The notes beneath the pieces are model-generated. The model had not been told where the DNA came from. It ran no database searches and saw nothing but the letters and a program-made list of their open reading frames with translations. A stretch of DNA of 64,000 bases, taken from positions 2,307 to 66,306 of the IMG/VR virus record IMGVR_UViG_3300017917_002280; one strand, written 5' to 3'. Made by a program: the position numbers and the translations under genes. Source of the DNA: a virus. Numbering within the stretch: the first letter of the stretch is position 1; every line of letters begins with the position of its first letter. Shown here piece after piece: positions 1 through 64,000 of the stretch.

Positions 1-1480
1 CCAATATTGCAAAATCATCATAATGCTTTTTGGCTACAGATAACACCTCTGCATTTATTCCAACCATTCTTAATTCACTCATAATGTCGTGAGAGTTCCA
101 TCTGTCAAATGTAACCTTTTTAATGTTAAACCCGCGACTCCTTAAGTCAAGGATAAATTGCTTTACTTCAGAGAAGTCTACAGATTTATCTGAAGTTGGT
201 GTCCACCATCTGACACAATCAACGATCACATACGGATTGACAACTGTGTGGTCCATAAAGCTTTTTACATTTACCCACTTATCAACATGGCTCATTGCAA
301 CAGCACAGTGGTCATGCTTTTGTGCAAGGTCAACATGGACATAGTATTCTTTTTCTTCTTGTGGGACAAACCAATTATAGAATCTGCCATCTTCTGTGAC
401 ACCATTGTACGGCTGATTGAAACATTCTTCAATTTTCTCTCTTGATTTAAAGAATGCATCTACTGCATCTGGTGGCATACAGGCAAAGCGAGATAGTGCA
501 TCTACTGTATTATTTAAGAAAGCAAGTTTAAAGTCATTGATATTTCTTGTTGGATTAATGTCCCAAGTGGGTCTTTTAAGTGCAAAAACTTTCGGGTATT
601 TATACGCAATAATTTCCTCTTCTTCCCAGTCAACTGTGAAGGTATTTCCCTCTATATCTTCGTCTATTTCTTCATCAAGCACGAATGTGTGAGATTTAAC
701 CGTTATATCTTTTTCTGCAACAACAGCATTATATCTTTGCTGAATAAAGTCTCCCTTGTATCTTGGGAATGAAAGAAGAATTACTTTTCCAAAATCTGGA
801 AAACGGGAATCTACAGATGCCCTATACATATCATAGATTGCTTGCGCTGTTTTTGACTGCTCACTGCCCGATGTTGATTCTGAATTAAATCCAGAAATCT
901 CATCAAGGATTACAACAATAACATTGTAACCCTCCCAAGATTCTCTTTCTGAGTGACCAGAGTGGCAGGTAATTGCTTTGTCAAAGGCTACGGCATTAGC
1001 TGTGACATTATATTTTCCAGCAAACCAAGGAGAATTTTCAATTCTATTTCTAAATCCTTTGAAGAAAACATTCTTTGCCTGCTCAGAGTTGATAGCAATA
1101 TTGATAATATCAATGGCGTCTCCGGGTGGCTTTCCAAAATATCCTGCTGGATCTTTCAGGCATAAAAGCAAATAAACTATATAGGAAACGGCAATGGTGG
1201 ACATATAATCCTTACCAGAACCTTTACCAAGTTGAAGTATAACTTCATTACAGGTTTGCTTCCATCTCTTGCTTCCCTCATCTTCGCCAAAAAGACTAAT
1301 AAGAGTGTTCTTTTTAAACACTTGGGTCATGGCGCGAATTGCCTGATATTGATATTCTGATAGGGGTGGCAATGATAAATAGTTTTTATCTGTTACAAAT
1401 TGCTCTAGTGTTACTGGCTTTTCCTCAAACTCATTGTCACCAAGAACATCTAATATATCTGAAAAATCAAAGCCCGACAT
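1..1480 (-). CDS. terL: Terminase large subunit (3' end runs off window)
   Basis: Not in the ORF track because it is truncated. Manual translation from ATG at 1480 gives MSGFDFSDILDVL...EVILQLGKGSGKDY (Walker A)...GHSERESWEGYNVIVVILDEISGF (Walker B). The start overlaps the upstream stop (TAATG). Confidence 0.9.
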   Translation of the reverse strand, partial: MSGFDFSDILDVLGDNEFEEKPVTLEQFVTDKNYLSLPPLSEYQYQAIRAMTQVFKKNTLISLFGEDEGSKRWKQTCNEVILQLGKGSGKDYMSTIAVSYIVYLLLCLKDPAGYFGKPPGDAIDIINIAINSEQAKNVFFKGFRNRIENSPWFAGKYNVTANAVAFDKAITCHSGHSERESWEGYNVIVVILDEISGFNSESTSGSEQSKTAQAIYDMYRASVDSRFPDFGKVILLSFPRYKGDFIQQRYNAVVAEKDITVKSHTFVLDEEIDEDIEGNTFTVDWEEEEIIAYKYPKVFALKRPTWDINPTRNINDFKLAFLNNTVDALSRFACMPPDAVDAFFKSREKIEECFNQPYNGVTEDGRFYNWFVPQEEKEYYVHVDLAQKHDHCAVAMSHVDKWVNVKSFMDHTVVNPYVIVDCVRWWTPTSDKSVDFSEVKQFILDLRSRGFNIKKVTFDRWNSHDIMSELRMVGINAEVLSVAKKHYDDFAIL

Positions 1481-1995
1481 TAGTAACCTTCTGATCTTCC
1501 AGTAACAGAACTTAGTCTTTCATAAACCTTTGGCTTGCATTTGTCACATTGAGTAACAACCTCTTTAAGAATTCCCACAAGAATTTCTTGCTTTTCTTCT
1601 GTTTCAATAATCTTTGCAGCCAGCTCGTTATTGTCAATAACGCCAGCCTTTTGAAGCATGTCAATTTGTTTTTGTTGAATATCCGAAATAAGTTTTAGTG
1701 CTGTGGTTTTTTGACTAAGGTTGCCTTGAACATCTGCTTCTCTGACTACAGACCATGCTTCATCAATCAACATTGAGTAATGCTGGTCTGCGCCAGTCAG
1801 TGCCTCTCTTGCGCGAGTTTGAATTTGCTTATCGCTGTGAATAACGGAACGCCATTCATTTAAATAATCAATGACCTGAGTTCTTTTCATTCCAGTTTCT
1901 TTTGCTATTTCGGTTGGATTTGTTTTCCCTTTTAGGAATAACGCAACAACCTTATTGATAGATTCCCATCTATCAGCAAGTTCAATCTCAGACAT
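1480..1995 (-). CDS. Probable terminase small subunit (N-terminal HTH, helical)
   Basis: HTH-like NPTEIAKETGMKRTQVIDYL. Directly upstream of and coupled to terL. Confidence 0.6.
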   Translation of the reverse strand: MSEIELADRWESINKVVALFLKGKTNPTEIAKETGMKRTQVIDYLNEWRSVIHSDKQIQTRAREALTGADQHYSMLIDEAWSVVREADVQGNLSQKTTALKLISDIQQKQIDMLQKAGVIDNNELAAKIIETEEKQEILVGILKEVVTQCDKCKPKVYERLSSVTGRSEGY

Positions 1996-2284
1996 TCTCT
2001 TTCTTCTTTCTGCTTACTTTTGCCACATGAAGACCTTTTATCTTATCCATATAGAAAGATCTAAACTCTCCAGTATTCTTGTCCATGCAGTCAATCCAAG
2101 TTACATCTTTGTCTTTGTTATGAACAAGTTTAATAAATCTAAAAACACCTCGTTCGTATTTAATCTTTAAAAGATCTCCGGGCTGAACCTTATGCTTTTT
2201 ATGCTCAAATTCGTAAGTGACATAAATATTATCGTTGTGAAAATACGGCTTAACTTTTGGCTTATGCTTTTTTCTTTTAATCAC
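1988..2284 (-). CDS. Hypothetical basic protein (SH3-like beta fold possible)
   Basis: 98-aa ORF overlapping its neighbours in the operon. Confidence 0.6.
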   Translation of the reverse strand: MIKRKKHKPKVKPYFHNDNIYVTYEFEHKKHKVQPGDLLKIKYERGVFRFIKLVHNKDKDVTWIDCMDKNTGEFRSFYMDKIKGLHVAKVSRKKKENV

Positions 2285-2445
2285 TTATATCCTCCTGCTG
2301 TTGGAGCCCATACAAGACCGGGGCGATCAAGACCTCTTTTTAGGTCTTTGCCACAATCACAAACTTGATTATCTCTCTCATCAATTTTGGTTATTCTTGT
2401 AAATGTCTTATCACATGAGCTGCATGTATATGTATATGTTGGCAT
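2281..2445 (-). CDS. FmdB-like zinc-ribbon protein (54 aa)
   Basis: Manual translation MPTYTYTCSSCDKTF...QVCDCGKDLKR. AGGAG RBS and TGATATAAT promoter lie upstream. Confidence 0.75.
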   Translation of the reverse strand: MPTYTYTCSSCDKTFTRITKIDERDNQVCDCGKDLKRGLDRPGLVWAPTAGGYK

Positions 2446-2463
2446 AGTACTCCTATTATATCA

Positions 2464-2850
2464 TTAACGGTTGGGTTTGGCAATCTTTTTATTTGTTTGG
2501 ATTGCTACCTTTGGCTTTGCCTGCATCTTGTCTGCATTTCTCTTTGTATATACCTTGAATAAAATAAGATACCCAAGCAAATCATCTATATCATTGTCTC
2601 CCGGATATGATTGATTATTTGCAATACGATTTAACTTATCATCAATTCGTGATGCAAGACTTTCTGCATGACTGGACTTTGAAAATATTGGTCTAGGATT
2701 CAAAGCCGAGTCTCCATATGATATATTTTTCTCAATTAAAAGTCTTGTAATCTGCATTCCAACTTCAAAAATATCTCTGCCAGATGGAGCTTTTTCAATT
2801 AGTTCCATAAGGTCGTCCGAGAATAAACTATTCCAATCTTTTTCTATCAT
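2464..2850 (-). CDS. Nucleotide-modification-associated domain 1 (DUF1599-like) protein
   Basis: KNISYGDS...RIDDKLNRI...DDLLGYLIL pattern of the all-alpha Nmad1/DUF1599 family. Confidence 0.6.
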   Translation of the reverse strand: MIEKDWNSLFSDDLMELIEKAPSGRDIFEVGMQITRLLIEKNISYGDSALNPRPIFSKSSHAESLASRIDDKLNRIANNQSYPGDNDIDDLLGYLILFKVYTKRNADKMQAKPKVAIQTNKKIAKPNR

Positions 2851-3005
2851 TTCCAACTCCTTTGATTTCTTATAAGACCATATTCTACCAGATAACGATA
2901 AATTGTTTGGTGGCTAGTGCTGCATTCCTTTGCAATTTCTTCAATTGTTTTCTTATCTATCTGATATCTTTTTGTTAACCACGCCTTGTTTTTATAAAGC
3001 TTCAT
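2847..3005 (-). CDS. Small HTH DNA-binding protein (52 aa)
   Basis: Manual translation MKLYKNKAWLTKRYQIDKKTIEEIAKECSTSHQTIYRYLVEYGL. ATGA-type overlap with the next gene. Confidence 0.7.
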   Translation of the reverse strand: MKLYKNKAWLTKRYQIDKKTIEEIAKECSTSHQTIYRYLVEYGLIRNQRSWK

Positions 3006-3573
3006 GATTTATCATCTCATTGTACGCATAGTATGCGATACCGATTGCATCGCCAACATCATTGTCTGTGATTTCCATATTAAATTTCTTATTAAAGTAA
3101 TCAAGTGTTCTCTGCTTTCTTATTTCTCTTATTTGGCTTTTATACCATGAATCTTTTCTTCCGGGATTTGCTTGTGCAAAGTTTAATTTTTCCTGCTTGG
3201 TAAAATTTTTATTTCCTATATATGATTGCCAAGTTGTAGGAGAAATATCAATTACCTTATTTCCATTTTTTAATATTGCTGCCACGACAGATCCAAAAAC
3301 CATTGACATCTTTATGCTGGCATCATGGGATTTTACCATAATTGGCGATTCTATGCAAACCAAATCAACTTTGTCAATTGAATCCATAAGGCTGTTAATT
3401 TTATTATTTGCATCAATGATTCTGTCGATCACATTGTCACCTTTAAATATAACCTTTCCCCACATTTTAGGCTTGCCGTCAAACAGGCAAAAGGCGAAAG
3501 AATTTGTAGATGAATCTATTCCAATAACAGAGTTTCCACGAATTTTACCTAGCTTGTTTAGCGACATAATCAA
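2992..3573 (-). CDS. RuvC-like Holliday junction resolvase
   Basis: VIGIDSST, CIESP and DNDVGDAIGIA acidic motifs of the RNase H-like RuvC fold. Confidence 0.75.
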   Translation of the reverse strand: MIMSLNKLGKIRGNSVIGIDSSTNSFAFCLFDGKPKMWGKVIFKGDNVIDRIIDANNKINSLMDSIDKVDLVCIESPIMVKSHDASIKMSMVFGSVVAAILKNGNKVIDISPTTWQSYIGNKNFTKQEKLNFAQANPGRKDSWYKSQIREIRKQRTLDYFNKKFNMEITDNDVGDAIGIAYYAYNEMINHEAL

Positions 3574-3832
3574 ATGCTTCCTTCAATAACTTTTTATTAT
3601 TTTTCTTATTAAAATCTTCACACCTGTAGCAAATTGAATCCGCATTATACATACTTAGTTTTAAATTACATTGCTTGCAAAATCTTACTTTGCCTTTAAG
3701 TCTTTCTTTGTTTTCATAATACTTTTCCATAATCTTTTTATTTGTTGCTTTTCTGCAACAATCTGGATTACAGTACTTTTGATTTTTACTTTTAGGATAA
3801 AATTCTTCATTGCAAAATGCACAACTTTTCAT
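3545..3832 (-). CDS. Cys-rich zinc-binding protein
   Basis: CAFC, QKYCNPDC, CKQC and CYRC motifs. Confidence 0.6.
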   Translation of the reverse strand: MKSCAFCNEEFYPKSKNQKYCNPDCCRKATNKKIMEKYYENKERLKGKVRFCKQCNLKLSMYNADSICYRCEDFNKKNNKKLLKEAFDYVAKQAR

Positions 3833-4605
3833 ATCTTTTTCACTTTCAGTGGCTCTATTTTTGTTCTTCCATCAGATTTTTCCCAGCAAGCATCCATAAC
3901 TGGACAGTATTTACATGGCACATTTGATTTTGTAAAAGGCCTTTTAATGTTTTTGCCTTCTTTCCAAGCAGCATGAACCTCTCGCATCCAGTCAAATATA
4001 TAATCTATATATTCTTTATTTTCATCATTCATTATTACTGGTATGGCAACCAAGTCATGGGTATTCTTGCTTTCATATAAAACAACACCCTCTTGTGCAT
4101 TTAAGGCTTTCATGTAGATAAGAATTTGTACAAGATGGCTATCCGATGGAGTATTATTATTTTTTCTAACAATAAATTGCTCGTCTTTGATTGTTTTAAT
4201 TTCTCCAATTATTTCTTCTCCGTCAATCTCTAGAATAAGATCAACGAATCCACGAATTGGGGGATCTGATAACTTTATTTCTCTTTCATCTTCTTTAAAT
4301 ATTTCTGTATTTTTCAATACGCTTTGAATTCTTTCATGTGCAGCAGTACCATTACTCATTGCAGCAATACCTTGTGCTGTAAATGTTTCGGTAAATTCAA
4401 CCCCACTAAATGCCAAGCTCCAATATCGTGGACATGTCCCATGACCATAGCCTACTGTTGAGGGGGAAAATGTGAACTTTTGACGATGCTCCGCTGTATT
4501 TTTATTATATAAATACGCTTTACTTATAATTCTCACAAACTTTTTGGGATCAAGTTTTGTATTTTTCGGTTTACTCGTAAGAGTTTTAATTAAATTTTTA
4601 GCCAT
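3829..4605 (-). CDS. Cas4-like PD-(D/E)XK exonuclease
   Basis: CPRYW, GTAAHERIQ, GFVDL..GEIKT, QILIY and C-terminal CKYCPVMDAC (Fe-S cysteines). Confidence 0.8.
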   Translation of the reverse strand: MAKNLIKTLTSKPKNTKLDPKKFVRIISKAYLYNKNTAEHRQKFTFSPSTVGYGHGTCPRYWSLAFSGVEFTETFTAQGIAAMSNGTAAHERIQSVLKNTEIFKEDEREIKLSDPPIRGFVDLILEIDGEEIIGEIKTIKDEQFIVRKNNNTPSDSHLVQILIYMKALNAQEGVVLYESKNTHDLVAIPVIMNDENKEYIDYIFDWMREVHAAWKEGKNIKRPFTKSNVPCKYCPVMDACWEKSDGRTKIEPLKVKKI

Positions 4606-4607
4606 TA

Positions 4608-4940
4608 TTATCCTAAGTTGTATCTTGCTATATATTTCAAAGAATCTACTAATTTATCTAAAGAATCTTTCATTGTATAGTATACATTCTTTTTAACATA
4701 ATTTACTGAACCGCTAGGACCTTTGGCAACAGTTGAGTACCAAGTTGCTAAAATACCAAACTTTGCAGACATAGCTTGAAGTTTGTTTATCAAAGATAGT
4801 GCTTGTGCAGGTGGAACATCTGGCTTGGTCATTATCTTTACAATAATACCTAGAGCTTCTCCTAACTCTTCATCTTGAATAAATTCATACATCTCCTGAA
4901 ATTCTGATACCTGATTTATAACATCAATTGTCGTCTCCAT
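4608..4940 (-). CDS. Hypothetical protein
   Basis: 110-aa ORF within the operon. Confidence 0.65.
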   Translation of the reverse strand: METTIDVINQVSEFQEMYEFIQDEELGEALGIIVKIMTKPDVPPAQALSLINKLQAMSAKFGILATWYSTVAKGPSGSVNYVKKNVYYTMKDSLDKLVDSLKYIARYNLG

Positions 4941-5229
4941 ATGCCAACCTTTCTAGTTCCTCTAATACCGACCATTCAATAACTGCTAATCTTATTTTTT
5001 GATCGGAACCCAACACAACTTTGAGTGCCGGGAATTTTTCTCTATCTGTTTTTAAAGTATCTGTAACAATTTTTGCCCATACATCTTTTGTCAAAGAGAA
5101 TGACTTTTCATATTCTTTTATATCAACCACAAAGTTTTTCCAAGATGCATCTGCTTTTTGATATTTTCCGCGACCAGAATTCTTATGCCCCTTGGCATTC
5201 ATTCTTTTTATTTCTGATCTTTCACTCAT
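4924..5229 (-). CDS. Small PD-(D/E)XK nuclease / Hjc-type resolvase
   Basis: NSGRG...KADA...VVDIKE motif. Confidence 0.6.
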   Translation of the reverse strand: MSERSEIKRMNAKGHKNSGRGKYQKADASWKNFVVDIKEYEKSFSLTKDVWAKIVTDTLKTDREKFPALKVVLGSDQKIRLAVIEWSVLEELERLAYGDDN

Positions 5230-5426
5230 TGTAAGAATGCTCTAATCTTGTTTTCGTGACCATCCAAACATTTCCAGATAATTAAATTATTAATATCATC
5301 TTTATAGACCATATCTGAATATTTTAAGCATCCGTCAACTTGACATTGGTAAGAAGATTCAATTTTTTTAAATGATGAGAAATCTTCTTTCTTTTTTTTA
5401 TTAATAAACTCTGAAGGATCTATCAT
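5226..5426 (-). CDS. Small zinc-binding hypothetical protein
   Basis: CQVDGC...WKCLDGH. ATGA overlaps with neighbours. Confidence 0.6.
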   Translation of the reverse strand: MIDPSEFINKKKKEDFSSFKKIESSYQCQVDGCLKYSDMVYKDDINNLIIWKCLDGHENKIRAFLQ

Positions 5427-6430
5427 ATCTTTTCATACACCATCTTTCTGATTTCAGATACCTTGTCTGGATTATCTCGCATCATATCTACTACTTTAGA
5501 TCTTCCCTGATATCTTTCTCCAAGAACAGTATACCATGAGCCACCGCGTTCAATAACGCCCATCATTTCTGCAGTATCTACAAGGTCTGCAATTTCATCT
5601 ACACCTACGCTGTCACCTTGAAAGTAAAAGTCATAACTTCCTCCAATAAACTGTGGTCCAGTTTTATTGTAATCAACTGTCCAATTGACTGGCCTTCCAA
5701 CCTTTTGTTCAATGAGTCTATCCCCAACCTGAACCTTATCTTTAATAGAATTTGCTTCTGCCTCGCTTGACCACAACTTCACAATGGTTGAGGAAAAGAA
5801 CTTAACTGCCATTCCACCCGTTGGAATATGAGACGCATGCATTGAACCAAATTGATTTCTCTGCTGTGAAATAAGAACAAGAAGAGTATTTTTATTTGCA
5901 TAATTCATCATTTTTACAGCATGCGTCATGTCTTTTGCTTCAGCACCAATTTGCTTGGTATCTTGAAGCTGCTTCAGTTCTTCTCCATCTTTTTCAAAAT
6001 AGATCGCCGGAAGTAGCGCTGAGATTGAATCAACCACAATCATGTCTACGCCTGCCTGCATCAGCTGGGTTGCAACATCAACCATATCGTTGATTGTTTT
6101 TGCTGGAGAATAGATTAGTTTATCTGAATCCACTCCCAATGCCTCTGCCCATTCAGCAGAATAAGACTGCTCAGAATCAATCCAAGCACAAGTCTTACCT
6201 TCTTTTTGTGCCATTCCGATCATTTGTAAACAAAATGAAGACTTTCCAGCAGACTTATTTCCCCAAATAAGTACTTGTCTTCCATATGCAAAACCACCCT
6301 TTAGGCCAACATTAAGGCTAAGGCTTGGCGTAGCTTGTTTTTCAATTTTTACATCCGATGCATTTAAAACCTTATTCCTAATTTTTGGATCAAGCTTCGC
6401 TAGGATTGAATCAACATCAATGTCTTTCAT
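5423..6430 (-). CDS. recA: RecA/UvsX-like recombinase
   Basis: GNKSAGKSS P-loop, WIDSE, IVVDSISAL, PTGGMAVKFFSS and GGSWY motifs. Confidence 0.92.
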   Translation of the reverse strand: MKDIDVDSILAKLDPKIRNKVLNASDVKIEKQATPSLSLNVGLKGGFAYGRQVLIWGNKSAGKSSFCLQMIGMAQKEGKTCAWIDSEQSYSAEWAEALGVDSDKLIYSPAKTINDMVDVATQLMQAGVDMIVVDSISALLPAIYFEKDGEELKQLQDTKQIGAEAKDMTHAVKMMNYANKNTLLVLISQQRNQFGSMHASHIPTGGMAVKFFSSTIVKLWSSEAEANSIKDKVQVGDRLIEQKVGRPVNWTVDYNKTGPQFIGGSYDFYFQGDSVGVDEIADLVDTAEMMGVIERGGSWYTVLGERYQGRSKVVDMMRDNPDKVSEIRKMVYEKI

Positions 6431-6768
6431 CCTGCTACCCCATGCATCTTTGGTCTAGTAATATTATATGCTGCTTTCTTGGCAACTGCCTCATTAAGAG
6501 AGCTTCCTGCATCAATAACTTTATGCTCCACCAAACCTTCATATAGGTCTAATGTCCTAATAATAATATCTGCAATTTCCTCTATGATCTGCTCTTGCCC
6601 CTTATCTTTTCTAAGAGCTTCTAATACCTCTGTTGCTTCAGAGTGGATCATTGCCAGCTGCTTGGCATAGAAAACAAAATGGTCCATGCCCTTCTTTTTC
6701 ATTGGGTCCCAGAAACCCTTTTCTTTTGCAGTTCTATGTATTGTCTTTGCCATTTCGTCTAAATTCAT
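6427..6768 (-). CDS. MazG-like NTP pyrophosphohydrolase
   Basis: LAMIHSEATEVLEALRK...EEIADIIIRTLD. Confidence 0.8.
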   Translation of the reverse strand: MNLDEMAKTIHRTAKEKGFWDPMKKKGMDHFVFYAKQLAMIHSEATEVLEALRKDKGQEQIIEEIADIIIRTLDLYEGLVEHKVIDAGSSLNEAVAKKAAYNITRPKMHGVAG

Positions 6769-9700
6769 TTTATAAATCCTTTCAATGCTAATGAACCTGT
6801 TTTAGTGTTTTCAAGTATTGGCTTGCAAGTTCCGCCAATCTTCATATTTACCAATGCATCTGAATACATTGATGGGAAGACGACAACAGATGTTAATTGC
6901 TTATCTTCAGATGCCAGCACAATACTAGCCATTTTATCGCCCTTTTTGGTTTTTCTTGCAGAGAAGTCTACAACATAGAATTCATCTGCAGCAAGGATAA
7001 GAGTTTTCGCTTGAAGATATTTAACAAACGGATTGCTAATGTCTTTAATGTCTTCAACTGCCACATAATTAACGATTCTATTATCTGCAGCGAGGAAAAC
7101 ATATACTCTTCCTGCTTCAATTTCTGTTTCTTGGTCATGGAATATTCCTGCACCTCCTGTTTTGTCAACCACCTCTATTCTACTCCACCCATCGCCTCTT
7201 TTAATTGATTTTACCATAGCCATGAAGATGAAGCAACCAACCTCTTCGTAGTTTTCAAGGTCGTCAAAATATGCCTTTAACCAATTTGGAACATCATTTA
7301 CAAACTCTGGAATATTAAGATATTCATAAAAGTTTTCTCTTTCATTTCCATCTCTTGGATTATCATCAAATGCTGCAGCCCCGATTTTATTTAATGCATC
7401 AATAGCACGACTGTTAATGCCGGACCCCTTAGCAGTTGATACCTCAATCAAATTTTTATATGATTGATATGGTCTGTTTTCAATTAGCTTATTGGCAATA
7501 TTTTCAGAAATATACTTAATGTTTCCAAGACCAAATCTGATTGCATTACCCTCAAGGCTGAAGTCAATTTCCGACTCGTTAACATGTGGAAGTCTAACAT
7601 TAATGTTCATTCTCTTTGCTTCAATCAGATAGTCAGTTCTGGTATCTTTATCCTGCTCGTTTTTAAGCAGAGCAAACATAAATTCTTGTGGATAATATTT
7701 CTTTAGCCATGCAGTCCAATATGAAATCATTGAGTATGCAACTGCGTGAGACTTATTGAATGAGTATCCTGCGTGTGCTTCAAAGTCGTGCCACAATTTT
7801 TCTGCGCTTGACTGATTAATATATTGGCTAGCGCCAGATACGAACTTATCTTTAAATGCATCAAACTCTCTTGCATCTTTCTTCTTACCAATAATCTTAC
7901 GCACTTTATCTGCTTCTGCATATGACATTCCACCAAGATGTACACAAGCCTGCATAACCTGCTCCTGATAAAGAATGCAGCCATATGTGTCTTTTGTATA
8001 TTCCTTCATATTTGGATGCACATATGTAATAGACGCACGACCCTTTTTGCGCTTAATGTATTCAGCACCGATTGTATTCATTGCTCCCGGACGGACAAGG
8101 GCGTTAGATGCAACTAGTTCGTCAAAGTTTTCCACACCCATCTTAATTAAAAGATTTGTATATGGCGCTGCTTCTGCTTGGAACACACCCTTTGTGAATC
8201 CTGCGGAAAGATCTGCATAGATTTCTCTATCGTCAAGTGGGATTGAATTGAGGTCAATTGTCTTCTTGTGACGCTTCTCAATGCTTGTTAGCGTGTCTTT
8301 AATAACCGTCAGTGTTTTAAGACCAAGAGCATCAATCTTAATTAGACCAATTTCTGCTGCCTCTTCCATATCAACGGCAACCACAGGGATTCTTACATCG
8401 CTTTGCGTATCCTTGCGAGTCTCAATAGGAGCAAACTTTTCAATTTTGTCCTTTGCCGTCACAATTCCAGCAGCATGCATTCCAGTTCCACGAATACGAC
8501 CACGCAAACGCTCAGAGTAGAAAACAATTTCTGGATACTTTTGCCTAAACTCAGCAGTGGCTTTTGAAGAAATAAACTCATCCCAAGTCTCAATATTTTT
8601 CAGTGCTTTGTTTACTTCAGCGAGTGGGATATTGAATGCTCGTGAAACATCTCGCACAACACCTTTATCCTTAAATGTAAGGAAGGTTGCGATAGATGCA
8701 ACATTCTTATATTGTCTGACAAGATAATCTTTGACCTCAGACCTTCGTCTATCTTCATAGTCTGTATCAATGTCAGGGAAGTCGTTTCTTTCGGGGTTAA
8801 TGAAGCGGAAAAACAACAGACCATATTTTATAGGGTCTACTTCTGTAATCTCCAGAGAATAGCATACAAGGCTTCCTGCAGCACTTCCACGCCCCGGTCC
8901 AACAAGAATATCGTTCTTTTTAGACCAGCGAATCATATTGGAGACGACAATGAAATATGAAGAGAAGTTTTTATCTTTGATAATATCAAGTTCTTCAAAT
9001 AGCCTTGTTCTATATTCTTCATTGTCATAAAGTCCACGCCTTTTGAGTCCGGCAATAGCCATTTCTTCAAGTTGGTGGTTTGGATCTTTATGCTCAACTG
9101 GAAGCAGGTCAAGATTTTCTGGTATTGAATAGCTTTCAATCTTATCGCTAATCTCAACACTGTTTGTGTACAAATCTTCTCTGTCAATACCCTGCTCAAG
9201 CATTCTCTGACGAACATCTTTGTATCCCATCAGATAAATATCTAAGTCCTTGAATGACATTTGCCTATCGCCATAAAGATAGTCAAGTCTCTCAATGATG
9301 TCTTTAATCTTACGACTACTTTCAAACTTTGCATCTTTATCAATCTTTGGATGAGTTCCAAGAATGAGCATCAACTCTTCTGCAACCCTATCCTGTGGCG
9401 ATGCATAATGGCAATCAAGCGTTACAGTAGACTTGATGCCCATAGAGTCTGCAAGAGAAAGCAGGCTGTGGTTTAGCTTTGCCGGATTATGTGGCTGTAA
9501 TTCCATATAGAAATCATCGCCAAACATATCCTTGAACCAGCCAGCATAGTTCTTTGCAGCAGTCATATTTTCATTTTCAATTGCCTTAGCAATAATACTA
9601 TTCATGCAACCAGAAAGAACCACAAGCCCACTTGAATATTTTTCAAGTATTTCAAAATCCATTCTTGGTTTAAGGAAGAATCCGTCTTTCCATGCATTTT

Positions 9701-10025
9701 CAGATAGCGCACCAAGATTTTCTAGGCCTGTTTGATTTTTGGCAAGAATAATTAAGTGATTATAAACTTGGTCGTCAGGCTCTCTATCTTTTCTTGCTCT
9801 CTTATCGAATCTATCTGGAGTGAAGTAAGCTTCAACGCCAAGAATTGGCTTAACTCCAGTTTCTGATGCTGCTTTAATCATGCTTCTGTGACCACTAAGA
9901 GTCCCATGATCTGTAATTGATAGCGCACTCATTCCAACCTCAGAGGCTCGCTTCATCAACTCTAATGGTGATGAATAGCCGTCAAGCAGGCTGTAATACG
10001 AATGGCAATGATGATTGTGATACAT
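6765..10025 (-). CDS. dnaE: DNA polymerase III alpha subunit
   Basis: PHP domain HHCHSYYSLLDG/TDHG, GPGRGSAAGSLV, FPDIDTD, HAAG, IKIDALGL, YSFNKSHAVAY. No intein seen. Confidence 0.96.
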   Translation of the reverse strand: MYHNHHCHSYYSLLDGYSSPLELMKRASEVGMSALSITDHGTLSGHRSMIKAASETGVKPILGVEAYFTPDRFDKRARKDREPDDQVYNHLIILAKNQTGLENLGALSENAWKDGFFLKPRMDFEILEKYSSGLVVLSGCMNSIIAKAIENENMTAAKNYAGWFKDMFGDDFYMELQPHNPAKLNHSLLSLADSMGIKSTVTLDCHYASPQDRVAEELMLILGTHPKIDKDAKFESSRKIKDIIERLDYLYGDRQMSFKDLDIYLMGYKDVRQRMLEQGIDREDLYTNSVEISDKIESYSIPENLDLLPVEHKDPNHQLEEMAIAGLKRRGLYDNEEYRTRLFEELDIIKDKNFSSYFIVVSNMIRWSKKNDILVGPGRGSAAGSLVCYSLEITEVDPIKYGLLFFRFINPERNDFPDIDTDYEDRRRSEVKDYLVRQYKNVASIATFLTFKDKGVVRDVSRAFNIPLAEVNKALKNIETWDEFISSKATAEFRQKYPEIVFYSERLRGRIRGTGMHAAGIVTAKDKIEKFAPIETRKDTQSDVRIPVVAVDMEEAAEIGLIKIDALGLKTLTVIKDTLTSIEKRHKKTIDLNSIPLDDREIYADLSAGFTKGVFQAEAAPYTNLLIKMGVENFDELVASNALVRPGAMNTIGAEYIKRKKGRASITYVHPNMKEYTKDTYGCILYQEQVMQACVHLGGMSYAEADKVRKIIGKKKDAREFDAFKDKFVSGASQYINQSSAEKLWHDFEAHAGYSFNKSHAVAYSMISYWTAWLKKYYPQEFMFALLKNEQDKDTRTDYLIEAKRMNINVRLPHVNESEIDFSLEGNAIRFGLGNIKYISENIANKLIENRPYQSYKNLIEVSTAKGSGINSRAIDALNKIGAAAFDDNPRDGNERENFYEYLNIPEFVNDVPNWLKAYFDDLENYEEVGCFIFMAMVKSIKRGDGWSRIEVVDKTGGAGIFHDQETEIEAGRVYVFLAADNRIVNYVAVEDIKDISNPFVKYLQAKTLILAADEFYVVDFSARKTKKGDKMASIVLASEDKQLTSVVVFPSMYSDALVNMKIGGTCKPILENTKTGSLALKGFIK

Positions 10026-10056
10026 TTATCTCCTAATAAAGTAGAGGCGGTGGGTA

Positions 10057-10086
10057 ATTATACACCACCGCCCCCAGCTTTGTCAA
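10057..10086 (-). promoter_or_regulatory. Sigma70/SigA-type promoter for dnaE (TTGACA-N18-TATAAT)
   Basis: Minus strand TTGACA at 10086-10081 and TATAAT at 10062-10057. The -10 lies in the loop of a GGCGGTGG/CCACCGCC inverted repeat. Confidence 0.75.
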
Positions 10087-10087
10087 A

Positions 10088-10741
10088 TTACCAGTCTACT
10101 GAAGTGCTTACAGTAGTGTCTGCCTCAACACCCATAAAGAAGTTCTCTTGGTCAGAGTAAGGCACTGAACGCACAGCTACCTTCTCAAGATCAAACGGCT
10201 CCACGCCAGACCAGTCAAACTCTTCTGTGTCAGTAGCAAGTGGAATCAAGGCGTAACTTGTCTGCGTCCCTGTTCCGTTTCGCTTCAATCTCCAGTTGAG
10301 GTTGGTAATTGAATTTGTGTCGCCTGCATATTCAATAAGCATTGTGGTAGTTGGTGACTTTGGACCTACGCCCTGAGAAAATACTGCTACATACTTCTCT
10401 GTGCCATCATCTACTAGAACATTTGTGTAGAACCGCAACTTTGCCTTCCAGCCAGCCTTTGGGTCCTTACGGTGCTGCTCGCAACCAAAACAACGACCCT
10501 CTTCCTCTAGGGAACAAAGAGCCTTGCGGCGATAATCTTTTGGATTTGTGTGCTCTGCGACAACAATAGCCAGACCTCTGTCTGGCGAATAACTAGGCGA
10601 ATCTGCGTCAACCTCGTTAATAAAACGAATCTTAACGCTTTGCCCATCGGCAAGCTTTAGCCACTTTGCCTTTGGCCCTTCTTCAAACTTGGGGCCGTCC
10701 ATCTTTTTTCTAATTGCACTTAGACCTGTGATGATACTCAT
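10088..10741 (-). CDS. Single-stranded DNA-binding protein (gp32-like)
   Basis: WLKLADGQSVKIRF, C..CFGC zinc motif, KRNGTGTQTSY and an acidic VDW tail. Sits between primase and polymerase. Confidence 0.75.
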   Translation of the reverse strand: MSIITGLSAIRKKMDGPKFEEGPKAKWLKLADGQSVKIRFINEVDADSPSYSPDRGLAIVVAEHTNPKDYRRKALCSLEEEGRCFGCEQHRKDPKAGWKAKLRFYTNVLVDDGTEKYVAVFSQGVGPKSPTTTMLIEYAGDTNSITNLNWRLKRNGTGTQTSYALIPLATDTEEFDWSGVEPFDLEKVAVRSVPYSDQENFFMGVEADTTVSTSVDW

Positions 10742-10786
10742 ATATTTCTCCTTAGTAGTTGACCCTATTAGTGGGTCTGTGTGTAC

Positions 10787-10815
10787 ATTATATCAGAAAA
10801 GTGGCGGTGTGTCAA
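10787..10815 (-). promoter_or_regulatory. Consensus promoter for ssb (TTGACA-N17-TATAAT, extended TG)
   Basis: Minus strand TTGACA at 10815-10810 and TGaTATAAT ending at 10787. Confidence 0.75.
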
Positions 10816-11722
10816 ATAGGGCAGATATCTGCTCGTCTGACAGGTCACCAACATCTTTTCCGTTAGTTATTTTGATTACTGTAATATCTTTAGAGTAGAT
10901 ATTATCATTTATTTTCGCAACCATTTCCTTGCCTGCATCATCATTATCTGGAATGATGAATATTGATTTCGCATATTTTTCTAATAGTTCTATTTGATAT
11001 CTACTTATTGTTGCGCCAAGACTAGCAACAGCATTATATCCAAGCTGGCATAATCTTATTGCATCAAATGAAGACTCAACAACAACAATGTCATTAAATT
11101 TACAATTAGATATATTAAAAAGCGTTTTACTTTTTTTCATTCCGGGAGAATTTTTAAAATCTTTTCCCTCAACCGAACGGGCAACAAACCCCATACATTT
11201 AGAAAATGGATCATATACTGGAACAATTACCATATCTTGTTTGTCAGAATATCCCAATTTAAACTTTTTAATTGACGAAATATTTATTTTCCTTGATGCA
11301 AAATACTCCATAGCCCTCTCAGAATGCAAGCAGTTATTATGCAAGCGTTCAATTGTTGCCAAATCATATTCTTCTCCTTGCTCAATATCAAGTTTGTTTA
11401 TAATAGATAGTGAAATATCTTCAGACTTTTCCTTTGATTTGATAAATCTAGTTGCTTCAAAATACGAACGATTTGTTGTATTCATAACAATATCCATTAG
11501 TGTTCCATTTTCAGAACAAGCAAAGCAAATAAACAGACCGCTTTCCTTATCAACCTCACACGCCGGGGTGTTTGTATTGTAGTGAAATGGACACATAATC
11601 ATATAGTGTGAATCAATTTCATTTGCTATTGTGATTCCACAAGAGATTAATACCTCTTTAACCTGTGCAGGAGAGTAGTATTCTATCTTATTAAATTGTG
11701 ATTTATTACTCCCGAATAACAT
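10793..11722 (-). CDS. dnaG: DNA primase (CHC2 zinc finger + Toprim)
   Basis: CPFH...CFAC, VVESSFDAI and PDNDDAG. Confidence 0.9.
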   Translation of the reverse strand: MLFGSNKSQFNKIEYYSPAQVKEVLISCGITIANEIDSHYMIMCPFHYNTNTPACEVDKESGLFICFACSENGTLMDIVMNTTNRSYFEATRFIKSKEKSEDISLSIINKLDIEQGEEYDLATIERLHNNCLHSERAMEYFASRKINISSIKKFKLGYSDKQDMVIVPVYDPFSKCMGFVARSVEGKDFKNSPGMKKSKTLFNISNCKFNDIVVVESSFDAIRLCQLGYNAVASLGATISRYQIELLEKYAKSIFIIPDNDDAGKEMVAKINDNIYSKDITVIKITNGKDVGDLSDEQISALFDTPPLF

Positions 11723-11964
11723 CTTGCATTTGCCTTTCCAATATAGATACCATAAATTGTCAGTATGAAGTTATATTTATCCTTGTTGTATTTTATACTA
11801 AAGGCAGAGTCTATGTCAAATATTGGAACATATCCGCGATATTTCATAGTTTTAACTAGTACATCTTCGTATTGTGTCCTAATTCTAGTCATAACAGAAT
11901 CATCAGAGAAACTACCCTCTATATGAAATTCTTTTATTTTCTTATGACCTACATAGGTTTCCAC
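11683..11964 (-). CDS. Hypothetical protein (GTG start, probably leaderless)
   Basis: 93-aa ORF with TGGTATAAT 6 nt upstream of the start. Confidence 0.6.
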   Translation of the reverse strand: METYVGHKKIKEFHIEGSFSDDSVMTRIRTQYEDVLVKTMKYRGYVPIFDIDSAFSIKYNKDKYNFILTIYGIYIGKANARCYSGVINHNLIR

Positions 11965-11981
11965 ATGCTAATTATACCAAG

Positions 11982-13208
11982 TTATTGAAAATTAGGGTCA
12001 AGAACTTCCTTAAACCTGCCAGAATCAAAACTGCATTCCATGATGAAATCCCCAAGAAAGCCGTTACGATTCTTTCTAAATGCACATTCAAGGATGTCGC
12101 TATTCTGCTTTCTTCCCATCGCCAAAACCCAGTCTGCGTCATACGCGATCTGGCGTGACCATGCAACCTGTCCCAACTGAGGAACTGATTCAAGGTCGGA
12201 TGAGTCGTCTGGAGTGGCTGATGCAATAGCAACGATTGGAATCTGCTCTGAGATAGCAAGAAGTTTTAGCTCCCTAGACAAGTTTTTAATTTTTACGGTT
12301 TCATTTCCGTATGTTCCATTGTTATCACTCATTAACTGTAGATAGTCAATGAAGATAATGTCTGGCTTGTACTGGTCAATCTTACCACGAATAACATTTG
12401 GATTCACTTCAGATCCGGTATCATTAGAAACAATCTTGAATGATTGCTTGCCTTTAAGATTTTGCTCTGCCCAAGATGTAAAACTTTGGGTATCAACTCT
12501 TCCTGCGCTCATTCCACGATGCGAGAATTTACCATCACCCATAATTGTAAAAATACGATTACGAACCTCTTGCTCTGTCATTTCCAACGACATAATCATT
12601 GGAGTTCTGCCAGTCTTCCAAGCTTGTGTAGCAAAATATAATGCAAGCCAAGATTTTCCAATTGCAGGATAGGCAAGCAAAATACCAAGTTGACCCTTTG
12701 CAATACCCATTGGCAAACAGGCGTCAAATGATGCGATATTCGTCTTGATTCCAACCTCACCGTTCTTTGCCGACTCTCTAGTCTTATCAAAATATAGCAA
12801 GGCATCATCAATATCCGTCACATCAATATCTCTAACAGCAGCGGTCACACGAGACATTACGGATAACTCATGGGTCAATTCCTGAAATGCCTTAGAGGAC
12901 TCATTGCCCTGAATAAGTGTGGCAGCTTTCTTGATGCTGTTCTTTAAAGAGTCGTCAAGGTAGGCCTGTCTCAACTTATTCATTTGATAAATTGTTGGTC
13001 CGGCATTCTGTGGCTCAAAGTCTCTGAATCTTGTGGCAATAAGTTCTGCGTCTGGAACCTGCTTTGTTGTCTGGTAATAATCTTTTATGAATCCCCAAAC
13101 ATCAGAACAGTCTTTAATGAGAGTATCTGCATTGTTCTCAAATAGGACATGGATATCCTTATTTTTACATACAGCTGAAATTACTTCAAGTTCTTCAAGA
13201 AATGCCAT
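11982..13208 (-). CDS. dnaB: DnaB-like replicative helicase
   Basis: AYPAIGKS Walker A, SLEM, IFIDYLQLM, LSRELKLLA, IAYDAD and KNRNG. Confidence 0.92.
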   Translation of the reverse strand: MAFLEELEVISAVCKNKDIHVLFENNADTLIKDCSDVWGFIKDYYQTTKQVPDAELIATRFRDFEPQNAGPTIYQMNKLRQAYLDDSLKNSIKKAATLIQGNESSKAFQELTHELSVMSRVTAAVRDIDVTDIDDALLYFDKTRESAKNGEVGIKTNIASFDACLPMGIAKGQLGILLAYPAIGKSWLALYFATQAWKTGRTPMIMSLEMTEQEVRNRIFTIMGDGKFSHRGMSAGRVDTQSFTSWAEQNLKGKQSFKIVSNDTGSEVNPNVIRGKIDQYKPDIIFIDYLQLMSDNNGTYGNETVKIKNLSRELKLLAISEQIPIVAIASATPDDSSDLESVPQLGQVAWSRQIAYDADWVLAMGRKQNSDILECAFRKNRNGFLGDFIMECSFDSGRFKEVLDPNFQ

Positions 13209-13527
13209 TAATGTACTCCTGCCTAATCTTCATTGTCTCTAATCTTCTTTGTTCTCTTAATTCTCTATCTTTTTTTTGTGCGAGCATTGATTGGTTTAGC
13301 GTATCGTAGTTATTATAAAACCAGTTTAGTGGGTGATTATCCTTGCTACAAATAAAATAGTAATCAAGGGTCTCTTTTACACTGTCAACACCAAAGTCTT
13401 CAATCAACGATTTCATGCCCCATTTTTCTTTGTGCTTGTTTATCGCTGGCCTAATGTTATATCTGTTTTCAAATAGCTTTGAGTAATACTGCAAAGCAGT
13501 ATAAATAGATGAATCATTTACTGTCAC
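13195..13527 (-). CDS. Hypothetical protein (possible helicase loader)
   Basis: Helical 110-aa ORF directly upstream of dnaB. Function inferred from position only. Confidence 0.5.
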   Translation of the reverse strand: MTVNDSSIYTALQYYSKLFENRYNIRPAINKHKEKWGMKSLIEDFGVDSVKETLDYYFICSKDNHPLNWFYNNYDTLNQSMLAQKKDRELREQRRLETMKIRQEYINGIS

Positions 13528-13745
13528 TTCATATCCTCAGCATCGTTTGCTTTTTCCAATAGTTTTGCTTCGACATAATTATACACGCGATTCATCGCTT
13601 CGTCAACATTCTCATTATCACGCACATAATCTTCTACGCCAAGATCAATATGGATGCTTTCATAATTTCCTAAATTTTTAACAAACTTAAGCCCGACTCT
13701 AACTCTGGTCGTCTGTTTCTCCTGAATTGGTTTGCTCTGTGCCAC
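13524..13745 (-). CDS. Hypothetical protein (NLGNYES motif)
   Basis: 73-aa ORF with GGAGG RBS. Confidence 0.65.
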   Translation of the reverse strand: MAQSKPIQEKQTTRVRVGLKFVKNLGNYESIHIDLGVEDYVRDNENVDEAMNRVYNYVEAKLLEKANDAEDMK

Positions 13746-14031
13746 TGTTTCCTCCTGTGAATCCTATTGGATGTTTTTCTTCTTCATGTTGTTCTTCGCC
13801 ATTTTGGTCTAAAATGAGTCGGGTGATATTATACCACCTATCTGCGACAGCAAGCAAGCCGTCCACATCATTTTTATTTTTTGCAATTTCCATAGATTCA
13901 ACAAGCACTTTTCCAGTTGCCACAATAGCAGACTCAGCAGATATTTCTGCGCCAATAAACTTTTTTAATTTTTGACTTGAAGATTCTATTTTCTTTTTCT
14001 TTTTTCTTAAGAAAAATCTTGGGATTGCCAT
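13699..14031 (-). CDS. Hypothetical protein
   Basis: 110-aa ORF overlapping its neighbours. Confidence 0.55.
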   Translation of the reverse strand: MAIPRFFLRKKKKKIESSSQKLKKFIGAEISAESAIVATGKVLVESMEIAKNKNDVDGLLAVADRWYNITRLILDQNGEEQHEEEKHPIGFTGGNSGTEQTNSGETDDQS

Positions 14032-14543
14032 ATTGGAACAAACTCTCCTTTATCATTTTTTACATAAAGCATTTGTCGTGATCCTAGTATAGCCTCTAAT
14101 TCTTCTTTAGTGGGAGTACCTTTTTGAGTTTTTATTATTCCGTCTTTTCTTGGTCTTCCACGATGAGTTTCTACAAAAACCTGTCTAATATTTTCAATAT
14201 CATCTGCTGAGAAATAATAATTTCCTTTTTCTCCAGCTTTTTGTGGTTTTGGTAATCTGCCCTGTTCTATTGCAACCCTAATTCTATCTGGGTGGCGATT
14301 TACTGCTTTAGCAGCTTCTCCAATTGTAAATGCTCTTTGTGAAAATTTTTTCATATCACGATATATGTAGGTAATTTCTTTATTCTGTGCAAAATTCCAA
14401 GTTAGGCAAGTGTTTGCTGGTTTATTTATATAAATAATATGATGAAGTTCATTGTTTATAAAAATACGCCTTCTGGCTTTTCTTTTTTCTAGAACCCCAT
14501 AATTGTTCTTCTTTGGTAGTCCATCTCTATCTTGTGCAACCAT
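14007..14543 (-). CDS. MerR-like HTH DNA-binding protein
   Basis: FTIGEAAKAVNRHPDRIR...YYFSADDIENIR and an AT-hook-like RGRPRK. Confidence 0.7.
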   Translation of the reverse strand: MVAQDRDGLPKKNNYGVLEKRKARRRIFINNELHHIIYINKPANTCLTWNFAQNKEITYIYRDMKKFSQRAFTIGEAAKAVNRHPDRIRVAIEQGRLPKPQKAGEKGNYYFSADDIENIRQVFVETHRGRPRKDGIIKTQKGTPTKEELEAILGSRQMLYVKNDKGEFVPIWQSQDFS

Positions 14544-14683
14544 TTTACGAACCCCTTATGTTTTTGTGGGTACTCAAAGTACCAAGCCTTGCCACAACCT
14601 AAACAATATAATTCCATATAAGTTTCAGTTGTCAGGTGTCTTTCAATTAGAATCCTTCCCTTACATTTTCTACATATTAACAT
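14489..14683 (-). CDS. Zinc-ribbon protein
   Basis: CRKCKGR...YCLGCG. Confidence 0.6.
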   Translation of the reverse strand: MLICRKCKGRILIERHLTTETYMELYCLGCGKAWYFEYPQKHKGFVKWLHKIEMDYQRRTIMGF

Positions 14684-14707
14684 ATTAATTTTTCCTAATT
14701 GTGCTAT

Positions 14708-15463
14708 TCATGTTTTAAATATCTTTCCATCAACAACGCAAGTATAATCGTTAATTTGAATCAATTGCATGTGTGGATATCCATTGACAACATGGGCAAT
14801 GGCAAATCCTGCTTGCCAATTTTTTGTGATGGTGTAGTCCATTTTTGATATATCTGTTAGGTGACCAATTTCATAGCCACGCAACTCCTGACCAGTGATG
14901 CTATATGTTTGATAGTAAGAACCCATGCGATGAGAGTGACCTCTTACAAGAGATACTCCCCAGTTATTTACATCATTTCTTACAGACTCTCCGGCATGCT
15001 TGGAGATCGATTCTCCGTGATGTGCGTACATATCGCCAAACCTATGAACAGGTGCTTGGTCATAATAGTGCCATTCAAATCCTGCGTTCTTATAATCATA
15101 CAGAGATTCAGGAGTAATAATTTCTAGAAAGGCTGGAGCTTTCTTAGCAAGATAATCTCCGTGCCTTGTCCATCCGTGATTTCCATCGTGAAAATGTTTA
15201 TCAGCCTTTGGAACAATCTTGTGAATCTCTTTTAAAAACTGCTTTGTTCCTTCAACGCCGCCGTCTCCTACTGGAATAGAAAATTCCATCGGATACTCTG
15301 CAGCCCAACGGCTTGTTGAGTCTGCATCATCAATATCTCCTAGCAAATCTACTGCATCCGGCTTCCAAGCTTTCATTACCTTTAGAAATAGTTCAACTTT
15401 TCTGGGATCATGGCGTGGGAAGTGAACATCGGACACCATCATCCATTTAATATCATTTGTCAT
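14708..15463 (-). CDS. Calcineurin-like metallophosphoesterase
   Basis: SDVH, LGDIDD, GNHG, HHG and GHSH motifs. Confidence 0.85.
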   Translation of the reverse strand: MTNDIKWMMVSDVHFPRHDPRKVELFLKVMKAWKPDAVDLLGDIDDADSTSRWAAEYPMEFSIPVGDGGVEGTKQFLKEIHKIVPKADKHFHDGNHGWTRHGDYLAKKAPAFLEIITPESLYDYKNAGFEWHYYDQAPVHRFGDMYAHHGESISKHAGESVRNDVNNWGVSLVRGHSHRMGSYYQTYSITGQELRGYEIGHLTDISKMDYTITKNWQAGFAIAHVVNGYPHMQLIQINDYTCVVDGKIFKT

Positions 15464-15480
15464 TTATTATCCTTAATTTA

Positions 15481-15909
15481 TTATGCTTGACCAATAGCCA
15501 TAAAATATAATAATGCGTCAGAGATGTCTGATGTTGAATGATTAAAATATTTTATTGAGAACTGTGTTTTATTTTGACCATAAACTTGCAAAGAAGAAAT
15601 GTAACTTGATCTAATATAAGGAAGTACAAAAACATTTGCGGAACCAAATGTTGTACCATATTCTATTCCTCTTACTTCACCAGCCGTTCCTTTAAGCATT
15701 TTAGATGTTATGACGGCAGCACCAATATGAATTTTATATTGAGAGTTCCCACTTAAAGCTGGAATTGGTGCTGGTTTATCTCCAACTGAAGTTGTTGTTA
15801 TTTCAACAACATTATTTATTTTTGTCTCTAAATCAGAAATAGAAGAAACTAAGCTATTTAGCCATTCAATTGTAAGGGGAGACCCATCGCTTAACTTTTG
15901 TACTGCCAT
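15481..15909 (-). CDS. Putative virion/tail protein
   Basis: 142 aa with a beta-rich C-terminus ending FMAIG. Last gene of the tail cluster. Confidence 0.5.
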   Translation of the reverse strand: MAVQKLSDGSPLTIEWLNSLVSSISDLETKINNVVEITTTSVGDKPAPIPALSGNSQYKIHIGAAVITSKMLKGTAGEVRGIEYGTTFGSANVFVLPYIRSSYISSLQVYGQNKTQFSIKYFNHSTSDISDALLYFMAIGQA

Positions 15910-16091
15910 TACTTATCTTCCTGTGTTGTATTTGAGCCTTGAGAAATCAGTTCCTGAATCTTCTGATCTCTAGCTTGTAGCTGTTCTGTTGCCTGTGCCT
16001 TAAGGACGGCAAGCTTTGTTTCGTAATCAGCAGTCATCTGTCCGATTCTTTGCTGTAGTTCTTGAATAATCAGTTCTAGTGTTTGTGACAT
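15909..16091 (-). CDS. Small coiled-coil protein
   Basis: 60 aa with GGAG RBS. Confidence 0.65.
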   Translation of the reverse strand: MSQTLELIIQELQQRIGQMTADYETKLAVLKAQATEQLQARDQKIQELISQGSNTTQEDK

Positions 16092-16101
16092 TTATATCTC
16101 C

Positions 16102-16365
16102 TTAGTTTGGTTCGCTAATTATAGCATACTTTTCTGGTGGTTCAATCCATTGATTGTTTTCCCATTTCCACCCAATTTGTGCAACTCCATTGTCGCAGCA
16201 ACATATTATATCTAATTCTTCTCCATAAATCAAGGGGGAGTCATTTTTTATATTTTGCAATAATTCTTGGTCATGTTCTGAAAAGATTAAAACTTGTTTT
16301 ACATATCCATTTATATCAATAAGTGCGTGTGGGTGTGTTTCTATATGATCCATTATGCCTGCCAC
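16102..16365 (-). CDS. Tail-fibre-associated small protein
   Basis: HALID...AQIGWKWENNQWIEP, a pattern typical of genes following Gly-rich fibre genes. Confidence 0.55.
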   Translation of the reverse strand: MAGIMDHIETHPHALIDINGYVKQVLIFSEHDQELLQNIKNDSPLIYGEELDIICCCDNGVAQIGWKWENNQWIEPPEKYAIISEPN

Positions 16366-17240
16366 CTCACTATAACTATTCCAGCCCCACCAGAACCTCC
16401 AGTGGTAGATGTTCCAGAAACGGTTGGCCTACCTCCTCCTCCGCCACCGGAACCATATCCAGATGTATTGGCAACAATGGTAGCGTTGGAACCATTCACT
16501 CCTCCAACTGCTCCATTTCCTCCGCCAGTTGCTCCAGAACCCGCAACAAAGGTAGTTCTAACTCCACCACCTCCTCCGCCAGAAACGGCAATTGAGTTAG
16601 TTCCAGATACAAGACTTATTAAAGATCCAGAAGTGCCATCTGTCCAATAAAATGTTTTTCCCGCACCACCATTTCCAGCAGATGATGAAGCATATGAACC
16701 TCCAGATGCACTTGATCCACCTCCACCTCCAGATGTTCCGCGAGTATTTCCGCTTCCACCAGCAAATGCATACCCAGTTCCACCAGTTCCAGCATTTGCG
16801 GTTCCTGCTGGTTGAATTGTATCGCCATTTGCTAAATCATAAAGATAGTATCCTCCACCACCTGCACCACCATTTACTCCGCCAGTTCCTCCACCATTTG
16901 CAACAACTGCAGCTCCAAATGATGAATTGCTTCCATTGGTACTGCTTCCACCATTATTTCCAATTGTTACCGTGACATTTCCCGTAACTGAAACTGCTGA
17001 TGCGTAAACTACACCGCCAGCACCACCCCCAGCGCCTGCATAATCTGTGGCATTTGCTCCAGATAAAAAGAATCCCGCACCTCCACCAGCACCTCCAGCT
17101 ACAACCAAAACCTCAACACTAGAAACTGTAGACGGCTTTGTCCATGTTCCAGTTGTGGTAAATATTTGGGTGTTCCATGATGGTGTTCCAGAAACAGATG
17201 CTGACTGACTTGATGCTAATATTCCTAGTGAGATTGGCAT
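16353..17240 (-). CDS. Glycine-rich tail fibre / virion protein
   Basis: FTTTGTWTKP, VLVVAGGAGGG and GGSGGAGIVIVRW. Likely start [10 protein letters not shown] at 17240, coupled to the upstream stop. Confidence 0.7.
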   Translation of the reverse strand: MPISLGILASSQSASVSGTPSWNTQIFTTTGTWTKPSTVSSVEVLVVAGGAGGGAGFFLSGANATDYAGAGGGAGGVVYASAVSVTGNVTVTIGNNGGSSTNGSNSSFGAAVVANGGGTGGVNGGAGGGGYYLYDLANGDTIQPAGTANAGTGGTGYAFAGGSGNTRGTSGGGGGSSASGGSYASSSAGNGGAGKTFYWTDGTSGSLISLVSGTNSIAVSGGGGGGVRTTFVAGSGATGGGNGAVGGVNGSNATIVANTSGYGSGGGGGGRPTVSGTSTTGGSGGAGIVIVRWQA

Positions 17241-17946
17241 TATGCTATATTTCCTATTCCTACCCAGCTTCCAGAGCCACGATATAATAATGTTATTGCT
17301 GACCATTGGGCTTTTGTTTTACATGTCCCACTTGTGGGCGAATAATAATTAAGAACATCCGTTGATGTTATTTGAACAGAACCAGTTCCTGCCTGAAGAA
17401 TATCTATTCTTGTTCCCTTTTTCCAAGAAACTGTGGAAGATGATGGAATTGTAACAGAAATAGTTGAAGATGCTGTAAACTCAATCGCTCTTCCTGAATC
17501 TACGAGCCCAAGAGTATACGATGTCACAGAAGATGTGGTTATTGTTTGATTATAAACAACATTTCCGTCTGTTGTAAAGTTTCCAGAAACATCTAAAGAT
17601 GTTACAGACGAACTTCCCTTCCACCATTCTGTTAGGTTAGCAGTACTTGATGCTGTTCCCTGAACAACCAGACCTCTTTGTGTTGTATCTGTTGATATTG
17701 AAAGTTTTGTGCTTCCAACGCCAGAAGATGAGCCTATATAAAAGTCGTACCATTGATTTGATGTTAAAACTCTTTGTGGATATATTCCATCAAATGTGAA
17801 TACTGCACTTGCAGGCATGTAATAAAACATTTCTCCCGGATTGGCAAATGATGGAAATCCTTGTAGCGGGCCAATACTAATTTGAGTTTGTACGGGTGTA
17901 ATAATATATGGGTATGCACTTGCACCAGAATCTTGGTATCCCTGTA

Positions 17947-17950
<4 letters not shown>
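17240..17950 (-). CDS. Tail fibre-like protein
   Basis: C-terminal domain (YTLGLVDSG...[12 protein letters not shown]...WVGIGNI) is paralogous to the C-terminus of 20534-22417. Confidence 0.6.
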
Positions 17951-20147
<2,197 letters not shown>

Positions 20148-20148
<1 letters not shown>

Positions 20149-20504
20149 TAATAAACCACTCCGGGGTCAACATTGAATGTACCCCTTAAAAGGGTTTTTG
20201 CAAAACTTCCGCTTTCCATTCTTAATTGATAAGAAGAGTAAGGAACATCAAACATTTCTGTTTGTTCTGAGGTTAAGTTTACATCAATTATTCCGCTTGC
20301 AGATATTACGGAAAGTCCAGATCCAACATGGGTATCGCCGTCCCAAGTGGCAGAGGCACATAAAAACACACCATCTGTTTGGTCTTTAATTTTCATAACA
20401 AAATCATATCCGCTTAAATCAACTGGCTGACCGCTAGGATCTTTATATAAAATTCTTATTATAAATGAATCTCCAGATATGATTTCAAAATTTGTGTTTT
20501 CCAT
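20148..20504 (-). CDS. Fibre-adaptor / BppU-like small virion protein
   Basis: GDSF...PVDLSGY...TLLRGTFNV pattern. GGAGG RBS. Confidence 0.6.
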
Positions 20505-20533
20505 CAGTCACCTCCTTGTTATTATATCATTAA

Positions 20534-22417
20534 TTAAGTCAAGTTTCCTACTAAAACCCATTCGTTTGCAGCTCTATACATTAAAGTCGCCGCCCCATAT
20601 CTTCCTTTAATTGAAGCTGTTGCAGCACTTGTTGGGGAATAATATCTCAATGTCACGCTGGCGGCAGGAGATATTGTTGTTACTCCTGCTCCATATTGAA
20701 CAATATCTATTCTTGAGCCTATTGCCCATGCTACAGTTGAAGATGCTGGAACTGTAATTGTATTTGCTACAGATGCTGTCATTTCAACAAATTTTCCAGA
20801 ATCGGTTAAGGCTAGGCTGTATGCTGAACTTGACTGGCTATTTGTTGCTTGGTTGTAAATGACATTTCCTGTAGCAATAACATCTCCAGATACTGATGCG
20901 TTCGATGTAAATGAACCAGTTGTTGCTATTAAAGCACCGCCCAAAGTGGTTGTATTTGCATAAACTCTTAAATTTGCAATTGTATTGTTTATAGTTCCAG
21001 TTCTTACTATTCTCATTTCGGCATTTGTATCTGCCGATGATGTTCCCGATTGTAGTAAAAATAATCCACTAGATGCAGTTATAGCACCTGTTAAATTAGA
21101 TAATGATGTCGTATCGTTAAATTTTAATGCACCACTTGAATCAATAGCCGATAGCACGGAACCCGAAGAATTTTGCCATTCTATTAAGTTGGCGGATTGG
21201 GAAGCTATCCCCTGAATTTTTACTGGAACATTTGCCGTATTCCCTGTGGAAAAATATGCAGTTCTATATACTTGAAGAATTCCTCCAGAAGTTATGTTTA
21301 AAATATTTGTTCCGCCGCTATCTTGCCATTGAGTTAGCGGTGCGCTTTGACCAGCTGCTGCTTTTATTGCTAAATTTCCATCTCCAGCTGTTGAGTATAA
21401 AGATAGTGTTACAGAACTTCCACCCGCTGCAACTATTGCAGCGGAACTACCAACAATAAATTTACCAGCATTATTTATTGCAGATAGTATTGTTCCTGAA
21501 TTATTCTGCCATTGCATTAAATCTGCTGTTTGACCAGATGATGCCTTGAATAGCCCGACTATATTACTAGTTGATGTTGATGTTACTGAAAATTGAGTAT
21601 TGGAAATATATCCGCTTCCAATTGTTCCTGTTCCAGATAAACCTAAACTTCCCCCGTTATCAATATAGGCAACTTGAGTTGGGGTGGAATTTTGCCAAGA
21701 TTGAAGCACTGCAGACTGACCAGAGTTTCCCCTTACTGTCCAAACAACATTTGACGATGTGTGTGGAAACACAATTAGTTCATTTCCACCCGCAGCACCT
21801 ATGTATCCGTTTCCAGTATTCCCATAAAGTCTTGTTACTCTCAAATAGCCGTTTGCACTCATATCGGCAAGTGATGTTCCTGATGAATCAATCCATCTTT
21901 GAAGTGCTTCAGACTGGCTTGCTGCTCCCCTTATGACAATTCCGGGGGTTGTAGATGCACCTGTGTATACACTTAATGTTGCTAAAGAACCATAGGAAAT
22001 TGCAACACTTCCACCAACTACAAATTGACCAGATGCATTAACTGTGCTTAATACTGTTCCGCCTGATGTTTGCCATTGTGTTATGTCTTGAGTTTGACCA
22101 GAAGTTCCTCTAATTCTTAACATTATATTTGTTGGGCTATCCCCACTTATATTTAAGAATGTTCCATTCCATTGACCATATTGATCTATTCTTGATGAAA
22201 TTGCACTGGCAGAACTTTGAATTTCAAGTATATTTGTTGACTGTCCAGTTGCTGCTCTTATCACTAAGGGTACAGTTGTGGATGCATTATTGCTGATAAC
22301 CTGCCCACCAAATGTGAAAATATTAGATGCTCCCAATTGGGCATAACCAGATGCGGCAATGTTATTAAGTGATGCAGAATTGTTTACATCTGTAGGCGTA
22401 ACATAAAATCTGGGCAT
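20534..22417 (-). CDS. Repeat-rich tail fibre protein
   Basis: Seven copies of a GQ(S/T)A.L..WQ.S.G..L..I...G repeat. Ser/Thr/Gly-rich. Confidence 0.7.
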   Translation of the reverse strand: MPRFYVTPTDVNNSASLNNIAASGYAQLGASNIFTFGGQVISNNASTTVPLVIRAATGQSTNILEIQSSASAISSRIDQYGQWNGTFLNISGDSPTNIMLRIRGTSGQTQDITQWQTSGGTVLSTVNASGQFVVGGSVAISYGSLATLSVYTGASTTPGIVIRGAASQSEALQRWIDSSGTSLADMSANGYLRVTRLYGNTGNGYIGAAGGNELIVFPHTSSNVVWTVRGNSGQSAVLQSWQNSTPTQVAYIDNGGSLGLSGTGTIGSGYISNTQFSVTSTSTSNIVGLFKASSGQTADLMQWQNNSGTILSAINNAGKFIVGSSAAIVAAGGSSVTLSLYSTAGDGNLAIKAAAGQSAPLTQWQDSGGTNILNITSGGILQVYRTAYFSTGNTANVPVKIQGIASQSANLIEWQNSSGSVLSAIDSSGALKFNDTTSLSNLTGAITASSGLFLLQSGTSSADTNAEMRIVRTGTINNTIANLRVYANTTTLGGALIATTGSFTSNASVSGDVIATGNVIYNQATNSQSSSAYSLALTDSGKFVEMTASVANTITVPASSTVAWAIGSRIDIVQYGAGVTTISPAASVTLRYYSPTSAATASIKGRYGAATLMYRAANEWVLVGNLT

Positions 22418-22704
22418 TATACCCCCTGTCTCAGAACATTAACCGTTTGAGTTCCAGAGGCAACCGTTGCATATAATAATTCATCTGATTGTAAATCAAT
22501 TGCTATCGACTGATTAGCCGCTAAAGCAAATCCATAAACTGTTGTTGTAACATCAGCACCACCTAAAAATACTGTTACTGATGATGTGTTCTGAACAAGA
22601 ATTGAAATTCCTGCCTGATTTGATTTTATAGGGTCAACAAACAATGTTGGAGTTAGGGGGGTGGCTGAAGTACCAACTGTTATTCTTAATCCATTAATAG
22701 CCAT
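22417..22704 (-). CDS. Small beta-sandwich virion protein
   Basis: 95 aa with GGAGG RBS, within the tail cluster. Confidence 0.55.
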   Translation of the reverse strand: MAINGLRITVGTSATPLTPTLFVDPIKSNQAGISILVQNTSSVTVFLGGADVTTTVYGFALAANQSIAIDLQSDELLYATVASGTQTVNVLRQGV

Positions 22705-22713
22705 TTATGCCTC

Positions 22714-24444
22714 CTATGGTAAATGCTCCAAGGCCAGTCTGTAAAACTCTCCACCACCAGCTCTTTGAAAATAAAGCCACTGTACACCATCAAGTGAAAC
22801 AACATTGTCCATTCTTGTTCCATCATATGATGCTGGTGCTGCATAAGGCAAGGTGGCGAGTGGCTCAATAAATCCATCTGTTAGTCTCATTGCATACAAT
22901 CTTGTTGTACCGTTTACATGCAATGCAATTCTATTGAAATCCCATAAACCACAGGCATGTGAGCCTGTTGAAAATGTTTCTAGTGGTCCTATGTATGCGT
23001 TACCAGAACCAAGTGCAGGGCTTATTTCGGTCCAAGTTTGCAAACCAATATCATATCTATATACCTGTCTATTTGAACCGCCACGCATGGCAAATAGAGA
23101 AAATGGAGCAAGTTTTCTGCCATGAAATAACTGATGCCCGTTACCAAAAGATGCTGGCGGAGCTGTAATTGCTGTCCATGAACCTTGAGCTGTTGTATTT
23201 GTATTAATATCAAGCCTATATGCGAGTGTGTTTCCATTTCCGGGCGTAGAGTATACAAAATCAGACGAGGGAACAATTTTATAGGTGCTTGTATTATCTG
23301 GAGTTGTTGTCCAGTTTCCTGTTCTGGCATTACCCGTTGTTGTACCCGCTAATGTCAATGTCGTTCCTGTTGCAGAAGCAATTCTTCTTCTTTGTCCAGC
23401 ACCAGTTCCACTTAAAATAATAACATCTGCATCTCTCCATGTGTTTGTGTTTGGAGTTGTTTGGTCTGTTGCAATTGTCAATGTACTTGAAGTAGAACCT
23501 GCTACTGCTGTTCCTTGTGGATATTCAACAGTGTATGCGTCTCCAAATGCTGGCGTGTTAGTAAATGCACTTGATACTGTAATTATTACAATATCTGCAA
23601 CAAATTGAATAGTTCCTGATACTGTTGTGGTATTTGGCACTGTCAGTGTGATTGTTGTTCCAACGATACTTGAAACCTCTGCATTATATCCAATTCCGCG
23701 ACCTGTGACAGACATTCCAACTGAGATACCTGTTGCGTTATTTACTGTAATTGTTGATGTAGCCGCAGTACCTGAAGCAATTGTAAATACTGGCGTACCC
23801 TTTGTGTATGTAACATTGCTGATAATTTTTCTTTGACCAGAATTGTTTCCACTTGTAAATCTAATTGCACATCCAATATGCCCAGCATTTACTAAACAGT
23901 TTGAAATTGCATCATTAAATACAGTTGTGCTTGTTCCCGATGTTACCGTTCCAGTTGCAAATGGCTCAACTGTGCTTATATCTTCAACCAACGCCATTTG
24001 ACCTCCGTTTACATTTGTAGTTGTAAGAGCGGGGGTTAAAGTAGTATTTGTATATGGGTTGAATGTTACACCAGAAATTTGAGTATTTCCATTTGCTAAT
24101 GTTGCAGATGTATTTAAACTAAAGCATTGAAGTGTTGTTGTGGTTCCACCATTTTGAATTATAAGAACATTTCGCACGGGGTCATACACCATATCTCCAC
24201 CAGATCCGCATGATGTCATTGTTGCAATTCTATGCCAACCATCTGTCCAAGTATCATATTTCCATAATGTAGTTGTGCTGTTTGCAGTAGATGTAGTTGT
24301 TCCAGTCTGATTAATCATATAGTAATATCTAAAGCCATCATATGCCAATGTTGAACCGTGATATGAAAGAGAATCTGGCTGCATGGATAGCCAATCCCAT
24401 GTTGGAAGATCTGTTCCTTTTCGTAAATTACTGCTCCATGACAT
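22714..24444 (-). CDS. Beta-propeller-like virion protein
   Basis: Kelch-like LWKYD..TDGW and VYRYD..QTW segments plus repeated G.N/GAGQR..I motifs. Likely start MSWSS at 24444. Confidence 0.55.
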   Translation of the reverse strand: MSWSSNLRKGTDLPTWDWLSMQPDSLSYHGSTLAYDGFRYYYMINQTGTTTSTANSTTTLWKYDTWTDGWHRIATMTSCGSGGDMVYDPVRNVLIIQNGGTTTTLQCFSLNTSATLANGNTQISGVTFNPYTNTTLTPALTTTNVNGGQMALVEDISTVEPFATGTVTSGTSTTVFNDAISNCLVNAGHIGCAIRFTSGNNSGQRKIISNVTYTKGTPVFTIASGTAATSTITVNNATGISVGMSVTGRGIGYNAEVSSIVGTTITLTVPNTTTVSGTIQFVADIVIITVSSAFTNTPAFGDAYTVEYPQGTAVAGSTSSTLTIATDQTTPNTNTWRDADVIILSGTGAGQRRRIASATGTTLTLAGTTTGNARTGNWTTTPDNTSTYKIVPSSDFVYSTPGNGNTLAYRLDINTNTTAQGSWTAITAPPASFGNGHQLFHGRKLAPFSLFAMRGGSNRQVYRYDIGLQTWTEISPALGSGNAYIGPLETFSTGSHACGLWDFNRIALHVNGTTRLYAMRLTDGFIEPLATLPYAAPASYDGTRMDNVVSLDGVQWLYFQRAGGGEFYRLALEHLP

Positions 24445-24728
24445 TAGTAAGTCCACCTATTTCTTTTAATCTGATCTGCATTTAATTTCATTTGAATTTT
24501 TTGAGTTTCTCTTGCATCTTGGGCGTTCCAAGTATGGTTTGCAAATGGAATTGGCAAAACATCTCCACCCATATTTGTAGATGAGTTTCTATTGTAAAGA
24601 GATATTGAACCACCATCAACAGTTGTTCTAATTCTATCATTTGAGTCGCGGGCGAATGTGAGAAGACTTATAATCTTCCTCAAAGCGTTTTCTGTAGCTA
24701 AATTATCAAATGCGTTTTTTAATGCCAT
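24444..24728 (-). CDS. Hypothetical virion-cluster protein (leaderless)
   Basis: TATAAT lies 7 nt upstream of the ATG. Confidence 0.6.
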   Translation of the reverse strand: MALKNAFDNLATENALRKIISLLTFARDSNDRIRTTVDGGSISLYNRNSSTNMGGDVLPIPFANHTWNAQDARETQKIQMKLNADQIKRNRWTY

Positions 24729-24736
24729 AAGTTATA

Positions 24737-26626
24737 TTATACACCGTCCTCAATCCAAAGCGTTAAATTACCACCAGATGTATCCCACCATAAATATTGG
24801 CTTGGAGTTCCAGTTGGCTGCGTTGACTGTATATATGTTGGAGCTCCGGTTCCAGTTACAGTTATTGAGCCACCAAGAGATACAGAAGCGCCATTAATAA
24901 CTATAAATGTATTGCTTGCTGTTATTGCACCAGAAACTGTAAGGTTAGACTTTGTAGCACCAGATGTTGGCCCCACAAAAACATTTCCTCCAAGTTTATT
25001 TATAAACAGTGTTGATCCAGAGTTTGTATAAGCGATTCCATTTCCACCTATTGATGGGTCATAATAGGTGTAAGATGATGTCAAGGTTGACTGTATTCCA
25101 AAATTGTCCATTCTAATATGTTGTGCAGATGATGTTCCAATTTGAAATGCATGATTATTGTATACAGCAGATATAATTCCGGCATCACCAGTAGGATTGA
25201 CCCTTAAATATCTTGACTGCAAAATTCCATTGGGGTTCAATGCTAATAGCACTGTTGAAGCTGAAGTATTTTCTGTTATATAAAGTCTAAATGGGTCTTC
25301 ATTGTTTTGACCATTACTTACAACCCTAATATTTGAATCTATATCCCAAGATGTCGCAGAAGCCCCTACCTCTATCTGAGCGCCATCAAAATAGGCAGTT
25401 TGCTGTTGTGTTCCAACACCGTCACCGAATGTTGCACCCTCAATTCCGTATTTAATAAATGCTGCTGCTGATGGAGTGGTAAAAACATAAGAATATCTTT
25501 GCCAAGATGAGCTAGTTGATATTACTTGAGAGCCAGACGATATAAATACAGAAGAAGAATTATAAAAACTTGCTGTGAGTGCGTCAATCATCACTGATGG
25601 GTCGTAAATATATGCTGAATATGTGTATGTTGTGCTTGGACTTATTGGAAGAAAGAAATTAGATATAATTCCAAGGTTTCCAGTTGGTGCTCCAGTCATT
25701 GTTACAGTTATGTTTCCGGAACTCAATCCGAACTTTTTATAAACTGGACTTGTTCCTTTTGCAGAGCTTATTGTTCCAGTTGCTGGAAGGCTTGTCCTAG
25801 TCGCATAGTCTGAATAGTAATTTGCCCAATTTGTTTCAAATCCGGGATCGTAAAGACTTAATAGGTTTTTTAATATGCCCTTTTTAAGTTGATATGTGTC
25901 GATGGTGAATCCAGCAATATCTCCGAATGTTGCAGTTATTGAACCAGTAATGTTGGCATTTTGAGCATAAAGATTTCCTGTGTTTGTTACATAAAATGGG
26001 GCAAGTGATGCTGTTGAATTTCCAGCATAAAATGAATAACTTGATGTTGTCAAGCCTATTGCACTTGCCCCCTCACCAGATGTTAACGAGCCGTCTTCAA
26101 TGTACCAAGGGTTTGCACCACCTATTGTTCCCGTGTCAGAGTTTATATTTCCACGAACATGCACATTTGAAAAAATCGCATTTCCATCTGAGGTTAGCAT
26201 CCATCCATTTGAACCCGGAGATCTCATGTCCCAGTCATCTTTATATACCCAAACATATCCAGATGATGCCGATATTGAAGCTGAGTTTATTTTATTTATT
26301 TCTCCTGCGCCCGTTATTTCATAAAAATATAAACCAAAAGCTAAGGGGTTTGTTTGTACCACAGTGCTTTCAATGGAATATATTAATTTAGCATCTGCGG
26401 GAGATGATTGATCTGGTGTAGCCGATGATGAAGATATAAAATATGAACCAATTGTTACAAGTGAGGCTGGAACATATTGAAATTTTCTTGGAACAAAACC
26501 ATCAAAATTCATTGAAGTGAATTGATTTTGTAGCAATGATGCTTTTATTGTTGTATCTTTTATTACAGTTAACTGCGACACTTGAGATAAATTTTTTGAA
26601 TCATCGGTTGTAATATTAAATACCAT
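24737..26626 (-). CDS. Minor tail protein with carbohydrate-binding-like domain
   Basis: GW.LTSDGNAIFSNV.VRG.I, then a CBM-like PSTTYTYSAY...WQRYSYVFTTP...YFDGAQIEVGASATSW. Confidence 0.7.
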   Translation of the reverse strand: MVFNITTDDSKNLSQVSQLTVIKDTTIKASLLQNQFTSMNFDGFVPRKFQYVPASLVTIGSYFISSSSATPDQSSPADAKLIYSIESTVVQTNPLAFGLYFYEITGAGEINKINSASISASSGYVWVYKDDWDMRSPGSNGWMLTSDGNAIFSNVHVRGNINSDTGTIGGANPWYIEDGSLTSGEGASAIGLTTSSYSFYAGNSTASLAPFYVTNTGNLYAQNANITGSITATFGDIAGFTIDTYQLKKGILKNLLSLYDPGFETNWANYYSDYATRTSLPATGTISSAKGTSPVYKKFGLSSGNITVTMTGAPTGNLGIISNFFLPISPSTTYTYSAYIYDPSVMIDALTASFYNSSSVFISSGSQVISTSSSWQRYSYVFTTPSAAAFIKYGIEGATFGDGVGTQQQTAYFDGAQIEVGASATSWDIDSNIRVVSNGQNNEDPFRLYITENTSASTVLLALNPNGILQSRYLRVNPTGDAGIISAVYNNHAFQIGTSSAQHIRMDNFGIQSTLTSSYTYYDPSIGGNGIAYTNSGSTLFINKLGGNVFVGPTSGATKSNLTVSGAITASNTFIVINGASVSLGGSITVTGTGAPTYIQSTQPTGTPSQYLWWDTSGGNLTLWIEDGV

Positions 26627-28011
26627 TATAAACTAACTCCAATAGATTTCGCAACATTTGATAATATTGACGGTTTATTTCCAATTTTTGCAGCATCAAG
26701 GTCGATTTCTATTATTTGAGTTGGATAAACTGAAGTAGATCCGGGAGTAAATTTGGATGGCGTCCAACTAGTCCCCCCCGTAATATATGTACCTACGGCA
26801 AATCCTATTTGTATCTTGTCGCATATTCCGTTGTTGGACAAATCTGGATATCCAGAATACACACTTATCTTATACTCAGAGGGGAGTCCTGAATTATTTA
26901 TCATTTGCGATATTTCATTAATTGACACAGTGCCGTCATATTTTGGCTGTAAAAATCTTGCATCTGTGGATGCCGTATTATACAAATAATATTTATCTAA
27001 TATTGCTGGCGGTTGTGATGTTAGCTTTCTGAACGAAGATGTGTCAACTATTGGAACAGATCCATAGCTTGCATTTGTATATAATACTGGAGCATAAAAT
27101 GTATAATTTGCAACATTTGTAGTGCCATCTGATTTTAGCGGGCATATCAACCAGTCAGTCCAAGCAAGAGTGTTTTTTGTTCTGAACCTATAAATTGGAA
27201 TAAGAAAGTCTTTTATTGATGCAGAATTTTTTAAATTTATTTTATCATTATCACTTATTTTAACAGTAATTGTAAAATCTTTTCCAGAACTTTGTGCTGG
27301 AATTGTTGTAGTTGATGCAGTTATAACAAGTGTCTGAAGTAACGGTTTTGCTGCTTTCCCTCCAATGGTAGTGCTTCCCTGCGATGTTGATGTGATTGAT
27401 GTTGAATTAAGCTTTGCGCCATTCATTGCGAATGTTGTTGTTCCTGAAAGTCCAGCAACAGTGCCGCTTGTTAGATTATTTGTTATAGGGAAGGTTTGAG
27501 ATGATCTAGTTGCTGTAGCATTTGTAGACATAAACTTCATACTCATATATAAACTTCCAGATGAAATATAAGAGTTTGACCAAGAATCTGCTGAATTAAA
27601 ACATATGGATGCCGTTAAATCTGTTTGTGCTCCAAATGAAACTGATTTAACACTATAGTCTCCACTTTTACCAGATAAAAACGATGACCAGTCTCCAGAA
27701 TAACTTCCAGATGGGGCTTGAAATAAAAGTTGGTTTATTGCCTTAGTGGTTGATGTTCCAGCTCTTAAATATACATGTGTATAAAGAATGTTAGCACATG
27801 CTGTTACTGGCGGAATTTCTATCTGTATATTGGTTATTGGAGATGTTGTTCCTTGTGGAGCGCTAACATCAGAAATGAGTTTTTGTATGTCTGACCTAGA
27901 AATAACTTTAGGGGTTTTTATTTCTATAAATGGAAGATTATATTCTTCACCATTCAAATATATTCTATAAGTTGAGTTGGAATATAGATCTGGAATATCT
28001 ATTCTTGCCAT
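26626..28011 (-). CDS. Minor tail protein
   Basis: Ser/Thr-rich 461-aa ORF within the tail operon. Confidence 0.6.
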   Translation of the reverse strand: MARIDIPDLYSNSTYRIYLNGEEYNLPFIEIKTPKVISRSDIQKLISDVSAPQGTTSPITNIQIEIPPVTACANILYTHVYLRAGTSTTKAINQLLFQAPSGSYSGDWSSFLSGKSGDYSVKSVSFGAQTDLTASICFNSADSWSNSYISSGSLYMSMKFMSTNATATRSSQTFPITNNLTSGTVAGLSGTTTFAMNGAKLNSTSITSTSQGSTTIGGKAAKPLLQTLVITASTTTIPAQSSGKDFTITVKISDNDKINLKNSASIKDFLIPIYRFRTKNTLAWTDWLICPLKSDGTTNVANYTFYAPVLYTNASYGSVPIVDTSSFRKLTSQPPAILDKYYLYNTASTDARFLQPKYDGTVSINEISQMINNSGLPSEYKISVYSGYPDLSNNGICDKIQIGFAVGTYITGGTSWTPSKFTPGSTSVYPTQIIEIDLDAAKIGNKPSILSNVAKSIGVSL

Positions 28012-28937
28012 TATATCCCCTCATTAAATCCAAGCGATAAATAATATTCTATGTCAAGTTGTTGATTTTTTGATTTTTCTATTGGGGATGATAATACTAC
28101 TCTTGATAGAAGCGCAGAATCAACGCTGTTTGTTTCTATTGACTGGTTAAATCTGAGCAGGTCCATTGTTACATCTCCGCCAGCACCATTTTGAATGTTT
28201 ATTTTTGTAATATTATTCCAGTCTATTGTTCCAGTTACACCTGAATTTTCTGATATTTGTTTTTTTTGTGATATTATTCCAGACGCAGTACTAGTAAATG
28301 AAAATGAAATATAGTTTGAATCTCCTGAATAAAAAACTAAAGTTACTGTAGATGAAAAAGATGATGCTTTTCTATATACAATTGATATTTCATCTGAATT
28401 GCTTAAGCTTGTTATTTTTTTTACACCAGCTGAATAGGTTGCCGTTCTATTTGGGCCTATTACTATTGCCCCATCACCATATGAATATAAACTTGTGTCG
28501 GTGATTGATGTCACTCCAGCCCCAGTAATAGACTCTGTTGGCTCAAAGGACAGTATAACTTGAGAGTTGTTTGTGCTATTTAGTGGCGGGGAATATAATC
28601 CAAGCTCATAAATTGAGCATCTTTCTGCTTTGCTGGATGAAGCCTTGAATATTAATTTTGAATATAGTTCTGATGTATCTACAAATGCCGATGATATATC
28701 TAGTCTATCTATTTCCCCATCAAGTGTTTGATTTGTTATAAATCTTGAGTTGGCGTCAAGGGTGTTTGCTGTATTTCCTATTCCAATCGCCATTTTATTT
28801 GCAAACCTTGACTGATAGCCTATTAATGTTCTCATGGCAGCATTTTTCCCAGCGACAGTCATAGAGTTTTTTTGCCTATGAACTTCTTTGCCGTCCAATA
28901 AAACTGCATATTCTCCAATAATATCCAAGTTTTTCAT
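28011..28937 (-). CDS. Minor tail protein
   Basis: KNSMTVAGK...MAIGIG...IYELGLY...LSRVVL...K...LDIEYYL, a gp-H-like pattern. Confidence 0.65.
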   Translation of the reverse strand: MKNLDIIGEYAVLLDGKEVHRQKNSMTVAGKNAAMRTLIGYQSRFANKMAIGIGNTANTLDANSRFITNQTLDGEIDRLDISSAFVDTSELYSKLIFKASSSKAERCSIYELGLYSPPLNSTNNSQVILSFEPTESITGAGVTSITDTSLYSYGDGAIVIGPNRTATYSAGVKKITSLSNSDEISIVYRKASSFSSTVTLVFYSGDSNYISFSFTSTASGIISQKKQISENSGVTGTIDWNNITKINIQNGAGGDVTMDLLRFNQSIETNSVDSALLSRVVLSSPIEKSKNQQLDIEYYLSLGFNEGI

Positions 28938-29548
28938 TGTATTTTTTCCACCCTTATGCTATTACCAATTGTACCATCATTTTGTGTAACCAAAGGAAGT
29001 AGCTTATCAGATATTTCTAAAGAAAACTTTAGTTTTGGATCTCCATTATCATCATATGTTACCTGAAATAAATCAAAGTATTCTTTTGATTTTGCTATTG
29101 TTTGATATGTTTTTATAAAGTTGCTAAAAATATTAAGGTAGTCAACTGAGGATAAATAATAGTTTTTTACCCTTGTTACTTCTTGGTCTGTAAGTTTATC
29201 AAATGTTTCCTGACCAGCAGCTAATTGTTGCGGTAAAACTTTATCGTCCTCCTGACCTATGCCCGGAACTGGAGATGGTTTTGTTGGTGGAATAGATATT
29301 GTTGGTGGTATATTGCTATCATCTGGTGGGGTAGTTGGAGTGCCACCGCTAGTAGGAATATCGTCTGCCAATGAATAGTCAATGTCGGTCAATAGTGTTT
29401 TTGATCCATTTAAAATAGAAAGAATAAATTGTTCAATCGGCTTTGTTCCAACACCAATATAATCTTTTGAAAAAAGTCGAGAGTCTATTGATGATGCCTG
29501 TGTTGTTTTTGAAGCTTTTACAGTTACAAATTTTTTATCTTTACCCAT
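28934..29548 (-). CDS. Minor tail protein (Pro-rich linker)
   Basis: Position in the operon. Confidence 0.55.
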   Translation of the reverse strand: MGKDKKFVTVKASKTTQASSIDSRLFSKDYIGVGTKPIEQFILSILNGSKTLLTDIDYSLADDIPTSGGTPTTPPDDSNIPPTISIPPTKPSPVPGIGQEDDKVLPQQLAAGQETFDKLTDQEVTRVKNYYLSSVDYLNIFSNFIKTYQTIAKSKEYFDLFQVTYDDNGDPKLKFSLEISDKLLPLVTQNDGTIGNSIRVEKIQ

Positions 29549-32500
29549 TTAAACACTCCCTTAGTTCAAGTGACATTTTTGGTCCTGCATTTTCTACAGA
29601 ATATCCAATTGATGAGATAACAAATGTTTTTTCTCCAGATACTTTTTGACAAATTCCTTTATCTTTATAGAAAAATTTAACCTTATCTCCAATCTCTAAT
29701 AAAGGATTTGCAAAAGCATCTACACTTATTGACATTTTTTCAGATGAAGCATTTTTCATAATCCAGTTTGCCAACTCTGTTGCTTCTTTTTGTGATGATA
29801 TAAACTCAGCCTGTAATGATAACGAATTGAGACCATACTTTTCTTTATTCTTTTCCACATTCAAAAACACTGGGGCTATATCGTTCGATGAAGAATCTAT
29901 ATTGAATTTATTTTCATTTAGTCCAATTAAATCGTCAATCTTGACCGAAAGATCCTCGTTTGTTGATTTTTTAATTTTATAGCCAATTATCATTAGCGGA
30001 ACGCTTGAATCTTCTCCAAGTTTTAGGGTGTCGCAGCAACAGTTTACCATCCAAAACTCTGCCCCAAAAGCTGTTGGCTTAAAATCAACTATTTTATATC
30101 TTCCCAAGTTTGATCCATATTCAGCAATCTGTGGTAAAAGTACTGGTGCGTCAAATCTTGCTTTAAACCTTTTAACCTCTCTACACACTTTTCCAAAATC
30201 ATCGTAAAATGTAGATTTTGTTTCTGAATTAAGAAGTGTATTTTGAGTTACGGATTGTGCAGATATTGTTTTATTTTTTGCAGCAGTATATAGATCCACA
30301 TTTGGTGCATATGCTATATCTCCAGCATCATTTTCATCTATCATTCCATAATTTTTAAGTGTTTGACCATCATTTTCAGATGTTGCAAGGAAATAGTCAA
30401 ATAGTGCTTTTGTGTTGCCCCTAACAAAAAGTCCAGATTTCATTGAAGTGCCGTCAAATATTTTTGTTCCGTCTCTGTTTGCAACAATAGCAAGATGATC
30501 TTCCCAATATACTTTTATTTTATTTGAAGAAATTACCACCCTAAGATCTGAAACAATTGCTTTTGAATCTGGATTTTGTGAATTATAATAAGAGACTTCT
30601 GGAACTCTTGCGGTTGTAACAACCTTTTTACCAAGTATTTCTGGTTGAAGCTGACCATCTTTTGTTATTATTTTATAAAGATAAAGATTTTCAAAATCTG
30701 CGTCTTGTAATTTTTTAGCATTTGCAGTCGCACCAAAACTTATCAATTCAACAAAATAGCCTGTCGCATTACTTGTTCCATCCCCCTTTAATCCAAAAAA
30801 TATACCTGCGTTGCCACTAACATAATCTTTATTGTCAGATGATTTTAAAATTAATTTTAATCTAGTTGACAAAACATTGTATCCTATTTTTGATGATATT
30901 CCAATTCCAGAAATATATTTTTCAACATTATATAGTGTAGGAAATCCATTAATTGATCCAGAGGTTACTTCTGCAGATCCTAAATCAAGGTTTAGTCCAG
31001 TCATTGTTAAATTTTCAGCGACAGTATATCCATTAACAGATTTCTTTTTGGTACTCTTGTTTAATGTGACCTGAGTGCTTATAGTTTTTGTTGCTGAGTC
31101 AAATATTTTAATTGTGTTGATTGTTGACCAGCTTGATGAAATTCCATCTACTAGATGTTCGCTGATTGGCCCAGAGTTTTTATATGTTTTTGCAGCCCTT
31201 CCATGAGACTTTAAAGTATATTTTTTCAATGTATTTGAAACAAAAAGTAGAGATGCGGTTGGATCGTCAATATCAAAGTCAAGGTAGAGTATTAAATTGA
31301 TTGGAGTTAAATATACTCCCGGAGAAGATTCTAGTTGTAATCTTTCCGTGTCGCTAAACAATATAGACGCTCCAATTTGACCTAAACTAGAATTAATACT
31401 ATATTGGATTCCTTTATATCTTATTGTTTCATTATCAATATTAAAGTAACCAGTATATGATTTGTTTTTAGCAAGCAGTTGCATGTTTAGATTATCAAAT
31501 TTTATATGTAATTTATTTTTATCTGACTGGTTTAGTGAGTCATAAAATCTTCTAATGGCATCATATTCATTTTCTGCATTTATTTTATACGGAGTTGAAG
31601 ATAAATCTGCAATTACTGAAGGGACAGACCCTTCTATTTTTTGAGCAAGTATTGTTGAAAATATTGTGTTTTCTTCATCATTGTCTGATGCCCTCCAAAG
31701 TGGCTCAACTACATAATTCATGTCATCCGATAATAATGAAAGGTCTCCTTTTGTCAAAGAATCTAGTTTATTTACCTCCGCCAGATCTTTTAAAAACTCT
31801 GGACTTTTTTGTAGTCCAAGCCCACTATATTCTATTTGCATGTCTGTAATTGGATACTGTATTGTTTTAGAAAATGAAGATATATTTGATATATAACTTC
31901 CTGAAGTAATATATGAATATTCTGGGTCGTCTACGCCTACATTGTTTCTGTCACCGACCATCCACCAAGATACATTTGAATTTGAAACGGGCGATGTTGC
32001 TCTTTCTTTTGTCATAACAGTAAAATTATTATTTGCATCCATGAACATTGCCAATTGACATGACACCGCCATCTCTTGTAATGTTTGGGCTACAGTATTT
32101 TCTTTTCTTGAAAAAAAGAATTGCATTGTTGGATCTTCATTTAAACCTAAATTTGAAACAAATTTATATTTTCCATATCCAATATTATCCAAGAAGCATA
32201 ATATTGCCACGGAAGATGGAATACCTCTTTTATTTGCAAATACCATATCTGGTGATGGTGTAGATTTAAAAAACTTCATATAGTCTTCTACTTCTATAGA
32301 AGTTTGAAAACCTTCATCATCTTCTTGCCATGAATTTGAATATAAGGTTTTAATTGGTATTCTTACATCTTCAGAATTTTTCGTAACTATTGCACTTATA
32401 GAAAATTTAACATTTGGATATAAATATTTACTGACAATTGAAAGATTTTGTAATGGCGAGAAGTATTTATCCACATTAGATAAAACTATTGTTCCATTAG

Positions 32501-33491
32501 AACTTATGATTCCCCCCACCGGAAGCCCAAGTTCCATTTCTGATATAGAAGATTTTATATCAAAGGATTTTGTATATTGAGAAATATCACATATTATTCT
32601 TGGAGAAATTTCTAATAGCTGTAAGTCTCTTCCAGATACTTTTCCATCTGGTGAATATATCTTATCAACCTTTAATCTAATTCCAGTTATTGTGTCCGTT
32701 TGATTTCCAGAAATAGATATATCGGTTATATACTTTGTTGCACTTGTTGTTAGCACCCAACTAGATGTGGTTGGGTTATAATATAAATCTAAGTCTCCAG
32801 AAGATAAGGTGCTGTTTGCCTCTGTCCCAGTATATTCATAAATCTTAGTCCATGTTGGAGAGTCGCCAGTTGAAGTTGTTTTATAAACTGTGAATTTTGA
32901 TGGAAAGGACAAGTAATATTGACTTCTAATTTTTATTTTATTTATTCTTGCCGATGCAGTATATTGAATAAAAACATCGGAATACGATATATTGCCAGAC
33001 CCATCTGCCACCCCAACATTATTTATTCCATTGCTTGCTGAGTTTTGGATTATTCTTGATGATGACCAAAACTTATTAGAAGAGTTTTTTGAAATAGGGT
33101 AGAATCTTGGCAATGATGATTTTAAGTATCTTAATGATGTTGAGCTAGTTGTCAAACTTGCAGTTGAATCAAATCTTGAAGATACTATTCCATATATATT
33201 AGAGTCTGTTGTTTTGTAGTCAAATAATGAGTAAAGTGGGGTTGCATTCATTCTATCATAATCAATATCGACACCCGCTGTGGCTGAACCTGAAAAATCA
33301 TAATACTTAAAGTGCTGCCCGCTCTTTATAATATTGCCATTTGGGTCAATAAGTCCATATTGTCTTACATCTAAATAAGCATTAAGATTCCACTCAGCGA
33401 TAACCTCGTGTTTTGAATCTATTCCATATGAAGATTTATAGTCTTGCAAAATTGAATTTTGTATTGATGCATTTGAATGAACTGTTAACAT
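29541..33491 (-). CDS. Large minor tail / baseplate hub protein
   Basis: 1316 aa, two genes after the TMP. C-terminal ANPLLEIGDKV motif is typical of tail hub proteins. Confidence 0.7.
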   Translation of the reverse strand: MLTVHSNASIQNSILQDYKSSYGIDSKHEVIAEWNLNAYLDVRQYGLIDPNGNIIKSGQHFKYYDFSGSATAGVDIDYDRMNATPLYSLFDYKTTDSNIYGIVSSRFDSTASLTTSSTSLRYLKSSLPRFYPISKNSSNKFWSSSRIIQNSASNGINNVGVADGSGNISYSDVFIQYTASARINKIKIRSQYYLSFPSKFTVYKTTSTGDSPTWTKIYEYTGTEANSTLSSGDLDLYYNPTTSSWVLTTSATKYITDISISGNQTDTITGIRLKVDKIYSPDGKVSGRDLQLLEISPRIICDISQYTKSFDIKSSISEMELGLPVGGIISSNGTIVLSNVDKYFSPLQNLSIVSKYLYPNVKFSISAIVTKNSEDVRIPIKTLYSNSWQEDDEGFQTSIEVEDYMKFFKSTPSPDMVFANKRGIPSSVAILCFLDNIGYGKYKFVSNLGLNEDPTMQFFFSRKENTVAQTLQEMAVSCQLAMFMDANNNFTVMTKERATSPVSNSNVSWWMVGDRNNVGVDDPEYSYITSGSYISNISSFSKTIQYPITDMQIEYSGLGLQKSPEFLKDLAEVNKLDSLTKGDLSLLSDDMNYVVEPLWRASDNDEENTIFSTILAQKIEGSVPSVIADLSSTPYKINAENEYDAIRRFYDSLNQSDKNKLHIKFDNLNMQLLAKNKSYTGYFNIDNETIRYKGIQYSINSSLGQIGASILFSDTERLQLESSPGVYLTPINLILYLDFDIDDPTASLLFVSNTLKKYTLKSHGRAAKTYKNSGPISEHLVDGISSSWSTINTIKIFDSATKTISTQVTLNKSTKKKSVNGYTVAENLTMTGLNLDLGSAEVTSGSINGFPTLYNVEKYISGIGISSKIGYNVLSTRLKLILKSSDNKDYVSGNAGIFFGLKGDGTSNATGYFVELISFGATANAKKLQDADFENLYLYKIITKDGQLQPEILGKKVVTTARVPEVSYYNSQNPDSKAIVSDLRVVISSNKIKVYWEDHLAIVANRDGTKIFDGTSMKSGLFVRGNTKALFDYFLATSENDGQTLKNYGMIDENDAGDIAYAPNVDLYTAAKNKTISAQSVTQNTLLNSETKSTFYDDFGKVCREVKRFKARFDAPVLLPQIAEYGSNLGRYKIVDFKPTAFGAEFWMVNCCCDTLKLGEDSSVPLMIIGYKIKKSTNEDLSVKIDDLIGLNENKFNIDSSSNDIAPVFLNVEKNKEKYGLNSLSLQAEFISSQKEATELANWIMKNASSEKMSISVDAFANPLLEIGDKVKFFYKDKGICQKVSGEKTFVISSIGYSVENAGPKMSLELRECLNG

Positions 33492-34048
33492 TACGCCTCC
33501 ACCAATGTCATATCAATGTTCCACAGATCGTGGTAATGTCCCCTTTTTGTAACTGTAAAGTTGAAATCTTGAAAGAATACATGGATTTTTTCTGCCCAAC
33601 CAGATGTTGGCGCAATGTTTGCACTTGCAGATAAAATTGGAGCGTCATAAACTAATAACATCCAGAAGTCCTTTTTATATGTGTTATACCAGTTCAACAT
33701 GTCTTGACCCGCCCCTATTCCAGTTATTGAAGAGTCTTGAATAAATTTTTTACCATATCCACGATCTAATGAGCCAGATGTTGGGGTTGCCCTTGATGGA
33801 AAATCGTTCCAAGATGTGCTGAAAGTTCTTTTATCTGCAATAAAATAACTTCTCATTGTTCCATCAATCATTCTATCTTTTGTTTCTATTCTTTCATACT
33901 GGACTTGAACTGCATCTCTACTATCATCGCTTAAATACAAATAATTGGAGCCTAGTGTCCAAGATGTGCCAGAGGCGGTTCCAGTTGGTTCAGTATCGCT
34001 AAACACTATCATTGATGGTCTAAGCCAGTATTTTTGTAAGGCAGGCAT
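33491..34048 (-). CDS. Distal tail-like protein
   Basis: Directly after the TMP. RMIDGTMRSYFIADK...SWNDFPSR. Confidence 0.65.
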   Translation of the reverse strand: MPALQKYWLRPSMIVFSDTEPTGTASGTSWTLGSNYLYLSDDSRDAVQVQYERIETKDRMIDGTMRSYFIADKRTFSTSWNDFPSRATPTSGSLDRGYGKKFIQDSSITGIGAGQDMLNWYNTYKKDFWMLLVYDAPILSASANIAPTSGWAEKIHVFFQDFNFTVTKRGHYHDLWNIDMTLVEA

Positions 34049-37000
34049 TATATTCTCCTAGACATATCTGATGCATTCTCATATCTTTGAAGCTCTTTCT
34101 CAAACTTTCTATACACTTCATTTGCATCAGCACCATTAGCATTAATTATAATGCTATATGTGTTATTTGAAGTTGCCCAAGAGTTTAATCCACCATTTGC
34201 AAACCTTCTTGGTGTTGGTGGGGAATAGTTGGGTGCGGCATATCCACCTAATGCAAATCCTAAAGAATTAATTCTATCCATTGTTGCAACGCCCATTCTT
34301 GCTACTGCTGCTGCATTAACAACATATTCCCCATTAGATAACATTGCTGGAATTAAATCTGATTTTGGACCTCCGGGTCCTGAAATATATCCACCATTTG
34401 CATTTCCTCTAACCATAATGCGCGTTGGTCTTTTTTTAGTGTTTGCTTTTTTACCGCCCGATGCTCCAGCCATCATTGCTTTTTCTTCTTCGCTTAATGG
34501 TGTTGCTTCTGCGGCTGCTAGCATTGCTTTTTCTTCTTTACTTAAAGGTGTTGCTTCTGCATTTGCTAGCATTGTTTTTTCTTCTTCGGTTAATGGCGCT
34601 GCATTTGCAGGTGCGCTTCCCGGATAGCTCGTTGGGCTAACTCCGGGAAGTTCGTTTGAAAATGATGCACCAAGACTTTGAAGCAATACAGATTTAAGAG
34701 TTTCTTCGTCAACCCCCAATGTTTTTGCTGCTGTTGAGATTCCAGCCTGAATTCCAGACGCAAAGACATCTCCAACTTTAGAGAATGAACCTTTAAGATT
34801 TTTTATTCTTTCATCTAGTGCTGTTTTATCTTCATCTTTAAAAAATTGAGAATTTTTATTTATTGTTCCTAAAACTCCAGATTTCCCATCTTTTCCAACA
34901 AAATCATTTTGAAGTTTAACAATTAATTTTTCTTGTTGTGTTATATCTGCATTAACAAAGGCAGACAAATCATCTATGGCTTCATTAATTTTAGTATTTA
35001 TTTGATTTTGTGCAGCAATTGTAGCATTTTTCCATTGTGTAATTTGTGCAAGTCTTTTTTCATGTCTTGTATCTTCAGCTCTCTCTGCATCTTCAATTGA
35101 TTTTATTTCTTCTTCTCTAGCTGCAACTGCCGCATCTCTTGTAGACTCAATTCTATCAATTTCGGACTGAATTCCATATTCTCCTGCTTGTGCAGAAATG
35201 TTTTGTCTTGCTTGTAGGAATCCAAAGACATCTCCCTCTGCAAATGCCTTCATTGCCTCAATAGTTGTTTGTCTTTGTCTTGCATAAAAATCTTCTTCTG
35301 TTTTTTTCTTATCAAGGGACTTAATATATGCATCAGTATTCTTATTAATGTCGTCAATTTCGTCCTGCAATTGATCTTTTCTATCGGCATAATTGTCCAT
35401 AATGTTTTTGTGATATTCATTTTCGGCATTAGTCATATTATCTAAAGCTGTTTTTCTTTTTTCATAAACTTTGTTTTCTTCTTTTAGTTCATTCTGTAGT
35501 ATTGTAATTGCATTTGTGGCAAACTCTGCATTTCTTTGCTGAGCTTCCTTTCTTGCGGTAAAATCTGCCGCAAGATATTGAAGGCCAATTTCACCCTTTT
35601 CTTTATAAATTCTTTCTAGATCAGATGCTTTGGCTCCAGCATTTATTGCCTCGGCAACATACATTGAAAGATTTGATAGTGGATCTGCTAGTGCCTGCTT
35701 AACCAATGGGCTGTCTGCTGCCATTCCTAATCCAGTAAACAAAGATATGAGATTTTGTGAAATTTTATCCTTAATTTCGGGATTTATTGCAGCCATGCTT
35801 ACAGCATACTCAAATATTGATGTGATTGCTTTTTGAGATCCAGTAATATCTTCTGCCCCCATCAAAATCGCAGTGTTAATTCCACCAATAAATTTTTCTG
35901 CAACAGCTGTTGATTCTGCCTCTCCATTATATTTATCTGCAGCTATTTGCATTGCCGTGCGAATACTTCCAGATAGTCTATCGGACATTGTTTGTCGTAG
36001 TTCTCCCATATGTGAATCTTCATTTCCGGGGAAGAATACGCTCTTCATAAAGGCTGAAAAGTCTACAGATCTGCCAGCCTGTCTTGCAACTTCTCCTAAT
36101 ATTTCTTCTACTGCTTGAGGCTGTAAACCTTGAGCAATCATATTTTGATATGCAATTGAAAGTTCATTTTGTGCTTCTGTTCCAAGAGCAGCATCTTTAA
36201 TTGTAGAAACAAAATTTTTATAGTCTGTTTTTACAAGTTTTGTTAAATCCTCTTGACCAACAATTGGCTTCTTTTTTCCGGGAATATTAATTTCTCCAGT
36301 AAGCCTTCTATTTTCTTCAAGGACAGTATTTACAGTTTTTAATTCTGCTCCATACATTTTTGCTGCTTCTTTTGCATCTGTGAATGCAGATGAGGCCTGA
36401 TCTTTTACTTTTTTGAGCATTTGCTTATGCTTTTGAATAAAGTAATATGTTATTCCACCGATTGCGGCTACTGCTGCTGCACCTGCCAAAACATATGGAT
36501 TTGAAAGAAGCGGTCCAAGTCTTGTCAACATTGGTCCAGCTTTAGTCAGCAGGCTTTGTCCCTTTTTCATCATATTTGTTACTATTCCAGTTTTTCCAGC
36601 AGCTTCTCTTGCCATTATTTTTGTACTAAGAGAGGCTGCTTTTTCTGCTGACTTTAGTGACAACATTTGCATTTTTCCACCAAGACCAGTAAATAGCTTA
36701 CCTCCAAGTTTTGAGTCAACTATTCCTTTTACTTCATCTGTCATATCTTCTGGTCTGACTTGCTTTCTTAAATTCTTAAGTTTTAAGCCACCAGCCATTG
36801 ATTTTACAGACCCAAGAACCCACATTGCTTCCATTGCAGCCATGAACATGTTAATAGCTTTTGTTCCTTTATCAGTGCTAGATGCAAGAGATCCAAGTGT
36901 ATATCCAAGGCTTTGAATTGAAAACATGGCATTCATTACTGCCTGACCACCACCCTGCCCACCATTTCTTTCATTTACGAATCCTGAAAGTTTTTCTGAA

Positions 37001-40000
37001 TCTGATTGATTTGATGGTGTTGGCCTTGGATTTGTAACATTGTCTAGAGTTCTTCTTGTTCTTCTAAAATCTTCTTCTGACATTCCTGCTGCTGCTGCTT
37101 GCTGACTAACAACCCACGCTCTATATTCTTTAGATGATTTTATTCCTTTTGGTGGTCTTGCACCAGATGGCACTCCACCATCTGAGCCAGATTTCTTTGG
37201 AACATATGGAATAATGTCTAATCCAGCATCTCTAAATTCTTGTTCTTGCCTTCTTCTATTTCCATTATTAAGATCCATGACTGCTTGATAAGACTCATTA
37301 TTTAATTTTTCTGTCATTTGATTAAGTCTTAGCAATGAGCCATTTTCAAGTCTTATTGCATTGCCAAGTTGAAGAATACTTGGATTAATTACAGCAATTT
37401 CTTCTGCTGTCAAGTTCATTTTGACTCTCATTGAGTTTGTTGATTTTCCAAGCGCCTCAAATTTTTCAATTATTTCACCAAATTTCGAATCCATAGACTT
37501 GACTCTCTTCATTGCTCTTTCCATGATTATTGGAAGATTGGTATCATCTATATGGTCAAAATCTTTAGCGGCAGAAAGAACTTCGACATCTAACAACTCT
37601 AATGCCTTTTTTGCTTCTGTAATTGAAACTCCGCTTTGTTGTAGTGCAGGAATCCATTTTTGCAATCCTATTGATTTAAATTCAGTTGCAAACTGTTGAG
37701 ATGTGACCCCAACATCTTTTAATTTTTGATTCAATTGTGCTGGAAGGTCTACAACTAAATTAGATAGCAATTTAATTTCTACAGCGCCCGCACCATACAT
37801 ATCAATAAATTTTTGAAGTTCTAATAATGCCACTTGCATTTTTTCTCTTATATTTATTCCAGAGCCTAAAATATCTGCTGGTGTTGACATTGTTGGGGAA
37901 GTGACATGTGTCATTTCAGTTTCTCCGGGGTTGCCTCCATACTTCAGCTTCTTTACCATTCCACCATATGCATATCTTCCAGCATTTAGATTATCCATGA
38001 AATCAAGTCCATATTTTTTCACAGAGGAGGCTTTTATCACATATTCTCCATTTGAAAGCATGGCTGGAATTTTATCTTCGGTTGGACCACCTTCGCCATA
38101 AACCTTTCCTCCAGATGCCCTTGAAATCATATCTGTGCTGAATGCTGAGGACATTGCCCCCGGTGAATATGAGCTTTCATACCAACGAGAACCGCTTCTG
38201 CTATATCCAAGAGCCTCTGAAAGAAATCTTCTAACTTGTGAATCTCTAATTATTGAAGAGTCATACTTAGACTTAAATAATTTATCGTGTTTTACTTTTT
38301 TAAGTTCTGAAAAAGGCATTCCATATTTATCTTCCATATACTTTTTGAGGAATACAATTTCTTTGCTTGTTACACCAAAAATTCTCTTTCTATCCTTTTC
38401 TAGCTCAAAGAGTTTACTCTCTCTGTCTGGTGACATATAAGCTTCACTTCTCTTTTTCAAATACTCATCTGCTTCGTTTCTTAGTGGTCCCTCTAGGAAC
38501 ATTGGGCGCTTGCCCTCTACTCTATTAAGAATATCTGATATTAAAAAGTCTCTTTCTCCACTTGCCATCGGAGCCGTCAAAAATGATAGGAACTTATCCT
38601 CCGAACCTTCGTGTGCATATGCTGAGAACCCGGAAAGATTAATATATCTTTTTGATTTTGGCAAACCAGCTGATCTTACAATAAACTCGCCTTCCGATCC
38701 AATTTTTGTATGACCAGCATAGTTTACGCCCTGAATTCCAACGATAGCAGATTTTGGAACATCCATTTCAATAATTCTTGGATTTTGTCCAAGTGAAGAA
38801 GCATTAGCAAATTTTAGAATTTTGTGAAGGTCATGTGAGAATGAAAGAAATGGCTGATATGGCTCAACATCTTTTGTTGTGTATCCATAGTGACCACGAG
38901 TTACATCTGCAGTTTCTGGACCTGTTCTAATTGCTCTATAAAGTCTTACTGTATTTCCGGGGTATTGTGCCAGCATTGCCTGAAGGGATTGTGAGCCAGC
39001 AAGAATATCTTTTTCAGACATATTTCTTAATACATTTTTGTCGCCAAACTCCCCTGATGCGTGAGCTTCTAAAGCCTGTACAAGAGCCTTTTCTTCATTT
39101 GTTCTTGCGGATATTGGCTTTGATAGAATTGCTGCTATATCGACATTTCCTTTTGCCCCCTTAGCCCTTGATCCAAAGAATTGGTCTATTCCATATCCTT
39201 GGTATCTTGACTTAGAAGATCTTAAATATCTTTCGGTTGCAGATGCTGTGATTCCTCTTACTCTTGGTCCTGCTGCTGCCAGCAAGCCCAATATTCCAGA
39301 AACACTTGCATTTTTTCTTGAAAGTTTTTGGTCTCTTTGTCTTATAATTGGTGCAGCAGTAGGAGTTGTTTGACCAGATGATTGGTTGTAAAGGTAGCTG
39401 GGGAAACCAGATGATATTGGAATACCCATTCCAGCCATAGCAATTCCGCCAATATCAAAGTGTGCTGGGCCACCTGTTGCTTTTCTGTTTGCAATAAATT
39501 TAGATCTTGATATTTGCTTTGATGCAATGTTGGAGAATATTCTTCCAAAAGACTGATCGTTGAATGTTTTATCCTGATTTGCATACATATACTTATTCAT
39601 ATTATCTAGTATTGCACCAGATACTGAAAGTGCCTGATCTTTTGACAAACCAGCCTTCATCAATTCGCTTGTAACTGAAATAAAATGCCTTGGTTCTCTT
39701 GCAGATTCTAACCAGTCTCTTCCAGTTGCAGTTCCGGGAGATACAAGCTTTTTGTTAAAATCTTTTGTAATTGTTATATAGCTATTTGGCAAAATGTCAT
39801 ATATTTCATTGCCCTTAATTGAGCCAATAAGTCCTTTTGGCATATTAGCACCAGATATTCTTGGCGCAGAACCTCCAGATGCTGGTCCATATTTTTTCAT
39901 AAATGATGGAGTAAAAATGTGACCTATTACTTCATTTGAATTTGGTCTTCCAAGCGCAAATGCTTCATTATCATAGAATCCAGAAGTTCTGCTACTTCTC

Positions 40001-42306
40001 TTTGTGGAATATCTAGAAATTGACTCATATGGGGATGCGCCCTCTTCATATATATTTCTAGTAGATCTTTTTGTTCTTTCTTGACCTGATCTTGTTATAT
40101 ATCTTGATGATGCTCTTGTTCCACCGATCAGAGAGAAGATATCCATGATTGCTGCTACTGCTGGGTTTCCACCGCGCTTTAGTCCAACAATTCCGCCATT
40201 TGCATATTTACCAGCATTAATATCATCAAGGGTCTGCTTTCCATATTTATTGACAGAAGATGCCTTGATTACATACTCACCATTTGATAGCAGTGCTGGA
40301 ATTTTATCATCGGTTGGACCTCCGGGACCTGAGATATATCCACCACTAGCTCTTCTAGTCATTGGTGTAGGATTAAAAAGTCCGGGTCTTGTCTGGCTAA
40401 GTTGTGACAATTTTGCCATATATATTTGAAGTGAGGCATTTAGTTTATTAAGTGCGCCTTCTTGACTTTCAAAGGATTGTGTTAATTTATCAGAAGCTAG
40501 TTTTGCTGCTAGTTGTTCGTCTGAAAGCATTTGGAATCTTCCAGTTTTAATGCCAGCCATTGCTCTAACCATATTGACAAAATTCATGGTGAGCTTTACA
40601 ACATTACCGCCAAAGTTGGCAAATAGACCCACAAGCATTACGATTGGTCCAAGAAGTGCTGTAACTGCTGCTGTAATCTTTAAGAAATTCTTTGTTGGAC
40701 TTGGCAATTTCTCAAGGAAGTCAACGATGTTTCCAACAATGTCTGCGAATTTTGAGATGATTGGTGTGATATTTTCTGCAATAGTTGCTCCAAGAGGAAG
40801 AAGTTCTGCCTTTAGCGATTCCATTGCTCTTTGCATTCTAACTGGGGCAGATTCTTGAAGAGTCTGCATTTCTCGGTATGCCTGCTTTGCTAAGTCTATT
40901 GCAGACATTGTTGATAGTTCTAGAATTTTTTTAGTTTGAGAGCCTTCTTTATTTAGATTGTCAAACAGGGCAGAGATTCTAGCAAACTGATACTTTCCGA
41001 AAATTTGTTCAATTACTTGGGCTCTTCCAAAAGAATCAAGTCCAGATAATGCTTTTTGGAATCCCATTATTGTTGGCATCAACTCTCCGCGAGTTGACTG
41101 TACCAATTTTTCAATATCTATACCGTACTGCTTGGCAACTTCTGATGCTTTTTTGGTGGGGTTTATAAGAGATGCTAAACCAGACTTAATTGCGTTAGCA
41201 CCTTCTCCTGCATCTACTCCACCTTCCTTCATGGCAACAAGAAGAACGGACAGATCTTTAATGTCTCCACCAAGGGCGTTAATTACTGGACCAGTTTTTG
41301 GAATTGCTGTTACTAGGTCTTGCAAAGATGTTGATGTTTGGTTTTCTACTGAGTTCAGGAAGTTTACTGAGTCTGCCAATTGTTTTGTGCTCATGTTGAA
41401 GGCTGTTTGCAGTGACAAAGTTGCCTTCATAGCCTCTTGTCTATCTACCTCACCAAGCACAGCAAGCTTTGTGGTTTGCTCAACTGTTTTTAATAGCCTT
41501 TGGCCCTCAAGTCCAGTTGCCGCTAAATCAGCAGCCAAACCAGCAGTTTCTTTTGCTGCAATTCCATATTCTTTAGCTATTGTTTGCGATAGACTTAAAA
41601 CTTGAGCCTTCATTGACTCTGTTGCTTGTTTGGTTGTGCTAGTTAGATCAGAGCCGTAAACTTTGGAAAATCTTGTAAGTTCTTTTTCTACATCAAGGAA
41701 TGCTTTTGTTATATTAGTCGCCATTAAAGCTATTGGCAGTGATAAACCGACCATGAGCTGACGGCCAGCCCATTGTGTATTTTTACCAAAGTCAATTAGT
41801 TTTGTTGCACCATCTTGAACTAAAGTATTAAAAATTTCAAATTGTTTTCTTGCAAGCATTGTCTTTGCTGAAAGACCGCTTAAATCTGCTGTGAGTGGCT
41901 TTATAAGCACACCCTTTTTTCTTCCGCCAACACTTCCAAGCTCTACAAGTGTTGATTGAAGTTTTGCTACTTCTCTTTCCGCAAGTTTTCTTGTATTGCT
42001 TGTTGATTTGAATGCCTGAGAAGCTTCTTTTGCATATTCTCTTAAAGTTAATTTACTTTTTGATACTGCGTTTCCAAATGAATCAACCGTTGATGTAATA
42101 TCAACGATTGATGTTTTAAAATTTCCTATTGATGCTAAATCTCTTTGAAGAGCACTAGCTAAGCTAAGCATTGACTGCTGAGCGTTTTTATCAAATGCTT
42201 TAAATTGAACATTTATGGCAGATATGTCTTTAGCCAATAATTTGATCTCAGACCTCAGCGGGCCAAAATCACCATCATATCTAAAGGTAGACGATATATC
42301 TGCCAT
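34048..42306 (-). CDS. Tape measure protein with internal cargo domains (ADP-ribosyltransferase-like)
   Basis: 2752 aa. TP901-type TMP core (GKNTQWAGRQLMVG...ENQTSTSLQDL...), hydrophobic segments, three GPGGP..D.IPA.LSNGEYV repeats and an internal LYR/FLSFS/EGE motif set. Confidence 0.92.
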   Translation of the reverse strand: MADISSTFRYDGDFGPLRSEIKLLAKDISAINVQFKAFDKNAQQSMLSLASALQRDLASIGNFKTSIVDITSTVDSFGNAVSKSKLTLREYAKEASQAFKSTSNTRKLAEREVAKLQSTLVELGSVGGRKKGVLIKPLTADLSGLSAKTMLARKQFEIFNTLVQDGATKLIDFGKNTQWAGRQLMVGLSLPIALMATNITKAFLDVEKELTRFSKVYGSDLTSTTKQATESMKAQVLSLSQTIAKEYGIAAKETAGLAADLAATGLEGQRLLKTVEQTTKLAVLGEVDRQEAMKATLSLQTAFNMSTKQLADSVNFLNSVENQTSTSLQDLVTAIPKTGPVINALGGDIKDLSVLLVAMKEGGVDAGEGANAIKSGLASLINPTKKASEVAKQYGIDIEKLVQSTRGELMPTIMGFQKALSGLDSFGRAQVIEQIFGKYQFARISALFDNLNKEGSQTKKILELSTMSAIDLAKQAYREMQTLQESAPVRMQRAMESLKAELLPLGATIAENITPIISKFADIVGNIVDFLEKLPSPTKNFLKITAAVTALLGPIVMLVGLFANFGGNVVKLTMNFVNMVRAMAGIKTGRFQMLSDEQLAAKLASDKLTQSFESQEGALNKLNASLQIYMAKLSQLSQTRPGLFNPTPMTRRASGGYISGPGGPTDDKIPALLSNGEYVIKASSVNKYGKQTLDDINAGKYANGGIVGLKRGGNPAVAAIMDIFSLIGGTRASSRYITRSGQERTKRSTRNIYEEGASPYESISRYSTKRSSRTSGFYDNEAFALGRPNSNEVIGHIFTPSFMKKYGPASGGSAPRISGANMPKGLIGSIKGNEIYDILPNSYITITKDFNKKLVSPGTATGRDWLESAREPRHFISVTSELMKAGLSKDQALSVSGAILDNMNKYMYANQDKTFNDQSFGRIFSNIASKQISRSKFIANRKATGGPAHFDIGGIAMAGMGIPISSGFPSYLYNQSSGQTTPTAAPIIRQRDQKLSRKNASVSGILGLLAAAGPRVRGITASATERYLRSSKSRYQGYGIDQFFGSRAKGAKGNVDIAAILSKPISARTNEEKALVQALEAHASGEFGDKNVLRNMSEKDILAGSQSLQAMLAQYPGNTVRLYRAIRTGPETADVTRGHYGYTTKDVEPYQPFLSFSHDLHKILKFANASSLGQNPRIIEMDVPKSAIVGIQGVNYAGHTKIGSEGEFIVRSAGLPKSKRYINLSGFSAYAHEGSEDKFLSFLTAPMASGERDFLISDILNRVEGKRPMFLEGPLRNEADEYLKKRSEAYMSPDRESKLFELEKDRKRIFGVTSKEIVFLKKYMEDKYGMPFSELKKVKHDKLFKSKYDSSIIRDSQVRRFLSEALGYSRSGSRWYESSYSPGAMSSAFSTDMISRASGGKVYGEGGPTEDKIPAMLSNGEYVIKASSVKKYGLDFMDNLNAGRYAYGGMVKKLKYGGNPGETEMTHVTSPTMSTPADILGSGINIREKMQVALLELQKFIDMYGAGAVEIKLLSNLVVDLPAQLNQKLKDVGVTSQQFATEFKSIGLQKWIPALQQSGVSITEAKKALELLDVEVLSAAKDFDHIDDTNLPIIMERAMKRVKSMDSKFGEIIEKFEALGKSTNSMRVKMNLTAEEIAVINPSILQLGNAIRLENGSLLRLNQMTEKLNNESYQAVMDLNNGNRRRQEQEFRDAGLDIIPYVPKKSGSDGGVPSGARPPKGIKSSKEYRAWVVSQQAAAAGMSEEDFRRTRRTLDNVTNPRPTPSNQSDSEKLSGFVNERNGGQGGGQAVMNAMFSIQSLGYTLGSLASSTDKGTKAINMFMAAMEAMWVLGSVKSMAGGLKLKNLRKQVRPEDMTDEVKGIVDSKLGGKLFTGLGGKMQMLSLKSAEKAASLSTKIMAREAAGKTGIVTNMMKKGQSLLTKAGPMLTRLGPLLSNPYVLAGAAAVAAIGGITYYFIQKHKQMLKKVKDQASSAFTDAKEAAKMYGAELKTVNTVLEENRRLTGEINIPGKKKPIVGQEDLTKLVKTDYKNFVSTIKDAALGTEAQNELSIAYQNMIAQGLQPQAVEEILGEVARQAGRSVDFSAFMKSVFFPGNEDSHMGELRQTMSDRLSGSIRTAMQIAADKYNGEAESTAVAEKFIGGINTAILMGAEDITGSQKAITSIFEYAVSMAAINPEIKDKISQNLISLFTGLGMAADSPLVKQALADPLSNLSMYVAEAINAGAKASDLERIYKEKGEIGLQYLAADFTARKEAQQRNAEFATNAITILQNELKEENKVYEKRKTALDNMTNAENEYHKNIMDNYADRKDQLQDEIDDINKNTDAYIKSLDKKKTEEDFYARQRQTTIEAMKAFAEGDVFGFLQARQNISAQAGEYGIQSEIDRIESTRDAAVAAREEEIKSIEDAERAEDTRHEKRLAQITQWKNATIAAQNQINTKINEAIDDLSAFVNADITQQEKLIVKLQNDFVGKDGKSGVLGTINKNSQFFKDEDKTALDERIKNLKGSFSKVGDVFASGIQAGISTAAKTLGVDEETLKSVLLQSLGASFSNELPGVSPTSYPGSAPANAAPLTEEEKTMLANAEATPLSKEEKAMLAAAEATPLSEEEKAMMAGASGGKKANTKKRPTRIMVRGNANGGYISGPGGPKSDLIPAMLSNGEYVVNAAAVARMGVATMDRINSLGFALGGYAAPNYSPPTPRRFANGGLNSWATSNNTYSIIINANGADANEVYRKFEKELQRYENASDMSRRI

Positions 42307-42680
42307 TATGCTCTATAGACCTCATAATCCATTCCCATATCTAATGGAATTCCATGCTCTATTGCCCCAGCATCATTTTCATTAGCGCCAAGTCTTCTTG
42401 CAACTCTTGCATAAATTTCCTCATGAGTCGTAACCTTTTCAGAATCAGAGTTGCCCTCTTCTTTTCCTAGGTCTATTCCCTGTAGAGATGCCATGAATTT
42501 ATTGTGCCTATTCTCCCTTTCATAAAGTGCTTTCAATGTCGTGAATAGTTCAGGCATTGAAAGATTTTCTTCTAGCTCGTTATAATCTTTCCAGTGACCT
42601 AGAAGAAAAACCTCTGCTTCGCTCGCGGCGAGATCTAGCTCATCCCAAGTGCTTCCTGAGCCGCCGCTAGTAGATTTGGG
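42306..42680 (-). CDS. Tail assembly chaperone, -1 frameshift extension (gpGT-like)
   Basis: The -1 frame is open from slippery site C CCA AAT (42680-42674) through TWDELDLAASEAEVFLLGHWKDY into ORF 42306-42557. Confidence 0.7.
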   Translation of the reverse strand, partial: PKSTSGGSGSTWDELDLAASEAEVFLLGHWKDYNELEENLSMPELFTTLKALYERENRHNKFMASLQGIDLGKEEGNSDSEKVTTHEEIYARVARRLGANENDAGAIEHGIPLDMGMDYEVYRA

Positions 42681-42970
42681 TCGTTCAACTTAATCTCCGC
42701 TGCTACCTCAAGAATCTTGTACATTGTCTGTAGATCGATTACATCCTCAACAATGTCCTCTGGCTCAAGCAATCCGGGAGCTAGCTGCTTCATTGCAATT
42801 TTTGTGCAGTCAACAAGGACCTGAATAAACTCATCCTCTGTCTCTACATTTGAAGCCTTGGCCCACTCCTTCATAAGCTCTCTTAGTTTTTTAAGATTTA
42901 GTGGCTTTACTACAATTGTAGAGCCATCTAGGAGTTCAAGCTCTACTGTTTCATATACCTTTGTTGCCAT
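42635..42970 (-). CDS. Tail assembly chaperone (gpG-like)
   Basis: Lies between the major tail and TMP genes. Start MATKVY at 42970 follows a GAAAGGA RBS. Confidence 0.8.
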   Translation of the reverse strand: MATKVYETVELELLDGSTIVVKPLNLKKLRELMKEWAKASNVETEDEFIQVLVDCTKIAMKQLAPGLLEPEDIVEDVIDLQTMYKILEVAAEIKLNDPNLLAAAQEALGMS

Positions 42971-43009
42971 GTTAATTCCTTTCGCTTTCCTTATATTATA
43001 CATTAAAAA

Positions 43010-43041
43010 CAATTATGGCAGAGAAAACTCTGCCATAATTG
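43010..43041. terminator. Hairpin terminator after the major tail gene
   Basis: caattatggcagag-aaaa-ctctgccataattg inverted repeat followed by T-rich sequence on the minus strand. Confidence 0.75.
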
Positions 43042-43061
43042 CAAAACAATATTAAGTTATA

Positions 43062-43871
43062 TTATGCTATTGTGTAAATCCTGTCAATGATTCTTCCGTA
43101 AAGCGCACTTCCGTCTCTACCACCCTGTCCTTCATATGGTAGCATTCGGAAAGAAACGGGGAATACGGTCATTTCATCTCTTCTCACTGGAATTGCTGTT
43201 GCATCCATCTGAAATGTTCTGAATCCGATGTAGATTCTGTCGCATCTATCAGCTGTTGCAGTTGGTTGTGGACCTGCAGCAATAACACAAATTGATCTTT
43301 CAACTGGTGCATATCCAAGAGCTCCACCATTGATGTTGTAAACAGAAGCAATGTTGTTTCCATCCATTGATGCTGTGGTTGTTGTTACTCCAGCGAATGC
43401 TGATGCAGCAACTGCAATACCACCAGCGGAAGCTGTTGAAGCTGCAAGGTTTGCTACTGTTAGCTGTGCCAGTGTTGCTGAAGCAGTTAGGTTTGCTGTA
43501 GTAACCTTTGCTGAAGCAGGACCAACTGCAACATCTGTCTGGTCGGCGTTAAGAGCAACCAAAAGGTTCTCAAAAGAAGCCTCAGCAAAAGATGTAGCTG
43601 CTGTTACTCTCATAGATGTTCTGTAAAGTCTTGCAACATCAAGGAGCTGGTCAACCATTGCTTCGCCGTATGTTGGTTCAATTGTTACATTTGTACCTTC
43701 TGTTGTGTAACCAACGCTATTCCATGCAGTATCGTTAACATTGTCAGCGATCTGTAGTGTTGCTGAAGTTGAGATTGCTGTTGGAATCTGTGTTCTGAAG
43801 TTGTTGTTGGCTGTTACAAGGAATTGCCCTGCTCCAACAACGATATTCTTAGCCTCATTAGTTCTTGCCAT
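43062..43871 (-). CDS. Major tail protein
   Basis: KNIVVGAG, VGYTTEG, VDQLLD and FPVSFRMLP. GGAGG RBS. Confidence 0.85.
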   Translation of the reverse strand: MARTNEAKNIVVGAGQFLVTANNNFRTQIPTAISTSATLQIADNVNDTAWNSVGYTTEGTNVTIEPTYGEAMVDQLLDVARLYRTSMRVTAATSFAEASFENLLVALNADQTDVAVGPASAKVTTANLTASATLAQLTVANLAASTASAGGIAVAASAFAGVTTTTASMDGNNIASVYNINGGALGYAPVERSICVIAAGPQPTATADRCDRIYIGFRTFQMDATAIPVRRDEMTVFPVSFRMLPYEGQGGRDGSALYGRIIDRIYTIA

Positions 43872-43949
43872 TTATTTTTTCACCTCCATGAAATCTAAAA
43901 TAATTTTATATAGCGTAGAAACGCTTCCTCACTTAAATTATACACTATT

Positions 43950-44438
43950 TTATTTAGTATACTCATAACATACCTTTAAGGTTGTTATATATTTGGGCTT
44001 ATAACTTTCAATTCTTTTCTCATCTAAAATAAAATCATCTTGGTAGCAGTCAACCCATTTAAAGTTTATTGTTGATCTTGAATGATTGTTTATTTGCATT
44101 GCCGTATCATCCATATTTGATAAATTACTCATAATAAAATTCTTCAAATAGAATATTTGGGGAACTTCGCCAACTATTGTGTATGTTGCCTCTTCTCTAT
44201 AAATTGCATAAAGGGTGTTAGCTTTTCTATTTTGATAAATAAAGTCATACAGGACATATGGTGTTGTTTTTGATTCTGGAGCCAAACTTTCAGTAATTGG
44301 ATATATTGGTCTATATTTATATAGTCCAGTATTCCATACCGCAGATGATACTGCTGTTTCGCCAGCAACATTTCCTTTTGCTAAATCCCAAATATAATTA
44401 TTTATTAATGTTATTGGAAGTTCTGTATAACTAGTCAT
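43950..44438 (-). CDS. Tail terminator-like protein
   Basis: Immediately upstream of the major tail gene. PYVLYD motif. Confidence 0.6.
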   Translation of the reverse strand: MTSYTELPITLINNYIWDLAKGNVAGETAVSSAVWNTGLYKYRPIYPITESLAPESKTTPYVLYDFIYQNRKANTLYAIYREEATYTIVGEVPQIFYLKNFIMSNLSNMDDTAMQINNHSRSTINFKWVDCYQDDFILDEKRIESYKPKYITTLKVCYEYTK

Positions 44439-45132
44439 TGATTAACTCTCCCGCCAAATTTGCAATTTTATTAGCAGATTGTTTTGCGTATTTGATTCCA
44501 GATCCAGTGGACATTGTAATCTTTTTGCCAGCAACTGCAGCTTCTCTTTTTAGTAAAAGGCTTATTTTTTTATTGAATCCTGAAGACATTAATACTTCAC
44601 TTGCATTTGATTTCATATATTTATTAAATTGCTCTTCAAAGTTTCCAGCAACATTTCCTCCGGGATTTTTAATTTTAATTTCAGATTTTGTGAATACAGT
44701 TTCACTTCCAACATCAAATCTAAGAACATTGGAGTTTTTGGGTTTGATTGTTACCTGTCTGCCAGATTCCATTATCTCTGCTTTATTTTTAAAAACATAC
44801 CCATTTTTATTTGGTATTGTTGAGTTTAAAAACTTATATTTTATGTTAACATTGCCAAATCCAGCACTTATATCTGCTTTAAATAATTTATACTTATTAT
44901 CTCCAGCCATATCAAATTCATAAACATGTTGATATAGGTATCTATTTGTTCTTGCTAAGCTGGCATAATACTCTTCAAAATATTTAACAAGAGTTTTACC
45001 AGCAGCTAAATTGATTTTAGAAACTATCTCTGGACTATTATGTAAATGATCCAATGTTTTAATTTGATATTGAGCCATATCTAATATTTTTTCTGGCATT
45101 TCTCCAGTGTTCATTTTCATCATTAATCTCAT
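44431..45132 (-). CDS. Neck / tail completion protein
   Basis: Position, plus FKNKAEIMESGRQVTIKPK motif. Confidence 0.55.
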   Translation of the reverse strand: MRLMMKMNTGEMPEKILDMAQYQIKTLDHLHNSPEIVSKINLAAGKTLVKYFEEYYASLARTNRYLYQHVYEFDMAGDNKYKLFKADISAGFGNVNIKYKFLNSTIPNKNGYVFKNKAEIMESGRQVTIKPKNSNVLRFDVGSETVFTKSEIKIKNPGGNVAGNFEEQFNKYMKSNASEVLMSSGFNKKISLLLKREAAVAGKKITMSTGSGIKYAKQSANKIANLAGELIND

Positions 45133-45653
45133 GATAACTTTTGAACCTCCTGTCTAAATAATGCCGTCTCGTATTCAAGCACTGATCCGTCAAAGTTGAT
45201 TATTGGAGTACTTCCCCTTGGCTCAAATATTGTTGAGCCCTCGTATCCGCCAGAGCTTGACGGATCTTGAGATTCTAAAAATATATTACCATTATTATTT
45301 CTAATTTTAACAACTCTTCTGTCTGATGGTATAAGTTGGTTGCATCTTATTTTTATAACTCCATATAAAAAGTTTGTGTAGTCTTCAATATTTCCAACAA
45401 ATGAATTATCTCTTAGTCCAGATTTTATATCAGTTTTTACAAGACATTCAACTGTTTTTTCAAACACATATGTTTTTGTTACCGCTCCAATATCATCTTG
45501 GCTTATTGTTGGCTTATATATATCCGCCTTCATCGTATAACTTATTGATGTTAGGCACACCATGTTATATAATCCTTGGATTAATTTTAAGACTTTTATA
45601 TTTTTGTATAATGTGATCTGCCAAAATATTGCCAGAGCCATCTTGGAATCCAT
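45129..45653 (-). CDS. Head closure / stopper-like protein (true start probably near 45563)
   Basis: MKADIY...QDDIGAV.K...FEPRGSTP. Position in the head-tail cluster. Confidence 0.55.
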   Translation of the reverse strand: MDSKMALAIFWQITLYKNIKVLKLIQGLYNMVCLTSISYTMKADIYKPTISQDDIGAVTKTYVFEKTVECLVKTDIKSGLRDNSFVGNIEDYTNFLYGVIKIRCNQLIPSDRRVVKIRNNNGNIFLESQDPSSSGGYEGSTIFEPRGSTPIINFDGSVLEYETALFRQEVQKLS

Positions 45654-46521
45654 CGGCGTATTCTATAGTGTAGGAGTCATTTTGTAATTTCTTTATGTTT
45701 TTATTTCTAACTGCAATATCTCTACAGAACCTATCTTCAACCATCATAACTGTTGCCATTTCAATTTCTGATGGAACTATGTCCCAACCAAAAACACCCT
45801 TTACGGTATATCTAGTATTCTTTTTAAATAAATTTTCATATGTTATTAGATATACTCCGGTGTGTTCAAATACTCTGTCTCCAGTTCCAGTTATATAGTC
45901 TACAGAAATTGAATTACCTTCTGTGTTTCCTTCAGCACCGATAGCTCTGACAGAATATTTATCAACATCACTTTCTGAAACATAGCTTGCGCTGAATGGA
46001 TCGGCTGATGATGTATAAACAAGAACATCCTCTTCATATATTTCATTAATAAATAAAATTCTTTTATCTAAATAAAGAACATCAGAATCTTCTCCATATG
46101 CAACAACTATTTTATTTTCTCTATAAAAATTTTCAAGAACCTCAGATTGAATATATGTTCTTACTCTTCTTTCTTCAGTAATTAATTTTCTATCACTTAC
46201 CGGAGATGGAAATTCTATATCTTCTCTTAATTTATTTAATGTTGCAAAAGGCCTGCTGATTTCAAAAAAGTTAGTTTGTGTTGCGGATGAACTGACAAAG
46301 CTTGATGTTGTTATAATCTTTACTTTTCTATCGTAAGATGAGGAATCATCGTCTAATGTAAGATTAAAATATCCAGTGCTTCCAGAATAAACCGCCTGTC
46401 CTTGAAAAACATCTTGTAGGGTATCCATATCTGTAACAATACAGTTGACAGAAACAGGACTACCTGATATTGGAATCGGGATTATTGTGTTTTCTGTGTC
46501 AGACCTTAAAATTTCTTGCAT
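45565..46521 (-). CDS. Head-to-tail adaptor
   Basis: VKGVFGWDIVPSEIEMAT...GSGNILADHII. Follows the capsid gene. Confidence 0.7.
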   Translation of the reverse strand: MQEILRSDTENTIIPIPISGSPVSVNCIVTDMDTLQDVFQGQAVYSGSTGYFNLTLDDDSSSYDRKVKIITTSSFVSSSATQTNFFEISRPFATLNKLREDIEFPSPVSDRKLITEERRVRTYIQSEVLENFYRENKIVVAYGEDSDVLYLDKRILFINEIYEEDVLVYTSSADPFSASYVSESDVDKYSVRAIGAEGNTEGNSISVDYITGTGDRVFEHTGVYLITYENLFKKNTRYTVKGVFGWDIVPSEIEMATVMMVEDRFCRDIAVRNKNIKKLQNDSYTIEYADGFQDGSGNILADHIIQKYKSLKINPRII

Positions 46522-46562
46522 GCAAGCAACAACTCCTTTAGTATATTTTACTATATAAATAA

Positions 46563-46597
46563 TAATAAAGGGGTGGCATTGCTGCCACCCCTTTATT
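46563..46597. terminator. Hairpin terminator after the capsid gene
   Basis: aataaaggggtggca-ttgc-tgccacccctttatt inverted repeat. Confidence 0.8.
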
Positions 46598-46611
46598 GTT
46601 GATAAGGATTA

Positions 46612-47760
46612 TCAGCTCTTTACATAAGCAAATGCTGAAGCCTCTTCGATGTTTACGCCCATACGGACATAGACTGTGTACTCTACTGTGTCCTTCTTTG
46701 GCTTGAACTCGCGGTGTACAGTGATGTCTCTCTGGAATCCCCAAACGCGGTTGGTTGGGAATGTTAGGTCAACATAAGTGTCTGGGTACAATGGAACCTC
46801 AAGAACTGGGATTCCGAATACCTGATACTGAGCTCCTGCTGGTCCTCCAACTCTTGGACGACCACCATTGAGAACTTCGTTGGCGATTTCCTGAGTTGAG
46901 TTACCGATTCCTCCTGAGTATCCAACCTTTCTTAGATCTGAGAGTAGGGTCTGAATGTTCTTTGTAGAACCATAAACCTTAAGCTCATTTCTTCTTTGCT
47001 GGAACTTACGGGGGAGTGCGTTGTATAGTGCTTCAATTGCTAGAATTGCAGAACCTGCAGCTGTGCTTAGACCAGTTGCTGTGAAGTAAGTTGCAGATGC
47101 AATTCCAGTTGCTGCTCCAAAGTGATTGTCACCAGATGCAGATGAACCTACAAGCTGAACGAATCCGTCCAGTGTGTATGGGTATGTTGCTCCGGTGTAA
47201 ACTCCAGCAGATGCTGCAACACCGTTAATTGCAATGTCCTCAAGGTCGTTACCGAACTGTACAGCCATTAGTCTTGCGATGTGATCTTCCAAACCAGCTC
47301 CCTCAATGTTATCCTCAAGGGCCTCTGTTGAAAGCTCGTAGTCAAGACGGAACTTGGTTGTTACAACCTCAACCTTGGTGAACTGTGCGTTACCCAAGTT
47401 GTCTGCATAGGGATAGTCTGGGCTTGTTGCTGCGGCAGTACCTGCCTTGAATACACCAATACCAGCCTGATTTGCCTTACGAACAACTCTTGATCCAACC
47501 TGAATCTTGTCAAGTTCCATTGTGTTTGCCTGCATGACAACTCTACGACCATCCTTTGCCAAAACCATCTGGTCAAAGATGTAGTCAATGAACTGACGAC
47601 TCTGTGTTGGGAGTAGAGCACCACCAGCGTTAGCAGTTAGATCTGAACCACCATTTCCACCGTATGTTCCAGATGTACCAATTTCACCATTTAGACCAGT
47701 ACGGATGGACTGAGTAATGTTACCGGGAGAACCCGCTGCCTTCTCTATTATTTCACTCAT
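46612..47760 (-). CDS. Major capsid protein (HK97 fold)
   Basis: GALLPTQSRQFIDY, LSTEALEDNIEG, FGNDLEDIAING and REFKPKKDTVEYT. Follows the protease/scaffold gene. Confidence 0.9.
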   Translation of the reverse strand: MSEIIEKAAGSPGNITQSIRTGLNGEIGTSGTYGGNGGSDLTANAGGALLPTQSRQFIDYIFDQMVLAKDGRRVVMQANTMELDKIQVGSRVVRKANQAGIGVFKAGTAAATSPDYPYADNLGNAQFTKVEVVTTKFRLDYELSTEALEDNIEGAGLEDHIARLMAVQFGNDLEDIAINGVAASAGVYTGATYPYTLDGFVQLVGSSASGDNHFGAATGIASATYFTATGLSTAAGSAILAIEALYNALPRKFQQRRNELKVYGSTKNIQTLLSDLRKVGYSGGIGNSTQEIANEVLNGGRPRVGGPAGAQYQVFGIPVLEVPLYPDTYVDLTFPTNRVWGFQRDITVHREFKPKKDTVEYTVYVRMGVNIEEASAFAYVKS

Positions 47761-47791
47761 TTTTTGCTTTCACCTCTTTTCCTTTTTTATT

Positions 47792-49678
47792 TTAGTTGAA
47801 GATATTTTCTTTGCCGAGGAAGCGTCCACCCCAGATTGACTTTTCAGTCTCTAGGGCTTCTGGAAGAGCACCTTCAAACTCTCCAGACTTCTTTATGGCA
47901 GTATCATTTTCTACAGATTCTACTCTGTTAATGATTGCTACCAAACCTTTTTCCAACTCTTCATATTTTGCCTGAAGAGTTCCAACCTTATCATCAAAGG
48001 ACTTAACCAGTCCCTCTACAACTGTGTTTACCTTTGACAAGGAATCGTTTGTTGAATCAAAACTCTTTGAGATTGATTCTCCGATGAATGACTTGATTTC
48101 ATCCAAAGCCTTTGTAATTTCTACTTCTTCGGAGGCGTCTGCGGCATTCTCAGTCTCATCTTCTGGACTGAGAGACTTCTCAACAACATCGGAGGCTTCT
48201 TCAGTTGCCTCTTCTACCGTCTCCTCAATTTCGAATTCAACTTCTTCTGTCTCTACAGTTTCAGTTGTTTCTTCAGCCTTGGCGGTGTCAAGTTCTTCAT
48301 GACTGTCTGTGTTTTCAGCCATTTCAACACCTCCTTCATTAGTGTTTGAATTTAAAGACTTTATGAGAATATCACTCACAATAGTCTTTTCTGCCAGAGC
48401 TGACTCTGACAAATCTATTTCTTTTTTTATACCAAAAAATCTAGAAAGAAACTTTTTCATTGTTTGGGAGCCCTTTCTATCTGACTTTGCAATCTGAACA
48501 GAGTATTCCCCCATGCTTTCTTCTACCCAGACATTTTTTGGTTCTTTTTGATTTACAAGCGATGAAACTTTAAGTTTTTTTGCTTCTGAAATATTTACAG
48601 CAGTAACTTTCTTCGACAAAGAATGTTTTCCATTTTCCAATTGCTTATATACACTAATTATAGCAACAGGATTTTCTTTGGTTGCTTTTATTATTTTCCC
48701 AGATTTATTGAATTTAAATGTTCCAGATTCTTTTATATCTGAAACCATTCCTTTTTCATATGAATCGCCATCTTTATAAATTACAAAATCTCCAGTCTTT
48801 GGCTTTCCAGCAACAGTTTTCCAAACTATCTTCTTTTTCTTTACCGTTTTTTGGGGAAGTCCACCCTTAACTCCTTGGACTGGTTTTTTAGCAGTAGCAG
48901 GCGGGGCAGTAACAACTTCCTTCTCAATTGTCATTGATTTTACAAGTGTAGACATTGCTTTTGAGATGCCTTCTTCATCTGTTTCATCTATCCATCCAAT
49001 TTGTGATGTTGAGCATTTACAGAAAACACATTCATGTTTATCGCCTTCCGATAAGAAGGCTTTTTTGTCTGATTCACACCAAAAAACATTTTGAATGTTT
49101 GATTTATTGAAAATTCCGTCTGCTACGAACCTGCCATCATCAGTTTTTTGAATAGAAAAAATATTTGCAAGTTGATTTGCTGGCGTATCCACAAGTGAAA
49201 GTTCTGTAATTTCATAATCTTTTATAATTCTAACTGGAGCCTCATCTTCATCATCCATCATCATTTCAGTGTCTAGAGCTCTTCCGCCAATACTAAATCC
49301 AGTAAGTGTGCCATCTAAAACCATTTGCCAGATATTTTCTGCGCCTTTTGAAATGTAGGCATCAACAAAAACTCCGGTGTATGTTTTTTTAGTTTGAGGA
49401 TCAAAAAAGTCATTTTGTCTAAAAGAAACAAGTTTTCCAGCAGGAATTGGCTGGTGCATCAATCTTACATTGCCGCGAAAATTTTCAAATGCTTTTAACG
49501 ATGCTTCAATGAGAACTTTATCGCCTTGGCGGTCAACATTGTCAAGAGTGGCAAACCCACTTACTATTCTTTTCTCAACATCCACTTTTGAGACTGGCAT
49601 TGAAAGTTTTATTGTTTCGTTATCATTCTCAAAATGGGCCTTAATTATAAAATCCATAGCTATATCATTATAATGCAT
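47792..49678 (-). CDS. Prohead protease fused to scaffold
   Basis: RIVSGFATLDNVDRQGD, RLMHQ, GFSIGG and ELSLVDTPAN (HK97-type protease), followed by an acidic coiled-coil C-terminus. Confidence 0.88.
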   Translation of the reverse strand: MHYNDIAMDFIIKAHFENDNETIKLSMPVSKVDVEKRIVSGFATLDNVDRQGDKVLIEASLKAFENFRGNVRLMHQPIPAGKLVSFRQNDFFDPQTKKTYTGVFVDAYISKGAENIWQMVLDGTLTGFSIGGRALDTEMMMDDEDEAPVRIIKDYEITELSLVDTPANQLANIFSIQKTDDGRFVADGIFNKSNIQNVFWCESDKKAFLSEGDKHECVFCKCSTSQIGWIDETDEEGISKAMSTLVKSMTIEKEVVTAPPATAKKPVQGVKGGLPQKTVKKKKIVWKTVAGKPKTGDFVIYKDGDSYEKGMVSDIKESGTFKFNKSGKIIKATKENPVAIISVYKQLENGKHSLSKKVTAVNISEAKKLKVSSLVNQKEPKNVWVEESMGEYSVQIAKSDRKGSQTMKKFLSRFFGIKKEIDLSESALAEKTIVSDILIKSLNSNTNEGGVEMAENTDSHEELDTAKAEETTETVETEEVEFEIEETVEEATEEASDVVEKSLSPEDETENAADASEEVEITKALDEIKSFIGESISKSFDSTNDSLSKVNTVVEGLVKSFDDKVGTLQAKYEELEKGLVAIINRVESVENDTAIKKSGEFEGALPEALETEKSIWGGRFLGKENIFN

Positions 49679-49690
49679 TTTTGTTTATTA

Positions 49691-51334
49691 TTAGGCTTGT
49701 TGCCTTCCCTCCCCTTTTGGAGAGCGTGGATTTCCATCTGAATCTGAAGCATTGGACTGTCTATTTTGATCCCTAAGTCTATTTCCAGTATTTTGTGTGT
49801 TTACCTCAGCCTTTTGCTGTGCATTTAATTCTACTGGCTCGTCTCCTGAATCAAGTGATGATAGGTTTAGTCTGTTTCTGACTTCATTAGGTACAATAAC
49901 CTTCATTCTTAAATATCTCTCATCAATCTTTGATTGAGTTTCTTCATCAGTCATTGTAAGTTCATTGAACTGTAGTTTGAATGAATCTGTTTTCTCCGCG
50001 ACAATCTGATTAATTCTTTTTTCTAGTGCATCCTGAGCTGGACGACAAACCTGCTCTTTAAATGTTCTATCATATTCTCTAGCTGCTGCTAAACTGACAT
50101 TATCACTTGAACCAATTTTGGATGCTGGCATTCTGTGTGCCATTAGAATCTCTGCATTATTCATCTTCTTGTACTTCTCAAATGATGCGTCTTGAATATC
50201 TGTTTCAATCGGCTCCATCTTCATTTCAACTTTTTGAGTTTCTGTGTCTCCCGGAATTGGAATAATAACAGTTCTGTGGTTTGCCCCACGCAGATTTCCT
50301 TGGAAGAACTCAAATAATCTTTGTTCTGCTGCAGGAGACATTTTTGCTCCCTTTAGCCAGAAAATGTACCTTGGAGTTGCTTTGTTTTCAAAGTAGTCAA
50401 GGTTGAACTTGGCTGAGAGTTCGTTTCCACTCATTGCCATTTGTGCTGGTACAATTGCAGGAATTCCGTAGTATGTATTTGTGGGTGTGTAATTCTTAAT
50501 ATGAATAATCTCATTTGGTCTTTCATCAATTCCGAATGGGTTTGTTTCTTTTCCTTGGAAATTTCTAAAGAAGACGGCTCTGCCCTGAACAATCTGAACA
50601 AATCCATCTCTTAGTCTTCTTACACGCATTGTTGAAGATGGAATGTGTCCAATATATCCAATCTCTCCAGTTGTCTTTCTTCCAATTTCGATATACCCGT
50701 TTCCAGTTGCCTCAGCATCAATAAATACCTTCATCAGTGTTGAGGTAAGAGTATCATCGTCATTTCTTGATTCGAGCCAGTCTAATACTTCTTCCTTTTG
50801 TCTTGCAAGCTTCTTTCTTGCACGAGAAAGCATTTCTGCATCATCAAGATCTTCAAGCTTTTGCTTAACAATTAGTGTTGGAACAAGGTCATATCCTAAT
50901 CCAACAATATTAGCTGCTTTGGCATTAATTGCTGCATAGTTTGGCGCAGAAGTTTCATAAATCTTTGATAGTTGATATAGATTATATGGTGGCTCTACAC
51001 AGTCAAAGAGTCCGTATCCGGCCCTCATTAAGACAATTTGTTTCGTCTTTGCTTGATCTCCAGAATATTCATTATTATCTGCAATCATCGGTCTGCCGTA
51101 TCTATCATACTGTGTTACGGTAGTTGTGCTGTTACTAATTTGCATTGTTGTTGTAGAAACAGCTTTCTCAATTTTTCTTTTAGCAGATCTTTTAAAGTTT
51201 GTACTTAGCCCACCAAGTGTTAAAATTTCATTATACGACTTTGAAAACTCGTCTTTAAATTGTGGCACAGGGCTTTCTAATGCAGAGCCAATGCTAATAT
51301 TATTGATTGTGTTGTCGTCTTGCTCTAGCGGCAT
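49691..51334 (-). CDS. Portal protein
   Basis: EPPYN, GNGYIEI, NEIIH, YYGIP, YFENKATPRY, ILMAHRMP and PNEVR. Confidence 0.9.
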   Translation of the reverse strand: MPLEQDDNTINNISIGSALESPVPQFKDEFSKSYNEILTLGGLSTNFKRSAKRKIEKAVSTTTMQISNSTTTVTQYDRYGRPMIADNNEYSGDQAKTKQIVLMRAGYGLFDCVEPPYNLYQLSKIYETSAPNYAAINAKAANIVGLGYDLVPTLIVKQKLEDLDDAEMLSRARKKLARQKEEVLDWLESRNDDDTLTSTLMKVFIDAEATGNGYIEIGRKTTGEIGYIGHIPSSTMRVRRLRDGFVQIVQGRAVFFRNFQGKETNPFGIDERPNEIIHIKNYTPTNTYYGIPAIVPAQMAMSGNELSAKFNLDYFENKATPRYIFWLKGAKMSPAAEQRLFEFFQGNLRGANHRTVIIPIPGDTETQKVEMKMEPIETDIQDASFEKYKKMNNAEILMAHRMPASKIGSSDNVSLAAAREYDRTFKEQVCRPAQDALEKRINQIVAEKTDSFKLQFNELTMTDEETQSKIDERYLRMKVIVPNEVRNRLNLSSLDSGDEPVELNAQQKAEVNTQNTGNRLRDQNRQSNASDSDGNPRSPKGEGRQQA

Positions 51335-51641
51335 CCTGCCACGCTCCTAAATCTCCTAATGGAAGAAGACCATTATTAATTCTATCTAGGTCCTCTTGAT
51401 ATTCTTCTTCTGTTGCCCTTCCGACACCCGCCAAAAAGACTGGTTCCCCTTCTGGTTGACCATAGTACTCTGCAGCTTTTCTAATTGTAGCCATCTTAGA
51501 AAAGTCATATCTCGTTGATGGAATGTTTAACACATTGCCATTTTCATCCATAAATAGCTTCCCTGTGGGCAATCTCCAAGCATAAAGACCATAATCTGCC
51601 TTGTTCTCTACCACAGTAAGCTTACTATTTTGCATGTCCAT
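51300..51641 (-). CDS. Hypothetical protein upstream of portal (leaderless)
   Basis: TGGTATCAT lies 6 nt upstream of the ATG. Confidence 0.65.
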   Translation of the reverse strand: MDMQNSKLTVVENKADYGLYAWRLPTGKLFMDENGNVLNIPSTRYDFSKMATIRKAAEYYGQPEGEPVFLAGVGRATEEEYQEDLDRINNGLLPLGDLGAWQDAARARRQHNQ

Positions 51642-51671
51642 ACACCAATGATACCATTTTTTGATTATCTA

Positions 51672-54600
51672 TTATCTAGAAATATATTTAACTTTATATC
51701 TATCTTCAAAAATATTAAGTTTAAGGTTTCCAGATATTCTGTCAACTGAGCAGTATATGTCTGCATATTGCTGTCCTTCTGAAACAAAGAATAATTTTTT
51801 GTCGTCAAGCGCCACCTTTGTTGATGAAGGATAAACAACGCTTCCACTAGAAACTGAAACTGTATAGATTCCAGCTGTTGAAGCATCTCCACTTGTAAGT
51901 TTTATTTGTGTTCCTGCTGCTACTGAAGATGATAGGAATATTAGGTCTGTGATAATACTTGAAGATAAGTAAACATTTTGACTTGATCCTAGCGTTCCCA
52001 AATCAAGATATGGAGCGTAATATGATGAGACATATGAACCACTAAGAGATGGGTATGACGGAATAGTTATTGACCAAGATTTTGGCGGACTTGCTTTTAC
52101 AGAGTTTAACATTTTATTGTAATTTTCTACATCAGAACTGGTTGTTAAGTCTATTGCTAAAAATTTCTGTGTATTTGTTTGAGTGAATCCTGAGATATTA
52201 AATGAATAAGACTCTTGATTGGTATCACCATCATAGACGAGAACCTTATCGCCATTTTGTAAACGATACCCATCGATAAACTGATCGCTAAATGCTGTAT
52301 ATGATGCATTTACAGACACTGAGGATGTTTTTAAAGCTTTCACATAATTAACAGATCCGGACTTGTTTTCTCCAGTAAACAGTTGAATTTTATCAGATAG
52401 TGCTATAGCAGATGCAGAAATTTCTTTGTCCATAAAAGCAATTGAAACTCTTGAGGACGATGTAGATCCATATGTTTTTGTTAGGTCGTATGTGGCACTT
52501 GCACCATCTTTAATTATATTTACTGGATACGCATAACCAGAAACTTGCAAATCGTACAAGCTTTTGAAATCTTTATCTGCCATTGTCTTTCCAATAAATA
52601 AGAGTTCGTCAACGAAATACGGTATTGCGCTTGATGATTTTGATCCAATTGTTAGAACAGATCCAGATGAGTTGCTTATTGCATTTGTAAGCACTATTCC
52701 TACAGAAACCCATCTATCCTTATAGAATGCAACGCTTCCAGATGTTGGAGTTAGACTCGCTCCATTTATATATATTTTACTTACAAACGATGTGTTTATA
52801 TTTATTGATGCACCAGAATTTGTTATTGTTAGCAGCGGCGAATTACCTATTGAAAATACTGGAGCTTGTGTTAATCCAGCAATTGTTGATGGGGCATAAA
52901 TGTATGATGATATTGCTGTTGTGCTTGATGTGCTAAAGGATAATGGTATTTCTGCATAATTTCCACTGCCCGATAATAATAATCCAGAATCTTCAATTGA
53001 ATTATTTATAAATGGAGTTAATTTTGCTGGTGGCAACATTCCTAGACCATTATTATTTTTATTAAATAAAGAAATGTTTGGTGTTCCAGTATTCACAACC
53101 AACGATGATGATTGCAATCCATAAAATTTAAAATATGAAAGATGTGGTAAATATGTGTCTACATCATCTGTATTGAAAATAATATCAAACGATATTGCCG
53201 AGGAAGAAATAGCTGAAAGTTCAGAGTATGACGCGGGATAAACAATGCATTGTGATGATGAGAATATTCTAACGCTTGATGTTAAAACTCCGCTAATGTA
53301 TGAATTTATTTGTATTTTTATGGCTGAAGATGATGTAGAAATATTATCTTGGTCTGGAAATGAAAAATCTAATCTATTATTATAGATATAATATCCATCA
53401 GATTCTAATTTTGCTATTGATGCTAATTGTATTTTTTCAGTTGAAAGTTTTTCATTATACATTCCATATGCCATCTTTCCGGTTGATGGCTGATATTGCA
53501 TTAAATGATATGGAAGTGTATCGTCATTGTTTGTGTATGCATATGGCAAACCAAATTTTATTGACTTTACATAGCCAAGGTATGAATTATCTCCTGCAAT
53601 AGATGAGTATGCAACACCTCCAGTATCAGTTTGCGACCCAATTCTAAGTGAGTTTGTTGAGGAAATCCAAGAATAATTTGAATCGGCTCCAATTCCAAAT
53701 GAGTATGAGCTTGTTACTGTTGGCGGGTTTCCAGTTTTTTGATATAAATATATCCCTTCTGAGTATTTTGCTATTCCAACAACAAAAGCTTCTCCAGCAG
53801 ATATGCTTGCAGAAAAATATCCAGACGCTGCAGCATTGCCTCCCCAATCAGAGATAACATATTTTGTTACATTTTTTGATGCGGTTGCTCTTTCTTGGTA
53901 TATCCAAACATTAGAAAGAGAATTTGTTGAATATAAATAATAAAGTGTTGCAGATGATCCTGCAGCAAATATAGAGCTTGCTGTTATCGTTGACTCTATC
54001 CAAAAACTATTAGTTGAATCAAGTGAATACTTTGATATTGGTGATATCTGAACTATATTGCCTTTTTGTAATATCGCACCGCTTGATGTTCCGGAATTTA
54101 AGGTAAATGTTCCAGTTGCTTTTCTTAAAAACTCAGTATTGTAATTTTTATTTTGCGATGATAGAAATATTGAATTTGATGTTGGATTTATTTTTAATCC
54201 GTTTGTGGCAGTGATTGCACCTGCATCGAACAATGCCGACCATTGCTCATATGAATTTGCATTTAATGGTGTGTTTTTTACCTGATAATATGTTATCTTG
54301 TCACTTTGCAAATTCATTGAATAAGAAAAGGCACTTAAATCTTTATAGTATTCGCTTGGAATTGAATAGCCCTGCCCCTTAATATAATGTTGATATATTG
54401 TAGTGTCCGACAAGACATAATCATATATTGATATGCAAGATATTTCCATGCTTGAATATGAACTTCCAAAAACAATATAATCATCATTTACATTGTATGT
54501 GGGAAGGCTTGGTGGAGTTGTGAATGATTGTGATACTTTTATTCCATTGCATATCAAAAACATCGCACCTTTTGTTGTTCCAGCAACAATATGAAGCGGC

Positions 54601-55094
54601 TGATTAAATTTATCTATTGGTAAAGATAATGTTTTTTGATCTTTAAGATTTATATTATCTCCACCATATGTAAAAATTATATGTTGGTCCTTCATGGAAA
54701 TTCCGCTTGGAATTCCTGAAGTATTGAAGCCATACCAATCTCTCATTATCCATTTTTCAGTTGATGATACATCTGATGGAGAAAGTCTAATCCAAAATTC
54801 TATTGATTGATCTTTGAATCTATTTCTTTCTGTAAGAAAAAGAAATCCGGGAACTTTAAGATAAAATGCAGATGCAGTTCCTCCAAAATAATTGCTTACA
54901 TTATTTCCATTAACCAGTGGAACTTCATATGATGGCAGAGCATTTGATGTGCTAAATGTTTTAGAGTTATTCAAAACAGATGCAGACTGAGATGTATAAA
55001 TTGAATATGCATCAAAGTATCCATTTGAAGACTTTTGATCTAATGGATATGTGACAAATGGAATGTCTTTTTGTATCAGATGCTTATAGGCCAT
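51672..55094 (-). CDS. Large LamG/concanavalin-like virion protein
   Basis: SIEFWIR, PLHIVA...LICNG and ISIYDYVLS...I.QHY LamG-like motifs. Leaderless TATAAT promoter. Confidence 0.65.
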   Translation of the reverse strand: MAYKHLIQKDIPFVTYPLDQKSSNGYFDAYSIYTSQSASVLNNSKTFSTSNALPSYEVPLVNGNNVSNYFGGTASAFYLKVPGFLFLTERNRFKDQSIEFWIRLSPSDVSSTEKWIMRDWYGFNTSGIPSGISMKDQHIIFTYGGDNINLKDQKTLSLPIDKFNQPLHIVAGTTKGAMFLICNGIKVSQSFTTPPSLPTYNVNDDYIVFGSSYSSMEISCISIYDYVLSDTTIYQHYIKGQGYSIPSEYYKDLSAFSYSMNLQSDKITYYQVKNTPLNANSYEQWSALFDAGAITATNGLKINPTSNSIFLSSQNKNYNTEFLRKATGTFTLNSGTSSGAILQKGNIVQISPISKYSLDSTNSFWIESTITASSIFAAGSSATLYYLYSTNSLSNVWIYQERATASKNVTKYVISDWGGNAAASGYFSASISAGEAFVVGIAKYSEGIYLYQKTGNPPTVTSSYSFGIGADSNYSWISSTNSLRIGSQTDTGGVAYSSIAGDNSYLGYVKSIKFGLPYAYTNNDDTLPYHLMQYQPSTGKMAYGMYNEKLSTEKIQLASIAKLESDGYYIYNNRLDFSFPDQDNISTSSSAIKIQINSYISGVLTSSVRIFSSSQCIVYPASYSELSAISSSAISFDIIFNTDDVDTYLPHLSYFKFYGLQSSSLVVNTGTPNISLFNKNNNGLGMLPPAKLTPFINNSIEDSGLLLSGSGNYAEIPLSFSTSSTTAISSYIYAPSTIAGLTQAPVFSIGNSPLLTITNSGASININTSFVSKIYINGASLTPTSGSVAFYKDRWVSVGIVLTNAISNSSGSVLTIGSKSSSAIPYFVDELLFIGKTMADKDFKSLYDLQVSGYAYPVNIIKDGASATYDLTKTYGSTSSSRVSIAFMDKEISASAIALSDKIQLFTGENKSGSVNYVKALKTSSVSVNASYTAFSDQFIDGYRLQNGDKVLVYDGDTNQESYSFNISGFTQTNTQKFLAIDLTTSSDVENYNKMLNSVKASPPKSWSITIPSYPSLSGSYVSSYYAPYLDLGTLGSSQNVYLSSSIITDLIFLSSSVAAGTQIKLTSGDASTAGIYTVSVSSGSVVYPSSTKVALDDKKLFFVSEGQQYADIYCSVDRISGNLKLNIFEDRYKVKYISR

Positions 55095-55102
55095 AAACTA
55101 TA

Positions 55103-57043
55103 TTATACCTTAGTAATATCGCAGGCTCCAGCCACACATGCAAGCTCTTGGCTTCCAGTCGTATTGTCAGATGTTTCATAGTTCTGAAGCCAATTCCAAT
55201 CTAAATCGGCTGGTGTCTCTGATAATAGTTTAGCATATTCTGATTCAGAAATCTCCTGATATGGAGCTTGCTGGTAAACATGGTCTGAATATGGCAGGAA
55301 TGAAATTCCAGAAAGTTCATCGATGTGGTCATAAACCCAAGCACCTACTGCCATCCATTCATCCTCTCTTACTGAAATTGTAATTGACGGCTTGTGCTCT
55401 GTCCAGTAACGCTGGTATGCCAACCATAGCTCAAGGTGTTGAATTGCAGTAAGGTCTTCTCTTGTAAGGGCATCCTGTGGAGCCTTTATTGGGAATGTAA
55501 AAACAACTGTGTCGTTTGGCTTCATGACATCTGGCTCGCTCTTGATTCCCATATCCTTTAGGAAGTCTGTCACTGGATCTTTTACATCTGCGCGAATTGT
55601 TCTTGCGTAAAATTGACTGTGCCAAGTGTGCATTCCAGAAGAACAGTTGACCAATTGCGACACTGTTCCGGAAGGTTTTACGCAAGTAATTGCTGCTGCT
55701 GGTTTAATGTTCAGCTTATCTGCATATTCTTTGTTTATGGCGACAGCATGCTCTCTAAGTTCATCAAGCCATTGTGTTAACTTTTCGTACCCTTCTTTTC
55801 CGTTTAGAACGGAGTGTCCCAACTGACCTGTAAGCGAGACTCCAAGAAGTCTTTCCTCTTCACAGTTATTCTGCCACTGCTTTCTTAGATACTTGAATCT
55901 TGTAAATGTTGATTGGAATGTTCCAAGAATTGTTGCAAGCTCAACTTTCTTCTTTAGGTCTTCAAGGGTGTCTGTTTCTCTTACGACAACCTCTGTCAAG
56001 TTGCAAAATTCAAACGGTCTCAAAATAATTTCAGAGCACGGATTGGTTCCGAAATCAAAGCTCGCGTCTCTTCTTCCATTTTTTGCTGCGACTCTTTTAG
56101 CAGCATCTCTTGAGAAGATTCCTCTTTCTCCAGACTTTGAATCATACAAGGACTTCCACTCAGCCATGAATACTTCCATAGTTGGTTTTGTCTCATATGT
56201 CGCAGAGTTGTTTGCAAGTGCTCTTTGACCATTGTACTCCCACCAAGAACCAGCTTTGGCTGCTGCCATATTTCTATCCTCAAGATCTGACAAAGAAATC
56301 ATGGCGCTTCTACGAACACCACCAACAACAACAACTTCTGCAATCTTACACATAATGTCATGTGCCTCAATCGGGGTAATCTTTCTTCCAGCAGCATTGC
56401 GAATTGTTGAAATTGTAAACTTGAAAAGTCTGTTTAATGGCTCTGGGCCTGAAGCGCGACCTCCGAAAGTCTTAAGTCTTGCGCCTGCAGGACGCACTCT
56501 AGTCAAATCCCAATCTGGGATCTGACCTTGATAAAGGAGGGCAATGAGCTCTCTTAGAGCCTTTGCCCAGCCAGCTTTGGAATCCTCAACAACAATGGTG
56601 GTATCGCTCTTCTCAAAGTGCTCGTTTACAACTGGAAGTTGATTTACATACTTTGACTCTACAGAGTACCCCACGCCTGTTCCACACATCAGAATATACA
56701 TGGCCTCGTCAAACGAGCGCAGGGAGTCTACTGGCAAATATGAACAGTTATAAATGCAAGTGTTATCTCTTTCAAGTGCTGGTCCTGCTGTCATTAGCGC
56801 TCTCATTGAAGGCATAACATTGGTGTGTAAAATAGCACTTTCAATGTCGGACTTTATATTAGTCGGAACAGAATAATTGTTGTATTTTTCCAGTGCGTCA
56901 AAAATGTAATCTGTGAATCTAGAAACAGTCTCGTGCCAATCCTCCCTACGGTTTTCTTCCTCAATCCATCGTGCATATCTGGTCTTGTGAATAACCTGCT
57001 GGTAGGCAGTTGGTAATGAAACTGTCATAAAAATCTTCTCCAT
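55103..57043 (-). CDS. nrdJ: Class II (B12-dependent) ribonucleotide reductase
   Basis: MPSMRAL, YNCSY, GGVRRSA, TNPCSEI, FCNLTE, TCVKPSGTVSQL, EHKPSIT and C-terminal ACVAGAC. Confidence 0.93.
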   Translation of the reverse strand: MEKIFMTVSLPTAYQQVIHKTRYARWIEEENRREDWHETVSRFTDYIFDALEKYNNYSVPTNIKSDIESAILHTNVMPSMRALMTAGPALERDNTCIYNCSYLPVDSLRSFDEAMYILMCGTGVGYSVESKYVNQLPVVNEHFEKSDTTIVVEDSKAGWAKALRELIALLYQGQIPDWDLTRVRPAGARLKTFGGRASGPEPLNRLFKFTISTIRNAAGRKITPIEAHDIMCKIAEVVVVGGVRRSAMISLSDLEDRNMAAAKAGSWWEYNGQRALANNSATYETKPTMEVFMAEWKSLYDSKSGERGIFSRDAAKRVAAKNGRRDASFDFGTNPCSEIILRPFEFCNLTEVVVRETDTLEDLKKKVELATILGTFQSTFTRFKYLRKQWQNNCEEERLLGVSLTGQLGHSVLNGKEGYEKLTQWLDELREHAVAINKEYADKLNIKPAAAITCVKPSGTVSQLVNCSSGMHTWHSQFYARTIRADVKDPVTDFLKDMGIKSEPDVMKPNDTVVFTFPIKAPQDALTREDLTAIQHLELWLAYQRYWTEHKPSITISVREDEWMAVGAWVYDHIDELSGISFLPYSDHVYQQAPYQEISESEYAKLLSETPADLDWNWLQNYETSDNTTGSQELACVAGACDITKV

Positions 57044-57088
57044 CTTTTAGTAAAGTTAAATAATGCCACCAAAAGGTGGCGTTGGTAT

Positions 57089-57117
57089 ATTCTATCAAAT
57101 TATCTGTTAGTGGTCAA
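57089..57117 (-). promoter_or_regulatory. nrdJ promoter (TTGACC-N17-TAGAAT, extended TG)
   Basis: Direct sequence match on the minus strand. Confidence 0.6.
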
Positions 57118-57136
57118 ATTGTGGTAAGATACCTCC

Positions 57137-57346
57137 ATGATAACAATACAAGAAATACATGCGTATCAAAATCTAGTTGAATCTGGTGATGTGAAGCCAG
57201 TTATTTGCATATCAAACAAGGATCATGGGAAGATGATTCCTTGGATAAATGAAGATAAGCCCTGTTTTAAATGTTTAGCTTGTGAAACAAAAGTTTATCC
57301 AAGTATTAAAATCACTGAAGCAATTAAAAAATATTCAACTAAATGA
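57137..57346 (+). CDS. Small zinc-binding protein (leaderless)
   Basis: C..H and CLAC motifs. TGGTAAGAT lies 6 nt upstream of the ATG. Confidence 0.6.
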   Translation: MITIQEIHAYQNLVESGDVKPVICISNKDHGKMIPWINEDKPCFKCLACETKVYPSIKITEAIKKYSTK

Positions 57347-57719
57347 TTTCGTCTTCTAGTTGAAGAACTCTTTTCTCAATCCTACCTATTTGATCTTTGA
57401 TAGATGTTCCATGATTTGGAGTAACTTCTTTTTCAACACTATCGATTCTCAGGCATAGGTAGCCAAGATTTTCTTCTATATTTTTAATTCTTTCAGCAAC
57501 TCCGGGAACTTTGTCAAATCCCGGTCTCTCTTCAATTCCAAAATAATCGTCAAGGAAGTGTATTATTCTTTTCACTATCTTGAATATTTTTCTCAAGAAA
57601 ATAGAAGCGGTGGTTGCAGCACCAATAATTGTGATAATTGTCATTAACCAGCCAGTATTATTCACGCCACAACCACCAATTCTATTACTCTGCTGAGTTC
57701 CTTCCATAGCGAGTGTCAT
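57339..57719 (-). CDS. Membrane protein (lysis-cassette-type)
   Basis: One TM segment followed by a coiled coil with PNHGTSIKD. The true start is probably downstream of the ORF-track start. Confidence 0.6.
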   Translation of the reverse strand: MTLAMEGTQQSNRIGGCGVNNTGWLMTIITIIGAATTASIFLRKIFKIVKRIIHFLDDYFGIEERPGFDKVPGVAERIKNIEENLGYLCLRIDSVEKEVTPNHGTSIKDQIGRIEKRVLQLEDEII

Positions 57720-57903
57720 TGGGGTCTAGCATTCCATAGCCAAGTGTAATTACTGCTGCAATACCTGAGCTTGCAATTGCCTTCCAGCCCTCGCCATCAA
57801 TCTCAAAAACATTCTGACCAAGAGCAATGTACTGAGCAAGTGCTGTAGCACCAAATGTCTTGAGCAGGGTCTTTAGAGCTGCTTTTGTCTTTTTGTTTAG
57901 CAT
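57685..57903 (-). CDS. Putative holin
   Basis: 72 aa, two hydrophobic helices, ends LDPNDTRYG like actinophage holins. AGGAG RBS. Confidence 0.65.
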   Translation of the reverse strand: MLNKKTKAALKTLLKTFGATALAQYIALGQNVFEIDGEGWKAIASSGIAAVITLGYGMLDPNDTRYGRNSAE

Positions 57904-57920
57904 AGTGTATAATCTCCTTC

Positions 57921-58009
57921 TATATTTATAATATATATAATATATATAAATTTTAAATATTATTTATATTTATTATTATTTATATATAAATAATAATAAA
58001 TAAATTATA
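57921..58009. other. 89-bp A/T-only tract with a 36-bp perfect palindrome (candidate origin or divergent control region)
   Basis: No G or C from 57921 to 58009. Palindrome spans 57967-58002. Lies at a divergent strand switch. Confidence 0.6.
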
Positions 58010-58026
58010 CACGAAAGGTTTTTATC

Positions 58027-58719
58027 TTGATTAAAGTTCTTGACAATGGTTATGTAAAATTGATTAACAATATGGGTTCTGACATTGATGTTGTTAATGC
58101 TGCTAGAGCTTCTTTTGAAAAAGAAGTTTCTGAAATGTCAGAGGGTGATGATAAACTATTACGATTCCTGATTGAACATAAACATGATTCAACTTTGAGG
58201 CACTGCACTATGACTTTTGAAGTCTACGCACCGTTGATGGTCGCTCGCCAATGGTATAAGCATGCGGTAGCAAGCACACACTTGGACGACCAGATGGGCT
58301 GGAACGAGTCAAGTCGCAGGTATATAACCGAAAATGAGGTCTTTTATATTCCCGAGCCAGAGCAATGGCGTTCCATGCCGGAAAATAAGAAGCAAGGCTC
58401 TGGTGGTCCGGTTTCGCCAGAAGTCGGCAACAAGTTTGAGGAATTGATGAATCGCACGGTGGAACTAGGGCTTGCGAATTACAGAGAAGCACTTTCGGCA
58501 AATATAGCCCCAGAACAGGCAAGGCTACTATTGCCTGCATACTCTATGTATGTTCGCTGGCGTTGGACAACATCTTTGAACTCCGTTCTTCACTTTCTTT
58601 CTTTGAGATTGAAGAATGATTCCCAATTTGAAATCCGGGAATACGCAAAGGCCATCTTGACTCAAATTGAGGATATATATCCAAGATCTATCGAACATTG
58701 GATGAATACCCGTGTCTGA
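58027..58719 (+). CDS. thyX: Flavin-dependent thymidylate synthase
   Basis: VVNAARASF, VARQWYKH, WNESSRRY, EQARLLLP, FLSLR and SQFEIREYA. Confidence 0.93.
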   Translation: MIKVLDNGYVKLINNMGSDIDVVNAARASFEKEVSEMSEGDDKLLRFLIEHKHDSTLRHCTMTFEVYAPLMVARQWYKHAVASTHLDDQMGWNESSRRYITENEVFYIPEPEQWRSMPENKKQGSGGPVSPEVGNKFEELMNRTVELGLANYREALSANIAPEQARLLLPAYSMYVRWRWTTSLNSVLHFLSLRLKNDSQFEIREYAKAILTQIEDIYPRSIEHWMNTRV

Positions 58720-58924
58720 GTCAAATGAAAACACCCCCGAAATTTTGAACATGGATGAAAATCTAGGCGCTCTTCTTTACATTATGCTTGGAAGAGTGTA
58801 TGATATGCTCGTGATTATCGCAGATAGTCAAGGAAAGGGTGAAGACGCAGCGAAGCTGATGAAACTTCACCAAGAGGGACAACTTATGTGTCCCCCGCCA
58901 AGTTTGGCTTTCGACAACGAATAG
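58712..58924 (+). CDS. Hypothetical protein
   Basis: 70-aa ORF overlapping the end of thyX. Confidence 0.6.
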   Translation: MSESNENTPEILNMDENLGALLYIMLGRVYDMLVIIADSQGKGEDAAKLMKLHQEGQLMCPPPSLAFDNE

Positions 58925-58933
58925 GAGAAAAAA

Positions 58934-59458
58934 TTGACTTGCATTGTTGCTGTAACAGATGGTAAAACCGTTCATATGGCTGCCGATAGAGGTGCTAGCG
59001 ATGGACATGTGATTTTGAAGCTAGCAAAGCCTAAGATTCATAAAAATGGAGAATATCTCATCGGATATGCTGGATCTATGTCTGGTGGACAGCTTTTGCA
59101 ATCAATCGCCCTTCCCGCCATTCCTAAGAAGGAACTTCACTCATTCATGCGTACAGGCTTTTTAAAGGCCCTTAGAGACGCGATTGAAAATTATGGTATT
59201 GGAACATCAGAAGCAGATGAATCTGTCATCCTCGTGGCTTGTAGGGGTCGTATATTCGAAATTAGCCCTAGTGATTGGAGTGTTGCAGAATGGAGATCAA
59301 CTGCCATCGGTTCTGGAGCACCTGTGGCTCTTGGAGCCATGTATGTCATGGAGTCAAATGGAGTTGAAGATTACAAAACCATTGTTACCACCGCCGTTGA
59401 AGCTGCCTGCGAATTGTCTCCAACTTGCAAATTGCCCATCGATTACGAGACAATTTAA
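58934..59458 (+). CDS. HslV / proteasome-beta-like Ntn threonine protease
   Basis: M-T-CIVAV (Thr nucleophile), MAAD, KI, IGYAGS and AIGSGA..ALGAM. Confidence 0.75.
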   Translation: MTCIVAVTDGKTVHMAADRGASDGHVILKLAKPKIHKNGEYLIGYAGSMSGGQLLQSIALPAIPKKELHSFMRTGFLKALRDAIENYGIGTSEADESVILVACRGRIFEISPSDWSVAEWRSTAIGSGAPVALGAMYVMESNGVEDYKTIVTTAVEAACELSPTCKLPIDYETI

Positions 59459-59641
59459 AACACCCACACAAATAGTACCTATTTTAGAAAAATGTGAATA
59501 ATATTTTTTCTTGTACGATACACGATTTCTGGCAAAAAATCCCTTAATAAATAGTGAGCACATACGGCGTGTCGCCTTTGCGATGTCGTACCCCTATGCT
59601 AGTGTTCTACCTATCAGCAAGGACAACCGAAAGGAAATGAA

Positions 59642-59767
59642 ATGCTCTCCATCGCCACCTACGCCGCCGTCCTCTCCCGCATGGTCGGTGAGGGTACTTT
59701 CGACCTGACGGCTGATGAGGCTCAGGCTCTCATCGCCGCCGCCGTCAACGACAAGGCGTACCTCTAA
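59642..59767 (+). CDS. Microprotein (41 aa)
   Basis: MLSIATYAAVLSRMVGEG... with GAAAGG RBS and an upstream promoter. Confidence 0.7.
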   Translation: MLSIATYAAVLSRMVGEGTFDLTADEAQALIAAAVNDKAYL

Positions 59768-59774
59768 CGACTAA

Positions 59775-59796
59775 GGTGGGGGCGAAAGCCCCCACC
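59775..59796 (+). terminator. GC hairpin with GAAA tetraloop
   Basis: ggtgggggc-GAAA-gcccccacc directly after a stop codon. Confidence 0.65.
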
Positions 59797-59850
59797 GATG
59801 TCAGACCCTTGTGCTAGTATCTGACTAAGAACCGAATGAAAGGCTACAAA

Positions 59851-59994
59851 ATGAACGCAAAGACTATCGCCACCTACCGCGCCAAGTGCGAGGCTCAGGG
59901 TTTCGATTGGGCAGACTACTGCGACTGTGACGAGTGGACACTCTCAATGCTGTTTGACACTTGGGAAGAAGACGAAAGCGAGGACTACCTCTGA
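59851..59994 (+). CDS. Acidic microprotein (47 aa)
   Basis: MNAKTIATYRAKCEAQGFDW...EEDESEDYL with GAAAGG RBS. Confidence 0.7.
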   Translation: MNAKTIATYRAKCEAQGFDWADYCDCDEWTLSMLFDTWEEDESEDYL

Positions 59995-60239
59995 TGAGTG
60001 ACCGTAACGAAATGTTTGACCACTTTCTAGATGAGTGCTACCCAACTGTAAACATTGTGGGGATTGACTTCTACCCTGCCGACATTCTGTTTGAGTGTGA
60101 CCCGATTGCGTATCGCGTTGCGATGAATGATTGGTTTGACGCGCAATGCTCTGACGGCATTCACAACTCAATCAGCGAAGGCTACAGCGTTTGCGATTGG
60201 TGCGGTGAGGATGTGCGCGATGAGGATGGTGACGAATGA
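59994..60239 (+). CDS. Acidic small protein (81 aa)
   Basis: TGATG coupling. FLDECYP...CDPIAYR...DW phage-type motif. Confidence 0.7.
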   Translation: MSDRNEMFDHFLDECYPTVNIVGIDFYPADILFECDPIAYRVAMNDWFDAQCSDGIHNSISEGYSVCDWCGEDVRDEDGDE

Positions 60240-60295
60240 CCACACTATTTATTCTCGCCATCATCCTGTTTGCTTCTGCGATGTTCGTGCCTTAA
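60236..60295 (+). CDS. Hydrophobic peptide (19 aa)
   Basis: MTTLFILAIILFASAMFVP with ATGA coupling. Confidence 0.45.
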   Translation: MTTLFILAIILFASAMFVP

Positions 60296-60408
60296 ATCCC
60301 TTGTAAATAAAGGGTTTTTCGCACCCTCAAATTTCCCTTATTCCATAAGGGTTTTTTGGGGGTCGCGGAGCGCCCCCGGACAAATCCGACATTTAAGACA
60401 GTTACGAA

Positions 60409-60424
60409 TGTGACGCAGTTCACA
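60409..60424. promoter_or_regulatory. CRP/GlxR-consensus box
   Basis: TGTGA-CGCAGT-TCACA, a perfect match. Confidence 0.65.
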
Positions 60425-60611
60425 GAAAATTCTAAATTCGGACATTCAGGACATACATTTATGCATTCGGAGTGCATAAAAAATCCCTTACGGAATAAGG
60501 GTTTTTCAGCTGTCTATGCATAGGTATGCATAAGAAATACCTACCCCGCTGTGAAGTGTGTCAGGGGGGTATGCTAAGATGGGGGGTATCAACCAAACGA
60601 AAGGGCATCTA

Positions 60612-60857
60612 ATGTCTACTGTGAACCTTGTCAAGTCCCGTACTGTTGGTGGTATCCGCTTCACCACCCCCGCCATCGGCATGGAAATCACCACGCCTAG
60701 CGGCGATTGGGGTATGGTGTATGAGGTCGCACCTCACACCACCAAAGATGGGCGCGAGTCGTATCGCTGTCGCATCGCCAAGTCTCACCGCCACGAGTCT
60801 CGTTGGGTGACTGTCTATTGGTTGCGCTGTGATGGTGAGCGTTACACCGTAATCTAA
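60612..60857 (+). CDS. Small protein (81 aa)
   Basis: MSTVNLVKSR... following a GAAAGGG RBS and promoter. Confidence 0.7.
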   Translation: MSTVNLVKSRTVGGIRFTTPAIGMEITTPSGDWGMVYEVAPHTTKDGRESYRCRIAKSHRHESRWVTVYWLRCDGERYTVI

Positions 60858-60910
60858 TGTCGTACCCTTGTGGTACACTCACCCTAACCAACCAAACGAA
60901 AGGCAAACTA

Positions 60911-61075
60911 ATGGCTAGTCTTGAATCTGTCGGCGCACTTGTTGACGCTATTCAGGCATCGGGCAGGACAACCGACAGGGGTTCCGCTTATGCCTACGCT
61001 ATGGGTATGGTTTCATCATACCTTGACGATGCGCTTATTGAGCGCATGACCAACGACATGAAGGCAGGTGCGTGA
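60911..61075 (+). CDS. Microprotein (54 aa)
   Basis: MASLESVGALVDAI...YAYAMG with RBS. Confidence 0.7.
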   Translation: MASLESVGALVDAIQASGRTTDRGSAYAYAMGMVSSYLDDALIERMTNDMKAGA

Positions 61076-61212
61076 TGGGTGCGATGAAAGACCTTGTGAA
61101 TGCAGGGTGCTACTACTGTGGCGAGGACAACCCAACCGAACTGCGTAACTATGGCGAGATTGTTGCTATCTGCGAAAACTGTGCAACACTTGAGAGTGGG
61201 GAGTGTGTCTGA
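61075..61212 (+). CDS. Zinc-finger microprotein (45 aa)
   Basis: CYYCG...CENCATLESGECV with TGATG coupling. Confidence 0.65.
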   Translation: MGAMKDLVNAGCYYCGEDNPTELRNYGEIVAICENCATLESGECV

Positions 61213-61319
61213 TGTTTTTATTCTATGCGCTTGTTTCTGTTGGTGCTGTGTTGTGGTTTGTTGATTTCATCGGTTGGGTGAATAAGCAAATCGAACCCGA
61301 GAAATCCCTTATTCCATAA
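61212..61319 (+). CDS. Hydrophobic peptide (35 aa)
   Basis: MFLFYALVSVGAVLWFVDFIGW... The stop lies inside a CCCTT box. Confidence 0.5.
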   Translation: MFLFYALVSVGAVLWFVDFIGWVNKQIEPEKSLIP

Positions 61320-61406
61320 GGGTTTTTTCGACCCCCGAAAATCCCTTTGTTTATAAGGGTTTTTCGCCCCTGCGGGGCGCCCCCGGACAATTCGGACATT
61401 TAAGTC

Positions 61407-61422
61407 TGTGATACGAATCACA
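61407..61422. promoter_or_regulatory. CRP/GlxR-consensus box
   Basis: TGTGA-TACGAA-TCACA, a perfect match. Confidence 0.65.
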
Positions 61423-61523
61423 CAGAAACTCTCAGGAAACTCTAAAGATTCATCGGCGTGTCGCGTAGGTAATGTCAGTACCTTGTGCTAAGATGAGGGC
61501 ATCACCGAATGAAAGGGCAACTA

Positions 61524-61688
61524 ATGACCACTCTCAAACTTCCGACCTCTTGGAACTACAGCACTTCTATGTACCGCAAGTGGACTTGTAAGGACTGTGG
61601 CTTCTCCATTGAGGGTTCCACCTCTTACCGCCTGTTCCGAAAGGCTTGGGACGCTAACCACCTCACCAAACACAATGCGAATGCCTGA
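61524..61688 (+). CDS. C2H2-like zinc microprotein (54 aa)
   Basis: WTCKDCG...HLTKH with RBS and promoter. Confidence 0.7.
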   Translation: MTTLKLPTSWNYSTSMYRKWTCKDCGFSIEGSTSYRLFRKAWDANHLTKHNANA

Positions 61689-61744
61689 CCTTTGTCAGAC
61701 CCTTGTGCTAAGATGTACCCATCACCCAAACGAAAGGCAAACTA

Positions 61745-61873
61745 ATGACCGAGCCAATGTATGACGCCCACTCTTTGGACTTCTGTAACTACTGTGGTGA
61801 CCCTGCCACCGAAAGCCGTATTGACTACGCAGTATGCGAATACTGCGCGACTTTGGAAAGTGGTGAGTGCTGA
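61745..61873 (+). CDS. Zinc-finger microprotein (42 aa), paralogue of 61075-61212
   Basis: CNYCG...CEYCATLESGEC. Confidence 0.7.
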   Translation: MTEPMYDAHSLDFCNYCGDPATESRIDYAVCEYCATLESGEC

Positions 61874-61977
61874 TGAAGGTTTCGCCTTGGGTCAAGTGTC
61901 CCGACTGCGGTAAACTTCATATCGCCGTGAGTTTCAAGTTTGTTTGTCAATGCGGAAAAGAGTTAGGGGTAAAGTGA
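61873..61977 (+). CDS. Zinc-ribbon microprotein (34 aa)
   Basis: CPDCGK...CQCG with TGATG coupling. Confidence 0.6.
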   Translation: MKVSPWVKCPDCGKLHIAVSFKFVCQCGKELGVK

Positions 61978-62087
61978 TGGACGGAATCATCTATGCGCTT
62001 TGTATCATCGGATTCGCTAGTGCTATCTGCTCCTTGGGCGTAGTGCTTAGCGATCAGTGGGAGAAGCGCCAAAACCCTTTAGAATAA
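61977..62087 (+). CDS. Hydrophobic peptide (36 aa)
   Basis: MDGIIYALCIIGFASAICSLGVVL... The stop lies inside a CCCTT box. Confidence 0.55.
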   Translation: MDGIIYALCIIGFASAICSLGVVLSDQWEKRQNPLE

Positions 62088-62181
62088 AGGGAAATCTAGA
62101 ACCCTAGAAAACCCTTTGTTTGTAAGGGTTTTTAGCCCCTGCGGGGCGCCCCGCCGAGATCACTTTGTCAAGCCTTACGAG

Positions 62182-62197
62182 TGTGATAAGAGCCACA
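62182..62197. promoter_or_regulatory. CRP/GlxR-like box (1 mismatch)
   Basis: TGTGA-TAAGAG-CCACA. Confidence 0.55.
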
Positions 62198-62288
62198 AAG
62201 AAATCTCACAGGCATTCGGCGTGTCGCGGCGTGAATGTCAGACCCTTGTGCTAGGCTTACTCTTGTAAGCGAAACGAAAGGACACGCA

Positions 62289-62423
62289 ATGAGCGCGATG
62301 AAGGCAGTCTACACCCAGCTCCAAATCTGGGGCATCAACCCCGAAACCGCAACCGATGAGGACATCAGCGCGGCATTCAATGTGTGCTTCACCCTTGACT
62401 ATGAGAACGGGGGTTGGGCATAG
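62289..62423 (+). CDS. Microprotein (44 aa)
   Basis: MSAMKAVYTQLQIWG... with RBS and promoter. Confidence 0.7.
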   Translation: MSAMKAVYTQLQIWGINPETATDEDISAAFNVCFTLDYENGGWA

Positions 62424-62475
62424 GGTGTCAGACCCCTATGCTATGCTCTCCTCATACCCGATGAAAGGACAACTA

Positions 62476-62694
62476 ATGAAACTTCAGACTTGGACTTGCG
62501 CGAATGGTTGCGGCGAGTGGACTACCGAAGTCCCCGAATGCTTCCAATACAACGGCGCAGAAGTGTTGTGCGTCTTCTGCCTCGTCAAGCAGAATAGTCA
62601 CAAGGTGTTTGAGGCGCTTGCTGAAGAGGCTCCCATTGTTGCCGCCTATCAGCCCGCGCCATTTGCACCTATCCAATACATCAGGGCGAGTTAG
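62476..62694 (+). CDS. Cys-containing small protein (72 aa)
   Basis: WTCANGCG...LCVFC with RBS and promoter. Confidence 0.7.
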   Translation: MKLQTWTCANGCGEWTTEVPECFQYNGAEVLCVFCLVKQNSHKVFEALAEEAPIVAAYQPAPFAPIQYIRAS

Positions 62695-62751
62695 TCACTC
62701 GCCCGATGTCAGACCCCTGTGGTAGCATTCACTCAAACGAAAGGACAACTA

Positions 62752-62922
62752 ATGACCAAGGACGAAATCCTAGACCTACTGCGTACTCGCGCAGAAAACT
62801 GCGCCATTGTGCGCGATAACTACACGATGACTGACGACTGCTTCTCGCACTCGCGTCATTGGGAAATCCAACGCTTGACCCTGCTTGACATCATCGCCTA
62901 CATCGAACACAACTCTAACTGA
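62752..62922 (+). CDS. Microprotein (56 aa)
   Basis: MTKDEILDLLR... with RBS and promoter. Confidence 0.7.
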   Translation: MTKDEILDLLRTRAENCAIVRDNYTMTDDCFSHSRHWEIQRLTLLDIIAYIEHNSN

Positions 62923-62934
62923 AAGGTACAGCAA

Positions 62935-63090
62935 ATGGAAATCCACCTCTTCTCGCAACAGGTCAAAGGTCTGATGATTGCTGGCACAGACTTTGACTTC
63001 TACCTGTCCACCCGCGCTCTTATCATCATCGGTGCGCTTGCCCTCGCCGTTGGTGTGTTGCGCCGTATCAAGAAGGTGCGTGGTCTCTGA
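62935..63090 (+). CDS. Membrane microprotein (51 aa)
   Basis: GAAAGG RBS. TM segment ALIIIGALALAVGVL followed by a basic tail. Confidence 0.6.
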   Translation: MEIHLFSQQVKGLMIAGTDFDFYLSTRALIIIGALALAVGVLRRIKKVRGL

Positions 63091-63263
63091 TGATGACACG
63101 CAAGGACTACATCGCAACCGCTTCCATCTTGGAAAGTGTGAAAGATGAAATGCCAAAGCATATTCACTTCACGCTCGTTGATATGTTCGCGGAGATGATG
63201 GAGAAGGACAATCCGCGCTTTGACGCAAAGCGTTTCTTTGAGGCAAGCGGAATGCCCTTGTAA
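63090..63263 (+). CDS. Small phage protein (MTRKDY...DNPRFD family)
   Basis: Motif recurrent in actinophage early regions. The stop lies inside a CCCTT box. Confidence 0.7.
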   Translation: MMTRKDYIATASILESVKDEMPKHIHFTLVDMFAEMMEKDNPRFDAKRFFEASGMPL

Positions 63264-63384
63264 ATAAAGGGGAAACTCGCATCCGCTACGGCGGGTGCGG
63301 GGCGCCCCGCCCAGAGGCGGGGCATTACTTACGATTGTCAGACCCTCATGGTATGTTCTACCTACAACAACGAAAGGACTCCCC

Positions 63385-63531
63385 ATGTACAAGGCAATCG
63401 CTGAGGAGAACTGCGGTCTCTGTCACGGCACAGGCACTTGGTTCTTTTCCATTGGTGAGAATGACTACGGCAAGGACATTTGCGAATGTGTACAGTTGGT
63501 CAGGGTTTCATTCATCACTATTCACGAGTAG
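63385..63531 (+). CDS. Zinc-binding microprotein (48 aa)
   Basis: CGLCHGTG...CEC with RBS and promoter. Confidence 0.7.
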   Translation: MYKAIAEENCGLCHGTGTWFFSIGENDYGKDICECVQLVRVSFITIHE

Positions 63532-63659
63532 GCCCCGCCGAAAGGGGGCGCCCCGCCGATCTTAGCCATTTACGGCCAATTACTTTATGACCCGGAAACT
63601 TCCAGATTCTGCGGCGTGTCGTTCAGGCGATGTCAGACCCCTGTGCTAAGGTTCTGCCT

Positions 63660-63941
63660 ATGAACGCGCTCACAGCCCTCAAATCCCATTCCACCTCTAT
63701 CCCTGACCACATCGCTGATACCTATGCTGAAATGGAGTACGCTATGCTCAATGCCAACCTTGTCGCCGTCACCCTCGCGTGTGACTTCTGCCCGAACACT
63801 TGGGAGATTGACGCGCCTGCCGACTACAAGCCCGCGCCCGATGCCGAGTTGATGTGCGAGGCTTGCGCTGACGAGTGGCAGTGGTTTGATGCGTCCGAGG
63901 ACTCCTACCTTGATTCCTACTGGGAGTCTATGTACGAGTAA
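63660..63941 (+). CDS. Acidic zinc-binding protein (93 aa), leaderless
   Basis: ATG lies 7 nt after TAAGGT. CDFC...CEAC...EDSYLDSYWESMYE. Confidence 0.7.
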   Translation: MNALTALKSHSTSIPDHIADTYAEMEYAMLNANLVAVTLACDFCPNTWEIDAPADYKPAPDAELMCEACADEWQWFDASEDSYLDSYWESMYE

Positions 63942-64000
63942 TCTCTGCGTGGGGGCTTGACAAAGCCCCCACAAGGGGGCGCCCCGCCCAAAGGCGGGGC

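Follow-up and report, generated by a model that had tools for sequence, protein, structure and literature searches.

Mycobacterial PafBC-dependent (RecA-NDp) promoters are described, in the available part of PMC8635444, by the consensus tGTCgg(N10)tA(N3)T, in which the -26 element occupies -23 to -28 and a -35 is missing; the same text identifies R46 and R50 as the residues reading GTC, and its authors themselves draw the comparison with T4 MotA/AsiA. The middle promoters of phage T4 are a promoter class that also lacks a -35. In this "sigma appropriation" system (MotA box plus AsiA), sigma domain 4 is connected to an element near -30 by a bridging factor, and the phage itself encodes both of the factors, which remodel sigma. 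The host-takeover or pre-early arrays of large lytic phages, SPO1 and T5 among them, comprise many small genes near the genome end, organized in units separated by terminators, each with its own strong promoter, an ordinary housekeeping-sigma promoter with a -35, and its own ribosome-binding site. Phage transcription is also tied to the host DNA-damage signal in coliphage 186 (tum), CTXphi and GIL01, temperate phages whose LexA/SOS-controlled genes carry repressor operators. Sensing of single-stranded DNA (ssDNA) by WYL proteins at the phage-host interface is represented by BrxR and CapW, presented in the accessible parts of PMC9122601 and PMC11662680 as host repressors of defence genes. A literature search found no paper describing PafBC-type promoter arrays in phages.

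The window, which is the whole stretch of 64,000 nucleotides of DNA from an uncultured freshwater phage that was analysed, carries a candidate array of this kind at 59584–63652. Its 11 plus strand sites of the form TGTC[AG][GT]-N10-TANNNT, recognized in an earlier note on this DNA, were all recovered (Table 1). Nine begin with TGTCAG and two, at 59584 and 60858, with TGTCGT. The 10-nt spacing to TANNNT and the extended -10 TG at positions 14-15 (-15/-14) are found at 11/11 sites, as the note had described, while its description of the N10 bases as variable had to be abandoned: they read A (9/11), C (9/11), C (10/11), C (10/11), Y, T (10/11), R, T (11/11), G (11/11), S. Alignment of the 11 sites yields the consensus TGTCAGACCCYTRTGSTAnnnT, and the site at 60559 alone departs from it with a G-run. 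Note that TGTCAG plus G-run variants of this kind are present in actinobacterial genomes too. The motif TGTCRK-N10-TANNNT occurs 15 times in the window versus 2.64 +/- 1.59 expected from 100 shuffles, none of which reached 15 (maximum 7). Eleven of the 15 matches cluster inside 4.1 kb. Those at 14074, 15458, 18136 and 58136 lie elsewhere and do not have the extended consensus, although the one at 58136 has TG and an AGGG variant. Consensus-form array sites are absent from the remainder of the phage genome.

No position from -19 to -1 relative to TGTC is conserved among the 11 sites and the array promoters are thus devoid of a -35. The dnaE and ssb promoters, with which the earlier note had rightly contrasted them, both have perfect boxes (TTGACA-N18-TATAAT and TTGACA-N17-TATAAT; 2 found, 0.11 expected). 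Since the replication genes use perfect -35/-10 promoters, the missing -35 is specific to the array. The putative -26 element TGTCAGACCC would span -28 to -19 and be followed by the -10 TAnnnT, to which the phage version adds an invariant extended -10 (TRTGn). The geometry of the PafBC consensus is matched exactly at 11/11 sites: GTC lies in the -26 element (-28 to -23), exactly 10 nt precede TAnnnT and there is no -35 (available part of PMC8635444; PMC6789036). The differences from the mycobacterial promoters are that the sites belong to a phage and are arranged in tandem, at least 11 per array, upstream of tiny ORFs of unknown function, and that they are far more uniform and always have the extended -10. 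The array resembles those of SPO1 and T5 in its small-gene units with their own promoters near a genome end, but not in its lack of a -35; it differs from the T4 system in that no phage activator was found, the proposed factor being a host damage sensor, and from the LexA-controlled genes in having activator-type promoters in arrays. Compared to BrxR and CapW, the phage would here exploit a WYL activator.

Table 1. Coordinates of the features of the promoter array (positions in the window).
Feature	Position	Strand	Remarks
Upstream element CGGCGTGTCGC	59565..59575	+	8 nt 5' of promoter 1
Promoter 1	59584..59605	+	TGTCGT-N10-TAGTGT, TG at -15/-14
ORF 41 aa	59642..59767	+	unit 1
Promoter 2	59799..59820	+	TGTCAGACCCTTGTGCTAGTAT
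ORF 47 aa	59851..59994	+	unit 2; homologues in 3/44 viral loci
ORF 81 aa	59994..60239	+	unit 2; PHROG 9294 (unknown function); homologues in 3 loci
ORF 19 aa	60236..60295	+	unit 2, last; hydrophobic
Terminator cluster	60294..60378	+	two CCCTT-loop-AAGGG hairpins with T-runs, then GC-rich stem
CCCTT-loop-AAGGG hairpin with T-run	60481..60507	+	
Promoter 3	60559..60580	+	G-run variant TGTCAGGGGGGTATGCTAAGAT
ORF 81 aa	60612..60857	+	unit 3
Promoter 4	60858..60879	+	TGTCGTACCCTTGTGGTACACT
ORF 54 aa	60911..61075	+	unit 4; 92% identity in L043
ORF 45 aa	61075..61212	+	unit 4; CxxC...CxxC; 96% identity in L043
ORF 35 aa	61212..61319	+	unit 4, last; hydrophobic
Terminator cluster	61302..61383	+	two hairpins with T-runs and GGGGCGCCCC palindrome; z -2.9
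Upstream element CGGCGTGTCGC	61454..61464	+	8 nt 5' of promoter 5
Promoter 5	61473..61494	+	TGTCAGTACCTTGTGCTAAGAT
ORF 54 aa	61524..61688	+	unit 5; homologues in 5 loci
Promoter 6	61693..61714	+	TGTCAGACCCTTGTGCTAAGAT, consensus copy
ORF 42 aa	61745..61873	+	unit 6; CxxC...CxxC
ORF 34 aa	61873..61977	+	unit 6; CxxC...CxC
ORF 36 aa	61977..62087	+	unit 6, last; hydrophobic
Terminator cluster	62071..62152	+	two hairpins, T-run on second, and GGGGCGCCCC; z -4.9
Upstream element CGGCGTGTCGC	62217..62227	+	8 nt 5' of promoter 7
Promoter 7	62236..62257	+	
ORF 44 aa	62289..62423	+	unit 7
Promoter 8	62426..62447	+	
ORF 72 aa	62476..62694	+	unit 8; Cys-rich; homologues in 2 loci
Promoter 9	62707..62728	+	
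ORF 56 aa	62752..62922	+	unit 9
ORF 51 aa	62935..63090	+	unit 9; hydrophobic stretch; homologues in 2 loci
ORF 57 aa	63090..63263	+	unit 9; PHROG 19432 (unknown function); homologues in 22/44 motif-bearing viral loci
Hairpin cluster	63251..63323	+	one CCCTT hairpin and two GC-rich hairpins without T-run; z -4.0
Promoter 10	63336..63357	+	
ORF 48 aa	63385..63531	+	unit 10; CxxC
Upstream element CGGCGTGTCGT	63612..63622	+	8 nt 5' of promoter 11
Promoter 11	63631..63652	+	ATG at 63660, 7 nt past -10
ORF 93 aa	63660..63941	+	unit 11; homologues in 2 loci
Two GC-rich hairpins, end of unit 11	63949..64000	+	contig end; z -5.2

The array codes for 19 small ORFs in 11 transcription units, all on the plus strand and opposite in orientation to the phage replication and structural genes. 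At 10/11 promoters the ATG is found 23-36 nt past the -10, behind a conserved AACGAAAGG-N6-7 leader; the short distance to the ATG of unit 11 suggests that its transcript is probably leaderless. The contig ends within the array; one contig of run X1 runs on, and its sequence beyond base 64000 looks like another promoter. The array could in principle be an assembly chimera or a foreign cassette not belonging to the phage. Its GC content (45-55% versus 32-43% in the neighbouring genome), the depth steps of the X1 contigs (16.3 to 19 to 26.2) and their breaks at 57921-58007 and 60080-60109 are in line with such an origin, which is nevertheless most improbable: a single X1 contig (58008-60109) links thyX and a proteasome-like gene with the first two promoters, G008 and G023 (DnaE 73% identical to that of the present record, G000) have a similar array at the same end, and arrays are more GC-rich than their flanks also in L037, L023, L031 and L007. 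The best explanation is a lytic siphovirus of ~96 kb that infects an uncultured freshwater actinobacterium, the array being its early or accessory arm in truncated form. Among the annotated genes of the window, neither an integrase nor a repressor was noted.

The scan of viral sequences that the earlier note had proposed revealed the 18-mer in 44 viral contigs. In the loci of these contigs, the seed strand has another 315 general sites versus 38 on the opposite strand, with ACC at positions 7-9 in 260/315 and TG at 14-15 in 287/315. By its sequence distribution, the motif is a clade-wide phage promoter. Similar arrays lie near the contig ends of the near-complete relatives G037, G008, G010 and G023. 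WhiB is encoded in 22/44 motif-bearing viral records, including 6/7 near-complete ones, a gene content that identifies these phages as actinophages; in G033 the promoter is found 28 nt upstream of a WhiB ORF. Five cultured actinophages showed no enrichment (BillNye 0 versus 3 in the control, Coruscant 3 versus 5, Kenrey 1 versus 3, EvenBluerMoon and Boneham 0 sites each), so that actinophages do not use the strategy in general. The sites are numerous and uniform, which would also suit a role chiefly as decoys, in which 11-20 strong sites for PafBC in each phage genome, amplified by replication, titrate PafBC away from host DNA-damage and defence genes; PafBC has reportedly been tied to phage resistance (Rafique 2025, as cited in the available part of PMC12848934). 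This is very unlikely to be their main function because 338/360 unique viral sites have an ORF (median 55 aa) a fixed short distance downstream, here with a conserved ribosome-binding site, which indicates that they are built as promoters, any sink effect being merely additional.

The same element is found in Actinomycetota chromosomes. Across 401 genomes, TGTCAGACCC-N6-TANNNT has 149 matches and the reversed control 5; 54 of these genomes have a match, 9 sites and one genome of these counts deriving from the unpublished G390. TGTCRG-N10-TANNNT is likewise frequent relative to the control in G445 (33 versus 2), G191 (15 versus 1) and G357 (13 versus 0), as is TGTCAG-N10-TANNNT in G045 (25 versus 3). 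According to Pfam naming of the downstream genes, the element precedes recA in G045, G445 and G191, a RadA-type gene and a DnaN gene in G445 and G191, an RmuC gene in G445, and genes for an NAD ligase (ligA), an ExoIII-like protein and a SNF2-associated protein in G071. ORFs start 6-10 nt past the -10 at many G045 sites; these distances and the position of the ATG at 63660 agree with where transcripts are expected to start. G045, G445, G191 and G357 each have exactly two WYL ORFs, which are neighbours. The G045 pair, the only one of the four compared with the solved structures, matches PafB (7p5x_AY, E 9e-18) and PafC (7p5x_AX, E 4e-22), and keeps the RMFERDK stretch in which, in the solved chain, R46 and R50 are located. 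The chromosomal sites thus strengthen the PafBC/RecA-NDp reading given in the earlier note, which stands as a sequence-level match shorn of the variable N10 and of its phage-encoded WYL mimic.

Such a mimic was sought in vain: WYL was found in 0/44 motif-bearing viral records (0/7 near-complete ones) and HTH_PafC in 0/5. WYL was not found in G000 either, whose 54% completeness means that genes may be missing. A different host factor sharing the TGTC core, such as a second WYL-type or sigma-adaptation activator, might read the element in place of PafBC. G071 has nine WYL matches, and in G045 six genes for DNA methyltransferases also lie behind the element; to our knowledge such genes are not members of the PafBC regulon. 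Mycobacteria have WYL activators besides PafBC, for example SiwR (available part of PMC10693628). This alternative is nonetheless distinctly improbable, as G045, G445, G191 and G357 hold one tandem WYL pair only and, in the genomes examined, most genes downstream of the element belong to DNA repair and replication.

The extended -10 also bears on whether an activator is required, since in its invariant form it could allow a PafBC-independent start by SigA. The host SigA holoenzyme would then initiate from TRTGnTAnnnT alone while TGTCAGACC is bound by another factor, either a phage protein or a repressor that times the array. The TG at -15/-14, constant here and prevalent in the relatives, is found at only 6/19 chromosomal sites in G045 and 6/20 in four other genomes. 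A candidate phage reader is a 52-aa HTH-like ORF (2847-3005) kept in G000, G008, G023 and G037, with sub-threshold HTH_11 matches (13-15 bits). This ORF sits, however, in the minus strand replication-gene block, where dnaE and ssb have canonical promoters. Furthermore, the same 10-nt element and spacing precede recA, radA and dnaN in genomes without such a phage, so that a reader specific to the phage would have to be coincidental or to mimic PafB, and the element is as strongly conserved as the -10 itself across phages whose DnaE are only 58-73% identical, which fits a conserved host reader. Activator-independent initiation is accordingly regarded as unlikely.

The array is thus more probably a set of early promoters built for host SigA and host PafBC, an interpretation in which PafBC dependence, timing and host are deduced. 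Host RNA polymerase with the housekeeping SigA would find no usable -35 at the array sites. Host PafBC would become loaded with ssDNA, supplied by the phage genome as it enters or replicates or by nucleases that process it, and would then place itself between the -26 element and domain 4 of sigma ("sigma adaptation") and recruit the polymerase. Transcripts would start ~7 nt past the -10 and, except in one leaderless unit, have a GAAAGG ribosome-binding site within a short leader; they would end at the hairpin clusters. PafBC binding, activation by ssDNA, early timing, transcript starts and host identity, including that the host has PafBC, are proposed here from sequence comparisons. The host lineage matters: TGTCNN-N10-TANNNT is found upstream of recA in only 4/27 small genomes (<=1.5 Mb, phylum sample), many of which have LexA-box-like palindromes there instead, and TGTCAGNCC-type sites are not enriched in the 27 (11 versus 8 in the control, 4/11 from G357), so that the PafBC link would fail if the host were of this streamlined (<=1.5 Mb) type. 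As its promoters copy the type that drives actinobacterial recA and DNA-repair genes, the phage probably uses the DNA-damage alarm of its host to switch on ~20 tiny genes.

The pattern TGTCRK-N10-TANNNT occurs 15 times in the window, a count reached by none of 100 shuffles, versus 2.64 expected occurrences. The stretch 59584-63652 holds eleven of these, each on the + strand, which confirms the eleven promoter sites and the coordinates reported by the earlier note. Their alignment gives TGTCAGACCCYTRTGSTAnnnT, with positions 1-4, 14-15, 17-18 and 22 invariant. The ten bases of the spacer had been described as variable, a view refuted by the alignment: positions 7-10 read A, C, C and C in 9 to 10 of the 11 aligned sites, and the sole departure is the site at 60559, which carries a G-run. 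When TAnnnT is taken as the -10 element, TGTCAG covers -28 to -23 and TG occupies -15/-14; the extended -10 TG proposed previously is indeed found in all eleven sites. The consensus given in PMC8635444 for promoters activated by the WYL-domain protein PafBC is tGTCgg(N10)tA(N3)T, written without a -35 element. Its geometry, a tGTCgg-type element at -28 to -23 placed 10 nt before tA(N3)T, is present in 11/11 array sites. The reported absence of a -35 element also holds, with no conserved hexamer at -19 to -1 relative to TGTC, whereas the phage dnaE and ssb promoters have TTGACA. Information in this range, which covers the -35 place, does not exceed 0.7 bit save for one G at 1.3; A stands at -1 in 7/11 sites and there is no A-tract. 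At ten sites an ATG follows 23-36 nt past the -10 element, behind a repeated leader AACGAAAGG-N6-7, while at the eleventh the ATG (63660) lies 7 nt past it. This last spacing indirectly supports the transcript start predicted for the class, about 6-8 nt past the -10 element; among RNA runs, none was found to contain the stretch.

A twelfth candidate inside thyX (see table) could be a chance match or an internal promoter. Four promoters are preceded by a second conserved element, CGGCGTGTCG(C/T). Of these four, promoters 5, 7 and 11 are each the first after a terminator/hairpin cluster and promoter 1 opens the array. The second element itself holds another TGTCG, and GCGTGTCG is found 17-19 nt before TGTC in 16 of 409 extended -10-type sites, from 10 sources among the window and 44 viral loci. 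This element may offer PafBC another contact, or it may be the site of a different regulator.

Positions of features in the window
Feature	Position	Strand	Remarks
52-aa helix-turn-helix-like ORF	2847-3005	-	sub-threshold HTH_11 matches
TTGACA-N18-TATAAT and TTGACA-N17-TATAAT, perfect	10057-10086 and 10787-10815	-	before dnaE and ssb
Twelfth promoter candidate TGTCAGAGGGTGATGATAAACT	58136-58157	+	inside thyX; TG at 14-15; AGGG variant known from actinobacterial genomes
174-aa ORF	58934-59458	+	directly before array; weak proteasome subunit family match (E 4e-5, 23.8 bits)
Second conserved element CGGCGTGTCG(C/T)	59565-59575, 61454-61464, 62217-62227, 63612-63622		8 nt upstream of four promoters
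10-nt palindrome GGGGCGCCCC	61374, 62143, 63299, 63545, 63976		five copies, array only, 0 expected
57-aa ORF	63090-63263	+	homologues in 22/44 motif-bearing viral loci; weak PHROG 19432 match (function unknown)

The units of the array code for 19 ORFs of 19-93 aa, several of them with CxxC pairs, and a short hydrophobic ORF closes three multi-gene units. At the unit ends, CCCTT-loop-AAGGG hairpins with T-runs form clusters, and GC-rich hairpins occur as well; the GC-rich hairpins that separate units contain the palindrome GGGGCGCCCC. For 9/19 ORFs, translated homologues were identified in further viral loci that bear the motif, so these are real genes. The product of the 57-aa ORF is a core small protein of such arrays. 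Pfam assigned no family to the array proteins, one sub-threshold DUF match aside, and none to the product of 63090-63263. In PHROGs, the ORF at 59994-60239 matched three families of unknown function, and the other ORFs gained just two weak matches, again to entries without a known function.

Sequencing run X1, which may be the source of this DNA, carries 0.99 of the sampled words. A single X1 contig links thyX with the first two promoters and another spans 60080 to beyond the window end, reaching an apparent further promoter; contig depth climbs from 16.3 to 26.2 across the array. Array pieces with at least 90% likeness were obtained from X2, X3 and X7, three freshwater or lake runs of three studies, with joints that skip cassettes. 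Within 59765-63950 the cassette order differs in contigs of these runs, as exemplified by the junction of 59975 to 63947 found in all three. Together with the rise in depth, such joints hint at a terminal repeat or at cassette reshuffling among relatives at the repeated promoters and terminators. In GC content the promoter arrays exceed the remainder of their own phage genome by 5-20 points, both in the window (58000-64000) and in the viral loci L037, L023, L031 and L007, a recurrence that argues against a chimera.

The window represents bases 2307-66306 of a linear IMG/VR virus record of 66,306 bases (G000), 54% complete by CheckV. It is mostly 32-42% GC and coded on the - strand. Its genes code for a terminase-like protein, a tape measure protein of 2752 aa, tail proteins, the replication proteins DnaE, SSB, primase and DnaB-like helicase, a UvsX-like recombinase, a Cas4-type exonuclease and a class II ribonucleotide reductase. 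The coding strand turns to + at ~57.9 kb, where thyX comes first, followed by the gene of a proteasome-like Ntn hydrolase; the latter corresponds to the 174-aa ORF, whose product is probably an Ntn-hydrolase-like protein. The array then extends from 59.5 kb to the contig end at 45-55% GC. Perfect -35/-10 promoters were observed twice in the window versus 0.11 expected. The 193-aa ORF adjoining the 52-aa helix-turn-helix-like ORF resembles by eye a RuvC-type resolvase. No tRNA genes were found in the window, and an Rfam search yielded only two sRNA matches, both sub-threshold and at the window end.

A scan of related phages, as the earlier note had proposed, found the 18-mer TGTCAGACCCYTGTGCTA in 44 viral contigs. 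The loci of these contigs (480 kb) hold further matches to a loose pattern, 315 on the strand of the seed versus 38 on the other. ACC occupies positions 7-9 in 260 of the 315, and A directly precedes the element in 80% of them. TG is found at positions 14-15 in 287, and this regularity, together with its presence in every window site, speaks for a less likely alternative in which the extended -10 would make PafBC dispensable. An ORF of at least 25 aa begins within 4-80 nt after 338 of 360 unique viral sites, with, under a crude first-start rule, a median length of 55 aa and 85% of lengths at or below 100 aa. Five near-complete relatives have their sites grouped towards the ends of contigs, on a single strand: 18 in 5.2 kb in G037, 12 at 89.9-96.5 kb in G008, ~11 at 91.5-95.7 kb plus 2 at the start in G023, and two diverging sets, both in the first 10 kb, in G010. 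DnaE of G000 is 73% identical to that of G008 and G023, so that G000 is a fragment of a ~96-kb phage of that type. Among named phages, DnaE places Streptomyces phages of Stanwilliamsviridae closest (57% identity). We take the motif-bearing phages to be actinophages. WhiB is coded in 22 of the 44 motif-bearing records and in 6/7 records that are at least 90% complete, G008 and G023 included; none was found in the 54% complete fragment G000. In the related record G033 a WhiB-like ORF follows the promoter at a distance of 28 nt. Five cultured actinophages showed no enrichment of the motif. With the array as query, blastn returned no match among 50,697 phage records; with one promoter and its leader as query, it matched only the ribosome-binding-site part in unrelated phages, never the promoter. 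We consider it near-certain that the sites represent genuine promoters, shared across the clade and belonging by sequence to the RecA-NDp class, which in mycobacteria comprises LexA-independent DNA-damage promoters read by PafBC.

The element is also present in Actinomycetota chromosomes. The 22-mer has seven matches in 596 Gb of prokaryote genomes, where ~9 are expected by chance at equal base frequencies; one is a chromosomal site of G045, an uncultured Acidimicrobiales MAG (L051/L072, GC 0.64). This genome has 25 occurrences of TGTCAG-N10-TANNNT versus 3 of a reversed control. TGTCAGACCC is found in 14 of 19 sites examined, AAA precedes 15 of the 19, and the majority of gene starts lie 6-10 nt past the -10 element. 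One G045 site precedes recA and others precede 5'-nucleotidase and luciferase-like oxidoreductase genes. Six DNA methyltransferase genes (loci L053, L055, L056, L057, L060 and L064) follow the DNA-damage-type promoter AAAAATGTCAGACCCC, an arrangement suggestive of methylation induced by damage or by infection. Fifteen such sites also occur in G559, another genome of the family. Across a sample of 401 genomes of the phylum, TGTCAGACCC-N6-TANNNT occurs 149 times versus 5 for the control, with matches in 54 genomes, 9 of the sites coming from the unpublished genome G390. The loose PafBC pattern is likewise enriched in three other genomes (G445, 33 vs 2; G191, 15 vs 1; G357, 13 vs 0), whose sub-variants include ACCCC and G-runs; the G-run form fits the odd phage site at 60559. 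RecA, RadA and DnaN are coded behind ACCC-type sites in both G445 and G191, and RmuC in G445. In a further genome, G071, such sites are associated with an NAD-dependent ligase (ligA), an ExoIII-like nuclease and a SNF2-associated protein. Overall, the chromosomal element stands before recA in 3 genomes, radA in 2 and dnaN in 2.

Exactly two adjacent WYL ORFs are found in each of G045, G445, G191 and G357. Compared with the solved complex of mycobacteria, the two ORFs of G045 match PafB and PafC; they retain the RMFERDK stretch, which contains R46 and R50 of chain 7p5x_AY. According to PMC8635444, these two arginines read the GTC, and PafBC slots in between domain 4 of SigA and the -26 element, the TGTC-type element of these promoters.

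The identity of the phage's host is approached through variants of the element. AAATGTCAGACC is found in 1 of 121 genomes of the G045 order, namely G045, and AATGTCAGACC in 2 of 5 genomes of its family. This host signal is no more than a hint, because the window sites, 7/11 of them with A at -1, lack the A-tract. Among 27 small genomes sampled from the phylum and considered as candidate hosts, just 4 carry a TGTC-type site before recA, and the element is not enriched in 26. Many low-GC small genomes (recA regions L093-L118) have CGAAC-N4-GTTCG-like palindromes and TTGACA before recA, without the TGTC element; DNA-damage wiring thus differs within the phylum sample.

A phage-encoded WYL mimic, which the earlier note had offered as alternative reader, finds no counterpart in the data: no WYL gene was found in the 44 motif-bearing records or in the 54% complete G000, and no HTH_PafC in five phages. 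The 52-aa helix-turn-helix-like ORF is conserved in 4 of these five (G008, G023 and G037 among them), all its HTH_11 matches being sub-threshold. With G000 54% complete, this weak small ORF is the sole find that could stand for a phage activator, whether of the T4 MotA/AsiA type or a WYL mimic.

Reading of the array by host PafBC is the explanation we favour, with reservation. The small genomes that mostly lack the element at recA and the five cultured actinophages without the motif speak against it, as does the extended -10. The sequence identity of the promoter class, its genomic context and its distribution are observed directly; from them we infer binding, activation, timing and transcript starts. 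In the simplest reading, one host polymerase would serve two promoter classes, TTGACA-N17/18-TATAAT at ssb and dnaE and the -26-element class in the array, the latter being used by a SigA holoenzyme that host PafBC adapts when ssDNA arises after infection. Activation of PafBC by ssDNA is described in PMC11804915. Sites with the extended -10 added would be strong and perhaps leaky, and many small effectors, plus WhiB in relatives, would be delivered at the start of infection. The array would then work like a PafBC-dependent promoter set. Its logic is similar to that of the T4 middle promoters, with the difference that the reader would be a host factor in the array and is phage factors in T4, while its layout is similar to the host-takeover arrays of large lytic phages. 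A bolder proposal, which we regard as doubtful, combines two roles: an uncultured freshwater actinophage clade would ignite its first genes (WhiB in at least one relative) through the host ssDNA alarm PafBC, and each phage genome, with its 11-20 near-perfect sites, would in addition titrate PafBC and blunt the damage and defence regulon of the host, which includes DNA methyltransferases in G045-type genomes.

No description of phage promoters of the PafBC type was found in a search of main texts that covered few subscription journals. If host PafBC reads the array, this would be the first case of promoters in a phage tailored to a "sigma adaptation" activator of its host, and a host-factor counterpart to MotA/AsiA of T4. 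Such use of PafBC could also help to account for the reported effect of pafBC on phage resistance; on pafBC and resistance to mycobacteriophages, PMC12848934 cites Rafique 2025 (ACS Infect Dis). The 22-nt signature is simple and would mark early regions, and it may indicate hosts of uncultured actinophages, which have no CRISPR-based host links. PafBC, and WYL sensors generally, would gain a second role as a weak point exploited by phages.
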